In this document: in pieces, positions 1 to 64,000 of the stretch
Layout: the number at the start of each line of letters is the position of its first letter
Position numbering within the stretch: the stretch's first letter is position 1
DNA from: Vicugna vicugna
Lineage: Eukaryota
Assembly: GCA_013265495.1 (NCBI GenBank)
Contig: MU058054.1
Location: forward strand, 62,001-126,000
Length of the DNA: 64,000 bases
Reading direction: 5' to 3'
Notes under the pieces: model-generated
The model's input: the letters and a program-made list of their open reading frames with translations, nothing else
Databases searched by the model: none
What the model was told of the DNA's origin: nothing
Program-made: the position numbers and the translations under genes

Positions 1-2739
1 AGTAATGGATTAGCTTTTACATTTATGCCAGTTTTGGGTGGATTCTCTATCATTCGCAGTAAAAAAGAATACTGATTTTTTTTTACAGTAACTTTTAATT
101 AGCTCTCATGCTGAACTCAATTCTAACAATTCCTCACAACTGATTTTCTAGTAATTTTCTTGTATGAGAGTTCTTGTATAAAAGGAGCTAGAAGTTTCTA
201 GCTATATTACAACTCTAGACTAGAAAGGAAAATTACTTTAGTGTTTCAGTAACTACCTGGTAGTACAGACTGAAACACAATGACTAGGCACTTACGTTTT
301 TCTTAAATGTGTCATTTTCTCTAGCTGAGTAAGCATTAAGTATTTACCGTGAATTTTCTTCTGGTTTATAAATGTTGACCCTTTTTTGTCATCATATTAC
401 TATTAGTTGTATAATTGCATTTGGATATAGTTTAACAGCCATTTTCAAATCCATTTATGCTATCCTTTCTTTCTTAAGTGAAGTATAAGGGTAAAATATT
501 AACATTTGAGGAGCAACCTAAATTCATGAGCCCAGAAAAGGCTCCAAAAACTATAACTACCTAATATAAATATTAGGGATTTAAGAACAATTACCCATAA
601 CTGATTTCGTATTTACAACAGACTAACTAGAAAGTCCAGGCATTTTGGTAAATACTGATTTATGCTCTTAAAGTATACTACTTAAGAGAACTCAGTCTTA
701 TAAACTATTATGTTTACTTCCCTGCAGGAAGAAATGGAATTTCCTTCTGATAAGGATTAAGAGGACTCATGAGGTGAAGGTGGTGGCAAGTGAACCCATA
801 CCCAAGCATATTTGTTACGAATAGTGATCAGAGGGAAAACAGTTTTAAGTTAATGGATAATTCCTGACAAATATTTAAATTACAGAAGCATGTGCAAATA
901 GCTATTACCATCTTGAACTCCCATCTCTAAGCAGAGAAACTATAGGTTAAAAAGCAGAAATGAGTATCAAGATTAATCTAATGGAACTGACCCAGAAGAA
1001 TGGTCAAGCAAAAGTGAGCTTCTAGGATTTAGCTCCTTGCTCAAAGCCACCTTTCCTCTATGGTGCCTAATAATCATAAATAACGCCAGAAATTCTGTTT
1101 GACAACAGTCCCCGGGTGAGAAGAGTGTGATTCACTTGATCAGTCTGTTTCTCTGCTCCTCTCCTAACAAGAGCATCTTACCATGCTCACTAATGATTTT
1201 TCACACAACATGCCCCTAAACGTAAGCCAACTTCATCTATGTTCAACAACAACAACAAGAAAAAACCAGGAATCTGACCCAATGCTGGAGGAAACCTTAC
1301 TGTGCTATGTATCTATTTACACATGGTACACTATTGTAACTGAAGAATTTCAGGAATTCTCAGCAGTCAGGTTACTACATTGACTTTTAGAACCAACTCC
1401 CTTCACTCTACAGATCAGACTGTTTTCTTATTTTACAGACATTGGAAAGAAAACGGAGGAGTTTTGTGAAGGCTAGTAAGAGGTGCATCTAAAGGCCTGG
1501 AAAAAAATGCCACAGTAAGGAGCTAAAGGCACTAGACGCCTAAGAAGCAGGCAGAAGGAAGCGGCAGAAGCATGAAGACAGACAAATAGGAAGATGCCAA
1601 AGACAACTTCCCACTGAAATTTGGCCTGGGCCAGTTTTGCACCAAGGTAAGAGAGTATTTTCTTCCTGCTCCTCCAGTTCACCTTCTGTACCACAAAACC
1701 TTCCATTCAGAAAATCTGTAAGGTCTAAAAATCAAAGAGTATTTTCCTCATGGGCACAGAGATAGGTGTTTAACCATCATTTTTAGCCTTGATGAGGAAG
1801 AAAAGGGGATGCAAATGGCTTAATATCTCTAACATACACATTCTCATATCTTTCTTTTCCTCTCTCCAACTCTGGGTGCAAGTGAATATACTCTGTCTTT
1901 TACACACACATATTTATGCATGCAAATGCATGTATATGCAAACTAGAGTATAAAAAAATCAACTGGAAAAATAAGAATCACCTTTAATTGAATCAATATC
2001 TAAACTATAGTATGCCATGCAGAAGTATGCTTTGCATTGACCCTCAGTTGAAGAAATGAATTAGACTAATAATTGTCATTTTTTAAAGGGTGAAATGTTT
2101 AATTGTGTGAGATGATTGCTTAGGTATTAAAAAAATTAGTGTCTATCCTCTAATTTTATATAGAAAATCTCATATATGTAAGGTAAGAAGAGATACAACA
2201 AATTACTATCATTAAGAATTATAATTTCATTTCATACAAAGTTAAAAAACATTTCAGAAGTTACTTTAAAAACATAATGGAGGTAAAGCTAGAGGTGAAA
2301 TACTAGATTGGGGAGCAAAGTAGAAGGAAACTGCAGACTTAGAAAGGCTGATATAGATTACTCGTTAGGCAGTAAAAGCTCCAGCATTTTAATTCTAGTC
2401 ACACTAAGTTAAGTGTCATTCTCCTCCAAAAAGTCTCATTTAGCAAACTGAAATCTTATGATGAGAAAGTGAGAATTAATATGAAAAAAACCCATCACAT
2501 ACATTATCATCTTGGCTTTAAACTCACTTCAAAATCAAACCATAAACTACGTAAGCATAAGCAAATTATACACAAACACATGAATAACAAATACATACAT
2601 ATGATAATTTCTGGTGTACAGCACGTTTCAATTAACACATTATAAAATGACTATACTTCAATTTTGAAAAATGAGAAAGAAAATAAAGTACTGTTTCTAA
2701 TTAAAAATATATATATATGGCCTGGTTCTCTTTATAAAA

Positions 2740-2865
2740 ATTTTTTTGGTGGGGGAAGTAATTAGGTTTATTTAATCATTTTTTTAAATGGAGGTACTGG
2801 GGATTGAACCCATGACCCCGTGCAGGCTAAGCACATGCTCTACCACTTGAGATATACACCCTCCC
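2740..2865 (-). mobile_element. tRNA-derived SINE (camelid Vic-1-like)
   Basis: Minus strand has A-box (ctcaagtggtagagc) and B-box (gggttcaatccc) followed by an AT-rich tail; TSD gcctggtt..ctttat on both sides. Confidence 0.85.
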
Positions 2866-3754
2866 TGCCTGGTTTACTTTATCTTAACCATGGGATGAAT
2901 TCTAGAGAAACTTCAACCTTAAGTAGAAATAGAAGCTATAGCATCAAGGCCATCTGTTAAAGAATGATGTATCATTTCTATTAAAAAGAACGTTAACAAT
3001 TCACATCCTAAGTGAACTTGAAAACATGAATTTCCTAATCTGCTAAATGGAAAAAATTACAATTTGACACATTAAATATTGTTATAGCTGCACTCTCTTG
3101 GTGGAGCTTTAACTCAATTCACAATGTATTCCTCAGATTTTCTTAGCCCACCCCATCTATCTTGAGTTGAATGACTGACATCTAGCTTGTGGACTCTACA
3201 GAGACTTCCCAAAATAATCTGAAATAAAGTACTAAAGTGAATGTATATTTCTCCGTTTGACAGCAAGTCTTTCATAACCATAATTATTGAGTCTATTAAG
3301 ATTTTGACTCTCATCATGCATGAGGGAGTATGTTTCTTCTGTCAATGATTCTTATGTAAGCTTTGTTAACATAAATTTTGAGGAAATAGCCACCAACATA
3401 TTTCTGATAAAATCAACCAATGAATACACTAATGAAGGGGGAAAGAGGCAAGGCACAATGATTACATGAAAAATTAATGATGGCGGTAAGAAAATTTAGG
3501 CTTAAATGTGCTTGGTAAATTTTAAATAGTAACTACTTATAGAACAGAAATAGAAGGTAGAATTCCCAAATCACTAGAAAATGAAAGGAAAATAAAGAAA
3601 GCAAAATTCATCTCACAGAGGTCAGGAAAGAAAAATAAAATGACAAAAGGAAACAAAGACCAAATGTAACAGTGATAACATAAATGTAAGAATATGTTAC
3701 ATTTTCAGAGTGAGTTTTCTTAAAAGCTAGATGCTTGCTATTTATAAGAGAGAA

Positions 3755-6700
3755 ACCTGCCACAATGAGAAACCACTTCATACCCACTAGGTTGGCTCAT
3801 AATCAAAAAGACAATAATCAGTGCTGGCAAGGATGTGGAGAAACAGGAACCCTCATATGTTACTGGTGAGAGTGCAAAATGGTACAGTTCCTTTGGAAAA
3901 CAGTCTGGCAGTTCTTCAAAGGTTAGACACAGAGTTACCATGAGACCCAGTAATTTCATTCCAAGGTATATAATCAAGAGAACTGAGAACATACATCCAT
4001 ACAAAAACTTGTACATAAAATAAATATTCATAAGCATTATTCAAAATAGTGAAAAAGTGGAAACAACCTAATGTCCATCAACTGATGGATTTTTAAAATG
4101 TGGTATATCCATACAATGGAATATTATTTTGCTATAAAAGGAATGAGTACTGATACATGCTGTAACATGGATAAACCCTGAAAATGTTATCCAGAATAGG
4201 GAAATCCATAAAGACAAAAATTGCATTAGTAGTTCCAGGGGCTGGTGAGCTGGGACTGGAGAGTGAATGATAATGAGTACATGGTCTCTTCTTGGGATGA
4301 TGAAAATGTTCTAACACTGACCATGGTAATGGTTGCACAACTCTGAATATACTAAAACCAATAAATTGTACACTTTAAAAGGGTAAATTTTATGTTATAT
4401 AAGTTATATATCAATAAAGCTGTTATTTAAAACACACAGAACATTCTAAAATAAAATGCCACAAAAAGTTGGAAAGGAAAATCCCAAAGAACAAAGTTTC
4501 TATCAGGCAAATGCTAACAAAAAGGAAACTTAAAAAAAAATAACAACACAAAACAAAGTAGAATTTACGGGGAAAAGTCTGAAAGCAGGAGAAATTGAAA
4601 AATCAATTTCTCTTGAGACTTTTGCCTAGGATTAAAAACAAAGAAAGGATGGTTATTTTCACCACTACTATTCAACACTGTAATGGAATCCCAATCAGTG
4701 TAATAAAGCAAGGCAAGTATATGAGTGGCATGTAAGATGGTAAAAGAAGAAATAAAACTGTCCCTATTTGCAGACGACATTGTAGTCTATGCAGAAAATT
4801 CCAAAAGATTTACAGAAGACTTTCTAGAACTAAGAAGTGAGTTCAGCAAGGTCACAAGCTATAAAAGTCAACAATAACAAAAAAATCAATTCTACCTCTA
4901 TATACTAGCAATGAACACATGAAAATCAAAATTTAAAATTCAGTAACATCCATAATCACTCAAAAAAGTGAAACACTTAGGTATAGCTTTAATAAACAAG
5001 TACAAGACTTGTATACCAAAAATTACAAAATGCTGATGAACTAAATCAAGGATGAAAAATAAATGGAAAGACATACCATGTTCATATATTGGAAGACTCA
5101 ACATAGAAAAACTGTTAGTTGTCCCTAAATTGAAATGCAGGTTTAATTCATTTAGTATCAATCCCAGTAGATTTTTTTTGTTGAGACAGACACGATAGTT
5201 TTAAAATCTGTGTGGAAAGGCAAACTATATTAGTTATAAGAATTTTTACACCAAAGAATAAAATTAAAGAAATGACTTTACTCAATTTTAAAACATTATA
5301 CAGCTACAGTAATCAAGATCATGTGATGTAAGTGGGAGACAGACCACAGATCAGTGGAACAGAACAAAGGACCCGGAAATAGACTCATACAAGTATGGAC
5401 AACTGATTTTTGACAATGGTGAAAAACTCAACGGAGGAAGGAAAGCCTTTTTAAACAAATGGTATGGCAGTAATCAGACATCTTTTAATGAACCTCAACC
5501 TAAACCTCACCTTATATAAAAGGTAACAATAAATGGGTCATAGATCTAAATGTAAAACATAAAAATATAAACCTTTAAGAAAAAAAACCACAGCAGAAAA
5601 TCTTTTCCATCTAGGGTTGGGCAAAGAGTTCTCTGACTTGACATCAAAAGCACGATCTACAAAGGAAAAAAAATTTAATTTTGCTTTGCACAGTACCCTA
5701 TTAAGAGGACTAAAAAAACCACTACAGAATTAGAGAAAATATTTGCAAACTACATACCCAACAAAGGACTAGTATCTAGAATACATAAAGAACTCTGAAA
5801 ACTCAATAGTTAAAAAAAACCCCAAAAAACCAACCAAGCACTCCAATTAGAAAGTGGCAAAAGAAATGAAGAGAAAATTCACTAAACAGAATATTCGGAT
5901 GGCAAGTAAGTAAATAAGATGTTCAATATTATTAACTATTAAGGCAATGCAAATTAAAACCATGAAGAGATATCACTGCACATCTATCAGAATGGTTGAA
6001 ACAAAAAAAATAATAACACCAAATGCTGGCAAGGATGCAGAGAAACTAGATCACTTCTGCACGGCCAGTAGAAATGCAAAATGGTATAGTCATTGAGAAA
6101 AATAATTCTGCAGTTTCTTTTAAAGCTAAAGATGAACTTAACCATATGGCACAGCAATTGAACACTTGGGCATTTATCTCAGAGAAATGAAAACTTAACT
6201 TTCACACAGAAAACTTGCATATGAATGGTCATAGCAACTTTATTCATAAGAGCCAAACACTGAAAACTATCTAAATATCCTTCAGTGCATAAAATGGTTA
6301 AATAAATGGTAGTATATCATACAATGGAAGACTTCTCAGCAATAAAAAAGAATTACTGATACACAAAACTTGAATGAACCTCAAAGAAATTACGTTGAGT
6401 GAAACAAAGCCAATCTTCAAAGGGTGTATAAGGCATGATTCCTTTTATGTAACACCGGTGAAATAACAATTTTGAGACAGAGAACTGATTAGTGGTTGTC
6501 AGGGACTAGAGATGGAGGAGGAGGGTAAGGGAGGCTATGAAAGAGTAGCAAGAGGTAGTATCGGGGAGTTAGTAAAGTTAAATATCTTGATTGTGGTGGT
6601 GGTTACATGAGGCTACCATGTGATAAAACTACAGAGCTATATACATACACAAATGAGTGCATAAATAACTTTATATATAATGTAAATATATATTATTTGA

Positions 6701-9700
6701 ATATAATTTGAATAAGCCCTGTGAATTTACCAGTGTTAATTTCCTGGTTATGATACTGCACTATAGCGAGGAAAGATGCTAACAATGAGGGAGGCTGGGT
6801 GAAGTGTACACAGGATGTTACTTCCTGTACACTTCTTTGCAACTTCCTATGAATCTATAACTATTTCAACATCAAATGTTTTCAGAAAAAAAAACACAAG
6901 CTACGGACTGGAAGAAAATATTTGCAAATCATGTATCTAGGGACTAGTATCTAAAATATATAAAGCAACTCTCAAAATTCAAAACGATACAATAAAAAAC
7001 ATGAAAGACACGCACAGACATTTCAGCAAGGAGGTTACAGAGATGGCAAATAAACACATGGAAAGATGTTCAACATCATTAACCATTAGGGAAATGCAAA
7101 TTAGAACACAATGAGGTAGCACTACATATTTCATAAAAAAGTGACAACAACAAATATGCTGGCAAGGATGCATCTCATACTTTGCCACTGAAAATGTAAA
7201 ACGGTGAAGACACTCTGGAAAATAGTCAGTTGTTTTCTCAGACAAACTAAACACACACTTATACTTATGATTCAGAAATCTCACTACTGGGTATGCACCC
7301 AGAAAAAAGGAAACTTATGTCCATACGAAAGCTGTACGTGTGTGCTTAAAATAACATTATTTGTGATAGACAAAAGTTGGAAAAAAACAAAATGCCCTTC
7401 AATAGGTGAAAGGGTAGAGAAACTATGACATATGCACACCATGAGATACACCATGAAACAGCAATAAAAAGTAATGGAATGCAAATTTCCAACACCAATC
7501 ATAAATAAAGTCAAAAGATATTACACTAGAAAAGAGCTGCAGTTTCTTAATTCTGCAAATCAGAGGAAAAGTTCAATGAACCAATTTTTAAGTGGGCACA
7601 GTTTAAAAACAGTTCAAAGAAAAAGAAATATAACCATCTCAAACAAATAAACCTCATTCTCACTCAAGAGAAATGGAAGTTAAAACAGTCATGAGGTACA
7701 AATACTCACCTAATAATTTCAAAAGATCAAAAAGTTTAATAACACACAGTATTGCTGAAGGAATAGGGAAGAAAATACTCTGCGTTGCCACTAGGATTAT
7801 GAATTAACACAAGCCTCTGGAAAGAAATTTGGCAACATCTATCAAAATCTTAAACATACATTCTACTTCTAGGAATTTATCTTACAAAAATATTGGATAT
7901 ATTTAGACATGTGCACAGTGATATATATCACAGAACAATTTCTGTAATGCTGTTTTTAACAGCAGGAAACTAAATGTCAATCAACAGGAGAATATTTAAT
8001 AAAGCACAGCCTAATCAATTGCATACTAAGTAGATGCTAAAAAAAGAATGAGGCAAATATGACTCAGACAACCTTCTGGAAAGACATAAAAGGAACTGAA
8101 AGCAACACCGGTAGTTGAAATATAGGTTGGAGAGGGACTTCTTTTCATTAAAAACTCTTGTAACTTTTGGTTTTTGTATTAAGTAAAAATGTATTACCTA
8201 TTCAAAATTTTTAATTACAATAAAAAATTAAGTAATTCATGTTAGTGGGGAAATATACAAACAGATCAGGAGAACAGAGTAAGGTCTGGAAAAAACATTC
8301 AAAGCAGTCTGAGAAAATAAGAGCCTTCTCTCATATAAATAAAAATAAAATGAAGAACTAATTGAAAAAAACCCACAAATGTCAAATAGAAAATGTAGGG
8401 AATTTTTAATTTACTCATCTAGGACACAGGATAGGTCATCAAAAATCAGACAAAATCCAAAAGCCACACTGTTTAATAGAAGAAAAGCAATTAACATAAG
8501 AAATAAAGAACAAAAACCAGAGTCATCTCAACAGATGGAGGAAAAAGCATTTAAACAAATTCCAACACAATTTTGTAATCAAAAAAATTCAACAAAATGG
8601 GCATCTATGAAAAAAATTCACAGCTAATGTCATACTCACTGGTAAAAGACTAAATGCTTTCCCTCTAAAGAGGGAGATTAAGAATGTCCACTCTTCAAAT
8701 TCAACAGCGTATGAAAAGAATTATATACCATGACCAAGTGGGGTTTATAGCAAAATGCTAGGATGGTTCAAAATATGAAAATTAATCAATGTAACAACTG
8801 TAATACAATGAAAAAAACCACATCATCTCATTTGAAGCAGAAAAAGTATCTGACAAAATTCAATATCCCTTCATGACAAAAGCACTCAATAAACTAAAAC
8901 TAGAAGGAAATTATCTCAACATAATAAAGGCCACATATGAAAAACCCACAGCTAACATCATTCTTCAACAAGATCAGGAACAAAGTAACTCTCTATTCAA
9001 CAACATACTAGAAGTCCTAGCCAGAGCAATTAGGGAAGAAAAAGAAATAAAAGGCATCCTAATTCAAAAGGACATAAAATAATCTATGTTCACAGACAAT
9101 ATGATTTATATGTAGAAAAACCTAAAAATCCTACAAAAAGCAATTAAACAAATCCAGGAATGTCACAAAACACAAAATTAACACTCAAAAATCATTTCTA
9201 TATGCATTTCTATACAATAACAATGATCAATCTGAAAAGGAAATTAAGGAAACAATTTCATCTTCTATAGCATCAAAAAGAATGAAATACTTAGGATTAA
9301 ACTTAACTAAAGAGGCAAAAGACTTAAATGCTAAAAATTACAAACACTGCTGAAAGAAATTGACACAAATAAATGGAAACACACCCAGTGCTCAAGGATT
9401 GAAAGACTTAATATTGTTAAAAATGTCTGTATTACCCAAAGTGATCTGCAGATTTAATACAATCCATATCAAAATCCCAATGGCATTTTCTGCAGAAATA
9501 GAAAAAAATTATCTTAAAATTCATATGGAATTTAAAGGGACTCCAAGCAGCCAAAACAATCTTGAAAAAGAACATAATCAGAAGTCTCATATTTCCTGGT
9601 ATTAAAAGATGTAACAAAGCTACAGTAATCAAAACAGTGTGGTACTGACATAAAGAGAGACAAATAGATCAAGGGAACAGAAAAGAGCCCAGAAATAAAC

Positions 9701-12080
9701 CCTTGCATATAAAGTCAAAAGGTCTTTGACAAGAGTGCTAAGACCACAAAATGAAGAAAGAACAGTCTCTTCAAAAGGTGCTGGAGAAACTGGAAATCCA
9801 CATGTAAAATAGTAATGTTGGACCCTTCCCTTACAGCATATACAAATATTAACTCAAAATGAATTGAAGACCTGAAACTATAAGACTGCTAGAGGAAAAC
9901 ATAAGGGAGATGCTTTATGATACTGGATTTGGTAATGATTTCTTAGATATGACACCAAAAGGATAGGCCAAAAAAGCAAAAATAGACACTTGGGACTACA
10001 TCATGCTTAAAAACTCACACACATCAAAGGAAACAACAGAGGGAAAAGGCAACCTACAGAATGGCAGAAAATATTTGGAAATCATGTATCTGATCAGGGT
10101 TTAACATTAGAATAAATAAAAAACGCCCATAACTCAACAACAGAAAAACAACCCAATTTAAAAATGCACAAAGGACTTAAAAAGACATTCCTCTCAAGAA
10201 GATATACAAATGGCCAACAAGTGCATGAACAGATGCTCAACATCATGAATCATTAGAGAAATGCAAATCAAAAGCACAATCAGATACCACTTCAGACCAG
10301 TTACTATGACTACTATAAAAAACAGAAAATAGTGTTGGTAAAGATGTGGAGAAACTAGAACCCCCGTACACTGTTAGTGGGAATATTAAATGGTACAGAC
10401 ACTATAGAAAATAGTATGGTGGTTCTTCAAAACATTGAAAATAGAAGTACCACATAATCCAGCTCTCTCACATTTGGATATATATCCAGAAGAACTGAAA
10501 AGAGGATCTCAAAGAGATGTTTGCAAGAGCCGAGAGGTGGAAACAACTTAATGTCCACCTAGATTAATGGTTAACCAAGTGTGATACATGCATACAATGG
10601 AATACTAGCCTTAAAAAGGAAAGAAATCCTATCACAAGCTACAAAACAGATGAAACCGGAGGGCACTGTGTTAAGGGAAATAAGCCAGTCACAAAAAGAC
10701 AAGTATCATATGTTTCCACTTACATGATGAATCTAAAGTAGTTAAATTCTTAGAAACGAAAGTGCAATGGTGGTTACCAGGAGCTGAGGGGAGGAGAAAT
10801 GGGGAGTTGTTTACTGGGTATAGAGTTTCAGTTTTACAAGATAAAAAAATTCTAGAGGTCTGTTGTACAACAATGTGAATATACTTCAACACTAGTCGCA
10901 CAATAATGTGGATATACTTAACACTACTGAAATGTACACTTAAAAACAGTTAAGATGAAAAATCTTTTACCACAATTTAAAAAAATTGTTAAGGAAATTA
11001 TACACATCCCATTAAAAATAATTATACACCTGCAAAAGAATGAAGTACTTATGCATGCTGTAACATGGATGAACACAAAACATTATGGTAAGTGAAAGCC
11101 AGTCACTGAAGGCCATATATTCTGTGATTTATATGAAATATCTAGATTAGGCAAATCCAGAGACCGAAAGATGATTAACGGTTTTCAGGAGCTGGGAAGA
11201 GCAATGAATGGGAGTGACTGCTAATCACTACGGTGTTTCTTTTTCCAGTGATGATAATTTTTTAATTAAATAGTGGTGATAGAATCAGAACTCCATGAAT
11301 ATACCAAAAATCAATGAATTGTTTGCTTTAACAGGGTGAAGCTGTTAATTTAAAAATACAAACACCATAAAAGTAATAATTAACAGACTGGACAACTTGA
11401 TTGTTTTCAACTTCTGTGAAATGAAAGATACTATAAATTACATAGTAAGATATGTGACAGATCAATGTAAACTACTTAATACATAACACACAACAGAGGG
11501 TTGGCTAGTATGTATTACATACAAAGTACAAAACAATTATTAAAAAAAAAGACTAGAAAAATGAGCAAAGAATATTAACAAGCAATTCATGGACTATAAA
11601 TGATTAATAATCATTAAAACGTTCAACTTCAGCAGTAAGCAAATGTATGTAAATTAAAATAAGACTTTCTATTTATCATTTTATAAAAATTATTTAAATT
11701 ATTGCTAAAACTGTGGGTGAGAGGCACTCTCATAAGAATGTTGCTGATTGGAGTATAAACTTTTGGGGGGTTAGAGGGATGATGCAATTTGACAGCAAAT
11801 TAGAGTTATGCATATCCTTCGACCTAGCAAAACTACTTTAAATGTAAAGAAATACTTAAGTACAAACATATATTCTCATATATAAGGATGTTCACTGGTA
11901 GAGGAGCAAAAAAAAGAAAAGAAAAGAAAAGAAAAGAAAAGAAAAGAAAAGAAAAGAAAAGAACCTATCCATGGAAAGGAGAAAATTTAAGTTTATGCTT
12001 ATACTATGATGCATTCTGTAGGAGTTCAAAGAAATGACCCGATCTACGTGGGAAAGGTGTATAATAATGCAGTATGATGT
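3755..12080 (+). mobile_element. Cluster of old, fragmented L1 elements (L1MA/MB/MC/ME-type ORF2 and 3'UTR pieces), antisense to PIAS1
   Basis: Decayed ORF2 peptides (8873-9082 [26 protein letters not shown]; 9360-9605) and several separate L1 3' ends (~4430, ~6880, ~10985, ~11340). Confidence 0.9.
11915..11962 (+). repeat. (GAAAA)n microsatellite
   Basis: About 9-10 tandem GAAAA units. Confidence 0.95.
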
Positions 12081-12631
12081 TAAATACAATTCAGAAGATG
12101 TGGGGTGTGGAAAATCTCTTTTTTTAAAGCATCCTCAGTAATTCTGACTCAACTACTCCACAAGACAAAAATGCTAAATTCATGATCCCTGGTAAACATA
12201 ATCCCTTTAATTTTTATCCTTAGGTTATGCCGTTTAGTTTACTTTGCCTTGTGTTTTCTAAGATGAATTAATGTATGTTTGACTCCTCTACTAGATCATG
12301 AACTCTTGAATAACTTTTTTTCTTTTAGCAACTAGAATGGTGCTTGGCACAAAAATAACAAACATTAGTTAAATACATAAACTTTTTTAAAAATCAAAAA
12401 TAAGTTATTTTTCTATTTATGTTGTTTAAAAAGTCTCGGAATGGAGAAGACTGTACTTTCATGGTTATCAGTATTCACATAAAATTGAAAATATGCTTTA
12501 TTAAAATCTTTGTTCTTCTGGAATATTTTACAGTGGCTTGATCCATATGGAAAGGATAAAAATTAGCAAAAAAGTAAGAACTAAAGAAAAAATTAACCAA
12601 TAAAATAAGTGATGAATCCTCTGTAACTTCA

Positions 12632-13030
12632 TTTTTTTTCAAGAGAACAAATTCACACTTTGATTAACTTTTCAAAAAGTTAAATCCTTGAGGGGTACAG
12701 CCTCATATGGATTGTGTCCAATGGCCTTAGCAGGAAGGTTGCTTCAGAATTCGCACACAAACCTATGCCACTGTTTCCGTGAGCACGAGTTACCTTTCCC
12801 CAGATTACTCTGGTTTTGTTCAGTTTTCCACCAGGAATTAGTGTGGTGTTCTCTGCTTTGTACATATAAGCACAGCTTTTGCCTAGATAGAATTCAGCTT
12901 CTTCTCAAGCATAAACACCTCCAATTTTAAGAAGAGCTGTATGCTCCCTCTGGTTCTAGAGACCCTGCTTACAGCCAGCAAAAATGGCCTTGGACAGCAG
13001 CCTCCACAGGCTCCAAGATGACTGAAAAAG
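12632..13030 (-). pseudogene. RPL35A: Processed pseudogene of ribosomal protein L35a
   Basis: Intronless. Translated pieces SKAIFAG..., [17 protein letters not shown] and LYPSRI* match RPL35A. It has an in-frame TGA near 12906, a frameshift near 12765, a 5' pyrimidine (TOP-like) start, a short A tail, and a degenerate TSD ctgtaacttcatttt (12621) / ctataagttaatttt (13031). Confidence 0.95.
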
Positions 13031-13395
13031 CTATAAGTTAATTTTACACTTCTCTTTTATTCAGTTATTTTAGAAGAACTTAAAAATTTTACTTGTAATT
13101 TTTTTCTGCACTATTTTTGAGGAGTCTTACAATCTGCATCTTATTTTTAAGGCCTCTCTACATCTTAGAAAATGCTGTAAATCATTTTCTTTAAAGCAAA
13201 AAAGGTTTTGCTCCCATCAAATATTAGAAAATCAGCGAGATTTTGAGATTAACTACATATACTTGTAATTTCAACAGAATGAATCTAGCAAAAACCTGAA
13301 ATACAGACTGGACTGAAAAAATTGAATTTTTCTTTAAAATATTTAGGTATTGAGTAATGAGGGGTCTATAATTTTAACACTTTAAAAAAATCTAG

Positions 13396-13532
13396 CCACA
13401 GGGAACTATATTCAATATCTTGTAGTAATCTATAATGAAAAAAAAAGAAAACAAGCATATGTATGACTGAAACATGCTGTACACCAGAAATCAATACACT
13501 GTAACAGAGTATACGTCAACTAAAAAAAAAAA
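13396..13532 (+). mobile_element. Short young L1 3' end
   Basis: cacagggaactatattcaatatcttg...gtacaccagaaat with poly-A; short TSD atctag. Confidence 0.8.
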
Positions 13533-15294
13533 TACTAAGATCTAGAGGTGATAAATCAAAATTTCATCATATGTACTGTGAATTTCACACAGGTCCAACC
13601 TGATCTACTGAAATAAAACTCCATTTACAGTATGTACTGGTACGGATTATCATGTAAATTAAAATGTCAAGCCCTCTTTCAATGTATGTACGAAATACAG
13701 AAGACTTTCAGTAGTTCTCCACACAGTAAATTACAACACAGTGATCCTATTTGTAGAATTCTCCAAAAGAATTCTACAGAAAAAAATCAAGAAGATTTCT
13801 CTAAATAAAAAAGAGAGCAAAAGATGTTATAAGATTGCAAAACTATTTTAAAGGACAATTAAAAATCTACTTTTTTTTTTAATACATTATGTTACACAGG
13901 AGTATTGGCTTTGGAAGCAAATTTGTGTTCAAATCATGACACCTTCACCTCAGTTTTGTGAATTACCTTCTTCAGTTCTCAGTTACTACCTCTTTCATAA
14001 AATTTAGGCTATTAGTCTAACCTTTCAAAGCTGTCTGAAGGCTTAAATGAGACAGCAGTTATAAAACCCCTAGCTTAATGCCTGTTAGAGTATGTAACAA
14101 TTTTTAGTTGTGTATCCCATTTCTCTCAACTCATGTATTAAAAGACCTTACAATCAATTTTAACCAAGCCTCAAAATATTCCACATAGTAAATATACCAC
14201 ATGTTAATTAAATATTATTCTACTATTGGATGTTTAGGTTATTTCTAATTTTCATAGTAGAAATAATGTTACAATGAATATTCTTAGGTTTGGGTTTCCA
14301 AAGGTGGAATTAGTAGATCAAAATGTAGTTTTAAGCTCTTGCTAGTTACTGACAAGCTGTATCTTCAAAGAGCTGTAATAATTTATATTGCTACCAACAG
14401 TAAACAACCATTTCAATAAATCTCATTGATACTTAATAGAAACACATATATATTTTAATGCAAGCTACAGAAGAGATTTAAAACCTCACTGCTGACCTAT
14501 TTTGAGTTTTCTTTAAGAACGAGTGAAATTGAGTATTTTTTCATGTTTCCTAGTTGCATTTCCCCTTTAATAACTTACGTTTTCATACATTTTGCCTGAT
14601 AGAGTCTTAATATCCTTCATTTGATTCCAATATTTTTTATTTGGCATTTACCTTTACATTTGGGCTTTTTTTAAAAATTGATGCAAAGAGGTTAACATTT
14701 TTATATAATTAAATCCATCATATCCCTGAGGTTTCTTAAATTGTATGTAAACATAAATTGCTAACTTTACATGGAGAGGTGGTGAAAAGAAGTACAAAAT
14801 GCTAAGAGTAGTTTTAGTGATTTCCCCTTTAATTCATATCTTCTGTAATAAAATCATTAATTTTAAAATTAAAATAAAATTTCAGAGCAGATATAAAATA
14901 TTAAAAAATACAGCACCAAAATAAACATTGAAACAAAACTCTAGGAACTGCAGAGAAGTAGAGGTGATTAATTTTTTTTAAATAACAGCCTTTTTATTCT
15001 TACCTATGTTGAAGTGATTTAATTCTCATTCTACATTCAACATCTAGCTTCTTTTCCACTGCAAAATGCCCATCTTTGGCACATCTAAGGCTTATTTACA
15101 TTTTAGTGTTAAATTTAGCAGCAGTAGTACCAAAGAACTAGAATGACTAATCCCCACTCAAAAGTATTGGGGTCATCTGCAGGCACTAGAAACACTGAAG
15201 TCGTATGGCTCAAGAAAGGGAATGGCTTAAAATTACCTTCTAATCACTCAGATAGCTATCAACAAAATTTCATTTAAAAAAAAAAAAGGAAAGA

Positions 15295-15420
15295 GGGGAC
15301 GGGTACAGCTCAGTGGTAGAGTATGTGCCTAGCATGCACAAGGTCCTGGGTTCAACCCTCAGTACTGCCCCCAAAAAAGAAAAAATAAATAAGTAATATC
15401 TTTATTAAAAAAAAAAAAGG
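15295..15420 (+). mobile_element. tRNA-derived SINE
   Basis: ggggacgggtacagctcagtggtagag...gtcctgggttcaaccctcagtac followed by an A-rich tail. Confidence 0.88.
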
Positions 15421-17062
15421 GGAAAGAAATGGAATGCCAAACATGGGTTCTTCCTTTGTTGCACCATCCTCCCTTTCCCATGATCACCACAAACAAGTCC
15501 TCCAGCTGGCTGGTCTGCAACTCGTATGGTAACTCAGTTGTGCTGGGGAGACTGAGACAAAGTGGTATAGAAGCCACCGGCAAATTCTAAAATGCTACCA
15601 TTTCAAACATTATATATACTACATGTTTGATCTTTAAATTTTATTCCAGTAAAATCTTACATGCTGGATTTCTCTGTAAAACTGTACTTGCTGGCTTCTG
15701 AACCTAAATGGCTGGTTAATTAATCTCACAATTAAAAAATTTTAGTGTCATATTTACAATTATACAGGATTCTTTACTGATTCTGATTGTCAAGATTCCT
15801 TCCCAACAACAACAAAGTCCATCATTCTTAATTCCCAAGATAACATTCAAGAACACAGACAATCATTTATTTAAAACACAACAGATGCCTTCAGGCTTCT
15901 GGGCCACTTATACAAACAATAATAAAAATACTAAACTTATCAGCTAAAAAGACAGAATATTATCTACAAGGGGATGCAGATTTAGAAGGTAAATCTTAGA
16001 TTTTGTTTTGAAAGTCAGAAACTGGAGCTGCCATATTAGGAAGAAAAGTTTCTAGGGAAGAAATCCGCCTACAGAAAAAATTACTGCTTGTGATTTCCCA
16101 AAATTCAAGTACAGAGGAGCACAGCTTGTGTTAAATTGTTAGAAGGCAAATTTTCTAAAAGCAGAGCAGAGTGAATCATAAAACCTTTGAATGCCCTTTC
16201 CAATACTTATCAGAGCCTGCGTCCTTAGATTTGCATCACCTGATCTCCAGGCACTGGCTATTAGGCATGTGGAGGAAGGCAAACTCAATTATAAAAAATA
16301 AGAGGAGAAGGAAACTGTGAAATCTAATCCAATGCCAGAGGAGCCGTTGGCAGAAAACACTGGTAACCAATGTTATTAAGATGTAGCAGAAACCTTACCC
16401 GCACTGCACAAAACAAGATGGATCATTTTAACTATTTAGGAGTGCTGAAGCATCTGCTGCCTTGTTTCCTAAGGCAAGAAACCAAGTTTTTATATACATA
16501 TATTTAATTCAAATCTTTTCCATAAATTATTCATACATCTTCCCAAGCCTAAAAGAATTGTAATTTTCTATATAGAAATGTTCTACTTAAAAAAGGAAAG
16601 AGCTTGACCTAGCTTTCTAAAATATTGAGACTATAAACCCAAGACACCTAGATTGTTGGTCTTCTCTAGAAAGTTATCGATATACTGTACCACATCAAAT
16701 TGGAACTACTTGGAACAGAGCTCAGGAAAATAAAATATATGTAACCCAGAGAACAGATATTTGTTGTGTTTAACAGGAAAGATTGTTTGACAAATATTAA
16801 AACTTAAATAGAAGCCACCTTCAAAGACTTAAAAAAATAAGCAAGTGACTTGTTTCATCACCAAATGAAAAATGACATCCATATGACCAACTAAACTGTC
16901 TCAGAATTTCAGATTCTTCAGTCTGTAGCACAGAGTTTGCAAAAACTATTAGAATACTTAGAATTTAGGAGGATCAAGAATAGGAGATAATCTTCACAGA
17001 TAAATTTCTAATATTTTAATGACAATTTTTAGTAAAAAATCAAATTTAAGAGAAAATGCCCT

Positions 17063-17252
17063 GTAAACAAGTTTCTTCTGTATAGCACAGGGAACTATAT
17101 TCAATGTCTTGTAGTAACCTATAATGAAAAAGAATATAAAACGAATATATGTATGTATATATGTATGGCTGAAACATTATGCTGTACACCAGAAATTGAC
17201 ACACTGTAAACTGACTAAACTTCAATTAAAAAAAAAAAAAAAGGTGGGAAGA
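17063..17252 (+). mobile_element. Short young L1 3' end with 15-bp TSD
   Basis: TSD aagagaaaa(t/c)gccct at 17048 and ~17253; poly-A at 17228-17242. Confidence 0.87.
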
Positions 17253-19440
17253 AAGAGAAAACGCCCTAATGCTGAATGAAAAGAAGCCAGTCTCAAAAGG
17301 TTATGTACTTAAAGATCTAGAATATAGTAGCAGCTGACAGGGACTGAACAGAGGGGAGAATGGGGAGTTACTGTTTAATGGCTATTAACGGGTATTTCAG
17401 CTTTACAAGATGAAGAGTTATGGGAATGGATGGTGGTGATGGCTGTACAACAAACGTATTTAATACCAGTAAAATGTACACTTAAAAATTTTAAAAATCA
17501 CAAAAGAATATACAATTTAATTTAAGTATGTAATCTGTCAAAGCACACACACACAAAAGAAAATGCCTGAGGTTTTTTCATTTTATCTTTGTTATTTACT
17601 GTCACTGTCTTAAATGAGAAAACAATGAAATTGTAATGAGTTCTGTAAGACTACAAATATAAAAAACATAATTTGCTTTCTTCCCTGTTTCTCCCAATCC
17701 TTCTCTCCATTATAACCCTCCCAAAGAGGTGACAGGGAGATGAAAGCAGATTTCTTAAAAACAAAACATAACAAAATGAACTTAATCATAAAAATTATAA
17801 TTTATGCTGTTCCTCCAAAGACACCACTTAAAATTATTTTTACGCAAAAGGACAAATAAACTTCTAATTTCATTGTCTGTGGAGAGTTAGGTAAGAATGG
17901 TGCAAAAGAAAATCAGTAGAAGCCCTCTTAATTGATGTTCTGTTAACTGGATTTACTGATGCTCCCAATTGCTTCTATCCATCCTGACTTACGCTCTAGC
18001 AAGGCGACAGCTCATGCTAGCAGACCACTCTTCAGTATTTCTGCGCACTTCTGCTCACACCACTTGGTGTGCTCACCAAGAACCAGAGGTGTTTATTCTC
18101 AGACCTGTTTATGCCAGTTGCACTTGTAATTATAAAACTTAAATATTACAAAATCTATGAAATACAGTGCAAAAGGAAAGAGTTGCTCTTTTTATGAAAA
18201 CTAAGTTAAATGCTCTGCAAAGACCCAATAAAAGCAAGCTGCTTAAAAAAAATTGCAATGGAATTAGGTGAGTGACATAACTATAAAAGTTTTTTCCTCC
18301 CGTTTTAACAGATTCTGCACTCAAATTGCTTCACAAAAGCCTTTAAATTCTCTCTCCACTTTAAAGAAGCTAAAGCTCGGAAATCAGGGTCTCAAAGAAA
18401 AGACCTTGACCCACAACATGAAAAGATAGGCAAGTAAATATACATTAATATGTTTTACATTAAGGTAAGATGTTTAGATTATTATGTATCACTTTTATTA
18501 TTCATCACTTTTATCAATTAACTACTGGTTCCAATTTGGATAACAGACGATAGCATATCTATCCTTCAGTAATCAGCTGGAAGAACACTGAATCCGAACA
18601 TTAGAAACAACACTCAACGTCAATTATTATTCCTTATATCAATCTATGAGACATCTCTAATCCATAGACACGGAATATGAACTTACTCTGATGTATTATC
18701 TAAGATTTTTAAAAACCTGAAAAGGAAGACATCCTTAGAGCACATACAATTTGGTTTAAATTTCATATGAAGCAAACCCTTGAGACAGTTTACCAAACTT
18801 ACATGACTACTCCAAATGAATGCAAAATAACTGTTCTCTACACGTTAGCCATTGAAACAACTGCAACAATTAAAAATATGTACAGGCACTACATGGAAAA
18901 ATGTACTTTCTCTTTGAAGATTTACCTGAGTCAAGGAAGACAGAAATAAACTTAGTAACAAATATAAAATTGAGTATTAATGAAGTTGTTTACTTAAAAT
19001 TGAAATCAAATGCTACATTCTAAAGGATTATTATTCTTTCAGTCACTGTGAAAATATTTTGTTTTTGCCTTTATTTGCTTTAATACTGGCCAACTTAAAG
19101 AATATATATAAAATAAAAATGTTCTAAATAATTTTATTATTCTAAATAAAATAATATTAAAGGACTAAGGGGAAATATCTTGCCTTAAATGGACATAACA
19201 AAATACTTTAATCCAAAATTACTTGTCCTTCTGACTTTCATAATTGTGTAAAATCCCTGGCTCATCAACACCAACAGTGGCACACTATGCAAATAAGATG
19301 TTTCAAACGAAGTACACTCTAACACCTGGTGCTCAATACACTATGAAGACTGAAATAGTCGGGATCAATACATGTGGCTAAGATCCTGCTGGGTTAAGTC
19401 AGTTAATATTTGAGATTCTCCTCTTCAAAAGCAGAAACAC

Positions 19441-19471
19441 ACGCACACAAACACACACACACACACACACA
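19441..19471 (+). repeat. (AC)n microsatellite
   Basis: Imperfect AC run. Confidence 0.9.
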
Positions 19472-21021
19472 ACAAAGACTGACTAGAAAAACACACTAGG
19501 AATACTTTAAAATTTATTCTTTAAAGCAGTGTCTATGGATTCTACATCAAACATGTGGTATTTTAATAATTAGGAAAAAATTTTAAATAGAGTATATGAA
19601 ATATCCGAGTCATCAATTAACCAGAGATCAGAGCAGGGGCAGAACAATAAAGGGAAGGACACTGCTTTTCTCCCTCCTCTATTTCCCATCCCCATCATAA
19701 GCCACTATTTACTGTTTATGATACATGGTGTGCCACAGTTGTGTTTGGAATGTAAAATAGTTAAAATTCACTGAATTAGAATAAAGTAAAAGACTCTATT
19801 GTTTTTAAATAAATTGGAGAGCTAATAAATGTTTACTGAACTACTACCACATAACAGGTTCACAGCTAGCTATTATGGAAATATACACATGAATACAGCA
19901 GACCCTACCATTTTGAGGAACTAACAACAACAAAATGCTGTAAGAGCATGCAGCAAAGTGAAACTGATCTGGATAGGGGAAGAAACAGGCAGATATAAGG
20001 GTGACATCTTAGAAAGACTAATGGAAAAGGTTTTAAAAAGCATTTGAAATGGGCCTCATAGAACAAACAGGATTTTAATATTGACAGACAAAAAATACAC
20101 AGTAAATCAAACATTTTACTTTACAACCACCTCTACTTCATCTCTCAATTCTTCTGGTTAACCATGGAAAATAAAAAGAATTCTGTTTAATATGTGTTCC
20201 AAAATGATAAAGACCTTAGAAATACTGAACGTTAAAGAAATGAATTATCTAATAAGATGGAGGAATACCACAAGTATTTTGATTTTAGTCAGAAACATGA
20301 ACCATGCATAAAAACATTCAGCTTACACTAGACATCTTAAAATCTGTTTAAAGGACATAGTGCTTAAGGACAAAATGGAAAGGGAAAAAAATGAAAAATG
20401 AAATTTACCCATCACAGTCTTGACTCAAGTGATTATCGTGATGAACTAGCTAGCTACAGGTCAAAACTAAAATCTTAAGAGCTTGTAATGATTTTAAATG
20501 TATATATGTTTAGAAACAAAGAGAATGTTGGAAGCCATTTAATTTTTCAGACAACATTGTTTTCTTAGATTCAAAACAAATTTCTAATCCTTCAGAAAAA
20601 TGAATTCCATGATGAAGTAGTCACTGCATTTAATGAAGTACAAAGGTAGTCTTTTAACAATGTTAAAAAATCTTACAGCTCTTTTTTCAATTGTTTTTTA
20701 TTTAACAGAGCCTCAAAATATATTCATCTTAAATGCTGCAGATTATTCAGCATCTTTTTACAATCCTTTTCAGATTCACTGAGCATTTCCATCCCCTGAA
20801 TATTTACTGAATCAATTAACTTCTACAAATTACTTTCTAGTGAGATATTTTTATGCATAACCAAAATGTTTGCTTTTGTTTTAATTCTATGATAACAATG
20901 AGAAACTAGAAATCTATTTACATACCATCAAGCAATTCTACACCACCTATTCATTCAGTGTGTATACCACAATGAATTTATTCTTGAAAACTGGTATTCA
21001 AATCAAATTATACTTTAAATG

Positions 21022-21285
21022 TATAGTCGATTTTTATTACTTGTGGTAGCTGTTCTATAAAGTCACCACAAACAATGAATTAGTGAATACTGAACCACTG
21101 CTCCTATGGGCAATGTAGGGTTAGGTTCCTGCAAGCCTCTGATCACGTTTTCATCAACTGATCAATACCTAAACTTGTTTTATGTGTGTTTCTGTTTAGA
21201 GACACCTTATTTAACATATATTGATGATTCATTAACACTAAGTTCATGGCCAACAGCAGTGTAACTCATGCCTAAACAAAACTAA
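21022..21285 (+). mobile_element. Tigger/TcMar-type DNA transposon fragment (MER6-like)
   Basis: gttctataaagtcaccacaaacaatgaattagtgaatactgaaccactgctcct...ggttaggttcctgc resembles the remembered consensus; family name uncertain. Confidence 0.55.
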
Positions 21286-21384
21286 TCTATATCTTCTAAT
21301 AATCTATAATGGGAAAGAATCTGGGAAAGAATATATATAAATCACTCACCAATTCCCCACAATGAAATATTTAATGATTTGTAA

Positions 21385-21607
21385 CAGGGGTCGGCAAACT
21401 TTTTCTGTTAAGGGTCAGACAGTAAATATTTTATGTTTTGCAGACATACATGGTCTCTGTTGTGTATTCTTCTTTGTTTTTGTTATTATTCTACGATACT
21501 TTAGGAATATTAAAAAAAAAACAAAACCCAAAACATTCTTAGCTCAGACTCACAAAAACAAGCTGCAAGTTGGATCTGCCTTGCCAGCCATAGTTTGCCA
21601 ACCACTG
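21385..21607 (+). mobile_element. MER58-like hAT-Charlie MITE
   Basis: TIRs caggggtcggcaaact / agtttgccaaccactg; 8-bp TSD atttgtaa / atttataa. Confidence 0.88.
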
Positions 21608-21649
21608 ATTTATAACAAACCAGCATCTGGAAGTCTGATATTTTAAACT

Positions 21650-21777
21650 TTGTTTTTTTTGTATTTAAAAAAAATTTTTTTTCCCTTAATGGAGGCACTG
21701 GGGATTGAACCCAGGACCTCCATTACTCAAACTCGTGCACTCAAACACGTACTCTACCAATGAGCTACACCTTCCCA
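21650..21777 (-). mobile_element. tRNA-derived SINE
   Basis: ggcactggggattgaacccaggacctc...ctctaccaatgagctacacc with a T-rich tail on the left. Confidence 0.82.
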
Positions 21778-22539
21778 GTTCCTAATATTTGACATATATT
21801 ACAAATACAAGTTTGGTGATATATATTACACCAAAGGCATCAGAGATCACAATAGGTCAGTTTTACTCCACCTTAAATAAAGTAAGATAGCATTATAGCA
21901 ATTAAAATTACAAGCTGATTAATGCATCAAATTCTATTAATATCTAGACACTAATCAAATGATGGGGAAACACAGTAACTGAAGGTTCAAGTATTCATTA
22001 GTAGTATATAACCATGATCAAGTGTATACCTGCAAAGTACACGTATCCACTTGAAAAAGTCAGGTGAAATACTATACATCTAAGCTCAAATCCCCTTTTA
22101 TAATAATTAAAACCATTTACTTACTTAAATAATCGAAAATAGTCATTTGTTTCAGATGTCATTAATCCTTGAAAATCAAAAACTGAATTCAAAGACTGGT
22201 AGTAGTCACTGGGTTTTAATTTTCTAATTTGTAAGGGTTATTATGAAATATTTATCAACAATCTAAAACATTACACTTTAAAAACATTTATATTCTTGGA
22301 AACTTTTTAACATTCACTGGTCAGCAACCATCACTGAAGACTTGAATGTACTTTTTTTCTGTCTAAAACAGCTTTTACGTATTTGATTTTTGTCTAAAAT
22401 TGAAAGATCCTTATCATCATCTGGATGCTATTACCACATGTAAATTTCATTATGAATAATAAACTGGGTCAAAGTCAAACTCAAAAATGAAAATGTATCC
22501 CCCAAAAGAAACCAAATAACCATTATAGAATAATCTTAC

Positions 22540-22984
22540 CTAGACTGGTGGGTTTTATCAGTTCATCCAGTAAGTCATAAAATGGTAATTTTTGAAGTTT
22601 TATATCCGGATGGACTGGGTGAAGAGCTGATGTTAGATGTGGGAGTTCCAGTTCATGTTTAGGTCCCAGAAGAGAAACAGGGAGTAACGGTGATGATGCA
22701 GGGTGACCGTCATAAGTGAGCTGTGGAATGGTAGATGGAGACAAAGTTGCTGGCATAGGACTTGAATGTACGTTGGGGATGGACAAGTCCGCAGGCGTCA
22801 TGATTTTCTGGGGGAACCTCCGCCTATAGAGTTCTTTAATTTTCATTTGTACAGCAGGACTGCAGCCAGCCTTTAGCAAATGCAGGGCTTTTGTGAGAAG
22901 TTCGTGTTTGCGTCCGTGCTTGTTTCTCCCGGCGTAGCCCAACAGTACTTGGAGCTCAGAAACTCTAAGGCTCATAACCATTTG
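22540..22984 (-). CDS. PIAS1: PIAS1 coding exon 2 (SAP domain with LXXLL motif, running into the start of the PINIT region), 445 nt
   Basis: Acceptor ttttgtctctaag|CAAATG and donor CTAG|gtaaga. Translation QMVMSLRVSELQVLLGYAGRNKHGRKHELLTKALHLLKAGC...LPFYDLLDELIKPTSL matches mammalian PIAS1 and is in frame with exon 1. Confidence 0.98.
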
Positions 22985-24909
22985 CTTAGAGACAAAACAA
23001 AACGTAAATATTAGTATTCAACAGTATAGTCTGCAACATTAAACAGTACTTTATTATAATACTTACTCCTTATGCTTTGCTTAATGGTCAGCTCATTTAC
23101 AGTCAATTCTACTCATTTCAAACTTAGAATTCAACCATTTAATGTAAGTAACCAAAGAAACTTAAAATTAATATTCATAAATTCACTAACATGTACCGAG
23201 GGTTATAGAAGATGTAAAATATATACCAGGTAGAGCCACATCTCACCACATTTCACTGTTACAATGGAATTTTCAGGTATTTTTATCAAACACTGAGGAT
23301 TCAGGAGAGTGCTGAGTGGATGGCAAAAGATAATAATGAGCCCTCAAGAACATTTGTTTTCTTGTAGAAAAATTATGTAAGTATGTATGAAACATAGACA
23401 GCCCACCTCAAACACCAGATGTAGGCAGCATACAAATAACATTACCAGGCATTACATTCTACACTAACTTGGGTATTATTATAGGGCTTAAACCATACCT
23501 TTTTTACCCATTATATACCAGATACAGTTGATATTTCATATGGGTTGTCACTAAATCTTTTACAACTCCACGAGGTGTCATCCTTCCAGCTTTACATATG
23601 AAGAAACTAGTTAAGAAAGGTTAAATAACTTACCTAAGGCTGTGTAGCAACTAAGTAGCAATCAGGATTCAAACCCAGATACGCATGATTCTAAACCCCA
23701 TGATCTTTCCACTAAACCATTTTGAAAAGGATGACGCTGGAAGCATTATAGACTTTCTCTACTGTTTGCAAAGCCAGGCTAAGAAGTCCCAGAATTTAAT
23801 CCACATGCATGAGGCTGTGGTAAAGAAATCTATTTAACTTTAACTCTATATTGTCAAACTTACTCGGTCACTCTCCTTTTTCCCCAACTACTAAGAGGCT
23901 ACCAACAGGAAATGCCCATCTACACCAATTCTCTCACTTTAAAGTTGAGGAAAATGAAATCCAAAGATCACACAGCTATTAACAACAAAAACACATGACT
24001 GACTCACTCGACTGGCATACAGCTATGAACAGCAGAACCCTGACTTTACCATCGACAGGGAGATGTCAGGATGAAAGACATGTAAGCTTACCATTTGCCC
24101 TCTATTTTCCCAAATGTTTTATCCTTTCACCTTATCAAAGTACCAGTAACACAAAAGCTAAGCTGTCTTCCCTAATTTCCTTCTACTCCCTGAGATATCC
24201 ATCCCAAGCCAATCATCTAGAAACTGAAGTTATTTGCAGATTACAAAACAATTAAAAAAAAAAGTGAGAAAAAAAGTGTACAAACAGCTTTATATACAAT
24301 ATAGCTGGTTAATCAAAGAAGTATGAGCCTTTTCCGGCCTGGAGAATGCTTTGTTTCCTCAAAGCCAGCTTTTGTCATCAGCCTTGCCCTCTGGGCCTAG
24401 CAAGACTTAATGACACTCTTCACACTACTTTTACTGGCCATTGTTCATCTCTTTATTTTAGCACTTACCTTGCTGTATTATAACTTTCTTTTCATACAAA
24501 TGATTCCATGATCAGACTGAGGTCCTCTATGGTACAAAGTCGTGTTATCCTCAGCATCTAACACTAGTGCCCAACGATAGTAAAAAACTCATCAAACGTC
24601 TGGACAATGAATGAACGATGAACAAAGTAAACAAGAAAGTCACACAAAAAGAAAGAGTGGAGATGGATTCTACAGTGCTAAGTTACACACATAACTATAA
24701 TATAAATCCAAATGAACTCTCAAGCTCTTATGTTCACCAATGTAGACCTTAAAAACAAATTCTACCACAAATCCTATAAATGTTTTTTTTAGATTATGTT
24801 ATCAGAAATTAAATAATTACTAACTATAATGTCAGCAGGATATCAGTTTCTCCATACTATCGAAACTGTCCTAAGAGTACAAAATAGTTTTAAAAATTTT
24901 TGTTACTTA

Positions 24910-25027
24910 TTTTATTTTGGGGGGGTAATTAGGTTTACTTATTTATTTTAACAGAAGTACTGGGGACTGAACACAGGATCTCATGCATGCTAAGCATGCA
25001 CTCTACCACTGAGCTATATCTCCCCCC
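24910..25027 (-). mobile_element. tRNA-derived SINE
   Basis: gtactggggactgaacacaggatctc...ctctaccactgagctatatc; TSD ttacttatttt. Confidence 0.85.
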
Positions 25028-25765
25028 ATTACTTATTTTAAAAGGAATGGGGATTTCAACAGAAAAGCCCTAAAAGTAAGCCTCTGCTTTTAGAGAAATA
25101 GCACAAATTATGCTTCAAAGATTATAGGTTAAAAATAAATTTAAGTTGGCACTGGTCAGATGTATTTCGTTTTACAGAGAAAACAGGATAAATTTTTAGA
25201 AAGAAAAGAATGTCTTCCATTTCAATTCAACTCCATTCTCCTAAGTCAAACACAAACAAAAACCAAAATTCAGTGGGTATCCATAAACTTACGGCAGCTC
25301 CGTCCTGACTCTATAGGTATAGGATTTAAAAACAACAGAGACGTATTATTGTTCTATTTTTGCAAGAACACGTTGACAATTAACATAGAATAAAATCTCT
25401 TGCTTGATGAACGACAGAAAAAAGTTAATGGCACAGGTATATAATTTTTGTTTTTGCTTTCACAGGATGCATAATTAATCATCACAATTATGAGGCAGGT
25501 GTTGTCCCCAGTTTATAGATGGGAAATCTGAGGCCTCAGAAGGTTAAGAAATTTGTTGAATGTTACACAACTAGTTCTACTCTAAATATACTTTTATACT
25601 ATGCTAGTGTCTTTTAGAGGAAACAAACCACATGCCTTTTAATTAGGAAACAGAAAAACTTTAAAAAAGATCAATTTATTTAACATCTTCAAGTTTCAAC
25701 ATCTTTGGCTTTAAAAAAAAATTAGTGGTTAAGATAAAAGAAAACATCTGGATTAAAATTAACCA

Positions 25766-26841
25766 TGGAGGGGTTGCACTGGATCTGTGGATTGCTTTGG
25801 GTAGTGTGGCCATTTTGATAGTGTTGATTGTTACAATTCAAGAGCACAAGAAATCTTTCCATTTCTTTGTGTCATTTCGGTTTTCAAAGTATAGGTAATA
25901 TCCTTGGTTAAGCTCATTCCTAGGTATTTTGAAGTTTTTGATGTAATGGAAATGTTTATGCCGGTTACAAGACTCTGGTTTTTGAAGTAAAAACAAAAAA
26001 ATAAATGAAGGGCTGCAAATGGCAAAATATCCTTCTTTCTTATGTGTGAGTTGTATTCCATTATATATTTATATGCTGCATCTTCATCATCTATTCAACT
26101 ATTGGTGTCCACTCAGGATGCTTCCATATCTTGGCAATTGTAAATAATGTTACTGTTAATAGCAGAGTATATGTATCTTTCTGAATTAATTCTTAATTTG
26201 TGGTTCGCTTTATTCCTTTGATAACTACGTAAGTTTAAAAAGCTAAAGCTCTTAACGTTCTTAGACACAATGAACAGTACATATACGTAAATTTAAAAAA
26301 TATATGTGCAGTAAAAAAGAAAAAAAGAAATGAGCTATTAAGTCATGAAAGACATGGAAGAAACTTAAGACGTATTACTGAATGAAAGAAGCCAGTCTGA
26401 AAAGGCTACAAACTGTACGATTCCAACCAAATGACATTGTGGAAAAGGCACAGCTACAGAAACAATAAAAAGATCGTGGTTTCCAGGGGTTTGGGGAGAG
26501 GGAGGGAGGGAGGGATGAATAGATGGAGAACAAGGGATTTTTAGGGCAATGAAATTATTCTGTATGACACTGTAGTGGTGGCTACATGTCATTATACATT
26601 TGTCAAAACCCAGAGAATGTACAGCATCAAGAGTGAACCCTAATGTAAACTGTGGACTTTGGTTGATAATAATGTGTCCATGTTGGTTCATCAGTTGTAC
26701 CAAATATGCCACACTGATGAGGGATGTTGAGGGTAGGGGAGTGTGTATGTGTGGGTGGGGAGAGCTATGTGCGAACTCTGTATTTTCTGCTCAATTCTGC
26801 TGTGAACCTGAAACTGCTCTAAAAAAATTAAGTTTATTAAT
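25766..26841. mobile_element. Composite L1-containing insertion: minus-strand L1 pieces plus a plus-strand L1MC-type 3' end, flanked by a 52-bp direct repeat
   Basis: Repeat at 25714-25765 and 26842-26893; L1MC-like 3'UTR at ~26320-26840 ending in AATAAA and an A tract. Confidence 0.75.
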
Positions 26842-27721
26842 AAAAAAAATTAGTGGTTAAGATAAAAGAAAACATTTGGATTAAAATTAGCCACTGCACC
26901 TTATTATCAGGTATAGTGAAAGATGAGAAGGTATCTGTTGCTATTATTGGAGCAGCTGCTGTATATTCTTTAGGACAGTAGTAAGCACGCCTTATTTAAA
27001 AAAAAGAAATAAAACAGGACAGGAAACACAAACATCTGAAGTATCACCCAACTGGAAAGCTTCAGAGAAGCATGGAACAGTCAATTCACAACGTAAAGTG
27101 TTGACAACACAGAGGAAAACTAAACACATCTGAGATGCTGAAATGCAGTACATTTTTATCTTTCATGTGTTTGAAAATCTCCATTTGTTAGCACTACAAC
27201 AAAATGAATATTTATAACTAAGGATAATATCAACCACTGCTACTTCTAGAAATCATTACCTCCTCAGACAGCATTCTGCTGACTCTTCATCCCCAAATGA
27301 TACAGTTCTCAGAATCTTAGAGAAAGCATTCTGTGAGGGGCATCTTTTTGAAATTAATCTTTTTAATCAGCCAGACATGCACACAGCTTCAAAAGTCAGT
27401 TTTACAAGTAAAACAGATGTCCCTTGCCCCTCTCACATTTTTCACATCCCTAAGGCAACCAACTTTCACATCTTTTTAGTGATTTCTTCTGGCATTTTTC
27501 ACTATATTCCACTATCTAAGGCTAGAGCTATTTAAAATTTTTTCCTTTTAGGAAAAAAACTGACTTCCTATTAAAAGATAATGGTTTTGATCTGTTTCAT
27601 CTCCTCTACCTCTATCTTCCCATCAAAATTTTTGGTTGAATCAATTGTTGGTGTTTATGTTATTACTATGGCTGTTAAGTAATATTCACAGCTGAGCCAA
27701 AAGCACATTATGATTACTGCT

Positions 27722-28131
27722 CCTTTTTTTTTTTACATTTTTTATTGATTCATAATCATTTTACAGTGTTGTGTCAAATTCCAGTGTTCAGCACATGTTT
27801 TCACTCATTCATGGACATATACACACTCGTCACATTTTTTTCTCTGTGATTTATCATAACATTTTGTGTATATTTCCCTGTGCTATACAGTGTAATCTTG
27901 TTTATCTATTCTACAATTTTGAAATCCCAGTCTATCCCTTCCCACCCTCTACCCCCCTTCTCTGGTAACCACAAGTCTGTATTCTCTGTCCATGAGTCTA
28001 TTTCTGTCCTGTATTTATGCTTTGTTTTTGTTTGTTTGTTTGTTTGTTTTTTAGATTCCACATATGAGCGATCTCATATGGTATTTTTCTTTCTCTTTCT
28101 GGCTTACTTCACTTAGAATGACATTCTCTAG
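27722..28131 (-). mobile_element. Young L1 3' end, sense to PIAS1, inserted in an older minus-strand L1 (~27350-29640)
   Basis: Reverse complement of the L1 3' end also present at 55891; poly-T on the left; TSD tactgctcctttttt on both sides. Confidence 0.87.
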
Positions 28132-30720
28132 GTACTGCTCCTTTTTTGTTATGATCTTGTTTTCCTTCTAGTTAGTAACTGCATCATTTTTGCATTTTTC
28201 TCAGTTTTCTACGTAACTACTGCTAATTCATCTGCAAACTGCTAAAAGTGTAACTTTCCTCTCAACAAATTCAAATATATCAGGTAAATCTGCTTTAATT
28301 TCTTTCTTAAAAATACACCTCCTATAACCCTCCATCAGGCTCCAGTTTGGGCTGCTTGCTCTCTAGGCCTGGTACAAAACTATGGTCACGGAGTTTCCCT
28401 TAAATTTATCCTGGGAATTCCCTTGTCTCTCTTCATGTCAGACCCCCCGTTTCCCTGATCTCACTTCTTCCTTTTCTTATATTCTCTTTTTAGTTGGGTA
28501 TTTCCTCCAGTAGCTTCCTGAGAAGGGGCATGGGAAGTACTTTTTGTTTTTTAAATTCCTTGAGTTATCTAAAAATATCTTCATCTACCCACACTTACTA
28601 ACAGTTTGGATCAGTATAGAATTCCAGACAGGAAAGTACGTAGTCAGATTTCTGAAGGCCTTTCCTCATCTTCTGGCTTCTAGTGCTGCTGTCATGAAGG
28701 CTGGGATCCCACTCTGATCCCCAATCCTTCCCAGTCACCTGTATGTACATCCCCCTCCAGAAGTTTACAGAAGCTTCTCTTTGTGTATTCTGAAATTTTA
28801 TAATATTGTATCTTGGAGTAGGTTTTTTTTTTCTTAACTGTATGAACCAATAACTGCTAACTCTTTTACACTTAGAGATGTATATCCTTTACTTCCGGGA
28901 AGTTTTCTTACAATAATTTCCCTTTAACTTTTTTCTGTTCTCTTTCTTGTATGCCTATTATTTAGACATTGGGCTTCCCCGATTGCCTAATTTTCCTTTG
29001 CTCTGTTTTATTTTTTCTCTTGCATTTATTTTCTTTTTCCTCCTGCATTTATCTCTCTTGTCTTTAGCTCTATTTTCTGGGAGATTTCCTCAATTTTATC
29101 ATCTCTTATATTAAAACTTTAACTTCCATGAGCTTTTTCTGATTGCTGTAAATTTCTTTTTCTTTGCTGTTCCCTCTACATCGTGTTCTATTTTTCTTGA
29201 ATGTAGTTACCTTCCTTTCCCTTGAGGGTATAAATAATTGGGTGTTTGACGTTGCTGTTTTCTTCAGCTGCCTGCACTGTCTCTGTAATCTCTTGAGTTC
29301 TTCTGTGGTATTTGCTCTGGTCTCTGCTTTCTGTGCTTGACGTTTTCCTCAAATAGGGAATCCTTGGCTGTACATTTATGGGTAAGAGTAAGACACTGAA
29401 AAGATGATCAGATGAACTGTGTGAGTGAGCAGTACTTCATTCCAGGGTGATCAGACAGGAACCTGGCTATCTGGAGGATTCCTGTTTTTCCTTTTATCTG
29501 ATCACTTTCGACAGAGAGGAATCTCCCAGTCTTCTGCTCTGGCAGTATAGGGTTGGCCTCCAGTGGTCCCAGGGCAGAGCAGGGCAATGGGGCATGAAGA
29601 GGGGGAGGTCTTCACCATTCGGTAAGAAGACATTTTAACTTAACTCCTTTTCAGATATGTAAGATTTTACAAACAAACACATTTATACATATACATAGAT
29701 GTGTGCAAGTGCATGTGCATGTATAAGAACACTGTTCTAACTACAGAGGCAGGGACCATGTTCTGAGAAAGATAAACATAATATTCAAGCAACATCAAGT
29801 ATTGTTAACAGAGTGCTTTTTAAGATTAAATAAGAAGTGCCAATTTTACTGTCTCATTAGCTATGATCTTATGTTACTAATGGTCATATCTAAACTATGA
29901 CTAAGAATTGGGCACTTTCTGTTGAACCACCTAATTGCTATCATTCATATATCCCACTGCAGTATTTTAGAGGATCAGTCATAAAGCAGACTCTACATTA
30001 TGACTCTTTACCTGGTATCAATTTGTAACCAACTGTAAGCCAAAACGAATTCTAAAGATAGACAAAATAGGCATTTAACAATATCATATTTCATTTATAC
30101 TTTTGCTTTCTATCTACAAAAGCAATCATCAAAAATTCTCTAACTGCATACATTAAAGCCTGTACAGTACTACAAAAATATTTTATTCATTATTTTCAAA
30201 GATTCTTCATTCAATGGAACTGACTTCTGGGTCATTTCTAATCCTCTCCACTTGAAATGGTTCATAAGCAGCTGTTAGATTAGCAATTTGTCAACAATGC
30301 CCAGTTCAACCAGAAAACCTAGTTAGATAGTTTCTACTAAAGCAGCAAGTCAGGCTGGTTACATACTTCTCTATAATCTTGTTCCACCCAATTTCTCATT
30401 TTTAAATTCTCAATATAAGATGATTGAAAAATGACCTGTAGTGCCTTCTGTAGCTGTCTTCCTTCTCTCCTGGTCTCTTTAATCACATGGGTTGCATTTA
30501 GCTCTCACATAATGACAAAACATGGAGATGCCGTTCTCCTTTAAGCAAAGTATAAATCTAACACTGTTGAAATGGCATACCATGGCTCTGATTTTTGATA
30601 GATAATTTAAAAATCATCCCCATTTATGTGCCACACTTCATAAACCCTTGTCCTTCAAAAAGCTCCTTCTAGGTGATAAATACTAAAATAACAAACCCAG
30701 CCCAAAATATTTAAAATTTG

Positions 30721-30866
30721 GGGATTTTTTGGGGGGGAGAGGGGTAATTAGGCTTATTTGTTTATTTTTTAATTAATTATTTTTTTTTAAGGTAGAGGTA
30801 CTGGGAATTGAACCCAGGACCTTGTGTATGCTACATATGCACTCTACCACTGAGCTATATCCTCTC
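30721..30866 (-). mobile_element. tRNA-derived SINE (left member of an inverted pair)
   Basis: gaggtactgggaattgaacccaggacc...ctctaccactgagctatat. Confidence 0.87.
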
Positions 30867-30924
30867 TGACAAAACATTCTAAATTTTGGGTAAAATATTT
30901 TTTTACAATAAAAAAGTTTAACTT

Positions 30925-31066
30925 GGGGGGGAGACTATAACTCAGTGGTAGAGTGCATGTCCAGCATGTGTGAGGCCCTGGGTTCAATTCCCAGTACCTC
31001 TGTCAAAATAAATAAAACAAACAAACCTAATTGCCTCCCCCATTAAAAAATTTTTTTTTTAATTTT
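30925..31066 (+). mobile_element. tRNA-derived SINE (right member of an inverted pair)
   Basis: ctataactcagtggtagagtgcatg...ccctgggttcaattcccagtacctc; TSD aagtttaactt. Confidence 0.87.
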
Positions 31067-31305
31067 TGAAGTTTAACTTAATTTTAAAACTTAATTTTAA
31101 GTTTAGAGTTTAAAATTCTACCATATTGCCAAACTTCCTATGCAGAGGTAGGAAAATATGACTTTAAGTAAAAAGCTGCTCTGCACACAAATGCTCAATA
31201 AACGCTTTTTGGATCAATGAACAAGCCCTAAATGAGTTGCAGAAAGAGGGACTATAGGAACAAACAATGAACATATACAGATAAGCTAGCCTTCACAAAT
31301 GGACA

Positions 31306-31415
31306 CCCATAATCATCTTAATTTCAATTCTCAAAAGTTACTGAACACCTACCATGTGCTCCCATAATCATCTTAATTTCAATTCTCAAAAGTTACTGAA
31401 CACCTACCATGTGCT
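31306..31415 (+). repeat. Perfect 55-bp tandem duplication
   Basis: cccataatcatcttaatttcaattctcaaaagttactgaacacctaccatgtgct occurs twice back-to-back. Confidence 0.95.
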
Positions 31416-32356
31416 AAGTACAACTACAACATAGTACAGTACTAGTTTACATAGAATTCAGATTCTAGTACTGAGTCGGCCACTGATTTATTGAATCACA
31501 ATCTTTCAGGGTCTATTTTCTCACTTCAAAAATGAGACTGAGTAGATGTTCTCAAAGGTTCCTTAAAATTTCAAAATTCTATAATTCTATGACTGTGTTA
31601 AATGAAATCTTCTCATTCTTCTACTCTTCCACCGTTAATGAAATACAACAATCTATATAGTAAGTGAAATATCTATTAGCAATGCTTTCAATCAAAAATT
31701 TAAGTGTCATACATGGGTTGATAAAGTAAAAATGATAAACCTAATACATGTTAAGTGCTTATAACATGTCAATTACACACTAGTTATAGTAAGCATGATT
31801 ATCTTATTTAACCCTCACATGAACCCAAGAGACAGACTAATATCATTCCCATTGTATGGATAAGAAAACTGATGCTAATCCTGAGGTCAAACAATAAGTA
31901 AGTGATGGAGATGGGGCTCAAACCTGACCTGACTCCAGAGCTTAAACTCATAACAACTAACCAGCACAGGTGTCTTACCACAAATCTCAGCCAGGATAGT
32001 TAAGTGTTACACTGGGATGAGGGCACTAAATGACAGTTAAAGAAATTAGACTATACAGAGAGTGAACAAGCACTGGAATAAATGCATATATACTTGGGGA
32101 CAGTAAAAACGTGATAGAAATAGTGTCTAAGGTCATTCGTGTAGCCACCTATAGGATGAATGAAAAAAACTAAGAATTAAGACTTTCAGCTAAAAGAGAT
32201 GGCAACAAGGAAGAATTATTTATCTCATTATAAGGTAAGAAAGAACTGTGACAATGGAAATAAAGGAGACAGTACCAAGAAATACTGCAAAAAAAAAATC
32301 TGCAGGTTCCATTCAATATTCTAACTAAAGTGCATCTTTTAAAAAGTAGTGCTAAA

Positions 32357-32706
32357 GGGGAGGTTGAGCCAAGATGGCAGAGCAGAGACTCACGTTCGCC
32401 CTCTGCCAGAAATACACTAAGAATTACATCTACAAACCCACTGAACCGCACAGAACACCCACTGAACTCCGGCAGAGTGTCTCTCATTTCAAAATACAGG
32501 AGGAGTCTCACAAAATCTGATAAACAACAAGTTTATACTGTATAGCACAGGGAACTATATTCAATGTCTTGCAGTAACTTAAGGTTAAAAAGAATATGAA
32601 AACGAATATATGTATGTTCCTATATGACTGAAACACACCAGAAATTGACACAATATTGTAAACTGACTATACCTCAATAAAAATATATTTAAAAATAAAA
32701 TTAAAT
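32357..32706 (+). mobile_element. Mini-L1: L1 5'UTR start fused to L1 3' terminus, flanked by a TSD
   Basis: Starts GGGGAGG..CAAGATGGC (L1 5' start with YY1 site). At 32519/32520 it joins ATAAACAACAAG...TATAGCACAGGGAACTATATTC, the L1 3' end seen elsewhere in the window. AATAAA at 32676; TSD AAAAAGTAGT(G/A)CTA at 32341 and 32707. Confidence 0.8.
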
Positions 32707-32721
32707 AAAAAGTAGTACTAG

Positions 32722-33306
32722 GCCCAATGGAAGGCAGGCACGTCATTATGCTCCGTGCCATGAAAATGAGGATCAAGTGCTGGAACAGTGTGGCCACTTG
32801 TCTCGTGGTGGCCAACGATGAGCATCTGCTAGACAGCCTTCAATGGCTGCTGCCCAGACTGCAAGGTGCTGGGTGACGGGCGCCCCTTGGTGTGGGGCCA
32901 GTGCTCGCACTGTTTCCACATGCACTGCATCCTCAAGTGGCTCAGCGTGCAGCAGGGCCAACAGCACTGCCCCATGTGCCGCCAGGAGTGTAAGCTCAAG
33001 GGGTGAGGCTGCGCTGGGCCTGGATGCCCCTTCCCCTTGCTCTGGGATGGGCCCCTCACAAGTGGGTTTGGGTGGCCATGGTCTCCACTGGGGACAGTCC
33101 TCTCTGGGCTATGACAGGGCTGAAACAAGGACTGAAGCTGCATGTGTTTTTTTCCATCTCAATGCTGGACACTTTTTTCTAATTAAAGCCATGGTCTCCA
33201 CTGGGGACAGTCCTCTCTGGGCTACAACAAGGCTGAAACAAGGACTGGAACTGCATGTGTTTTTATCCATCCCAATGTTGGACACTTTTTTCTAATTAAA
33301 AAAAAA
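32722..33306 (+). pseudogene. ANAPC11: Processed pseudogene of APC/C subunit 11 (RING-H2)
   Basis: ATG at 32760 gives MKMRIKCWNSVATCL.VANDE; after a small deletion and a TAG it continues AFNGCCPDCKV...PLVWGQCSHCFHMHCILKWL..QQ.QQHCPMCRQE.K to TGA at 33004-33006. Followed by 3'UTR, ATTAAA, A tail and TSD agtactag (32714 / 33307). Confidence 0.95.
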
Positions 33307-33599
33307 AGTACTAGACATGATCATGAGAACAATCATCCACTTTTCAAATAAAATCTAAAATTTTAAAATAATAAGGCTTTAAGAAAATTTAAGTTTATCA
33401 AATTATAAAAGATTGACTATCCTTTCACAAATCCAGCAAGTAGCGGAGCTCAGACTCAAAAGTCAGATGCTAGTCCACACAATGCTGCAGAGTACTGACA
33501 ATGACAGACACTATTAGGTAATCTGAAAGCGATGTTTTTTAAAACTGTAGAATAGTAGGATTATCACGTAAAATAAAACTAGAAATCTTCTAGTTCATC

Positions 33600-34600
33600 T
33601 AACGTATGAAGTTCTACTGTAACCTCTCTAATTGGTGGTCTCCCAGTCTCTGCTGAAACACTTATAAAAGAGTTCACAGTCTAATCTTAAAAGTCTACAT
33701 TACTAAAAAGCTCTATGAATAAAAATTTTTGTTAAACTTCTACCCAATGGTTCCAAAATTTTGTCCTGTTGGTATAGACCCCTCCCCACCCTGATCATTA
33801 CTCTGAGCATTCTGCAGTCCATCATACTCAGAATGAATGAAATAATCCAGATAACAGTCTGACTAGTCTTAGCATTACTACCTCTCTTATTTAATGGGCA
33901 CAAATATTTCTACCAGTGCAACTGAACAGGGCATCTTAGGCTGACTGGCCTGCTTTATTTGGGCAATTGGAAGGATGCTGTATGTTATGCTTTTGTTTCA
34001 GCAGGGACAGGGAGTCACATCCACATCAAACTGTTGCTCATATTAAGCTTGAAGGTACCTAAAACCTTTATTCAATTGCTTTCACCTCCTCAACCTCTAA
34101 AACAGTTTTTTTTTAATTTAAAAATAGAACTTTATATTTAGTGCTGTTAAATTTTTTTTCAAGTTCATCATTCTAATATTTTAAAACCCTGTTGAAGAAC
34201 TGAAACCTATACCCTCTATACAGCACTTATCAGTGTTGTAAATAGTTGATTTTCTAGTCTATATCCTCCCCTAGACTTTGAGCTTTCAAGGACTCTTTTC
34301 TCCGAGATATCACCTATGCTAAGTATAGTAGTTAAGTACCCAGGAGGTGATGATGATGATGAACTAATTCCCCTCGATTCTGTCATCAACAGTCTTCCCA
34401 GGTTTGTGCCACCTACAAATCTGGGGAGTTTTGCTTCTTAAATACTCATACAGGTCCCCCTTAAAACTTGGGATATAACCCAGTCAAGACTACAGAGTCC
34501 AGTGGCACATGGTAAGAAATTCCCCTCCAGATAACAATAAAGTATAAGGTTACAAATAAGACTGCTCAACTCCCTAGGATTCAGATGACTATTTTTCCCC
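33600..34600 (-). mobile_element. Possible ancient L3/CR1 LINE remnant
   Basis: cccaggtttgtgccacctacaaatctg resembles the minus-strand CR1 RT motif; highly decayed. Confidence 0.35.
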
Positions 34601-35815
34601 AGGATTCTCCAATCTTAAGGTAATTATTCAATAAACACTGTCCAGGGTACACAAGAAAAACAACTATGATTATCATGTTTCACTCTTGATTTACAGATGC
34701 CAGAGAAAAACAAGCTTAGAAAAAGATACATACAAACGTTCTAAAAGCCTTGGGGATGATTCCTCACAAACTACAGAGGAACAGTTTAAAAAAAAAAAAA
34801 GGATGCAGGAAAAAGTTGTTCAAGTCTTGCAATGACAGCTTGCCTAAGTATTATTTTAAATCCTATCAGAAACCTATTAATGAAAACACTCCTTCCTTTT
34901 CTACAGAGAACAGAATGCTTTCACCTGATTATTCTTTTAGTTATAGGTAAGAGAAACAAAACATCCTTTATTCCACATAAAGTAAAATTGCTAACCTACT
35001 ATAAAATTTACACAAATCATTATCTTCAGAACAGATCAATATGAATATTTACATGCAAAGTTTTTATAAAAGTGAAATCAAGTTCTAAAAAATGCTTATA
35101 TTTTTCTTTTGAGAAATTCCATTAATGTACATAAAGATACATTTCAGTGTGAGGACCATGAAAACATACTACACACTCTTCCTAAAATTTATGGGAGAGG
35201 AGATCAGCTACTCACAAACTCCTGATGCCAAAAACCCGAAACAGCATCCATTTTAACATGGGCAGAATATTAACTCCCCCCACCCCACAAAAAGGCAAAG
35301 CAATGCCAATGCCAAAGTTACTGTCAAGGAAGAAGAAATTTTTTAAAGCACAAAAATAGGGGAAAAAAAACTTAGCTATTATGTCTAAAGGACAATAAAC
35401 TAGCCAACAAAATAAATTTACTATAGTTATGCTAAAAGAATATTTTAGCTTTTGTTGCCATTAGAAGTAAAAAAGAAAAATAAGTTTATCATATCAATCA
35501 AAAGAACAAGAAGAAAAAACTCAATGCCATTCCTTAAACACATAACTAATCAAATTCCAGAGCATTTCTCCAAATACTCAAAGCAACTAATATTCTTAAA
35601 AGTGGAAGTTCAGTTCTTTCTTTTTTCCTAAATCTAGAAGGCAAAATTTTACATTTGAGGATTAAAAACATAAGAGATCGGTTCTGTGACAGAAGAGAAA
35701 CAATACCTGTTGCTGCATCCTAAGTCTAAAATGATAAAAAAAGAAGAAACAAATGCAGGCAGATTGCCTAGTTTGGAAGAAATAACACTGAAAAGGCCTT
35801 CTGAAAAGTCGGTCC

Positions 35816-35910
35816 AAAAGAATATATTTATGTATATGATGACTGAAACATTATGTTGTATATCAGAAATTGACACATTGTAAACTGACTATATGTCAAT
35901 TGAAAAAAAA
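35816..35910 (+). mobile_element. Very short young L1 3' end
   Basis: gactgaaacattatgttgtatatcagaaattgacacattgtaaactgac with an A tail. Confidence 0.75.
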
Positions 35911-36979
35911 TCTGTTCAATAAATTAGTATTCAGTCCTCAAAGTTCCCTAATAACAAAACTGCAATGTTTTTCAAGGAAATGTAATTGAGGTTGTCTATT
36001 TTAAACTTCAAAATTTATTTATTTTAATAAAGTTAGCTGCCTAGATATGACAAAAAAAAAAAAAGGCCAAAATAAAACATCACTAAGAAGCACTTTGATT
36101 GGGTTTCACATTAAAAAGCTCCAATTTAAATGACAGGATACTCTAAATCGGCATTTTCCAAACGAGGTTCATAGGGTTAATAGATACTCAGAAATAGGAT
36201 GCTGTGGCAAAACAAATACAGGAAACTGAGATTCTGTAATTCCCTACCATGCCCTCCTTCTCAAATACTAATATATTAAAGGTCCTAAGAAGTTCAGCAG
36301 AAATGTTATCTTTGCATCCAACATTTTGCAAACTTTCTTGGCCACAGATCTCTTCTTTATTATTATCATTGTTTAATTCATTGTCACCTCATTTCTTAGT
36401 TCACAGAAGAAGAATTCTGGGGAAAAAATGATAAGATCTTCAAGATTTCCAGGAGTTTCATTTTACACCTGTTGTTCCAGCAACAATATTATAAGCAACC
36501 CCTTCCACTCTAAAAAGTGTCCCAGTTTAGATGATAAATGATATGGTCACCCTAGAATTAATACTCTAAAACTAAACATGTATTATGAAACATGTGAACT
36601 ACTTTTACCAAATGTCAAATCAAAAGGCCCGTGTTACTACGTGTAATTAAAATGTTATGTAGATGTGATTAATCTCTATCCCTTTTCCCAAACTTCTGAA
36701 AAAATTCTCCACTAGCAATCTTACATATATTTTCAAAATACTCTATAGACTACTGAATTCTTGCTAAATGAACTCATAAACCATACAGATGTAGACAGTG
36801 AAAGATAACTGTAATTGTGTAATTTTTAAACAAGAGTCTATCGTATCTAATTGTAAGGACAGAAAAACTTTTAAAAACATTAGACCAAGTCCAAAGAAGA
36901 TGTTTTTATGTTTCAAAAGATATTTTAAAAAATTATTCCAGGCCTCTATTCTAAGAGTTCCTTAGAATTCTTGACTCTA

Positions 36980-37870
36980 TTTTCACTCAGTCCAGTCTTC
37001 CTGGGTGACCTCATGCATCTCATGACTTCAAAATGCCATTCCTAGGTTAATAATTCCCAAATCTTCACTTCCAGCCTAGCCTTTGTCTTCTGAATTACAA
37101 ATCAACTTCTGCTGAACACCTCTGTGTCCCAGAAGTACTCAACATGTCCAAACGTAACAAATCAAATTTCTTCCAAACCACCTAACTAGTTGTCCAAGCC
37201 AGAAACTTCTATACCACCTTTCCCTTCATTCACGTCTATTTACCAAGTCACAGCAATCCTACCACCTTCAAATGTCTAAGTCCCTATTACCGCTTTCAGA
37301 CTACCACGATCTCTTCCCTAGACACCTGCAAGGAACTCAGCTGTCCTCCCTGCCTCTAGTATTATCCCACGTCATTCTCCACAGTAGCGATCTTTCCAAA
37401 ACACAAATCTGACCATGTCACTCTGGTGCTTAAACCTTTCATGATTACCCACTGCATTCAGGACAAAGGCCAGATTTCTTAGCATGGCTAATATATCCTT
37501 CATGATCAGTCTCAGTCAGAGCCCCTACCCCCCTTAGCCAGCTCTCCATCGTCTAGGACTTTCACATACATCCTCCAGTTCTTCCAGTAACTCTTCTTCC
37601 CTCTCCCATCCCAACCTTTTCCTAGCTAACTTCAGCTCATTCAGGTCTCAACTTAGATGTCATCATCTTTGGGATACTTTCCTCAGGCCACTTGCAATAT
37701 TAGTAACTTTACCCTCTTATGTGTTCCCCAATTTAACCTAATACAGCCCTTATGCCATAATGTAGAGGCCCTGTTTACTTGTCTATTCTCTACCAAACTA
37801 TAAGCTCTGTCTGTACAAACTGTGTCTTGTTCATTGCCAATGAATATGAGTAATGATGTTCTGGCATCAA
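36980..37870 (+). mobile_element. L2 LINE remnant
   Basis: Characteristic L2 motifs (aaaacacaaatctgaccatgtcactc, ctcaacttagatgtcatc, aaactataagctct). Confidence 0.7.
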
Positions 37871-38974
37871 TTATTATGAACCATACAAGCAATGCAAACG
37901 TATTAGAAATTATACATATTACCTCCCACAAATAAGGGCATTATATAATTCTGCCCAGTGCCTACTCAGCATGTTACTGGAATCCAAGCAATAATTTACC
38001 CAGTTCGGACAGATAAGTTAAAGAATTTTGTTCTTAATCCTACAAAAAATAGGAAGTTATAAAAAACTTGTCCAACTGCAGGAAATGCAGGGGTGGGGAA
38101 GAGACTGACATAACCAAAAAGTCAATCTGACTAAAGAGCAAATAAACTGAAAAGAAAAATTAAGATATGAGACCAACCTAGAGGTTGGTATGAAACTATA
38201 AGAGTCTGAAATAATGAGGGTGGCAGCAGGGAAGGAAAGGAAGGCATAACATTAAGAAAGATTTGACAAGACTTGGATGTGGAGGAAGTCTGTAGCTCAG
38301 ATGGTTTGGAAAGCCTTCCTTGAGCACCCAAACTACGCCAGGTCTCCTTGTTACATGTGCCTATAGAGTTCTGTCTTTTTCCTTTACAGAACTTGGTACA
38401 ACTTCAGACTCCTAATTTCAATGTGAAAAGTTCTAATAACAATCTATCTCTAACTTCCCCAAATTCACATTACTCTCTTATATATAGATCTTCACACATG
38501 GATCTAGTGGGTGTTCCATAAACGTAATTCAGTGTTTTCTCTCCTCACCACCATGCTGTTCCCTCTGCTTGAAATAACCTCCCTGTAATCACCACCTATC
38601 AAAAGCCTTCTCTTTTAAGGCCCAGTTTGAAGTGACTGTTCTTCTTACGAATATACTGTTAGCTATTTACATGGTTAACCTTCTATATTGTTTTCTGTTA
38701 TAGGTCTAGACATTTCTCTCTTCCACGAGAATGAGGCAAACTCCTTGAGGTCAGCTATGGGGTGGAAGGAGCGGAGGTAGGTGTGGAGGGACTGAATAGA
38801 TGGGAATTCCAAGCACAAAGAACAGAAGAGAAAGCACCCAAGAACTCAAAAAAAAAAAAAAAAAAAGAAAAGAAAAATAATGTCCACACCTTCTCCTGAA
38901 GGATTCTTATACCGTGTTCTACAGACCCAGTCTTTCCTCCTAATCCTCATACTAGTTATTGGTGATAATATTTC

Positions 38975-39305
38975 TAGAAAGTCACTAACCCAAAGAAATA
39001 TAAGCTGCGATGGCGAGCCACACATGCAATTTAAAACTCTCTACTAACTACATTTTAAAAAAGAAAAAAAAGTAAAAAGAAACAGGTAAAATTAATAGCA
39101 TAATTTTACTAAGCCCGGTATATCCAAACTATTACCATTCAAACATATAATCAATATAAAACAATTACTGAGATATTTTCCTTTTTTTATGCTATGTCAT
39201 CAAAATCCAGTGTATATTTTTGATTTATAGCACATCTCAAATCAAACTTCAAATGCTTAATAGCCACATATGACTAGTGGCTGCAGAACTGGACACTGCA
39301 GCTCT
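38975..39305. mobile_element. MER33-like hAT MITE
   Basis: gagccacacatgcaatttaaaa...aatagccacatatgactagtggctgcagaactggaca. Confidence 0.75.
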
Positions 39306-40982
39306 AAAATAACATCTCTGTCATTCACTGGAGCTTTTAGCACCTGCCCCAATTATCCAGGCTCCAACCCATTACCCTGGGCTGTGTTTCTTAGCTCCTC
39401 ATCATTACTCTCCACCCTCAGCCACTCACTTTCATGGCCACACCTTGGACCTTTCCACCAGAACCTGTACCACCTCCAAAATCACCAGTTCAAATACTCA
39501 CATACTCCAACTATCACCTCCTAGTCTTATGTGCTTAAGTTATCTCCACTGCAATAATTCAACTTCTTGCTATCTCCAATTAATTGATGTTATTGCTCTC
39601 TATCCCTTCAGGTCCAGCTTAGATTCCATGGTATGTCATGGTACATCATTAAACATTCCTTTGCAAAAATCCCTTTGCACCTCTATGCCTGGCACAGTCA
39701 ACTGGCTCCAACTTTACAACTCAGGCAGACAGAAGAATGTATGCATACAGGCAAACAGATGTTATAATACATCCATAATCATCAATTGCAATGGATACAG
39801 GAATTCTATTAAATTTTCCAGGAAGCCAGCAGTCAAACTCCCCACAGTAATTATTTCATAACTTTTCCTTGCTCCTCCCACATATCCTTCCCCTTATAAC
39901 TGCCTTTAGGAAGCATACATAAAACCAATGACTTTCTTTAACAATGCATTCAACATTGTTATTTGATATTATTTGATAATTAAAAAAACCTTCCAAAATT
40001 AAAAAATAGCGTTTCTTGCTAATCATAAAGATTTAGATCCAGAAAGGTGCAAGAGATCAAACTACTTTTCATATACTTATCAAAATACTAGAATGCAAGT
40101 TTCATGAGGGCAAAGACTCATTACCAACCTACTATTGAGCATCTAACAGTATCTGGCACATAAACCAGCCCTCATTTTACTGATGGAATGAATAAAAACC
40201 TTGCTTTAAAAAGCAACTGTGATTTGAAAGGCCAAACTTGAAATAGGCAAAAGGCAGGGGGAGGAGAGAGTCCTTGTTTGTTTTCAAGATTTGGCACAGA
40301 ATATCTATAGTCCAGTAAAGGCATAATTATTTTTATTTTACATAAAACTTAAAAAATGTATCAAACAAAATAATGGACAAAAAGATACAAAGTACAACAA
40401 AGATTTGAATGGTTTATGCTTCCACCAAAAAGCTAGACTTTTCTTATAACTCTGATTTAACTTCTTCATAGATTACACCATGGACACATAATAGTCTAAG
40501 CACTTTTCAATACTTAGCCAAGTGTGGATCACTGTGGCGATTAACTTAAGTCCCATTTTCTTCCCCAAACATCATTGAGCATAACTGTTAGATTCTATGG
40601 GCATGTATATTTGCCACAGTTAAGCATTTTTCCAAAATGAGGTTTCCAAAACTTTCCTCTCCACCCGTGGAATCTTCCTCTTCAAAGAATATTATGTCAA
40701 ATTTGGAAATGTACAAGACTATGATATAATTAAATAGCTTGATTAGAAGCAAAGGCTTAAAAACAATCTTATAAGTTAATAATACATAAAACTAATATTT
40801 CACTACTAGTTTTGATTTTGAAAGTAACCTATTAATAAAGTTACAGGGAGGAAGTGGGGGAGGAGACAGGATGTGGGTGCACAAAACAAAGCCTCAATGG
40901 TTTGGAATACTCTGTTAAGTTTGATGTTTGTTTTATTAGTTGCCTATAAGCTATATATTCTTCTACAGTTTTGTATATACAT

Positions 40983-41109
40983 TTTGGGGGGTTAATTAGA
41001 TTTATAAAATAGACAGGCATACAGATAGATAGACAGAGGTACTCAGAATTGAACCCAGGACCTCATGCATGCTAAGCACGCAGTCTACCACTGAGCTATA
41101 TCCTCCCCA
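40983..41109 (-). mobile_element. tRNA-derived SINE
   Basis: gaggtactcagaattgaacccaggacctc...ctaccactgagctatatcctcccc. Confidence 0.85.
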
Positions 41110-43997
41110 CCTACATTTATTTTCTTTTAAAGCAATTTAGCTTCCTCTCAGAAAAGAAAACAATTTCTATTAACACAATATAAACCCTAATTCAACACTA
41201 GCAACTATTTAAGAATGGTCATCATACAGTTTGTATCATGAGCCTTGCAGAAAGCTTACAATATTCACCAATTAAATACAGACTGACTATACACAATATT
41301 TATCATACCCTCTCCCTAAAAGGAAACATAAAGAGAATAAAGCAAGAAAGAAATAAAAGTTAATTCACAAGCATGAAGAGCAAAAAGACAATAAATGATT
41401 TAAAAAAAAAAAGAAAAGAAACGTGGGGGTTCATTCCTCTGGCAAGAGAAAACAGAGAAAAGGAAATGGAGAAAATTACTAAAGGATTAATACAAGAAAA
41501 TTTCTCAGAAATAAAGGGCATGTGTCTCTAGACTGGGCCACCAAGTACCTCAGCACAATGACTGAAAAAATAACCCACACAAAGTTTCCACATCATGAAG
41601 TTTGAGCATACCAGGAATAAAGATCCTAAAACCTCTAGACAGGTTACATGTAAAAGTTCAAAAACTGAAATGTCACTCTTTACCCTATACAATGTGGAAA
41701 TTATCTTTAGTTTCTGTTACAAGGCAAAAATATAGAAGAGAAAATGTCTGTTCAAACTGGTCAAAATTATATCATACTTCAAACTGTTGAGAGTTTTACT
41801 CAAGGGATAAAACTAGTCTTTGGAGAAAATTTTCTGAAAAGCTAAGATTTGTCAAAGATTTAAAAGTAAAGTAACTTTGAGTAAGATCATTATTAGAGTT
41901 CAATGTTAACTTTATTTAAACTCCTCTTGCTCCTAAAGATTTTGGTTTCTTTAGTTTGGCATAATACCCGAAAAATGAGTGAGATACTTTATTAAAACCA
42001 TGGGGCAGGAAGGGGGAGGTGAGTAGGGGACAGGTTGCTGTAAGAAAGAGACACAGGAATCTCAGAATAAAAGCCTTTTTTATACATAAGTTTTTCAAAA
42101 GACTAAGTTACAGTAACCAGTTTTTTTTTTTTTTTTTACTAATTTAAGTCATTTGTATGTGAAAGCTGAGGAGAAGCAATTTTCTTAAATGCATCAAGAA
42201 TGTGGAGATTCATAGTTAGGCAAAAAGTACAGATCAACCACACATGGCTCTATTATTTATCTTAAGCAGATAATTACGATGCAAGATAGTATGTGTCCAT
42301 CTCTCCACCACACTGAATTCCTTTCTGTCAGGAGTTATGCTTTAACCATGTTTGTATACTGATGACTAGCCCAGCACCAGGCACATGGAATACACTCAAG
42401 TATTTACTGAATAAATAAATGAGTGCATGAAAAGGCCTAACTATATAGGAAGTAGAACAAGTTCTCTTCAGTACCATGTTTGTAACAAGCTAAGACTGTA
42501 AAAGGGAAAATATTAAAGGATCAATTTTTAAATCAAATGAAAAAATTACTTTAATATTCATTAGGTATTAGATACTTCTTCAATCAAATACTCTAAATTC
42601 ACAGCTAATAAGAGACTGCACTTCATATTGCTTTTTCCCTTGACCTTTATTTGTAAACTCATGACCACCACTGTCACCACCCTCCCTATACCTTGACACA
42701 CATCGCCCTCAGACCCCATTCATTCAAATGGATTATGCAGTTAGGATGACAGATGTCTGAACAACAAAAAAATGTGTCACTTTTACCAAAGCTACAAATA
42801 AAACTGAAATCTGTTTGCAAAACAAAATACTCAGTATCACCCTCCACACTCAACAGTATCACCTGTTAAGATCAACAGTTTCCAGAGAATAACTCAGTAG
42901 AGTATGAAGTGTTTACCTATGAGAAAATATGTTCTAAACAATTATCAAGCAATCTATGAGCAGCAAAATTTAACCTTCTCAATAGTTACAGCACGTTTGG
43001 TTTATATGCAAATGATGCTAATTATAAATGAGTCTTATCTAATATCCTTTCCATAGCACAGCAGGATTGTCACTTGGAAAACCTTTTTAAAATACTTGCC
43101 ACATATACCAAGAAGTTACTTTTTAAAAGTAGTCTGAAACTGAGGGTTATTAACTTTCACTGTTCATCCTTCCCATTAGTCTGAACTATAGCTAGGACTC
43201 CTGTCTAAATTCAGGAGTGGAAACTAATGGCAATCCTAAAATTCATGTTCTTTTCACTAATTATGATTCAATTAAACACAAAACATATTTTTTAAAAAAG
43301 ATCTTTCACCTTTAGGATGCTACTTATTTTCAAATCACATATTAGAACAACTTTTGTGACAAAAAAATCTTCCTTTTCCAGTGTTAGTTTGTCACCCTGG
43401 GGAAAGATGCTTGAGAAATACAGAGGCTGAAATTTTTCAAACATGACTCTAAAGAAAGGTAGAAGGAAAGTGAAAAGCATTCAGTTTATAATCCCTAGCT
43501 CCCACAACAGGGAAAGGAAGAAAACAAAATAGGTCAAATGCAAATCAATCATCTTTGATATTTGGTAAGGGCTAATAAGATCTGCTGAAGAGGAAATTAT
43601 TAGCTAAAATAAGGCTAGGGGGCAGCTGTATGGATTTTTCATTTACCAGAGCTAATTCCATCCCCCATTACAGAAAAAAAAAAAAAGGCAATCAAGGGTT
43701 GATACATAACCTTGAACAAATAAAAAATTATACTATCCCCACACCTTTACTGATTGAAATATTGGAACACGTTTATTCAACACAACACAAGCTGCTTAAC
43801 ATTTTTACTACAAGACACAGGATACAATTAAACAGCTCTGCTTAGCAAACTTGCCTTGGAAATGGATCACTATTACCTACAAGCAAACTGTTTTTTCTTT
43901 TACATTATAAAAAATACCATGGATGAGAAGGTGAGAGGGATATTCCTATTTTAAACTACAGACTCCTAGACCTTGAATCTTGCATAAAAAAGAGCAC

Positions 43998-45519
43998 TCA
44001 GGTTCTCAAAATTTTGGCTGTCTGGACTGTTTTATAGTCTTGGAAATGGAGGACCCCCCAAAACTTTGTTAATCAAATCTATTCATGTTCACTGTGTTAG
44101 AAGTTAAAACTGAACTGTTGTCTAATGGATACATAGTTTTAGTTTTGTAAAAAGTGCTGAAGATTGGTTGCATAACAACGTAAATATATTTAATAGTACT
44201 AAACTGTATATACTTAAAAATGGATAAGATGGTAAGTCAAGTTATGTATATATTACAACATAAGATATTTTTAAGAAAAAAAATCAAAGCAAAAATTTTA
44301 AAGATTTGTCATTTTGAAATAATTTGTTAACATAAATCAAAATACCAAATTAAAAAAACTATACAAAACAAAAAATATTAGCAAAACGACTGTCATTGTT
44401 TCACAGTTCTGAAATCTTTTTAATGTCTGACTTAAAGACGACAGCCTGATTTTCATGTCCACTTTTGCATGCAATCTGCACTAGGTTCTTTTGACTGAAG
44501 TATACAAGTAAAATTCAGTCTCATTCAGGTATCTAGTGGAAAAAGTATTTCAATAGCTTTCTCAGATAACTGTGGATATTCTTTGATCCTTCACCAAAAC
44601 TCATCCAGTGGCAGTTTCTTAAAAGCTGCTCCAATATGGAACATGAAACTGTATCAATGAACATTTCCTACTCTGATAAACTGAAAACCATTGGTCTATC
44701 TTCCATTTCCAATGGATCTTTTTACCCATGAGTGATTTTGTAACACCATGCACCGGTTACTTAGAAAATACTGGTTCACTGATTTACACAGTTCTTCCAA
44801 ATGTTGACCTTTTCATTATACAACTTCAAGATATCACATTCATTAATGCCACCGCTGAGTTTACAAAAAAAGGAAAAAGAAGTTATGTATTGGGAAACTG
44901 TCGAGCTCTAAGTGGCAAATACAAGTCTTCCAAAACTCTATTTTCACTCAAAGCTTGAATTTTATCTTTAACTAAAAAATACTGTCAGTTTGTCAGGCTC
45001 GCTTGGTTTAGTTCTGAGAAAATGTCTGCCAAATATCCAAGCCTTTATAACCATACTTTGTAAGCCATTCTTCAGAAAAAGTGGTATTCTATGAAAAAAG
45101 CAGCTAGTTCAGCACGTGACTCAAACAACTGCACAAGTTCTTTTCCTTGAATTAACCATTGGCTTTGATGTTCAGTAAAAGTGGTTTGGAGGACTTTTCA
45201 TTTCATCAAACAAGTATTTTTTAAAATGTACTCAAAGACTGAGACATAATAAAATTAATAAGTTTTATTGCTTCATCAAGGACATTAAGTGTAACTGCCA
45301 TTTACTTTTTAATTCCTAGTGCATGGTGATGTCCTAAACCAGTACAGTTTAGTGCTTCTGTTCTAATTCATGCAATTTTACCCACCACTGATTCTGCAAA
45401 TGTCAATATAGCAAATAATGCCTTACTATTATTGAGAAAATAGTTTTGACCTGGAGTATTCCCAGAAAGAGTCTGGAGACGTAATAGAAGTCTGGGAGAT
45501 AGACTCTGAGAACCACTGA
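43998..45519. mobile_element. Charlie1-like hAT DNA transposon with a small nested L1 3' fragment (~44120-44280)
   Basis: Termini ggttctcaaa / tgagaaccactg, internal sequence typical of Charlie1. Confidence 0.75.
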
Positions 45520-46489
45520 AATAGCTGATGCATTACTTGGATGATTAAGAAAAGAAAATGTTTTTAGAATACATCACATTATAACATGAGTGTTTAAATA
45601 TACACAATAATATGGTGATATGCTCAAACCACAGACAATCTGGTATTTCACACAGTCAGAACTCAAACATATAATGAACAACAAAATACGATATACTTCC
45701 TGAATAACTTAAGAAATAATTACCAAATACTTACCATAAGCCAGACTCTGAGCTAGGTGCCTCTACATTCCCTTTCTTGGGTAACTCACAGAAGCCCACA
45801 GACCAGATTGATGATTTTAATATACGAGAAAAAAAATTTATCCTGAAATCTTTCAGATCTTTTTTAAGATTAGACCTACATGGCTGCAAGAAAAAGTCTG
45901 AAAATTCACCATAAAGCGCAAGATAGCATGTTAAATTCTATTTTAAGCACTATGCCATGAAGCTAAAAACAGGCCTGCTCACATTCAGACACCCAAATAC
46001 AAAATGAATTCTGTGGCTGTGTACTGCCAGAACCCCATAAAGAACGCTACATTCCATTTCTCCTCAAGCCAAACAACGCTTACCTATTAGTTTTATTCCT
46101 ATTTTTAAGTGAAGTTCCAATATTAACACTATAGAAGCTACATTAAATGTGGCAACTATTATTTTTTAAACATACAGAAAAACCATCAATCAAGTTAAGA
46201 ACTTTTAGACATATACACCGATAAATTCAAGAAGATACATATGAAATATCTGCTCTATAAAAAAGAATGAGACTATCTTGTGTTGAGACATGTCATGGAA
46301 AAAACTTGAATACTGTACATTGTTTAGTGAAAAAAGCAAGCCAAAGGATATTATGTACAGTGTGTATAGTCCAATTATGTAATGTATATACATACATTTA
46401 ATACATACTTATTGAGCTCCATCTATGTCTCTAGTTTGTTCTGAATCAAGACATATGCACATACAATAAATTACAAATGTTATACAGAC

Positions 46490-46800
46490 ATAATTAAATG
46501 CCCATACAAACAAAAATGAATGGGACAGACATAAAAGGCTACATATTATATGATTCCATTTATATGAAGGTTCAATACAGGCAAATCCATAGGGACAGAA
46601 AGTAGATTAGCAGTTGCCTGAGGGTGAGGTGAGTTGTGGGCAGTGGGGGTGATAGCTGAAGGGTGCAAGAAAAATGTTCTAAAGTTGGTTGCCGTGATGG
46701 TTATACAACTTTGTGATTACATTAAAATACCATTTAATTGTGCACTTTAAATCGATGAACTACATGGGATATAAATTTTATCTCAATAAAGCTGTTATAC
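46490..46800 (+). mobile_element. L1MB-type 3' end
   Basis: aggcaaatccatagggacagaaagtagattagcagttgcc...tatctcaataaagctgtt. Confidence 0.8.
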
Positions 46801-49800
46801 TCTCTCCTCAAAAAACAGAATAGGTACCAAAGTGATAGCAAGGGGTGAGGCGTGGGTGGGGTGAAGATGATGAAGGCCTATAAAATTTTACTCTGCTTAC
46901 TGCTGTATCATCACAGTGAGAAATGTATGCATTTATCATCTATGTAACTTAAGGAAATGTAAAAGATAAACTTAAAACAGTGTTTCATAACTTACTCTGG
47001 ATTTAATGTTACTCAAGCTCATCTACGAAGCAGCCATGGAAAAAAGTGTGAAGATACGAGCCTATCTCAGAACATTCACAATTCAGACTGGGATATAAAC
47101 ATGTGCTTCTGCCCCCTAACAGAAACAAATCTTGAACATAATTTGTTCACTTGACAAATCTTAGGCACCTATTGTGTCCACAGGGTAGGGATGGGGGAAA
47201 TGGAGTGGTATACAAAGCAGAACACTAGTCAACAACTGAAAAAGCAAACTAACAGCTCTGGCTTTAAGCTAAGGACTTTTGTTATCTAGTGGAGGAGACA
47301 AAACACACATACAAAATATACCGAGGTCAGATTATAGAAAATGTTGAATACCAAACTGAGAAGCTAAGACTTTATCCTGTTTTCGATGGAAAGCCAATGG
47401 AGTTACAGGACGAAAGGAGTGTTTTGGGAAAACTGACCTGGCAACCAAAGAGGGGAAACTGAAAGCACAGAAGAATAGCAGGAAAGGTAAGAAAGAGATG
47501 AAGTTTTCTAAAATAAGAACATATACAACAGTCCTGTAAGAGTTATTGACATTTCAGAGTTACTAGTTAATGTTCAAAGGGTTTATGTTTGTTTTGTTTG
47601 CATTTCTATGGTGAAGCAGAAAAAGAAAAAAGGTGATTTCTTCATCTTAATGAATTATAGATGTTCATGGCTAAGAATGAAGGTTTACCAGAAAATTCTG
47701 AGGGGAGGAAGGGTTGGAGGAGTTATCTTCTCATGTGATATCATGAAAGCAAGAGTAGAGGAAATCAAAAGCAATGACAGTTCCACAATTTTTTAACAAG
47801 AAAAGGGAAGCAGTATAGTCAACAAACATTTTCTAGAAAGACTAGCAAAAAGTGCAAGACACCTCGTGCTACTTCTGAAATTGACAGTAAAGGACAACCA
47901 AGTATTTTTAAATTTCTCTATCACCTATTTTCAAAAATCCTAATGATTCAATTTGTTACATAAATGCTAAAGATTATGGTAAGGAGCAAATTTAACGTAT
48001 CAAATTTAGAGTATAATCCAGTCCATATCCTTAATTTCATCAGCTATCCCTTCTGTGGTGCAGTACTTTTCAAATGTTGCACAAATAATATTCTTAATTC
48101 AATTCACATATGCATTTATTAGCTGATTTAACCCATAAAGTTCTTTTTTAAAATATAAAAACGTTTCCTTTGCCTATTTAACCTCCTTTCTCTAACAGCC
48201 TCCTTGAAACAACGTTACCTACCAATCTTATACTATGGCAAACGCTTTGAGATTAAAAATATGGGTAAGGCAAAAATTCTTACTTCCACTGTCTTTATAT
48301 TAATGTTTAGCATTACTTTTTCTTTTTAAATATCAGTTAAAAACAGGTGGGCATGTAAATAAGGCACATAAGCTTGCAATATTTGATTACTGTGATACAA
48401 TTTCCAAAATCAACACTTCTTGAAATGAGTTATACATGCTATTTCATAATCTACTTCATACTGTATCAAATATTCTGATTCAGAAGCAATGTTTACTTAC
48501 ATTTTATAAAATCTATCTCTGCCATCATTTAATAATCTTATCTGACAGGTTTACAGGAACAGAAACAATAAAGGTAAAGACAATGAACAAATCAAAAACT
48601 ACTTATTTCACTCACAACACTTTATCCAATCAAAACTATCATTCGCACTGTTTCCTGAGGCACAAAAAAAGGTCTATCAAATAAATATTCAGTTAGAATA
48701 AAACATCTGCAAACTTTTAATCAGGCTGTTTGTCAACACATTGTTTAAAACAGTTTAAAAAAAGAGTGGAAATAATCTAATTGTCCAGCGACAGGGGACT
48801 AGCTGAATAAAGTACAATGTTACCTTTCAAATAATCATATAGACCTGTATTTACTAACCTGGAAAGGTAGTCATGAAAATAGATTACAAATAAAGAGTAT
48901 CATTATCTCTTTTTATGGTGAATATACATATGCATAGTGCTCACAGAGAGAAAGTCTAAATGGATAGATACCCAGATGTTAACCATGATATTTCTAAATG
49001 CTGCGACTACAGGTGCTGTTAATTTTTCTGCTTACTCTTCAGTATTCTCCGAAACTTTCCCAAGCAAAATGATATTTGAAAGAATTAACATCTATGATTC
49101 TAACTAACAAACTCCAAAATTTTCCTTGCAAAAAGCCCAAGGAATATCCAAAAATATCCTGGCATAGAGCAAGAGGGAAAGTATTAGCAACAACATAACT
49201 AGAATTCTTTGTGAGCGAGGCACCCTAGAGGGCTCCCAGGACTGACAAGGCACCTTTAAGGCAGCCTACAGTACAGGGTTTTGAAATCACAAGACCTAGG
49301 TTCAAGTGCCTGCCACTTTTGTTTGTACGACCTTGGGCTAGTCACTTACCCTTTCTGGGCTTACTTTATAGATAAAAGGGAGTATTATCTGCCTTTCTTA
49401 CCTCAATGAACTGTTGGAAAAATTAAAGAAGATAATGTGATACACTTCGAACAGCAAAGTACCATACATTATTCAAATATAAACAAAAAACAAGGTGCTT
49501 AATGCCAGAGCAGAAAACTTCAGAACACAGCAAAATCATGTCTATGGAGTAATGAACCAGGGGTTATGTCTGTTTTTAAAGGCAACGTCTTGTCATAAAC
49601 ACCCAATTTTTCAGAAATTTAGATAATTCTTCCTAGTCCTTATTACAGCTCTAAGCCCTTTTCTTTTCTTATCCCTAGCTACAAGCAAGAACGGTACAAT
49701 TTACACTGAACTCAAAAGTCTCAACAAGAACCCTGGAGCAGCATGTTGATGGAGTTCACCAGGAGAAACCCAAGGTTAATCAGCTATGGACTCACCACTA

Positions 49801-52800
49801 AGCACTGCTGCAATCAACTGGGATTACAGAAGACTCTTTGAAGAGAAAGACAATACAACCACCAAAGAGAAACGGTGGAGGAAAAAGCTGTATTTCAAAA
49901 CAATTATATGAAATACTTGAAAACTAAAGTGTTTTATAAATTGCTTTTAAATACTGTTCATAAAAAGGGTGACTTAAAACAAAAGCCATCTAAATGTGGC
50001 ACTTGAGAAAAGCAAGTTACGGAGATTCAAATCAAACCCACGAATAAATTTTCAGATTTACTTGCTTCCATCTGAAATAAAAGGTGACAAATTATACCAT
50101 AACGATCAAAATTAAGTAGCTATTTCTTGAAAACAGAGATGCAGAATATGATGACAGAATTTACTGACATGCTTACATAGATACTACTTTTAAAAGTATG
50201 GGTTTTAAAGTAAGATTTCCCTTCCCCTTGAATTTCATCATTTACTCCACTAAAATGATAATGAACTTCTTCCTGCCTACTGTTTCTCCTGTGAGTTAAA
50301 ATGGCAATGTAACTCAATTTGAGTTTTAATGCAAAAAATGTGTAATTTTTTTTAAGTACTTTAAGAGGAGCTACATGAAGCTGTCAGATTATTAACTTCC
50401 AAGATCATATGACCCTCCCGCTTCTCAGTTCCCAAAGATAATAATATGCTCACTCTCTACATTCTCACAAATGTCATTTATGGATAATTCCCCTAATAAA
50501 AAATTAAACCTTTCATAAACAAATGGGTACAGAGAAATTTTTGATATGTATGATTCACCATCTAATTTTTATTGGCACTATCTTTAAGTGTTGCAGTTTG
50601 CACTGTTCCTACAGGGAATACAGATCTATCCATTTTCCTCATCTGATCTTGCAGATCTGTTCCAGATTTAAAAAGACTCACTGAGATGGGTTATGAGGAA
50701 AATAATTATGAACACAATCCACAGTAAAATGAAATGTGGATTGTAAGTTCAGATAACAAAAAAGTAACTGTATTTACTCAAAGCCTCATAGTTGGAAATC
50801 CATTGAAGCATTGTGTTTTCACCTAGAATTCTGAAAAACCTGAGCTTTTCTTAATTCTTACTCTGACTTTCACTCCTTATTAGGAATAAATGTTATTTAC
50901 CTCCAAAAATCACAAATAAGAAACACTCAGAAAATACAATTTCCAAAAAGGGTTATCTTCCAAAGCTTACTGCACAGAAAATTATATACACATTCTCAAA
51001 TAACTAGGGTAAGTGTTAAGATCATCTTCTCTCCTTTAAAAAAAAAAAAAGCAAATGTAATCATAATCAAATATAAACAAAAATTTTAACACTGCCATTC
51101 ACCAGCTAAGCAATTTATCACAGCTCCTCAAAGTACTGGGTAACACACAATGACAGATCAGTATGTCAAGAGGAGTTATTATAATTAGAAAAAAAAAAAC
51201 CTGTACAACAGAACAGAATAGTAGAAAAAACTCCTTTGGAAAAACTCACGTAGATTTTGGAAAACCAAAAAAGGAGATCAATTTTAGAAAAATAATGTTT
51301 TCCCCCGCAAGTGTGTAGCGTTTATCCGATGCAGGATCATTTTTGTAAAGAGAAACTTTACTTAAGAAGACTCACACCAGGGATCTGATCTATCCCCAAA
51401 GGCACTTTCTTAAAATGAGAAAGAACAAAGGAGGAAATCTCCCAGCATGTGCTTTCCATACCAGTTTCTTCGGACAGCATCAAGAGTGACAACATAGCCA
51501 GCACAGGCTTTTCAGCTTTACTCTGTAGCCCACGTATTACAGAACTGATTAGCTATCATTCAAAAGGATTCCTAACAAAATAAATATTAGAAGGCAAAGG
51601 ATCCCAGCAACATAGTGACTACATTTTGAGAGTTATACCATAGAAAACGTGTATCTTAAAGTTGCATACTTTATTTCAGGAGTTAATTACCTCCAAATAG
51701 TCAAATTCCTGAGGCTTTTTCATTTCAGTCAGTAGTTTGAAACTGGAAAAAACGAAACCATCCATTCTAAATCTGCTCCCCTTTAAATTAATTTGCAATA
51801 AGAAGTAAATTCTAAAAAGAATGACAAATGCAGAGCCTAATTATACAAATTTTGGAATGTTAACATTGCAAAATTATTGGGGGAAACGATCTCCCATCAA
51901 AGCTTTCCACGGAAAAACTCTCCAGAAACAAATCAGGCGTTTGGTTGTTCTGGAAGTTGTCGTTTCATTATAAAGGAGACAATTTTAAGAATAATTTTTA
52001 TTAATTACAAAAAGAAGACTCTCCCCAAAGATGTACAATTGTATATCTCAATCTCCACTCTGACAGAGATGTCAGTTCTCTGGGTCAGGATACAACCAGC
52101 TGCTCAGTTCACACACAGGAAGCCACGGAGAAGGGAATATCGCGTTCAGAGCCTCGAAATAATACGCGTTAGTTAAAAACTGCTTGTTACTAAAGGAAAA
52201 TTATTCAAGCGGAGCCCCATTTGTCACAATCCAATCATAAGGGTTCCAACCCCCTCCTCCAACTGCTTGTGTAGTGGTGTATCTGCTTCAGTAAAGAAGC
52301 CATCATCAGGTAAAGAAGATTGGGGTGGGAGAAAAAGCGGGGAAAAGGGGGCACCCTTTCATCCAATTTCGCGAGGCGTGAGTAATTGGTACCGTTGGGA
52401 GGAACGGAGGAACGTTCTATTTATTGGGGGTTGAACTAGGACGAGGGGAGAATTTCGTTCAAATCAACATGGCCAGCAAGATGTCCCTACAAACAAAAGG
52501 CAACGGGGGGATATAAACACGAACCATTCACCTCCATCAGCTATAGCATCGCCATCATGGTGTGTGCAGACCCCCGAAGGCTCCTCTCACCCTCCAGCCA
52601 AAGGAAGAGAAGGAAAAGAAGGGAGAGTAACTGCCTCCCACCATCTACCACTGCTTCCAAATGCACACCCTTCGAGGGGGTTTCTCCCCCACGATGCCCG
52701 GAATCAGGGCGAAAGAGTACCGTCCCACCCAGGGAGACTCCCCCGCTACCCACCGGTCGAACCCCAACGCCAGCCGGGGGTTCAGTAAACTTTACCAGAG

Positions 52801-53424
52801 CTTCTCACCTCCATCCCCACCCCATCGCCCCAGGATCGCGCTGCCCACCAGCGGGGCACCCCGGGCGCCTCCTGACAGGCGGGCAGCCCGGGAGAGCCGA
52901 GTCCGGGGCGGGGGCGGCAGGGAGCCACGGAGGGGCGGGGCGGCCGGAGCCAAGTTCCCGGGGGTCTGAGGATTGCGCCTGACAGGAGCCCGGGACTGCA
53001 AAGGAGGAAGAGGAAGCGGCGGCGGGGAGCTTTCCCGATCCCCCCTACATGAACACCCTGCCCCTGCCCCCGCTCCTCCCGAGGGGCGGGGAGGCCGACT
53101 GGAAGGTGAGGAAGCCGAGCCCGGGGGACAGCGGCGGCCCCCACCTCCCGACTCGCGATCTCTTCCCCCGCCACCCCCGCCAGAGGCGCCCACAACAATA
53201 ACACGCCGGGGACGACCCGTCAGCGCCCCCGAGGCACCCGGGGCCCGCGGCCCGCCGCTGCCGGGCCCCCTCAGCTGGGACCGGACGCGCCTTTCTCCTC
53301 TACAACTCCAGGTCCCGGTGGAGTCAGGCCCGAGCGGCCCCCCAGGGTCGGACCCATCCCCCCCGGCACCAGCAGCGCCGTCTCCGCGGCCGAATATTAG
53401 AAGTGAATTCGAGCTGCGCTTTAC

Positions 53425-53448
53425 CTTTAGTTCCGCACTGTCCGCCAT
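53425..53448 (-). CDS. PIAS1: PIAS1 coding exon 1 (MADSAELK)
   Basis: Minus strand reads cgcaagATGGCGGACAGTGCGGAACTAAAG|gtaaag. It encodes MADSAELK, the known PIAS1 N-terminus, in strong Kozak context, ends at a phase-0 GT donor and lies inside a CpG island. Confidence 0.97.
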
Positions 53449-53536
53449 CTTGCGTCTGTCAGCGCAAGCGCAGTGAACCTCGCCGGGGGCCGCCGCTAGA
53501 CCCGCCCCTCTAGCCAGCCTGGCCCCGCCCCGGCCC

Positions 53537-53557
53537 NNNNNNNNNNNNNNNNNNNNT
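53537..53557. other. Assembly gap (N run) in the GC-rich promoter/5'UTR
   Basis: 21 consecutive n characters. Confidence 0.99.
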
Positions 53558-54699
53558 CTCCCCTCCACCTCCCCGGCCCGCCCCCGGCCTCCGCCCCGCT
53601 CTGGGTGCTCGCAGCCCCGCCCCGGGCACGTACAGCTGCGAGACGGGCACGTACCATTTAAATAATGGCGCCAAGAGGGGAGGTTTGACAGTTACTCCCC
53701 CCTCGGCCTCCCCGCCCCCCATCCTGGCCAGGCTAGCGCCTCCCGGGAAAGGCCGGAGCGCGAGGGCTGCTGGCCGGAGCCCCGCCCCTCCACGGCCTGC
53801 GGAGCCCTTCTGCAAAGCTTCGGTGCCTACAGTCGCGGGAAACAATAATGCCCCTCTCCCACAATCAGCAAGTCCTTTTCAGCACCTGCTACCTGCTCGG
53901 CTACACATGGGCTAAAAATAACAATCCGTTACATTTCATTTAAGGATCACTTAAAGCATTTCCAGGTTTTTTAGCTCAGATCCTCATGACGCAGTGAGGC
54001 AAGGAGAGATTACAATTCCTGTGCTATATACATCCTGAGACTTAAAATCTCAGGAAAAGTGACTTACCCAAACAAGGACTTTAAAAAGGTTGCCTCTAAG
54101 ACAAAAATTGTTAAGACATTCATTCATTAACTTCTTTGTTTTAACAAATAATTACTTTGTTTTAACAAATAATGTAGCGGCACTATTTCTAAGGGCTAGA
54201 TATACAGTAAGAAATTAAATACAACGAAGCTCTAACAGGGGAAACAGACAAGTGAACCAATAAAGATACAATTACAAATGATGAGTACCAAAAAACAAGC
54301 AAACACGCCCCGAAGAGAAAAGGAGGTTGGAAGGAAATGTACTTAATCCTGAAAGGGCTTTCTCCACTGAATTGATATTTAAGTATACTGATAAAATAAT
54401 TATTTCACACCTTTCCCTCTCCACTAAAAGCCTCTATACCTCCTCCCAAACTCCACTTTTTGCTACTCAGCTTTGTCTCATACCTGATAGAAAGATGTCA
54501 GATATGAACTTTGTCTTCTCACCGTCAAAACTACTCTTAAAGGCACAGTAACATTTGGGATGCTATGAATGAAGTTTTCCTGTGCCTGTGAATGCCAGTC
54601 CCTCCACCAAGAACTCAGATTTTTCCCCTCCACATTCCTAAGAAGTTCACCCCTACAATAACCTTGCCCTCCAGCATCATTACTTTCCCCCCTCTCTAT

Positions 54700-55590
54700 T
54701 GGATGGCTTCTGTCTGCATATAAACATCCTGAAATTTCTCCCATCTAAACAAACCTCCTTGACGCCCAAATCGCCTCCACAACTGCCCGATTTCTCTGCT
54801 CTCTTCGCTGCATAAATTCTGATAAAGTTTTTCAAGAGCTCTCTGCAGTGCTTGCTCCCACTCCCTCACTTCATATTTATTTAGCCTACTCAGATCCAGC
54901 TTTGACTTCCCTCATCAGGATCACTTATGAAGATTACTAATGATCTCTGGTTTTCCGAAGCCAATTGCCAATTCTCTATTCTTATCTAAATTGAACTCTC
55001 AGCAGAATTGCAAACAGTTGACAAGCTTCCTTTCTTTTGAAACACTTTTCCCCCTGAACTTCCCTCAATATCTTATTGTCCTGAGTTTCTTGTTGCCTCC
55101 CTGGGCCCCCTTTTCAGTCTTTTAGCTGATTTCTCCTCTTTGGCTCAGTCATTAAATGTTGCTATGCTCCAGGGCTCAGTCCTTACCTTCTTCTCTATTT
55201 TACCATCCCCAGGTGATCTCATCCAACTCCTTGACTTTAAGTCTACAAACAGAATGACTCTCTGATTTCTGTCCAGCCCAGACCTCCCCACCAAAACCCA
55301 GACTGGCTACTTAATATCTCTACTTCACAACTCATAGTCGTCTCAAACTCGTAGCAAAAGGCCTTGATTTTACCCCAACACCTGCTTCTTCCCCAGGATT
55401 CTCAGTGGATGGCAGCATCATCCACCCAGTTGTTCAAGGCCAAAATATGGAAATCATCCTTGGTTTCTCTCTCTCATTAACCTCTCACATCCAACCTATT
55501 AGCCAGCCCAGTCTAAAACATATCCCAAGCCTGTCCATTTCACTGTGTCTCCACCACCCTCACTCTACTCCAGGCTGCCATAATTTCACA
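54700..55590 (+). mobile_element. L2 LINE remnant
   Basis: ctccagggctcagtccttacc, gtgatctcatccaactcc, ccagcccagacctcccc, catccacccagttgttcaaggcca. Confidence 0.75.
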
Positions 55591-55890
55591 AATAGACCGC
55601 TGGGAAGGCTAACATAACTGACAGGACCACATTATGATTTTTGTGGCCCTGGGCACTTTTGCCTTATAGGGACTGTGGGATAATAAAACAAATAAAACTT
55701 GACTTTGTCTCTGGCTCCTGGCACAGAGCTCCTGAAACCCTTGCGATTTTCTGAGTGATAGGATTGTCTTTTGTTACTCGTAATGAGCCCCTTTCCACCA
55801 CACCTGAATTTATGCTAATGAAGTGACGTAGGGTGGGGCTCCTAGGAACTTTCAGGTTGGGATCTGCTCACTGCAAGACCAAATGTGGTT

Positions 55891-56148
55891 ACAGACATAG
55901 AATACAAACTTGTGGTTGCCAAGGGGGCAGGAGGTGGGAAGAATAGACTGGGATTTCAAAGTTGTAGAATAGATAAACAAGATTATACTGTATAGCACAG
56001 GGAAATATATACAAGACCTAAGAGAAAAAAACAATGAATATATATACATGTTCATGTATAACTGAAAAATTGTGCTCTACACTGGAATTTGACACAACAT
56101 TGTAAAATGATTATAAATCAATAAAAAATTTAAAAAAAGAAAAGGAAA
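55891..56148 (+). mobile_element. Young L1 3' end with perfect 16-bp TSD
   Basis: TSD aagaccaaatgtggtt at 55875-55890 and 56149-56164. Confidence 0.9.
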
Positions 56149-56349
56149 AAGACCAAATGTGGTTTGAGGGAGGTTGGTGAATACATGGAAGTACTGGGAA
56201 GCCTGGTGCCTGAAAAGGGTTTGGGAGCTCTGCATCCTCTGCCCCGAGACCTTACTCCTTGCATCTCTTCCATTTGGCTGTTCCTGAGTTGTTTCCTTTT
56301 CAATAAACAGGTGCAAGTAAAGTGTTTTCCTGAGTTCTGTGAGTCCTTC

Positions 56350-56997
56350 TGATGCAGGAAAACGGATGTGGGGCATGAGGAGGGCCATGTCCCAGGTCTT
56401 GGTGGAGCCCCTGTGGTGTGCCCCACCAGGCGTGGGTTCTTGGCTTCTCACAGGAAAGAATTCAAATGTGAGCCACAGTTGAGTAAAGGTAGAGTTATTT
56501 AGAGAGATACATACTACATAGAGTGTAAGGCAAGAGAAAGGCAAGGAAAGAGGTGTAGAGTTGGGTGCTCAGGTTAAAGTAAATGTAGGTACTCACTCCA
56601 TAGACAGAGTGCAGGCCGTCTCTGAAGAGGAGGGAGTGAAAAAGGGCCGCTAGGCGTGGTGTTGCCAGTTTTTATGGGCTCGGTAGCTTCACACGCCTAC
56701 AGGTGGGACCATTCCAACTACCCTGGGGAAGGGGCTGGGATTCCCAGGAATTGGGCCACCGAACATTCTTCGGCCTTTTGTGGTTCACCTTGGACTGTCA
56801 TGGCGCCAGCAGGCATGTTATTTATCATTATAGGCTGTTACAATGAGCATATAATGAAGCTCAAGGTCTACTAGAAGTCAAACCTCCTGCCAACTTAATC
56901 CTCAAGATCAACTGGGAGTTGAATCTTCCACCATTTTGATGTTAAACTGCTGTCATTCTTTGAATGGCTCTGCCCTGCCCCCTTCCCTCCTGTCTCA
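56350..56997 (-). mobile_element. ERV1-type solo LTR (648 bp)
   Basis: TG...CA termini, 4-bp TSD cttc/cttt; minus strand begins tgagacaggagggaagggggcagg with a TATA-like cccataaaaa. Confidence 0.82.
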
Positions 56998-57439
56998 CTT
57001 TTTCTGAATTATTGAAACTGAGGAGAGGATTGTAGGAATCCTCAAAGGTAGTAGTCAGAAGTACAAGTGGCCTATGGAACTGGCAACTGGTATCTGAAGT
57101 AGGTGCAGTCTTGTGGGATTGAGCACTTAATCTGTGGGTCTGAGCCTCCTCCTGGAGTTAGTGTCAAAAGTGAATTGTTGGATACCTAGTTAGTGCTGGA
57201 AAATTGGTGTGGAAAGACTCCACATATTTGGTGTCAGAACCTCAAAGGCCCTTTCTTCCATAGAAAAACTTAAAATTATATTTTTACAGCTGCGTCGGAA
57301 CAAAGATGAATGTAATCCAAGCAGATTGTATTTATTTTTTTCTTCTCATTTTCAAGATTTATAACACTTTAATGGGACCCTAAAACTATTGTGGGTCTCA
57401 CTCAACACTTAAAAATTAACCCAGAATGAATCACAGACA

Positions 57440-57950
57440 TGAGACAGGAGGGAAGGGGGCAGGACACAACCATTAAAAGGATGGCATAGCAATTAGCACC
57501 AAGATGGCAAAAGATTCAACTCCCAGTAGACCTTGAGCTTCATTATACACTCATTGTAATAGGTTAGCATGGTAAATGGCACTCCCACAGGTGCCATGAC
57601 AGTTCCGAGGCTATCCATAAAAGGTCAAAAAGTGGGTGGTGGCCCAATTCCTGGGAATCTCAGCCCATTCTCCAAACTGACTGGAATGATCCTCCCATTT
57701 GTTAGCATATGAAGTTACCCTGCCCATGAAAACTAACAACCCCACACCTCGTGGATGATGTCACTTTCCCAGACAACTCATGCTCTGAGGCTGCTGCCTC
57801 TCACCTCTCACCTCTCACCTTTTTCCTCTTGCCTCTTGAGATAGCCCGCATTCTGCCTTTGGAATGTGTATCTCCTACGTCTGTCTATGGAGTGTATCTA
57901 CTTTTACTTTAACCACCCCCACACCTCCCTGCACTTTGTCTATGGAGTAA
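57440..57950 (+). mobile_element. Related ERV1-type LTR, 3'-truncated
   Basis: Begins with the same tgagacaggagggaagggggcagg and aligns for ~300 bp with the reverse complement of 56650-56997. Confidence 0.8.
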
Positions 57951-57954
57951 ATGT

Positions 57955-60900
57955 GTACAAATCCCATACCTCCACAGAAACATGGAAAAAAACAACCAAA
58001 AGCTGTCAGATCAACTTTATTGGAACTCTGGAAAACAGTCAAAGGTTTACAGCAATCAAGAAAATGCTTATTATTATTATTTTATAAAGGCAACTTAAAA
58101 ATGGTAAGAAAATGGTATGACAACTTTACTTGCCCCAGCCCTGCTCCCTCCCTGTCTCCCAGGGTGGAACCCTGGTCCCTTGTGATCATTGTGTTTGTTC
58201 CAGTCTGTCTAGGGGATAGCTGAAGGACTAATTCAAAGCTCTAGCCTCTATTTTACCTAACGTGGAATCCACAGCAAAAAAAGCAGTAGGCATTGCTTGA
58301 AAACACTGTTATAAGGTGAACAAACAACCTGCAACTGCCTGGGGCCAAAGACTACAGTTGGTGCATACAGTAGACCGCCTAAACTCTGGAAGTAAACCTG
58401 GGGAGATAAATATGCTGGGGAATTGGGACATTCAAATTCAAAAATGCTTGTGAACACAAGGGCATTTAGAGAGCTACACATATGCCTGAGACAAGATGCA
58501 TTCTCAGGAAAGACCCAAGAAGATACTGAGATTCTACCATTGTCTATATGCTCAGTGCTACCAGGAAGTGAAGGTTGAGAAAATTTCAAACGGCCTAGCT
58601 AAGTGTTAAAGGAATCCCCCTACACTGAGCCAACTACAAAGATTGGGAGAGGGTGTTGTTTTTATTTTTTATTATTATTATTGTTATTTTTTATTTTTAT
58701 TTTTATTTATTTATTTTTTTTAAGTTACCAGTGTTCAAGGAAATCTCAATAAAAATACTGGCTAAATACAAGCTGAGGCTTCAACAATCAAGAACAGCAT
58801 ATTCTGGGGAAGGTAGATTGTGTGAATTCCAGAGATAACCCATATATCATTCAAATGTCTAGCTTTCAACAGCAACAAAAAATCACAAATGTAGAAAGAA
58901 ACAGGAAAATATGGTTCATACAATGAAAAAAATAATTGACAGAAATTATCCCTGAGGAAGCTCAGACATTGAACTTATTATACAAAGACTTTAAAACCAC
59001 TATCTAAAGTACTCTCAAAAAACTAAAGGAAACCAGGAAAATGATGTTTGAATAAAATGAGAATATCAATAAAAAGATGGAAGTTATTAAAAGGGACCAA
59101 GTATAAATTCTGGAGCTGAAAAATATGATACCTGAAATGAAAAATTCACTAGAGGAGTTCAAGAGCAAATCTGAGCAATCACATGAAAGAATCAATGAAC
59201 TTGAATATAAGACAACTGAAGTTATTCAATCTGAGAAGCCAAAAGGAGAAAAAAATGAAGTGAACAGATCCAAAGGGGCCTGTAGAGCACCATCAACTGG
59301 ACCAATATACAAGTTATTAGAGTTACAGAAGGAAAAAAGAAAGAGAATATTTGAAGAAATTTTGGGCAGAAAATTTCCAAATTTGATGAAATACACAAAT
59401 ACACATACCCTACTCCAAGTAGGGTAAACTCAGATTGATTTATGAGACATATTATAGTCAAATTATCAAGGCCCAAAGACACAGAGAGAATCTTGAAAGC
59501 AGTAAGAGAAAAACAGTTTATCACATACCATCATCCTCAATCAAATTAACAGCTGATTTCTCATCAGAAACCATAGAGGCTAGAGAGCAACAAGATGGTA
59601 TATTTAAAGTACTGAAAGAAAAAAAAAACTGTGAGATAAGAATTCTATATCCAGCAAACCTATCATTCAAGAAGGAAGGAGAATATAAGATATTCCAAGA
59701 TAAATAAAAGATAAGAGAGTTTGTTACTAATAAACCTGCCCTAGAAGAAATGCTAAAGAGAATCCTTTAGGTTGAAATGAAAGGACAGTAAATAGTAATT
59801 TAAAGCCATATGAAGAAATAAAGAACACTGGTAAAGGTAACTACATAGATAAATGTAAGAGTCGGCTTTATTGTACTTTTAGTAACTCTCCTGTTTTTTC
59901 CTACATAGTTTAAAAGACAAAAGCACAAAATAATATCTATAAGTCCATGTTAATGGACACACAAAGTGTAAAGATACAATATGTGATAGAAATAATATAA
60001 AGGAGGAGGGACAGAGTGGTGTCAGCAGAATGTTTGTATATTATTGAATTTTAGCTGGTACTATTCAGATGAGGTTGAAAAATCACTAAAATATGTACAG
60101 AAAAGGAAAGAAGAAGGGAATCAAAGCACCACACAAAAGTCAACCTTTTTTAAAAGACAGCAATGGAGGAATTGAGTAATAAAAAGTATGTAAATCATAA
60201 AGAAGACAAATAGTTAAATGGCAGAAGAAAAATCCTTTCTTATCAATAATTACTTTAAATGTAAATGGTTAAACTCTCTATTTAAAAGACAGAGATTGTC
60301 AAAATGGATTTTAAAAAACATAATTCATTTACATGCTGTCTACAAGAAACATTCTTTAGATACAAAGACACAAAGTGGTTGAAAGTAAAAGGATGGGGTA
60401 AATTATTTTACACAAATAATAACCAAAAGAGAGCTATGGTGGTTGTATAATTATCAGACAAAATAGATTTTAAATCAAAAAAAGGTAATAGGAGGCAAAG
60501 AAGAACATTATATACTGATAAAGTTAAAAAAATCTGTTCTGCCAATCTTTGTCTTTTAATTGGAGAGTTTAATTTGTTTACATTTATATTGATAAGAGGT
60601 TTAATCCACAAAGAATATACAACACATATAAACATATATGTACTTAATGACAGTGCCCCAAAATATATGAAGCAAATACACATGAAGCATTCTCAAGAAT
60701 AAACTACGTGTTAGATCACAAAATAAGTCTAATAAATTAAAAAATATTGAAATCATACAAAATATTTTTCTAGCCACAATGGAATGAAACTAGGAACCAA
60801 TAACAGAAGGAAAACTAGAAAATGCACAAATATGTGGGAACTAAACAACACTTATAAATAGCCAATGGATCAAAGAAGAAACCACAAGATAAATTAGAAA

Positions 60901-61740
60901 CTACTTTGTGACCAATGTAAATAAAACACAACACACCGAAACTTATAGGGTGCAATGAAAACAATGCTCAGATGGAAATTTACAGCTATAAATGCATACA
61001 TTTAAAAAAACGAGAAAGATCTCAAATCAATAATCTAATTGTATACCTTAAGGAACTAGAAAAAGAAGAGCAAATTAAACTGTAAGACAGCAGAAAGAAA
61101 GAAATAATGATTAGAGTGGAGAGAAATGAATTTGAGAATAGAAAAACAGTAGAGAAAATCAACAAAATCAAAAGGTGGTTCTTTGAGAAGATCAACAAAA
61201 TTAACAAATCTGTAGCTAGATTGACTAATGTAAACAAATGGAGAAGACTCAAATTACTAAAATCAGAAACTAAGAGTTGGGGGAAGCAAAGAGCTCAGTG
61301 GTAGAGCCCACGTTCTAGCAAGCTCAAGATCCTGGGTTCAATCCCCAGCACCTCCATTAAATAAATAAATAAAACCTAGTTAACTCCTCCCACCATAAAT
61401 AAGTAAATAAATATACAGGAAAAAGAGAAACCGAAAGAGTGGACATTATTATCAATTTCATGAAAGGAAGAAATAGAAAATCTGAGTAGCCCTATAACAA
61501 GTAAGGACACTGAATCAGTAATTTTTAAAACTTTTCTTTCCCAACAAAGAAATCCCAGAACCGGATGGTTTCATTAGTGAATTCTACCAAACATTTAAAG
61601 AATTAACACCAATCTTTCTTAAACTCTTCAAGAAAATTGAAGAGAGGGTAACATTTCCTAACTTATTCTGTAAGACCAGCAGTAGCCTGAGACTGAGACA
61701 AAGACACTACAGTAAAACAACAGACCAATCTTCCTTATGA
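57955..61740 (+). mobile_element. Decayed L1: 5'UTR, ORF1 (~59000-59780) and partial ORF2
   Basis: ORF1-like peptides (EMKNSLEEFKS...; IKLTADFSSETIEAR...IFKVLKEK..RILYPANLSFK) and the ORF2 endonuclease start (ITLNVNG-like) at ~60240. Confidence 0.9.
61279..61425 (+). mobile_element. tRNA-derived SINE inserted into an L1
   Basis: gagctcagtggtagagc...cctgggttcaatccccagcacctcc; approximate TSD agaaac..aagagt. Confidence 0.85.
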
Positions 61741-61741
61741 A

Positions 61742-64000
61742 TCCCTCGGTTAAATTTATTCCCAAGAATTTTATTCTTTTTAATATTATTACAAATGAAA
61801 TTATTTTAATTTTCTTTTAAAAATTGTTCCTTGCTAGTGTATAGAAAGACAACTAATTTTTCTGTGTTGATTTTGTATTTCACACATTTGCTGAATTTGT
61901 TTAACTCTTGAGTGGAAATTTTTTTGTCATGTAACTTAGCACACTTAAAAAAATAGTAAACCAAACAAACTTAGAGGGAAACTTACAGTCATACATACCA
62001 TATTAGAAAAATTTAAAGGTTGAAAATCAATTATGTAAGTTTCCATCTCAAGAAGATATTAGGAGAATAGCAAATCAAACTGGCAGTAAGAAAATAATAA
62101 AAAAATGAGAGCAGAGATAAAATTTAAAACAAATATGAAATAGCAAAGATCAACAAAGCCAAAAGTTGGCTATTTGAAAAGTTTACTAAAATTGGCTACC
62201 CCCTAGTAAAACTGATCAAGAAGAAAAAAAAAAGAGAAAGAAATGATCATTGTCATGAATGAACAAAGGATCACTACAGATCCTACACACACTAGAAAAG
62301 ATACTTTAAAAAAATACTATGAGCAGCCTGATTCCAATACAGTGGATGGTTTAAACGAAATGAACAAATTCCATAAAACATACAACTTATCAAAACTGAC
62401 TCATATCCAAGAAAATGAAAATAGACCTACATCTATTTTAAACAGTTGAATCCACTATTTTAAATTTTCTTACAAAGAAAACTCCAGACACAGATGATTT
62501 CACCAGTGAATTTTCCAGACAATTAAGGAAGAAATAATACTCAATCTTAATAAATGGATAAGGAAGTTGTGGTATATAGATAGAAGGGAATTTTTTCAGC
62601 CATGAAAAGAATGAAATAATGCCATTTGCAGCAACATGGATGGACCTAGAGATTATCTTACTAAGTGAAGTAACTCAGAGAAAGACACATATCATGTGAT
62701 ATCACTTACATGTAGAATCTAAAAAATGATACAAGTGAACTTATTTACAAAACAGAAATAGACTCACAGACATAGAAAACAAACTTATGGTCACCAAAGG
62801 GGAAAGGAGGGAGAGGAATAACTTAGGAGTTTGGGGTAGTAGATTCTAACTACTATATATAAAACAGATAAACAACAAGGTCCTACTGTATAGCACAGGG
62901 AACTATATTCAATATCTTGTAATGAACTATCATGGAAAAGAAAAGAATACAAACAAACAAACAAAAGGACAAAATAATCAATCTTAAAGTCTTCTCAAGG
63001 ATACAAAAAGATAGAAAAAGGTATAACACACTCAACACTTTATGAGGCCAAGACTGTGAAACCAAAATCTGACAAGGATATTACAAGAAAGGAAAAGTAT
63101 AGGCAATTCTTTCTCATTCTCATAGGGATGAAAATCTTCAGCAAAGTCTTAACAAAATGAATCCAGTAATACAGACATAAGCATAAGGGAGGAGAGAGGG
63201 TAAAGCTCAGTGGTAGAGCACATGCTTGGTATGCATGAGGTCCTGGGTTCAATCCCCAGTAGCTCCACTAAAAAACAAACAAATAAATAAACTTATTTAC
63301 CTCCTCTCAAAATAGAAAATTAAAAAGCCAAAAAAGAAAAAATAAAAGAAGAGGAAGAGAGAGGAAATTCTTTCTTTAAAAAAAAAATATATTATATATA
63401 TATATAAAAGCATAATGGAATATAACAAAGAGGGGCTTATTCTAAGAAAACAAAAAAATGTTGAACATTTGAAAACCAACCATTTTAATTCACCACATTA
63501 ACAGAAACCAAAAGAGAGAAATGATATGATCATGTTGATAGAGGCAGGAAAATCATTTAATAAAATTTAAACACCTATTTGTGACACTAACTTTAATAAA
63601 CTAGTAATAGAAGGAAACGCCTTAATACGATTATAAGTATCTATCAAAAACCTACAGGAAACATACTTAATAGTAAAATGTTGAAAATATTTCTTTTGAA
63701 AACAAGAATGAGACAAAGATGACAAGGTAAGAAGAAGGAAAAAAATCAGGATTGGAAAGGAAGTAATAAAACTGTTGTTCACAGAGAACATGATGGTGCG
63801 TGGAAGAAAACAGCAAAGCATTCTCGGAAAAACTATTAGAATTTACTAATAAGTGAATTTCATTGGATACAACGTGAGCTACCAAAAATCAATTATATTC
63901 CTATATAACAGGAATAAACAAATAGAAGATGTAATTCAGAAAAAGATGCCAATTACAGTTACATTTTAAAAATAACAAAAAAAAAATCAGAACACATCTT
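61742..64000 (+). mobile_element. L1 ORF2 fragments, including a short inverted piece (61742-61910) and a nested young L1 3' end (62551-62970)
   Basis: Decayed RT-region sequence; nested element flanked by aaataat(ac)tcaatcttaa duplication. Confidence 0.8.
63187..63400 (+). mobile_element. tRNA-derived SINE inserted into an L1
   Basis: aagctcagtggtagagcacatgc...gtcctgggttcaatccccagtagctcc, long A-rich tail, approximate TSD aagcataa. Confidence 0.85.

Follow-up and report, generated by a model that had tools for sequence, protein, structure and literature searches.

The window, by which we mean the whole 64-kb stretch of DNA that was analysed, is mammalian and AT-rich apart from a single GC-rich island at ~52-54 kb, and is presumably from a camelid-like genome. 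A host gene exon encoding a SAP domain (PF02037, E 2.6e-05) lies at 22523-23017 on the minus strand, and the GC-rich island contains, near 53 kb, a short first exon of the same gene, which by its sequence we take to be PIAS1. The positions and strand of these exons place the short L1-derived element described here, referred to as mini-L1, in intron 1 of the PIAS1-like gene and antisense to it. Searches against Rfam returned eight matches in the window, to tRNA-like SINE heads, none of which overlaps mini-L1. The element does not have the small-RNA-derived head of a tRNA-derived (Pol III) SINE, its head matching L1-type 5'UTRs.

Mini-L1 lies on the plus strand and occupies 352 bp between two TSD copies, beginning with two A and continuing as a head of 163 nt and a tail of 187 nt. 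The 5' TSD copy (32341..32354) stands directly 3' of an L1 endonuclease-type site, TTTT|AAAAA, and is followed by the two extra A (32355-32356). The head, an L1 5'UTR segment identified by its likeness to related heads and to the protein entry P0002 (see below), spans 32357..32519, begins GGGGAGG..CAAGATGGC and bears at 32370-32377 the sequence CAAGATGG, which we take to be a YY1-like motif. It is joined at 32519..32520 (CTG|ATA) to an L1 3'UTR tail (32520..32706) that begins ATAAACAACAAG, has counterparts among the L1 3' ends of the window and contains a canonical poly(A) signal at 32676 ahead of a decayed A-rich tail. The second TSD copy (32707..32720) is identical to the first at 13 of 14 positions, extendable to 14 of 15; random trials yielded an equally good match 26 times in 20000, rising to 322 in 20000 under a stricter null that required the left anchor to sit on a TT|AAAA site. 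The preliminary description of this DNA had proposed an L1-like start of about 163 nt, a jump at 32519|32520 to the last ~190 nt of an L1, a poly(A) signal with A-rich tail and a 14-bp TSD, and these features were recovered as described. Mini-L1 is a bipartite L1 structure bearing the hallmarks of TPRT.

Within the window, the tail has matches at E<=1e-10 to five further L1 3' ends, of which the closest, at 17066-17231, differs from it by 15 mismatches in 139 aligned bases (a substitution difference of ~11%), which indicates that the mini-L1 insertion is old. Near 32633 the tail has ~10 nt absent relative to four other window copies, a gap that is usable as a marker of shared descent among mini-L1 copies. 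A second copy of the head was not found within the 64-kb window. A 48-codon frame runs through the head (32374-32520), opening at the ATG within CAAGATGG and closing at a TGA formed across the junction; it gave neither a Pfam match nor a homologue, and is probably a product of chance.

Directly downstream on the same strand lies an intronless, frameshifted processed pseudogene of ANAPC11 (32722..33299; PF12861 zf-ANAPC11, E 5.5e-26, at 32833-33003), which the preliminary description had missed and whose 3'UTR contains a 113-bp tandem duplication (33075-33187 and 33188-33300, 92.9% identity). Its 3' boundary is formed by an A tail together with another TSD copy, the third and a more decayed one (33300..33314, the copy itself at 33300-33313), to which the second TSD copy is identical at 13 of 15 positions. 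The copy at 32707..32720 is the 3' TSD of mini-L1 and probably served also as the 5' TSD of the ANAPC11 retrocopy, so that three target copies surround two inserts, pointing to two TPRT events at one site. A single co-insertion of both elements was considered and is ruled out by the TSD copy between them. The TSD would regenerate the cleavage motif and so permit two insertions at one site; tandem insertion at one site is known for Alu. The mismatches between TSD copies (1/14 for mini-L1 and 2/15 for ANAPC11) do not set the order of the two insertions.

Relatives of the head were collected by a motif scan of metagenome contigs, which gave 18 matches, of which nine were unrelated and dropped and nine were kept. 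The kept sequences are copies of one mammalian repeat, 77-89% alike, and eight of them are 65-73% identical to the head of mini-L1, the ninth being without most of the head. They have a sharp 5' start ~83-95 nt ahead of the shared motif, near CAAGATGG-type sequence, and run GC- and CpG-rich to the ends of their contigs (58-63% GC and 18-32 CpG in the first 500 nt past the shared motif) over at least 0.6-1.2 kb, without reaching ORF1. We take these nine heads to be L1 5'UTRs of cetartiodactyl type, a label based on their features, as the contigs stop short of ORF1. One of them, L018, carries a ~44-nt tandem duplication around the shared motif. A closer, unspliced relative was obtained from protein searches with the reading frames of the head, which among 1.84 billion proteins returned a sole match, P0002 (E 1.5e-04), a spurious antisense gene call. 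Upon degenerate back-translation, 136-139 of 167-169 alignment columns of P0002 are compatible with the mini-L1 head, and the two agree at 72 of the 95 fixed positions.

These relatives were used to examine the donor side of the junction, the splice origin having been made to depend in the preliminary description on a GT directly past the head. In MAFFT alignments (three modes), the first tail base of mini-L1 falls exactly over a GT in eight of the nine related heads and over a GC in one, while pairwise alignment sets the end of the head 1 nt earlier in eight of nine and at the exact position in one. With each of the four gap settings, P0002 reads R-T-A directly past the end of the head, followed by a purine-rich run resembling the unspliced heads. 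The donor is read from relatives that are 65-76% alike, not from the camelid parent, and the R in P0002 could be A. GT occurs at 3.3% of positions in the related heads, or 9.7% with 1 nt of slack either way. The putative donor is weak, matching the consensus at 5 of 9 positions in most related heads. The CTG ahead of the junction is head-derived in all relatives, and the donor and acceptor sides have 1 nt (G) in common and no more.

On the acceptor side, YAG is found ahead of ATAAACAA in all three window tails with intact upstream DNA (CAG at 62868, TAG at 55973 and TAG at 27905 on the minus strand), an observation that was made post hoc, whereas the donor had been predicted before testing, so that only the donor test is independent. 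Three further window tails end short of the acceptor site. Within this set, the tail start ATAAACAACAAG of mini-L1 is found only in the 62.8-kb copy. The other two intact tails (55930-55972 and 27906-27950 on the minus strand) represent a second L1 subfamily with the tail start ATAAACAAGATT, and therefore only the 62.8-kb copy informs the acceptor of mini-L1. This separate L1 3' end of the mini-L1 tail type (acceptor region 62844..62867, plus strand) has TTCTAAC followed by CAG, as had been noted earlier: the branch A of CTAAC stands at -19 with no AG between it and the CAG, in a context without a polypyrimidine tract, and beyond the acceptor the copy is 89.8% identical to mini-L1 over 59 nt. 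The earlier claim of a YAG in other L1 3' ends stands, with the minus-strand tail at 27905 as an additional case; the 55.97-kb copy cited in its favour belongs to the other subfamily. Both copies of the ATAAACAAGATT subfamily are without the ~20-nt segment that bears the branch-point-like CTAAC; that subfamily could be unable to make a 5'UTR-to-3'UTR splice, a lead drawn from two copies only, and loss of the segment could represent an escape from the splice in a sister L1 subfamily.

Splice-type dinucleotides are hence present at both breakpoints as these are read in related elements. Their expected frequency was calculated from random breakpoint pairs (n=4,963,607) drawn from the related heads and the window tails with microhomology sliding allowed, among which GT..AG occurred in 0.49%, or 1.65% if 1 nt of slack is granted, and GTR..YAG in 0.14%, or 0.49% with slack. 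On this evidence, the GT or GC donor in relatives together with the YAG acceptor supports the proposed splice origin, and we consider it highly probable that mini-L1, the single copy in 64 kb on which this reading is based, arose by retrotransposition in trans of an L1 RNA spliced from 5'UTR to 3'UTR and without both ORFs. Because the splice signals lie on the strand opposite to the host gene, splicing of the host pre-mRNA is not involved. In the proposed sequence of events, a full-length camelid L1 would have been transcribed from its internal promoter and the spliceosome would have paired a GT donor ~163 nt from the start of the 5'UTR with a YAG acceptor in the 3'UTR, ~160 nt ahead of the poly(A) signal, and a single intron of several kb, comprising the remaining 5'UTR together with ORF1 and ORF2, would have been excised. 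The product would be a polyadenylated RNA of ~350 nt. As such an RNA encodes no L1 protein, its reverse transcription would have to occur in trans, target-primed by the ORF2p of another L1 at the TTTT|AAAAA site, the same site presumably taking the ANAPC11 retrocopy in a separate event. Both splicing as the cause of the junction and mobilisation in trans are inferred. The copy itself is most likely an old dead end, since most of the CpG-rich promoter region is lost.

A further model, which does not exclude splicing but is a special case of it, is that mini-L1 descends from a spliced mini-L1 master belonging to a Pol II-driven, SINE-like family, with transcription that would start from the 163 nt of head it kept and mobilisation that would occur in trans. 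The head does retain the extreme 5' end and the YY1-like motif, and the tail the poly(A) signal; ORF-less bipartite families are also reported from other LINE clades in the accessible part of a survey (PMC5786205). Against this, human SpIREs with 97 nt of head are described as weak promoters and judged to be dead ends in the portion available of PMC5860796, the GC-rich 5'UTR of the related heads is nearly all lost in mini-L1, and the fold of mini-L1 is not distinctive (z 0.28). Nor would a high copy number prove self-propagation, because an identical junction results each time a full-length L1 RNA is spliced in this way, and recurrent splicing alone yields many copies. We regard this model as doubtful, and equally so the corresponding proposal that camelids carry a SINE-sized, Pol II-driven L1 parasite born by splicing out both ORFs and amplified from its own masters. 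If true, it would give the L1 clade a non-autonomous family of the bipartite, ORF-less kind, and none is listed for this clade in the part available of the 2018 survey (PMC5786205).

The junction might alternatively have been formed during reverse transcription, by a template switch or internal deletion in which ORF2p copied the last ~190 nt and then jumped to the 5'UTR, giving a one-off insert. Template switching is a recognised path to L1 chimeras, according to the text available of bioRxiv 10.1101/2025.02.02.635956, acts in cis and does not require weak splice sites to be used. The end of the head, AAAATCTG, resembles the AAAACAG ahead of the acceptor, an imperfect AAAA..G likeness that could have acted as a guide, and the BLAST match to the 62.8-kb copy reaches 7 nt into the head side. 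The exact microhomology is, however, limited to 1 nt, the head-derived CTG of all relatives indicates that the join was not resolved inside a shared A run, and the chance of landing on GT..AG is 0.5-1.7%, all of which makes this explanation unlikely. Deletion after insertion, in which a full-length L1 later lost its interior by double-strand-break repair, is very improbable: an element ~11% from its closest window relative has had time enough for such a loss and its tail bears another small deletion, but both breakpoints stand on splice dinucleotides and are without long microhomology.

The splice reading was compared with known systems. Spliced L1 RNAs are reported to retrotranspose in humans, where the SpIREs (SpIRE97/622, 97/790 and 97/976; Larson et al. 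2018, PMC5860796) combine one early donor with acceptors in the 5'UTR or ORF1 and, in the available text of that study, number 131 among 6609 full-length L1s. Mini-L1 shares with them a GT donor situated early in the 5'UTR, followed by retrotransposition with TSD, poly(A) and endonuclease site, as well as an intronic antisense position, which is given for 32 of 51 intronic SpIREs in the same partial source (PMC5860796). Of the features expected of a SpIRE, an L1 5' start with L1 sequence on either side of the junction was found, as were the TPRT hallmarks (TSD, A tail and endonuclease site), the donor (GT in 8/9 and GC in 1/9, within 1 nt, in relatives and not in the direct parent) and an AG acceptor with branch point (YAG in 3/3, CTAAC at -19 in 1/3). 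However, the SpIREs described in the sections available of PMC5860796 splice within the 5'UTR or from the 5'UTR into ORF1 and keep ORF2, a definition that does not include mini-L1: its acceptor is located in the 3'UTR, neither ORF remains, its length is ~350 bp, it needs all proteins in trans, and its 5'UTR and lineage are different. Mini-L1 works like a SpIRE yet fits none of the described classes.

Other comparisons concern non-autonomous elements. Like the ORF-less bipartite LINEs RIME, NARTc, Bov-A, RTESINE and the Vingi derivatives (Kojima 2018, PMC5786205), mini-L1 retains nothing but the 5' and 3' ends of its autonomous LINE parent, is non-coding and needs the proteins of that parent. 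The part available of PMC5786205 lists such elements from no clades other than RTE, Ingi, Vingi and R2 and ascribes them to internal deletion, the string 'splic' being absent from that text; they are amplified families, whereas mini-L1 is known from one locus and has an L1 parent and a spliced-looking join. HAL1 is also a non-autonomous L1 derivative without ORF2 but, as described in the accessible part of PMC5786205, keeps ORF1, whereas mini-L1 encodes no ORF1p, contains no ORF1 sequence and has no room for it. With processed pseudogenes, of which the neighbouring ANAPC11 copy is an example, mini-L1 has in common a spliced Pol II RNA as presumed source, copying by L1 in trans and a TSD with A tail; in contrast to these, its source gene would be L1 itself and the start of the internal promoter was carried along.

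Searches beyond the window were performed in several collections. The junction motif gave no match in metagenome contigs or in viral contigs, neither being a camelid collection, and the tail motif none in viral contigs; plasmids likewise gave no match. A single viral match to the head motif was dismissed as a chance match, as were all 28 genome-contig matches (<=29 nt). Among the 24 runs listed from a sequencing-run index, 14 contain at least half of the 34 words sampled: the best run reaches 0.56, and the other 13 come from three organism codes at 0.50-0.53. Six RNA or possibly-RNA runs contain 0.09-0.44 of the words; none of these fractions is counted as evidence. In the literature searched, which did not extend to Repbase, Dfam, the Belancio papers or the repeat libraries of PMC8605555, neither a 5'UTR-to-3'UTR spliced L1 nor a camelid mini-L1 is described, and a library entry for the element may exist. 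The available portions of PMC8605555, PMC2896524 and bioRxiv 10.1101/2022.02.16.480772 contain nothing on mini-L1, and the supplement files of PMC6675863 none of the terms searched.

As a single locus, mini-L1 has no evident function. Should the splice origin hold, it would extend spliced L1 retrocopies beyond primates and to a different L1 leader, and would represent the limit case in which all coding bases are lost. A splice stripping both ORFs would inactivate an L1 transcript outright, and the fossil copy would be a record of such splicing in the germ line. If copies prove numerous, they would provide a natural test of how strict the cis preference of L1 is, using an RNA with L1 ends and no L1 protein, and would show a path from a LINE to a SINE-like element without a tRNA head.

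Several repeats elsewhere in the window were also recorded. Decayed ORF1 pieces of an older L1, unrelated to the head of mini-L1, lie at 59107-59707 (PF17490, E 2.3e-10). An inverted pair of ~250 bp with 74% identity (56652-56896 and 57501-57749), probably two copies of one repeat, lies upstream of the GC-rich island, and a 52-bp direct repeat with 96% identity is found at 25714-25765 and 26842-26893, 1.1 kb apart.
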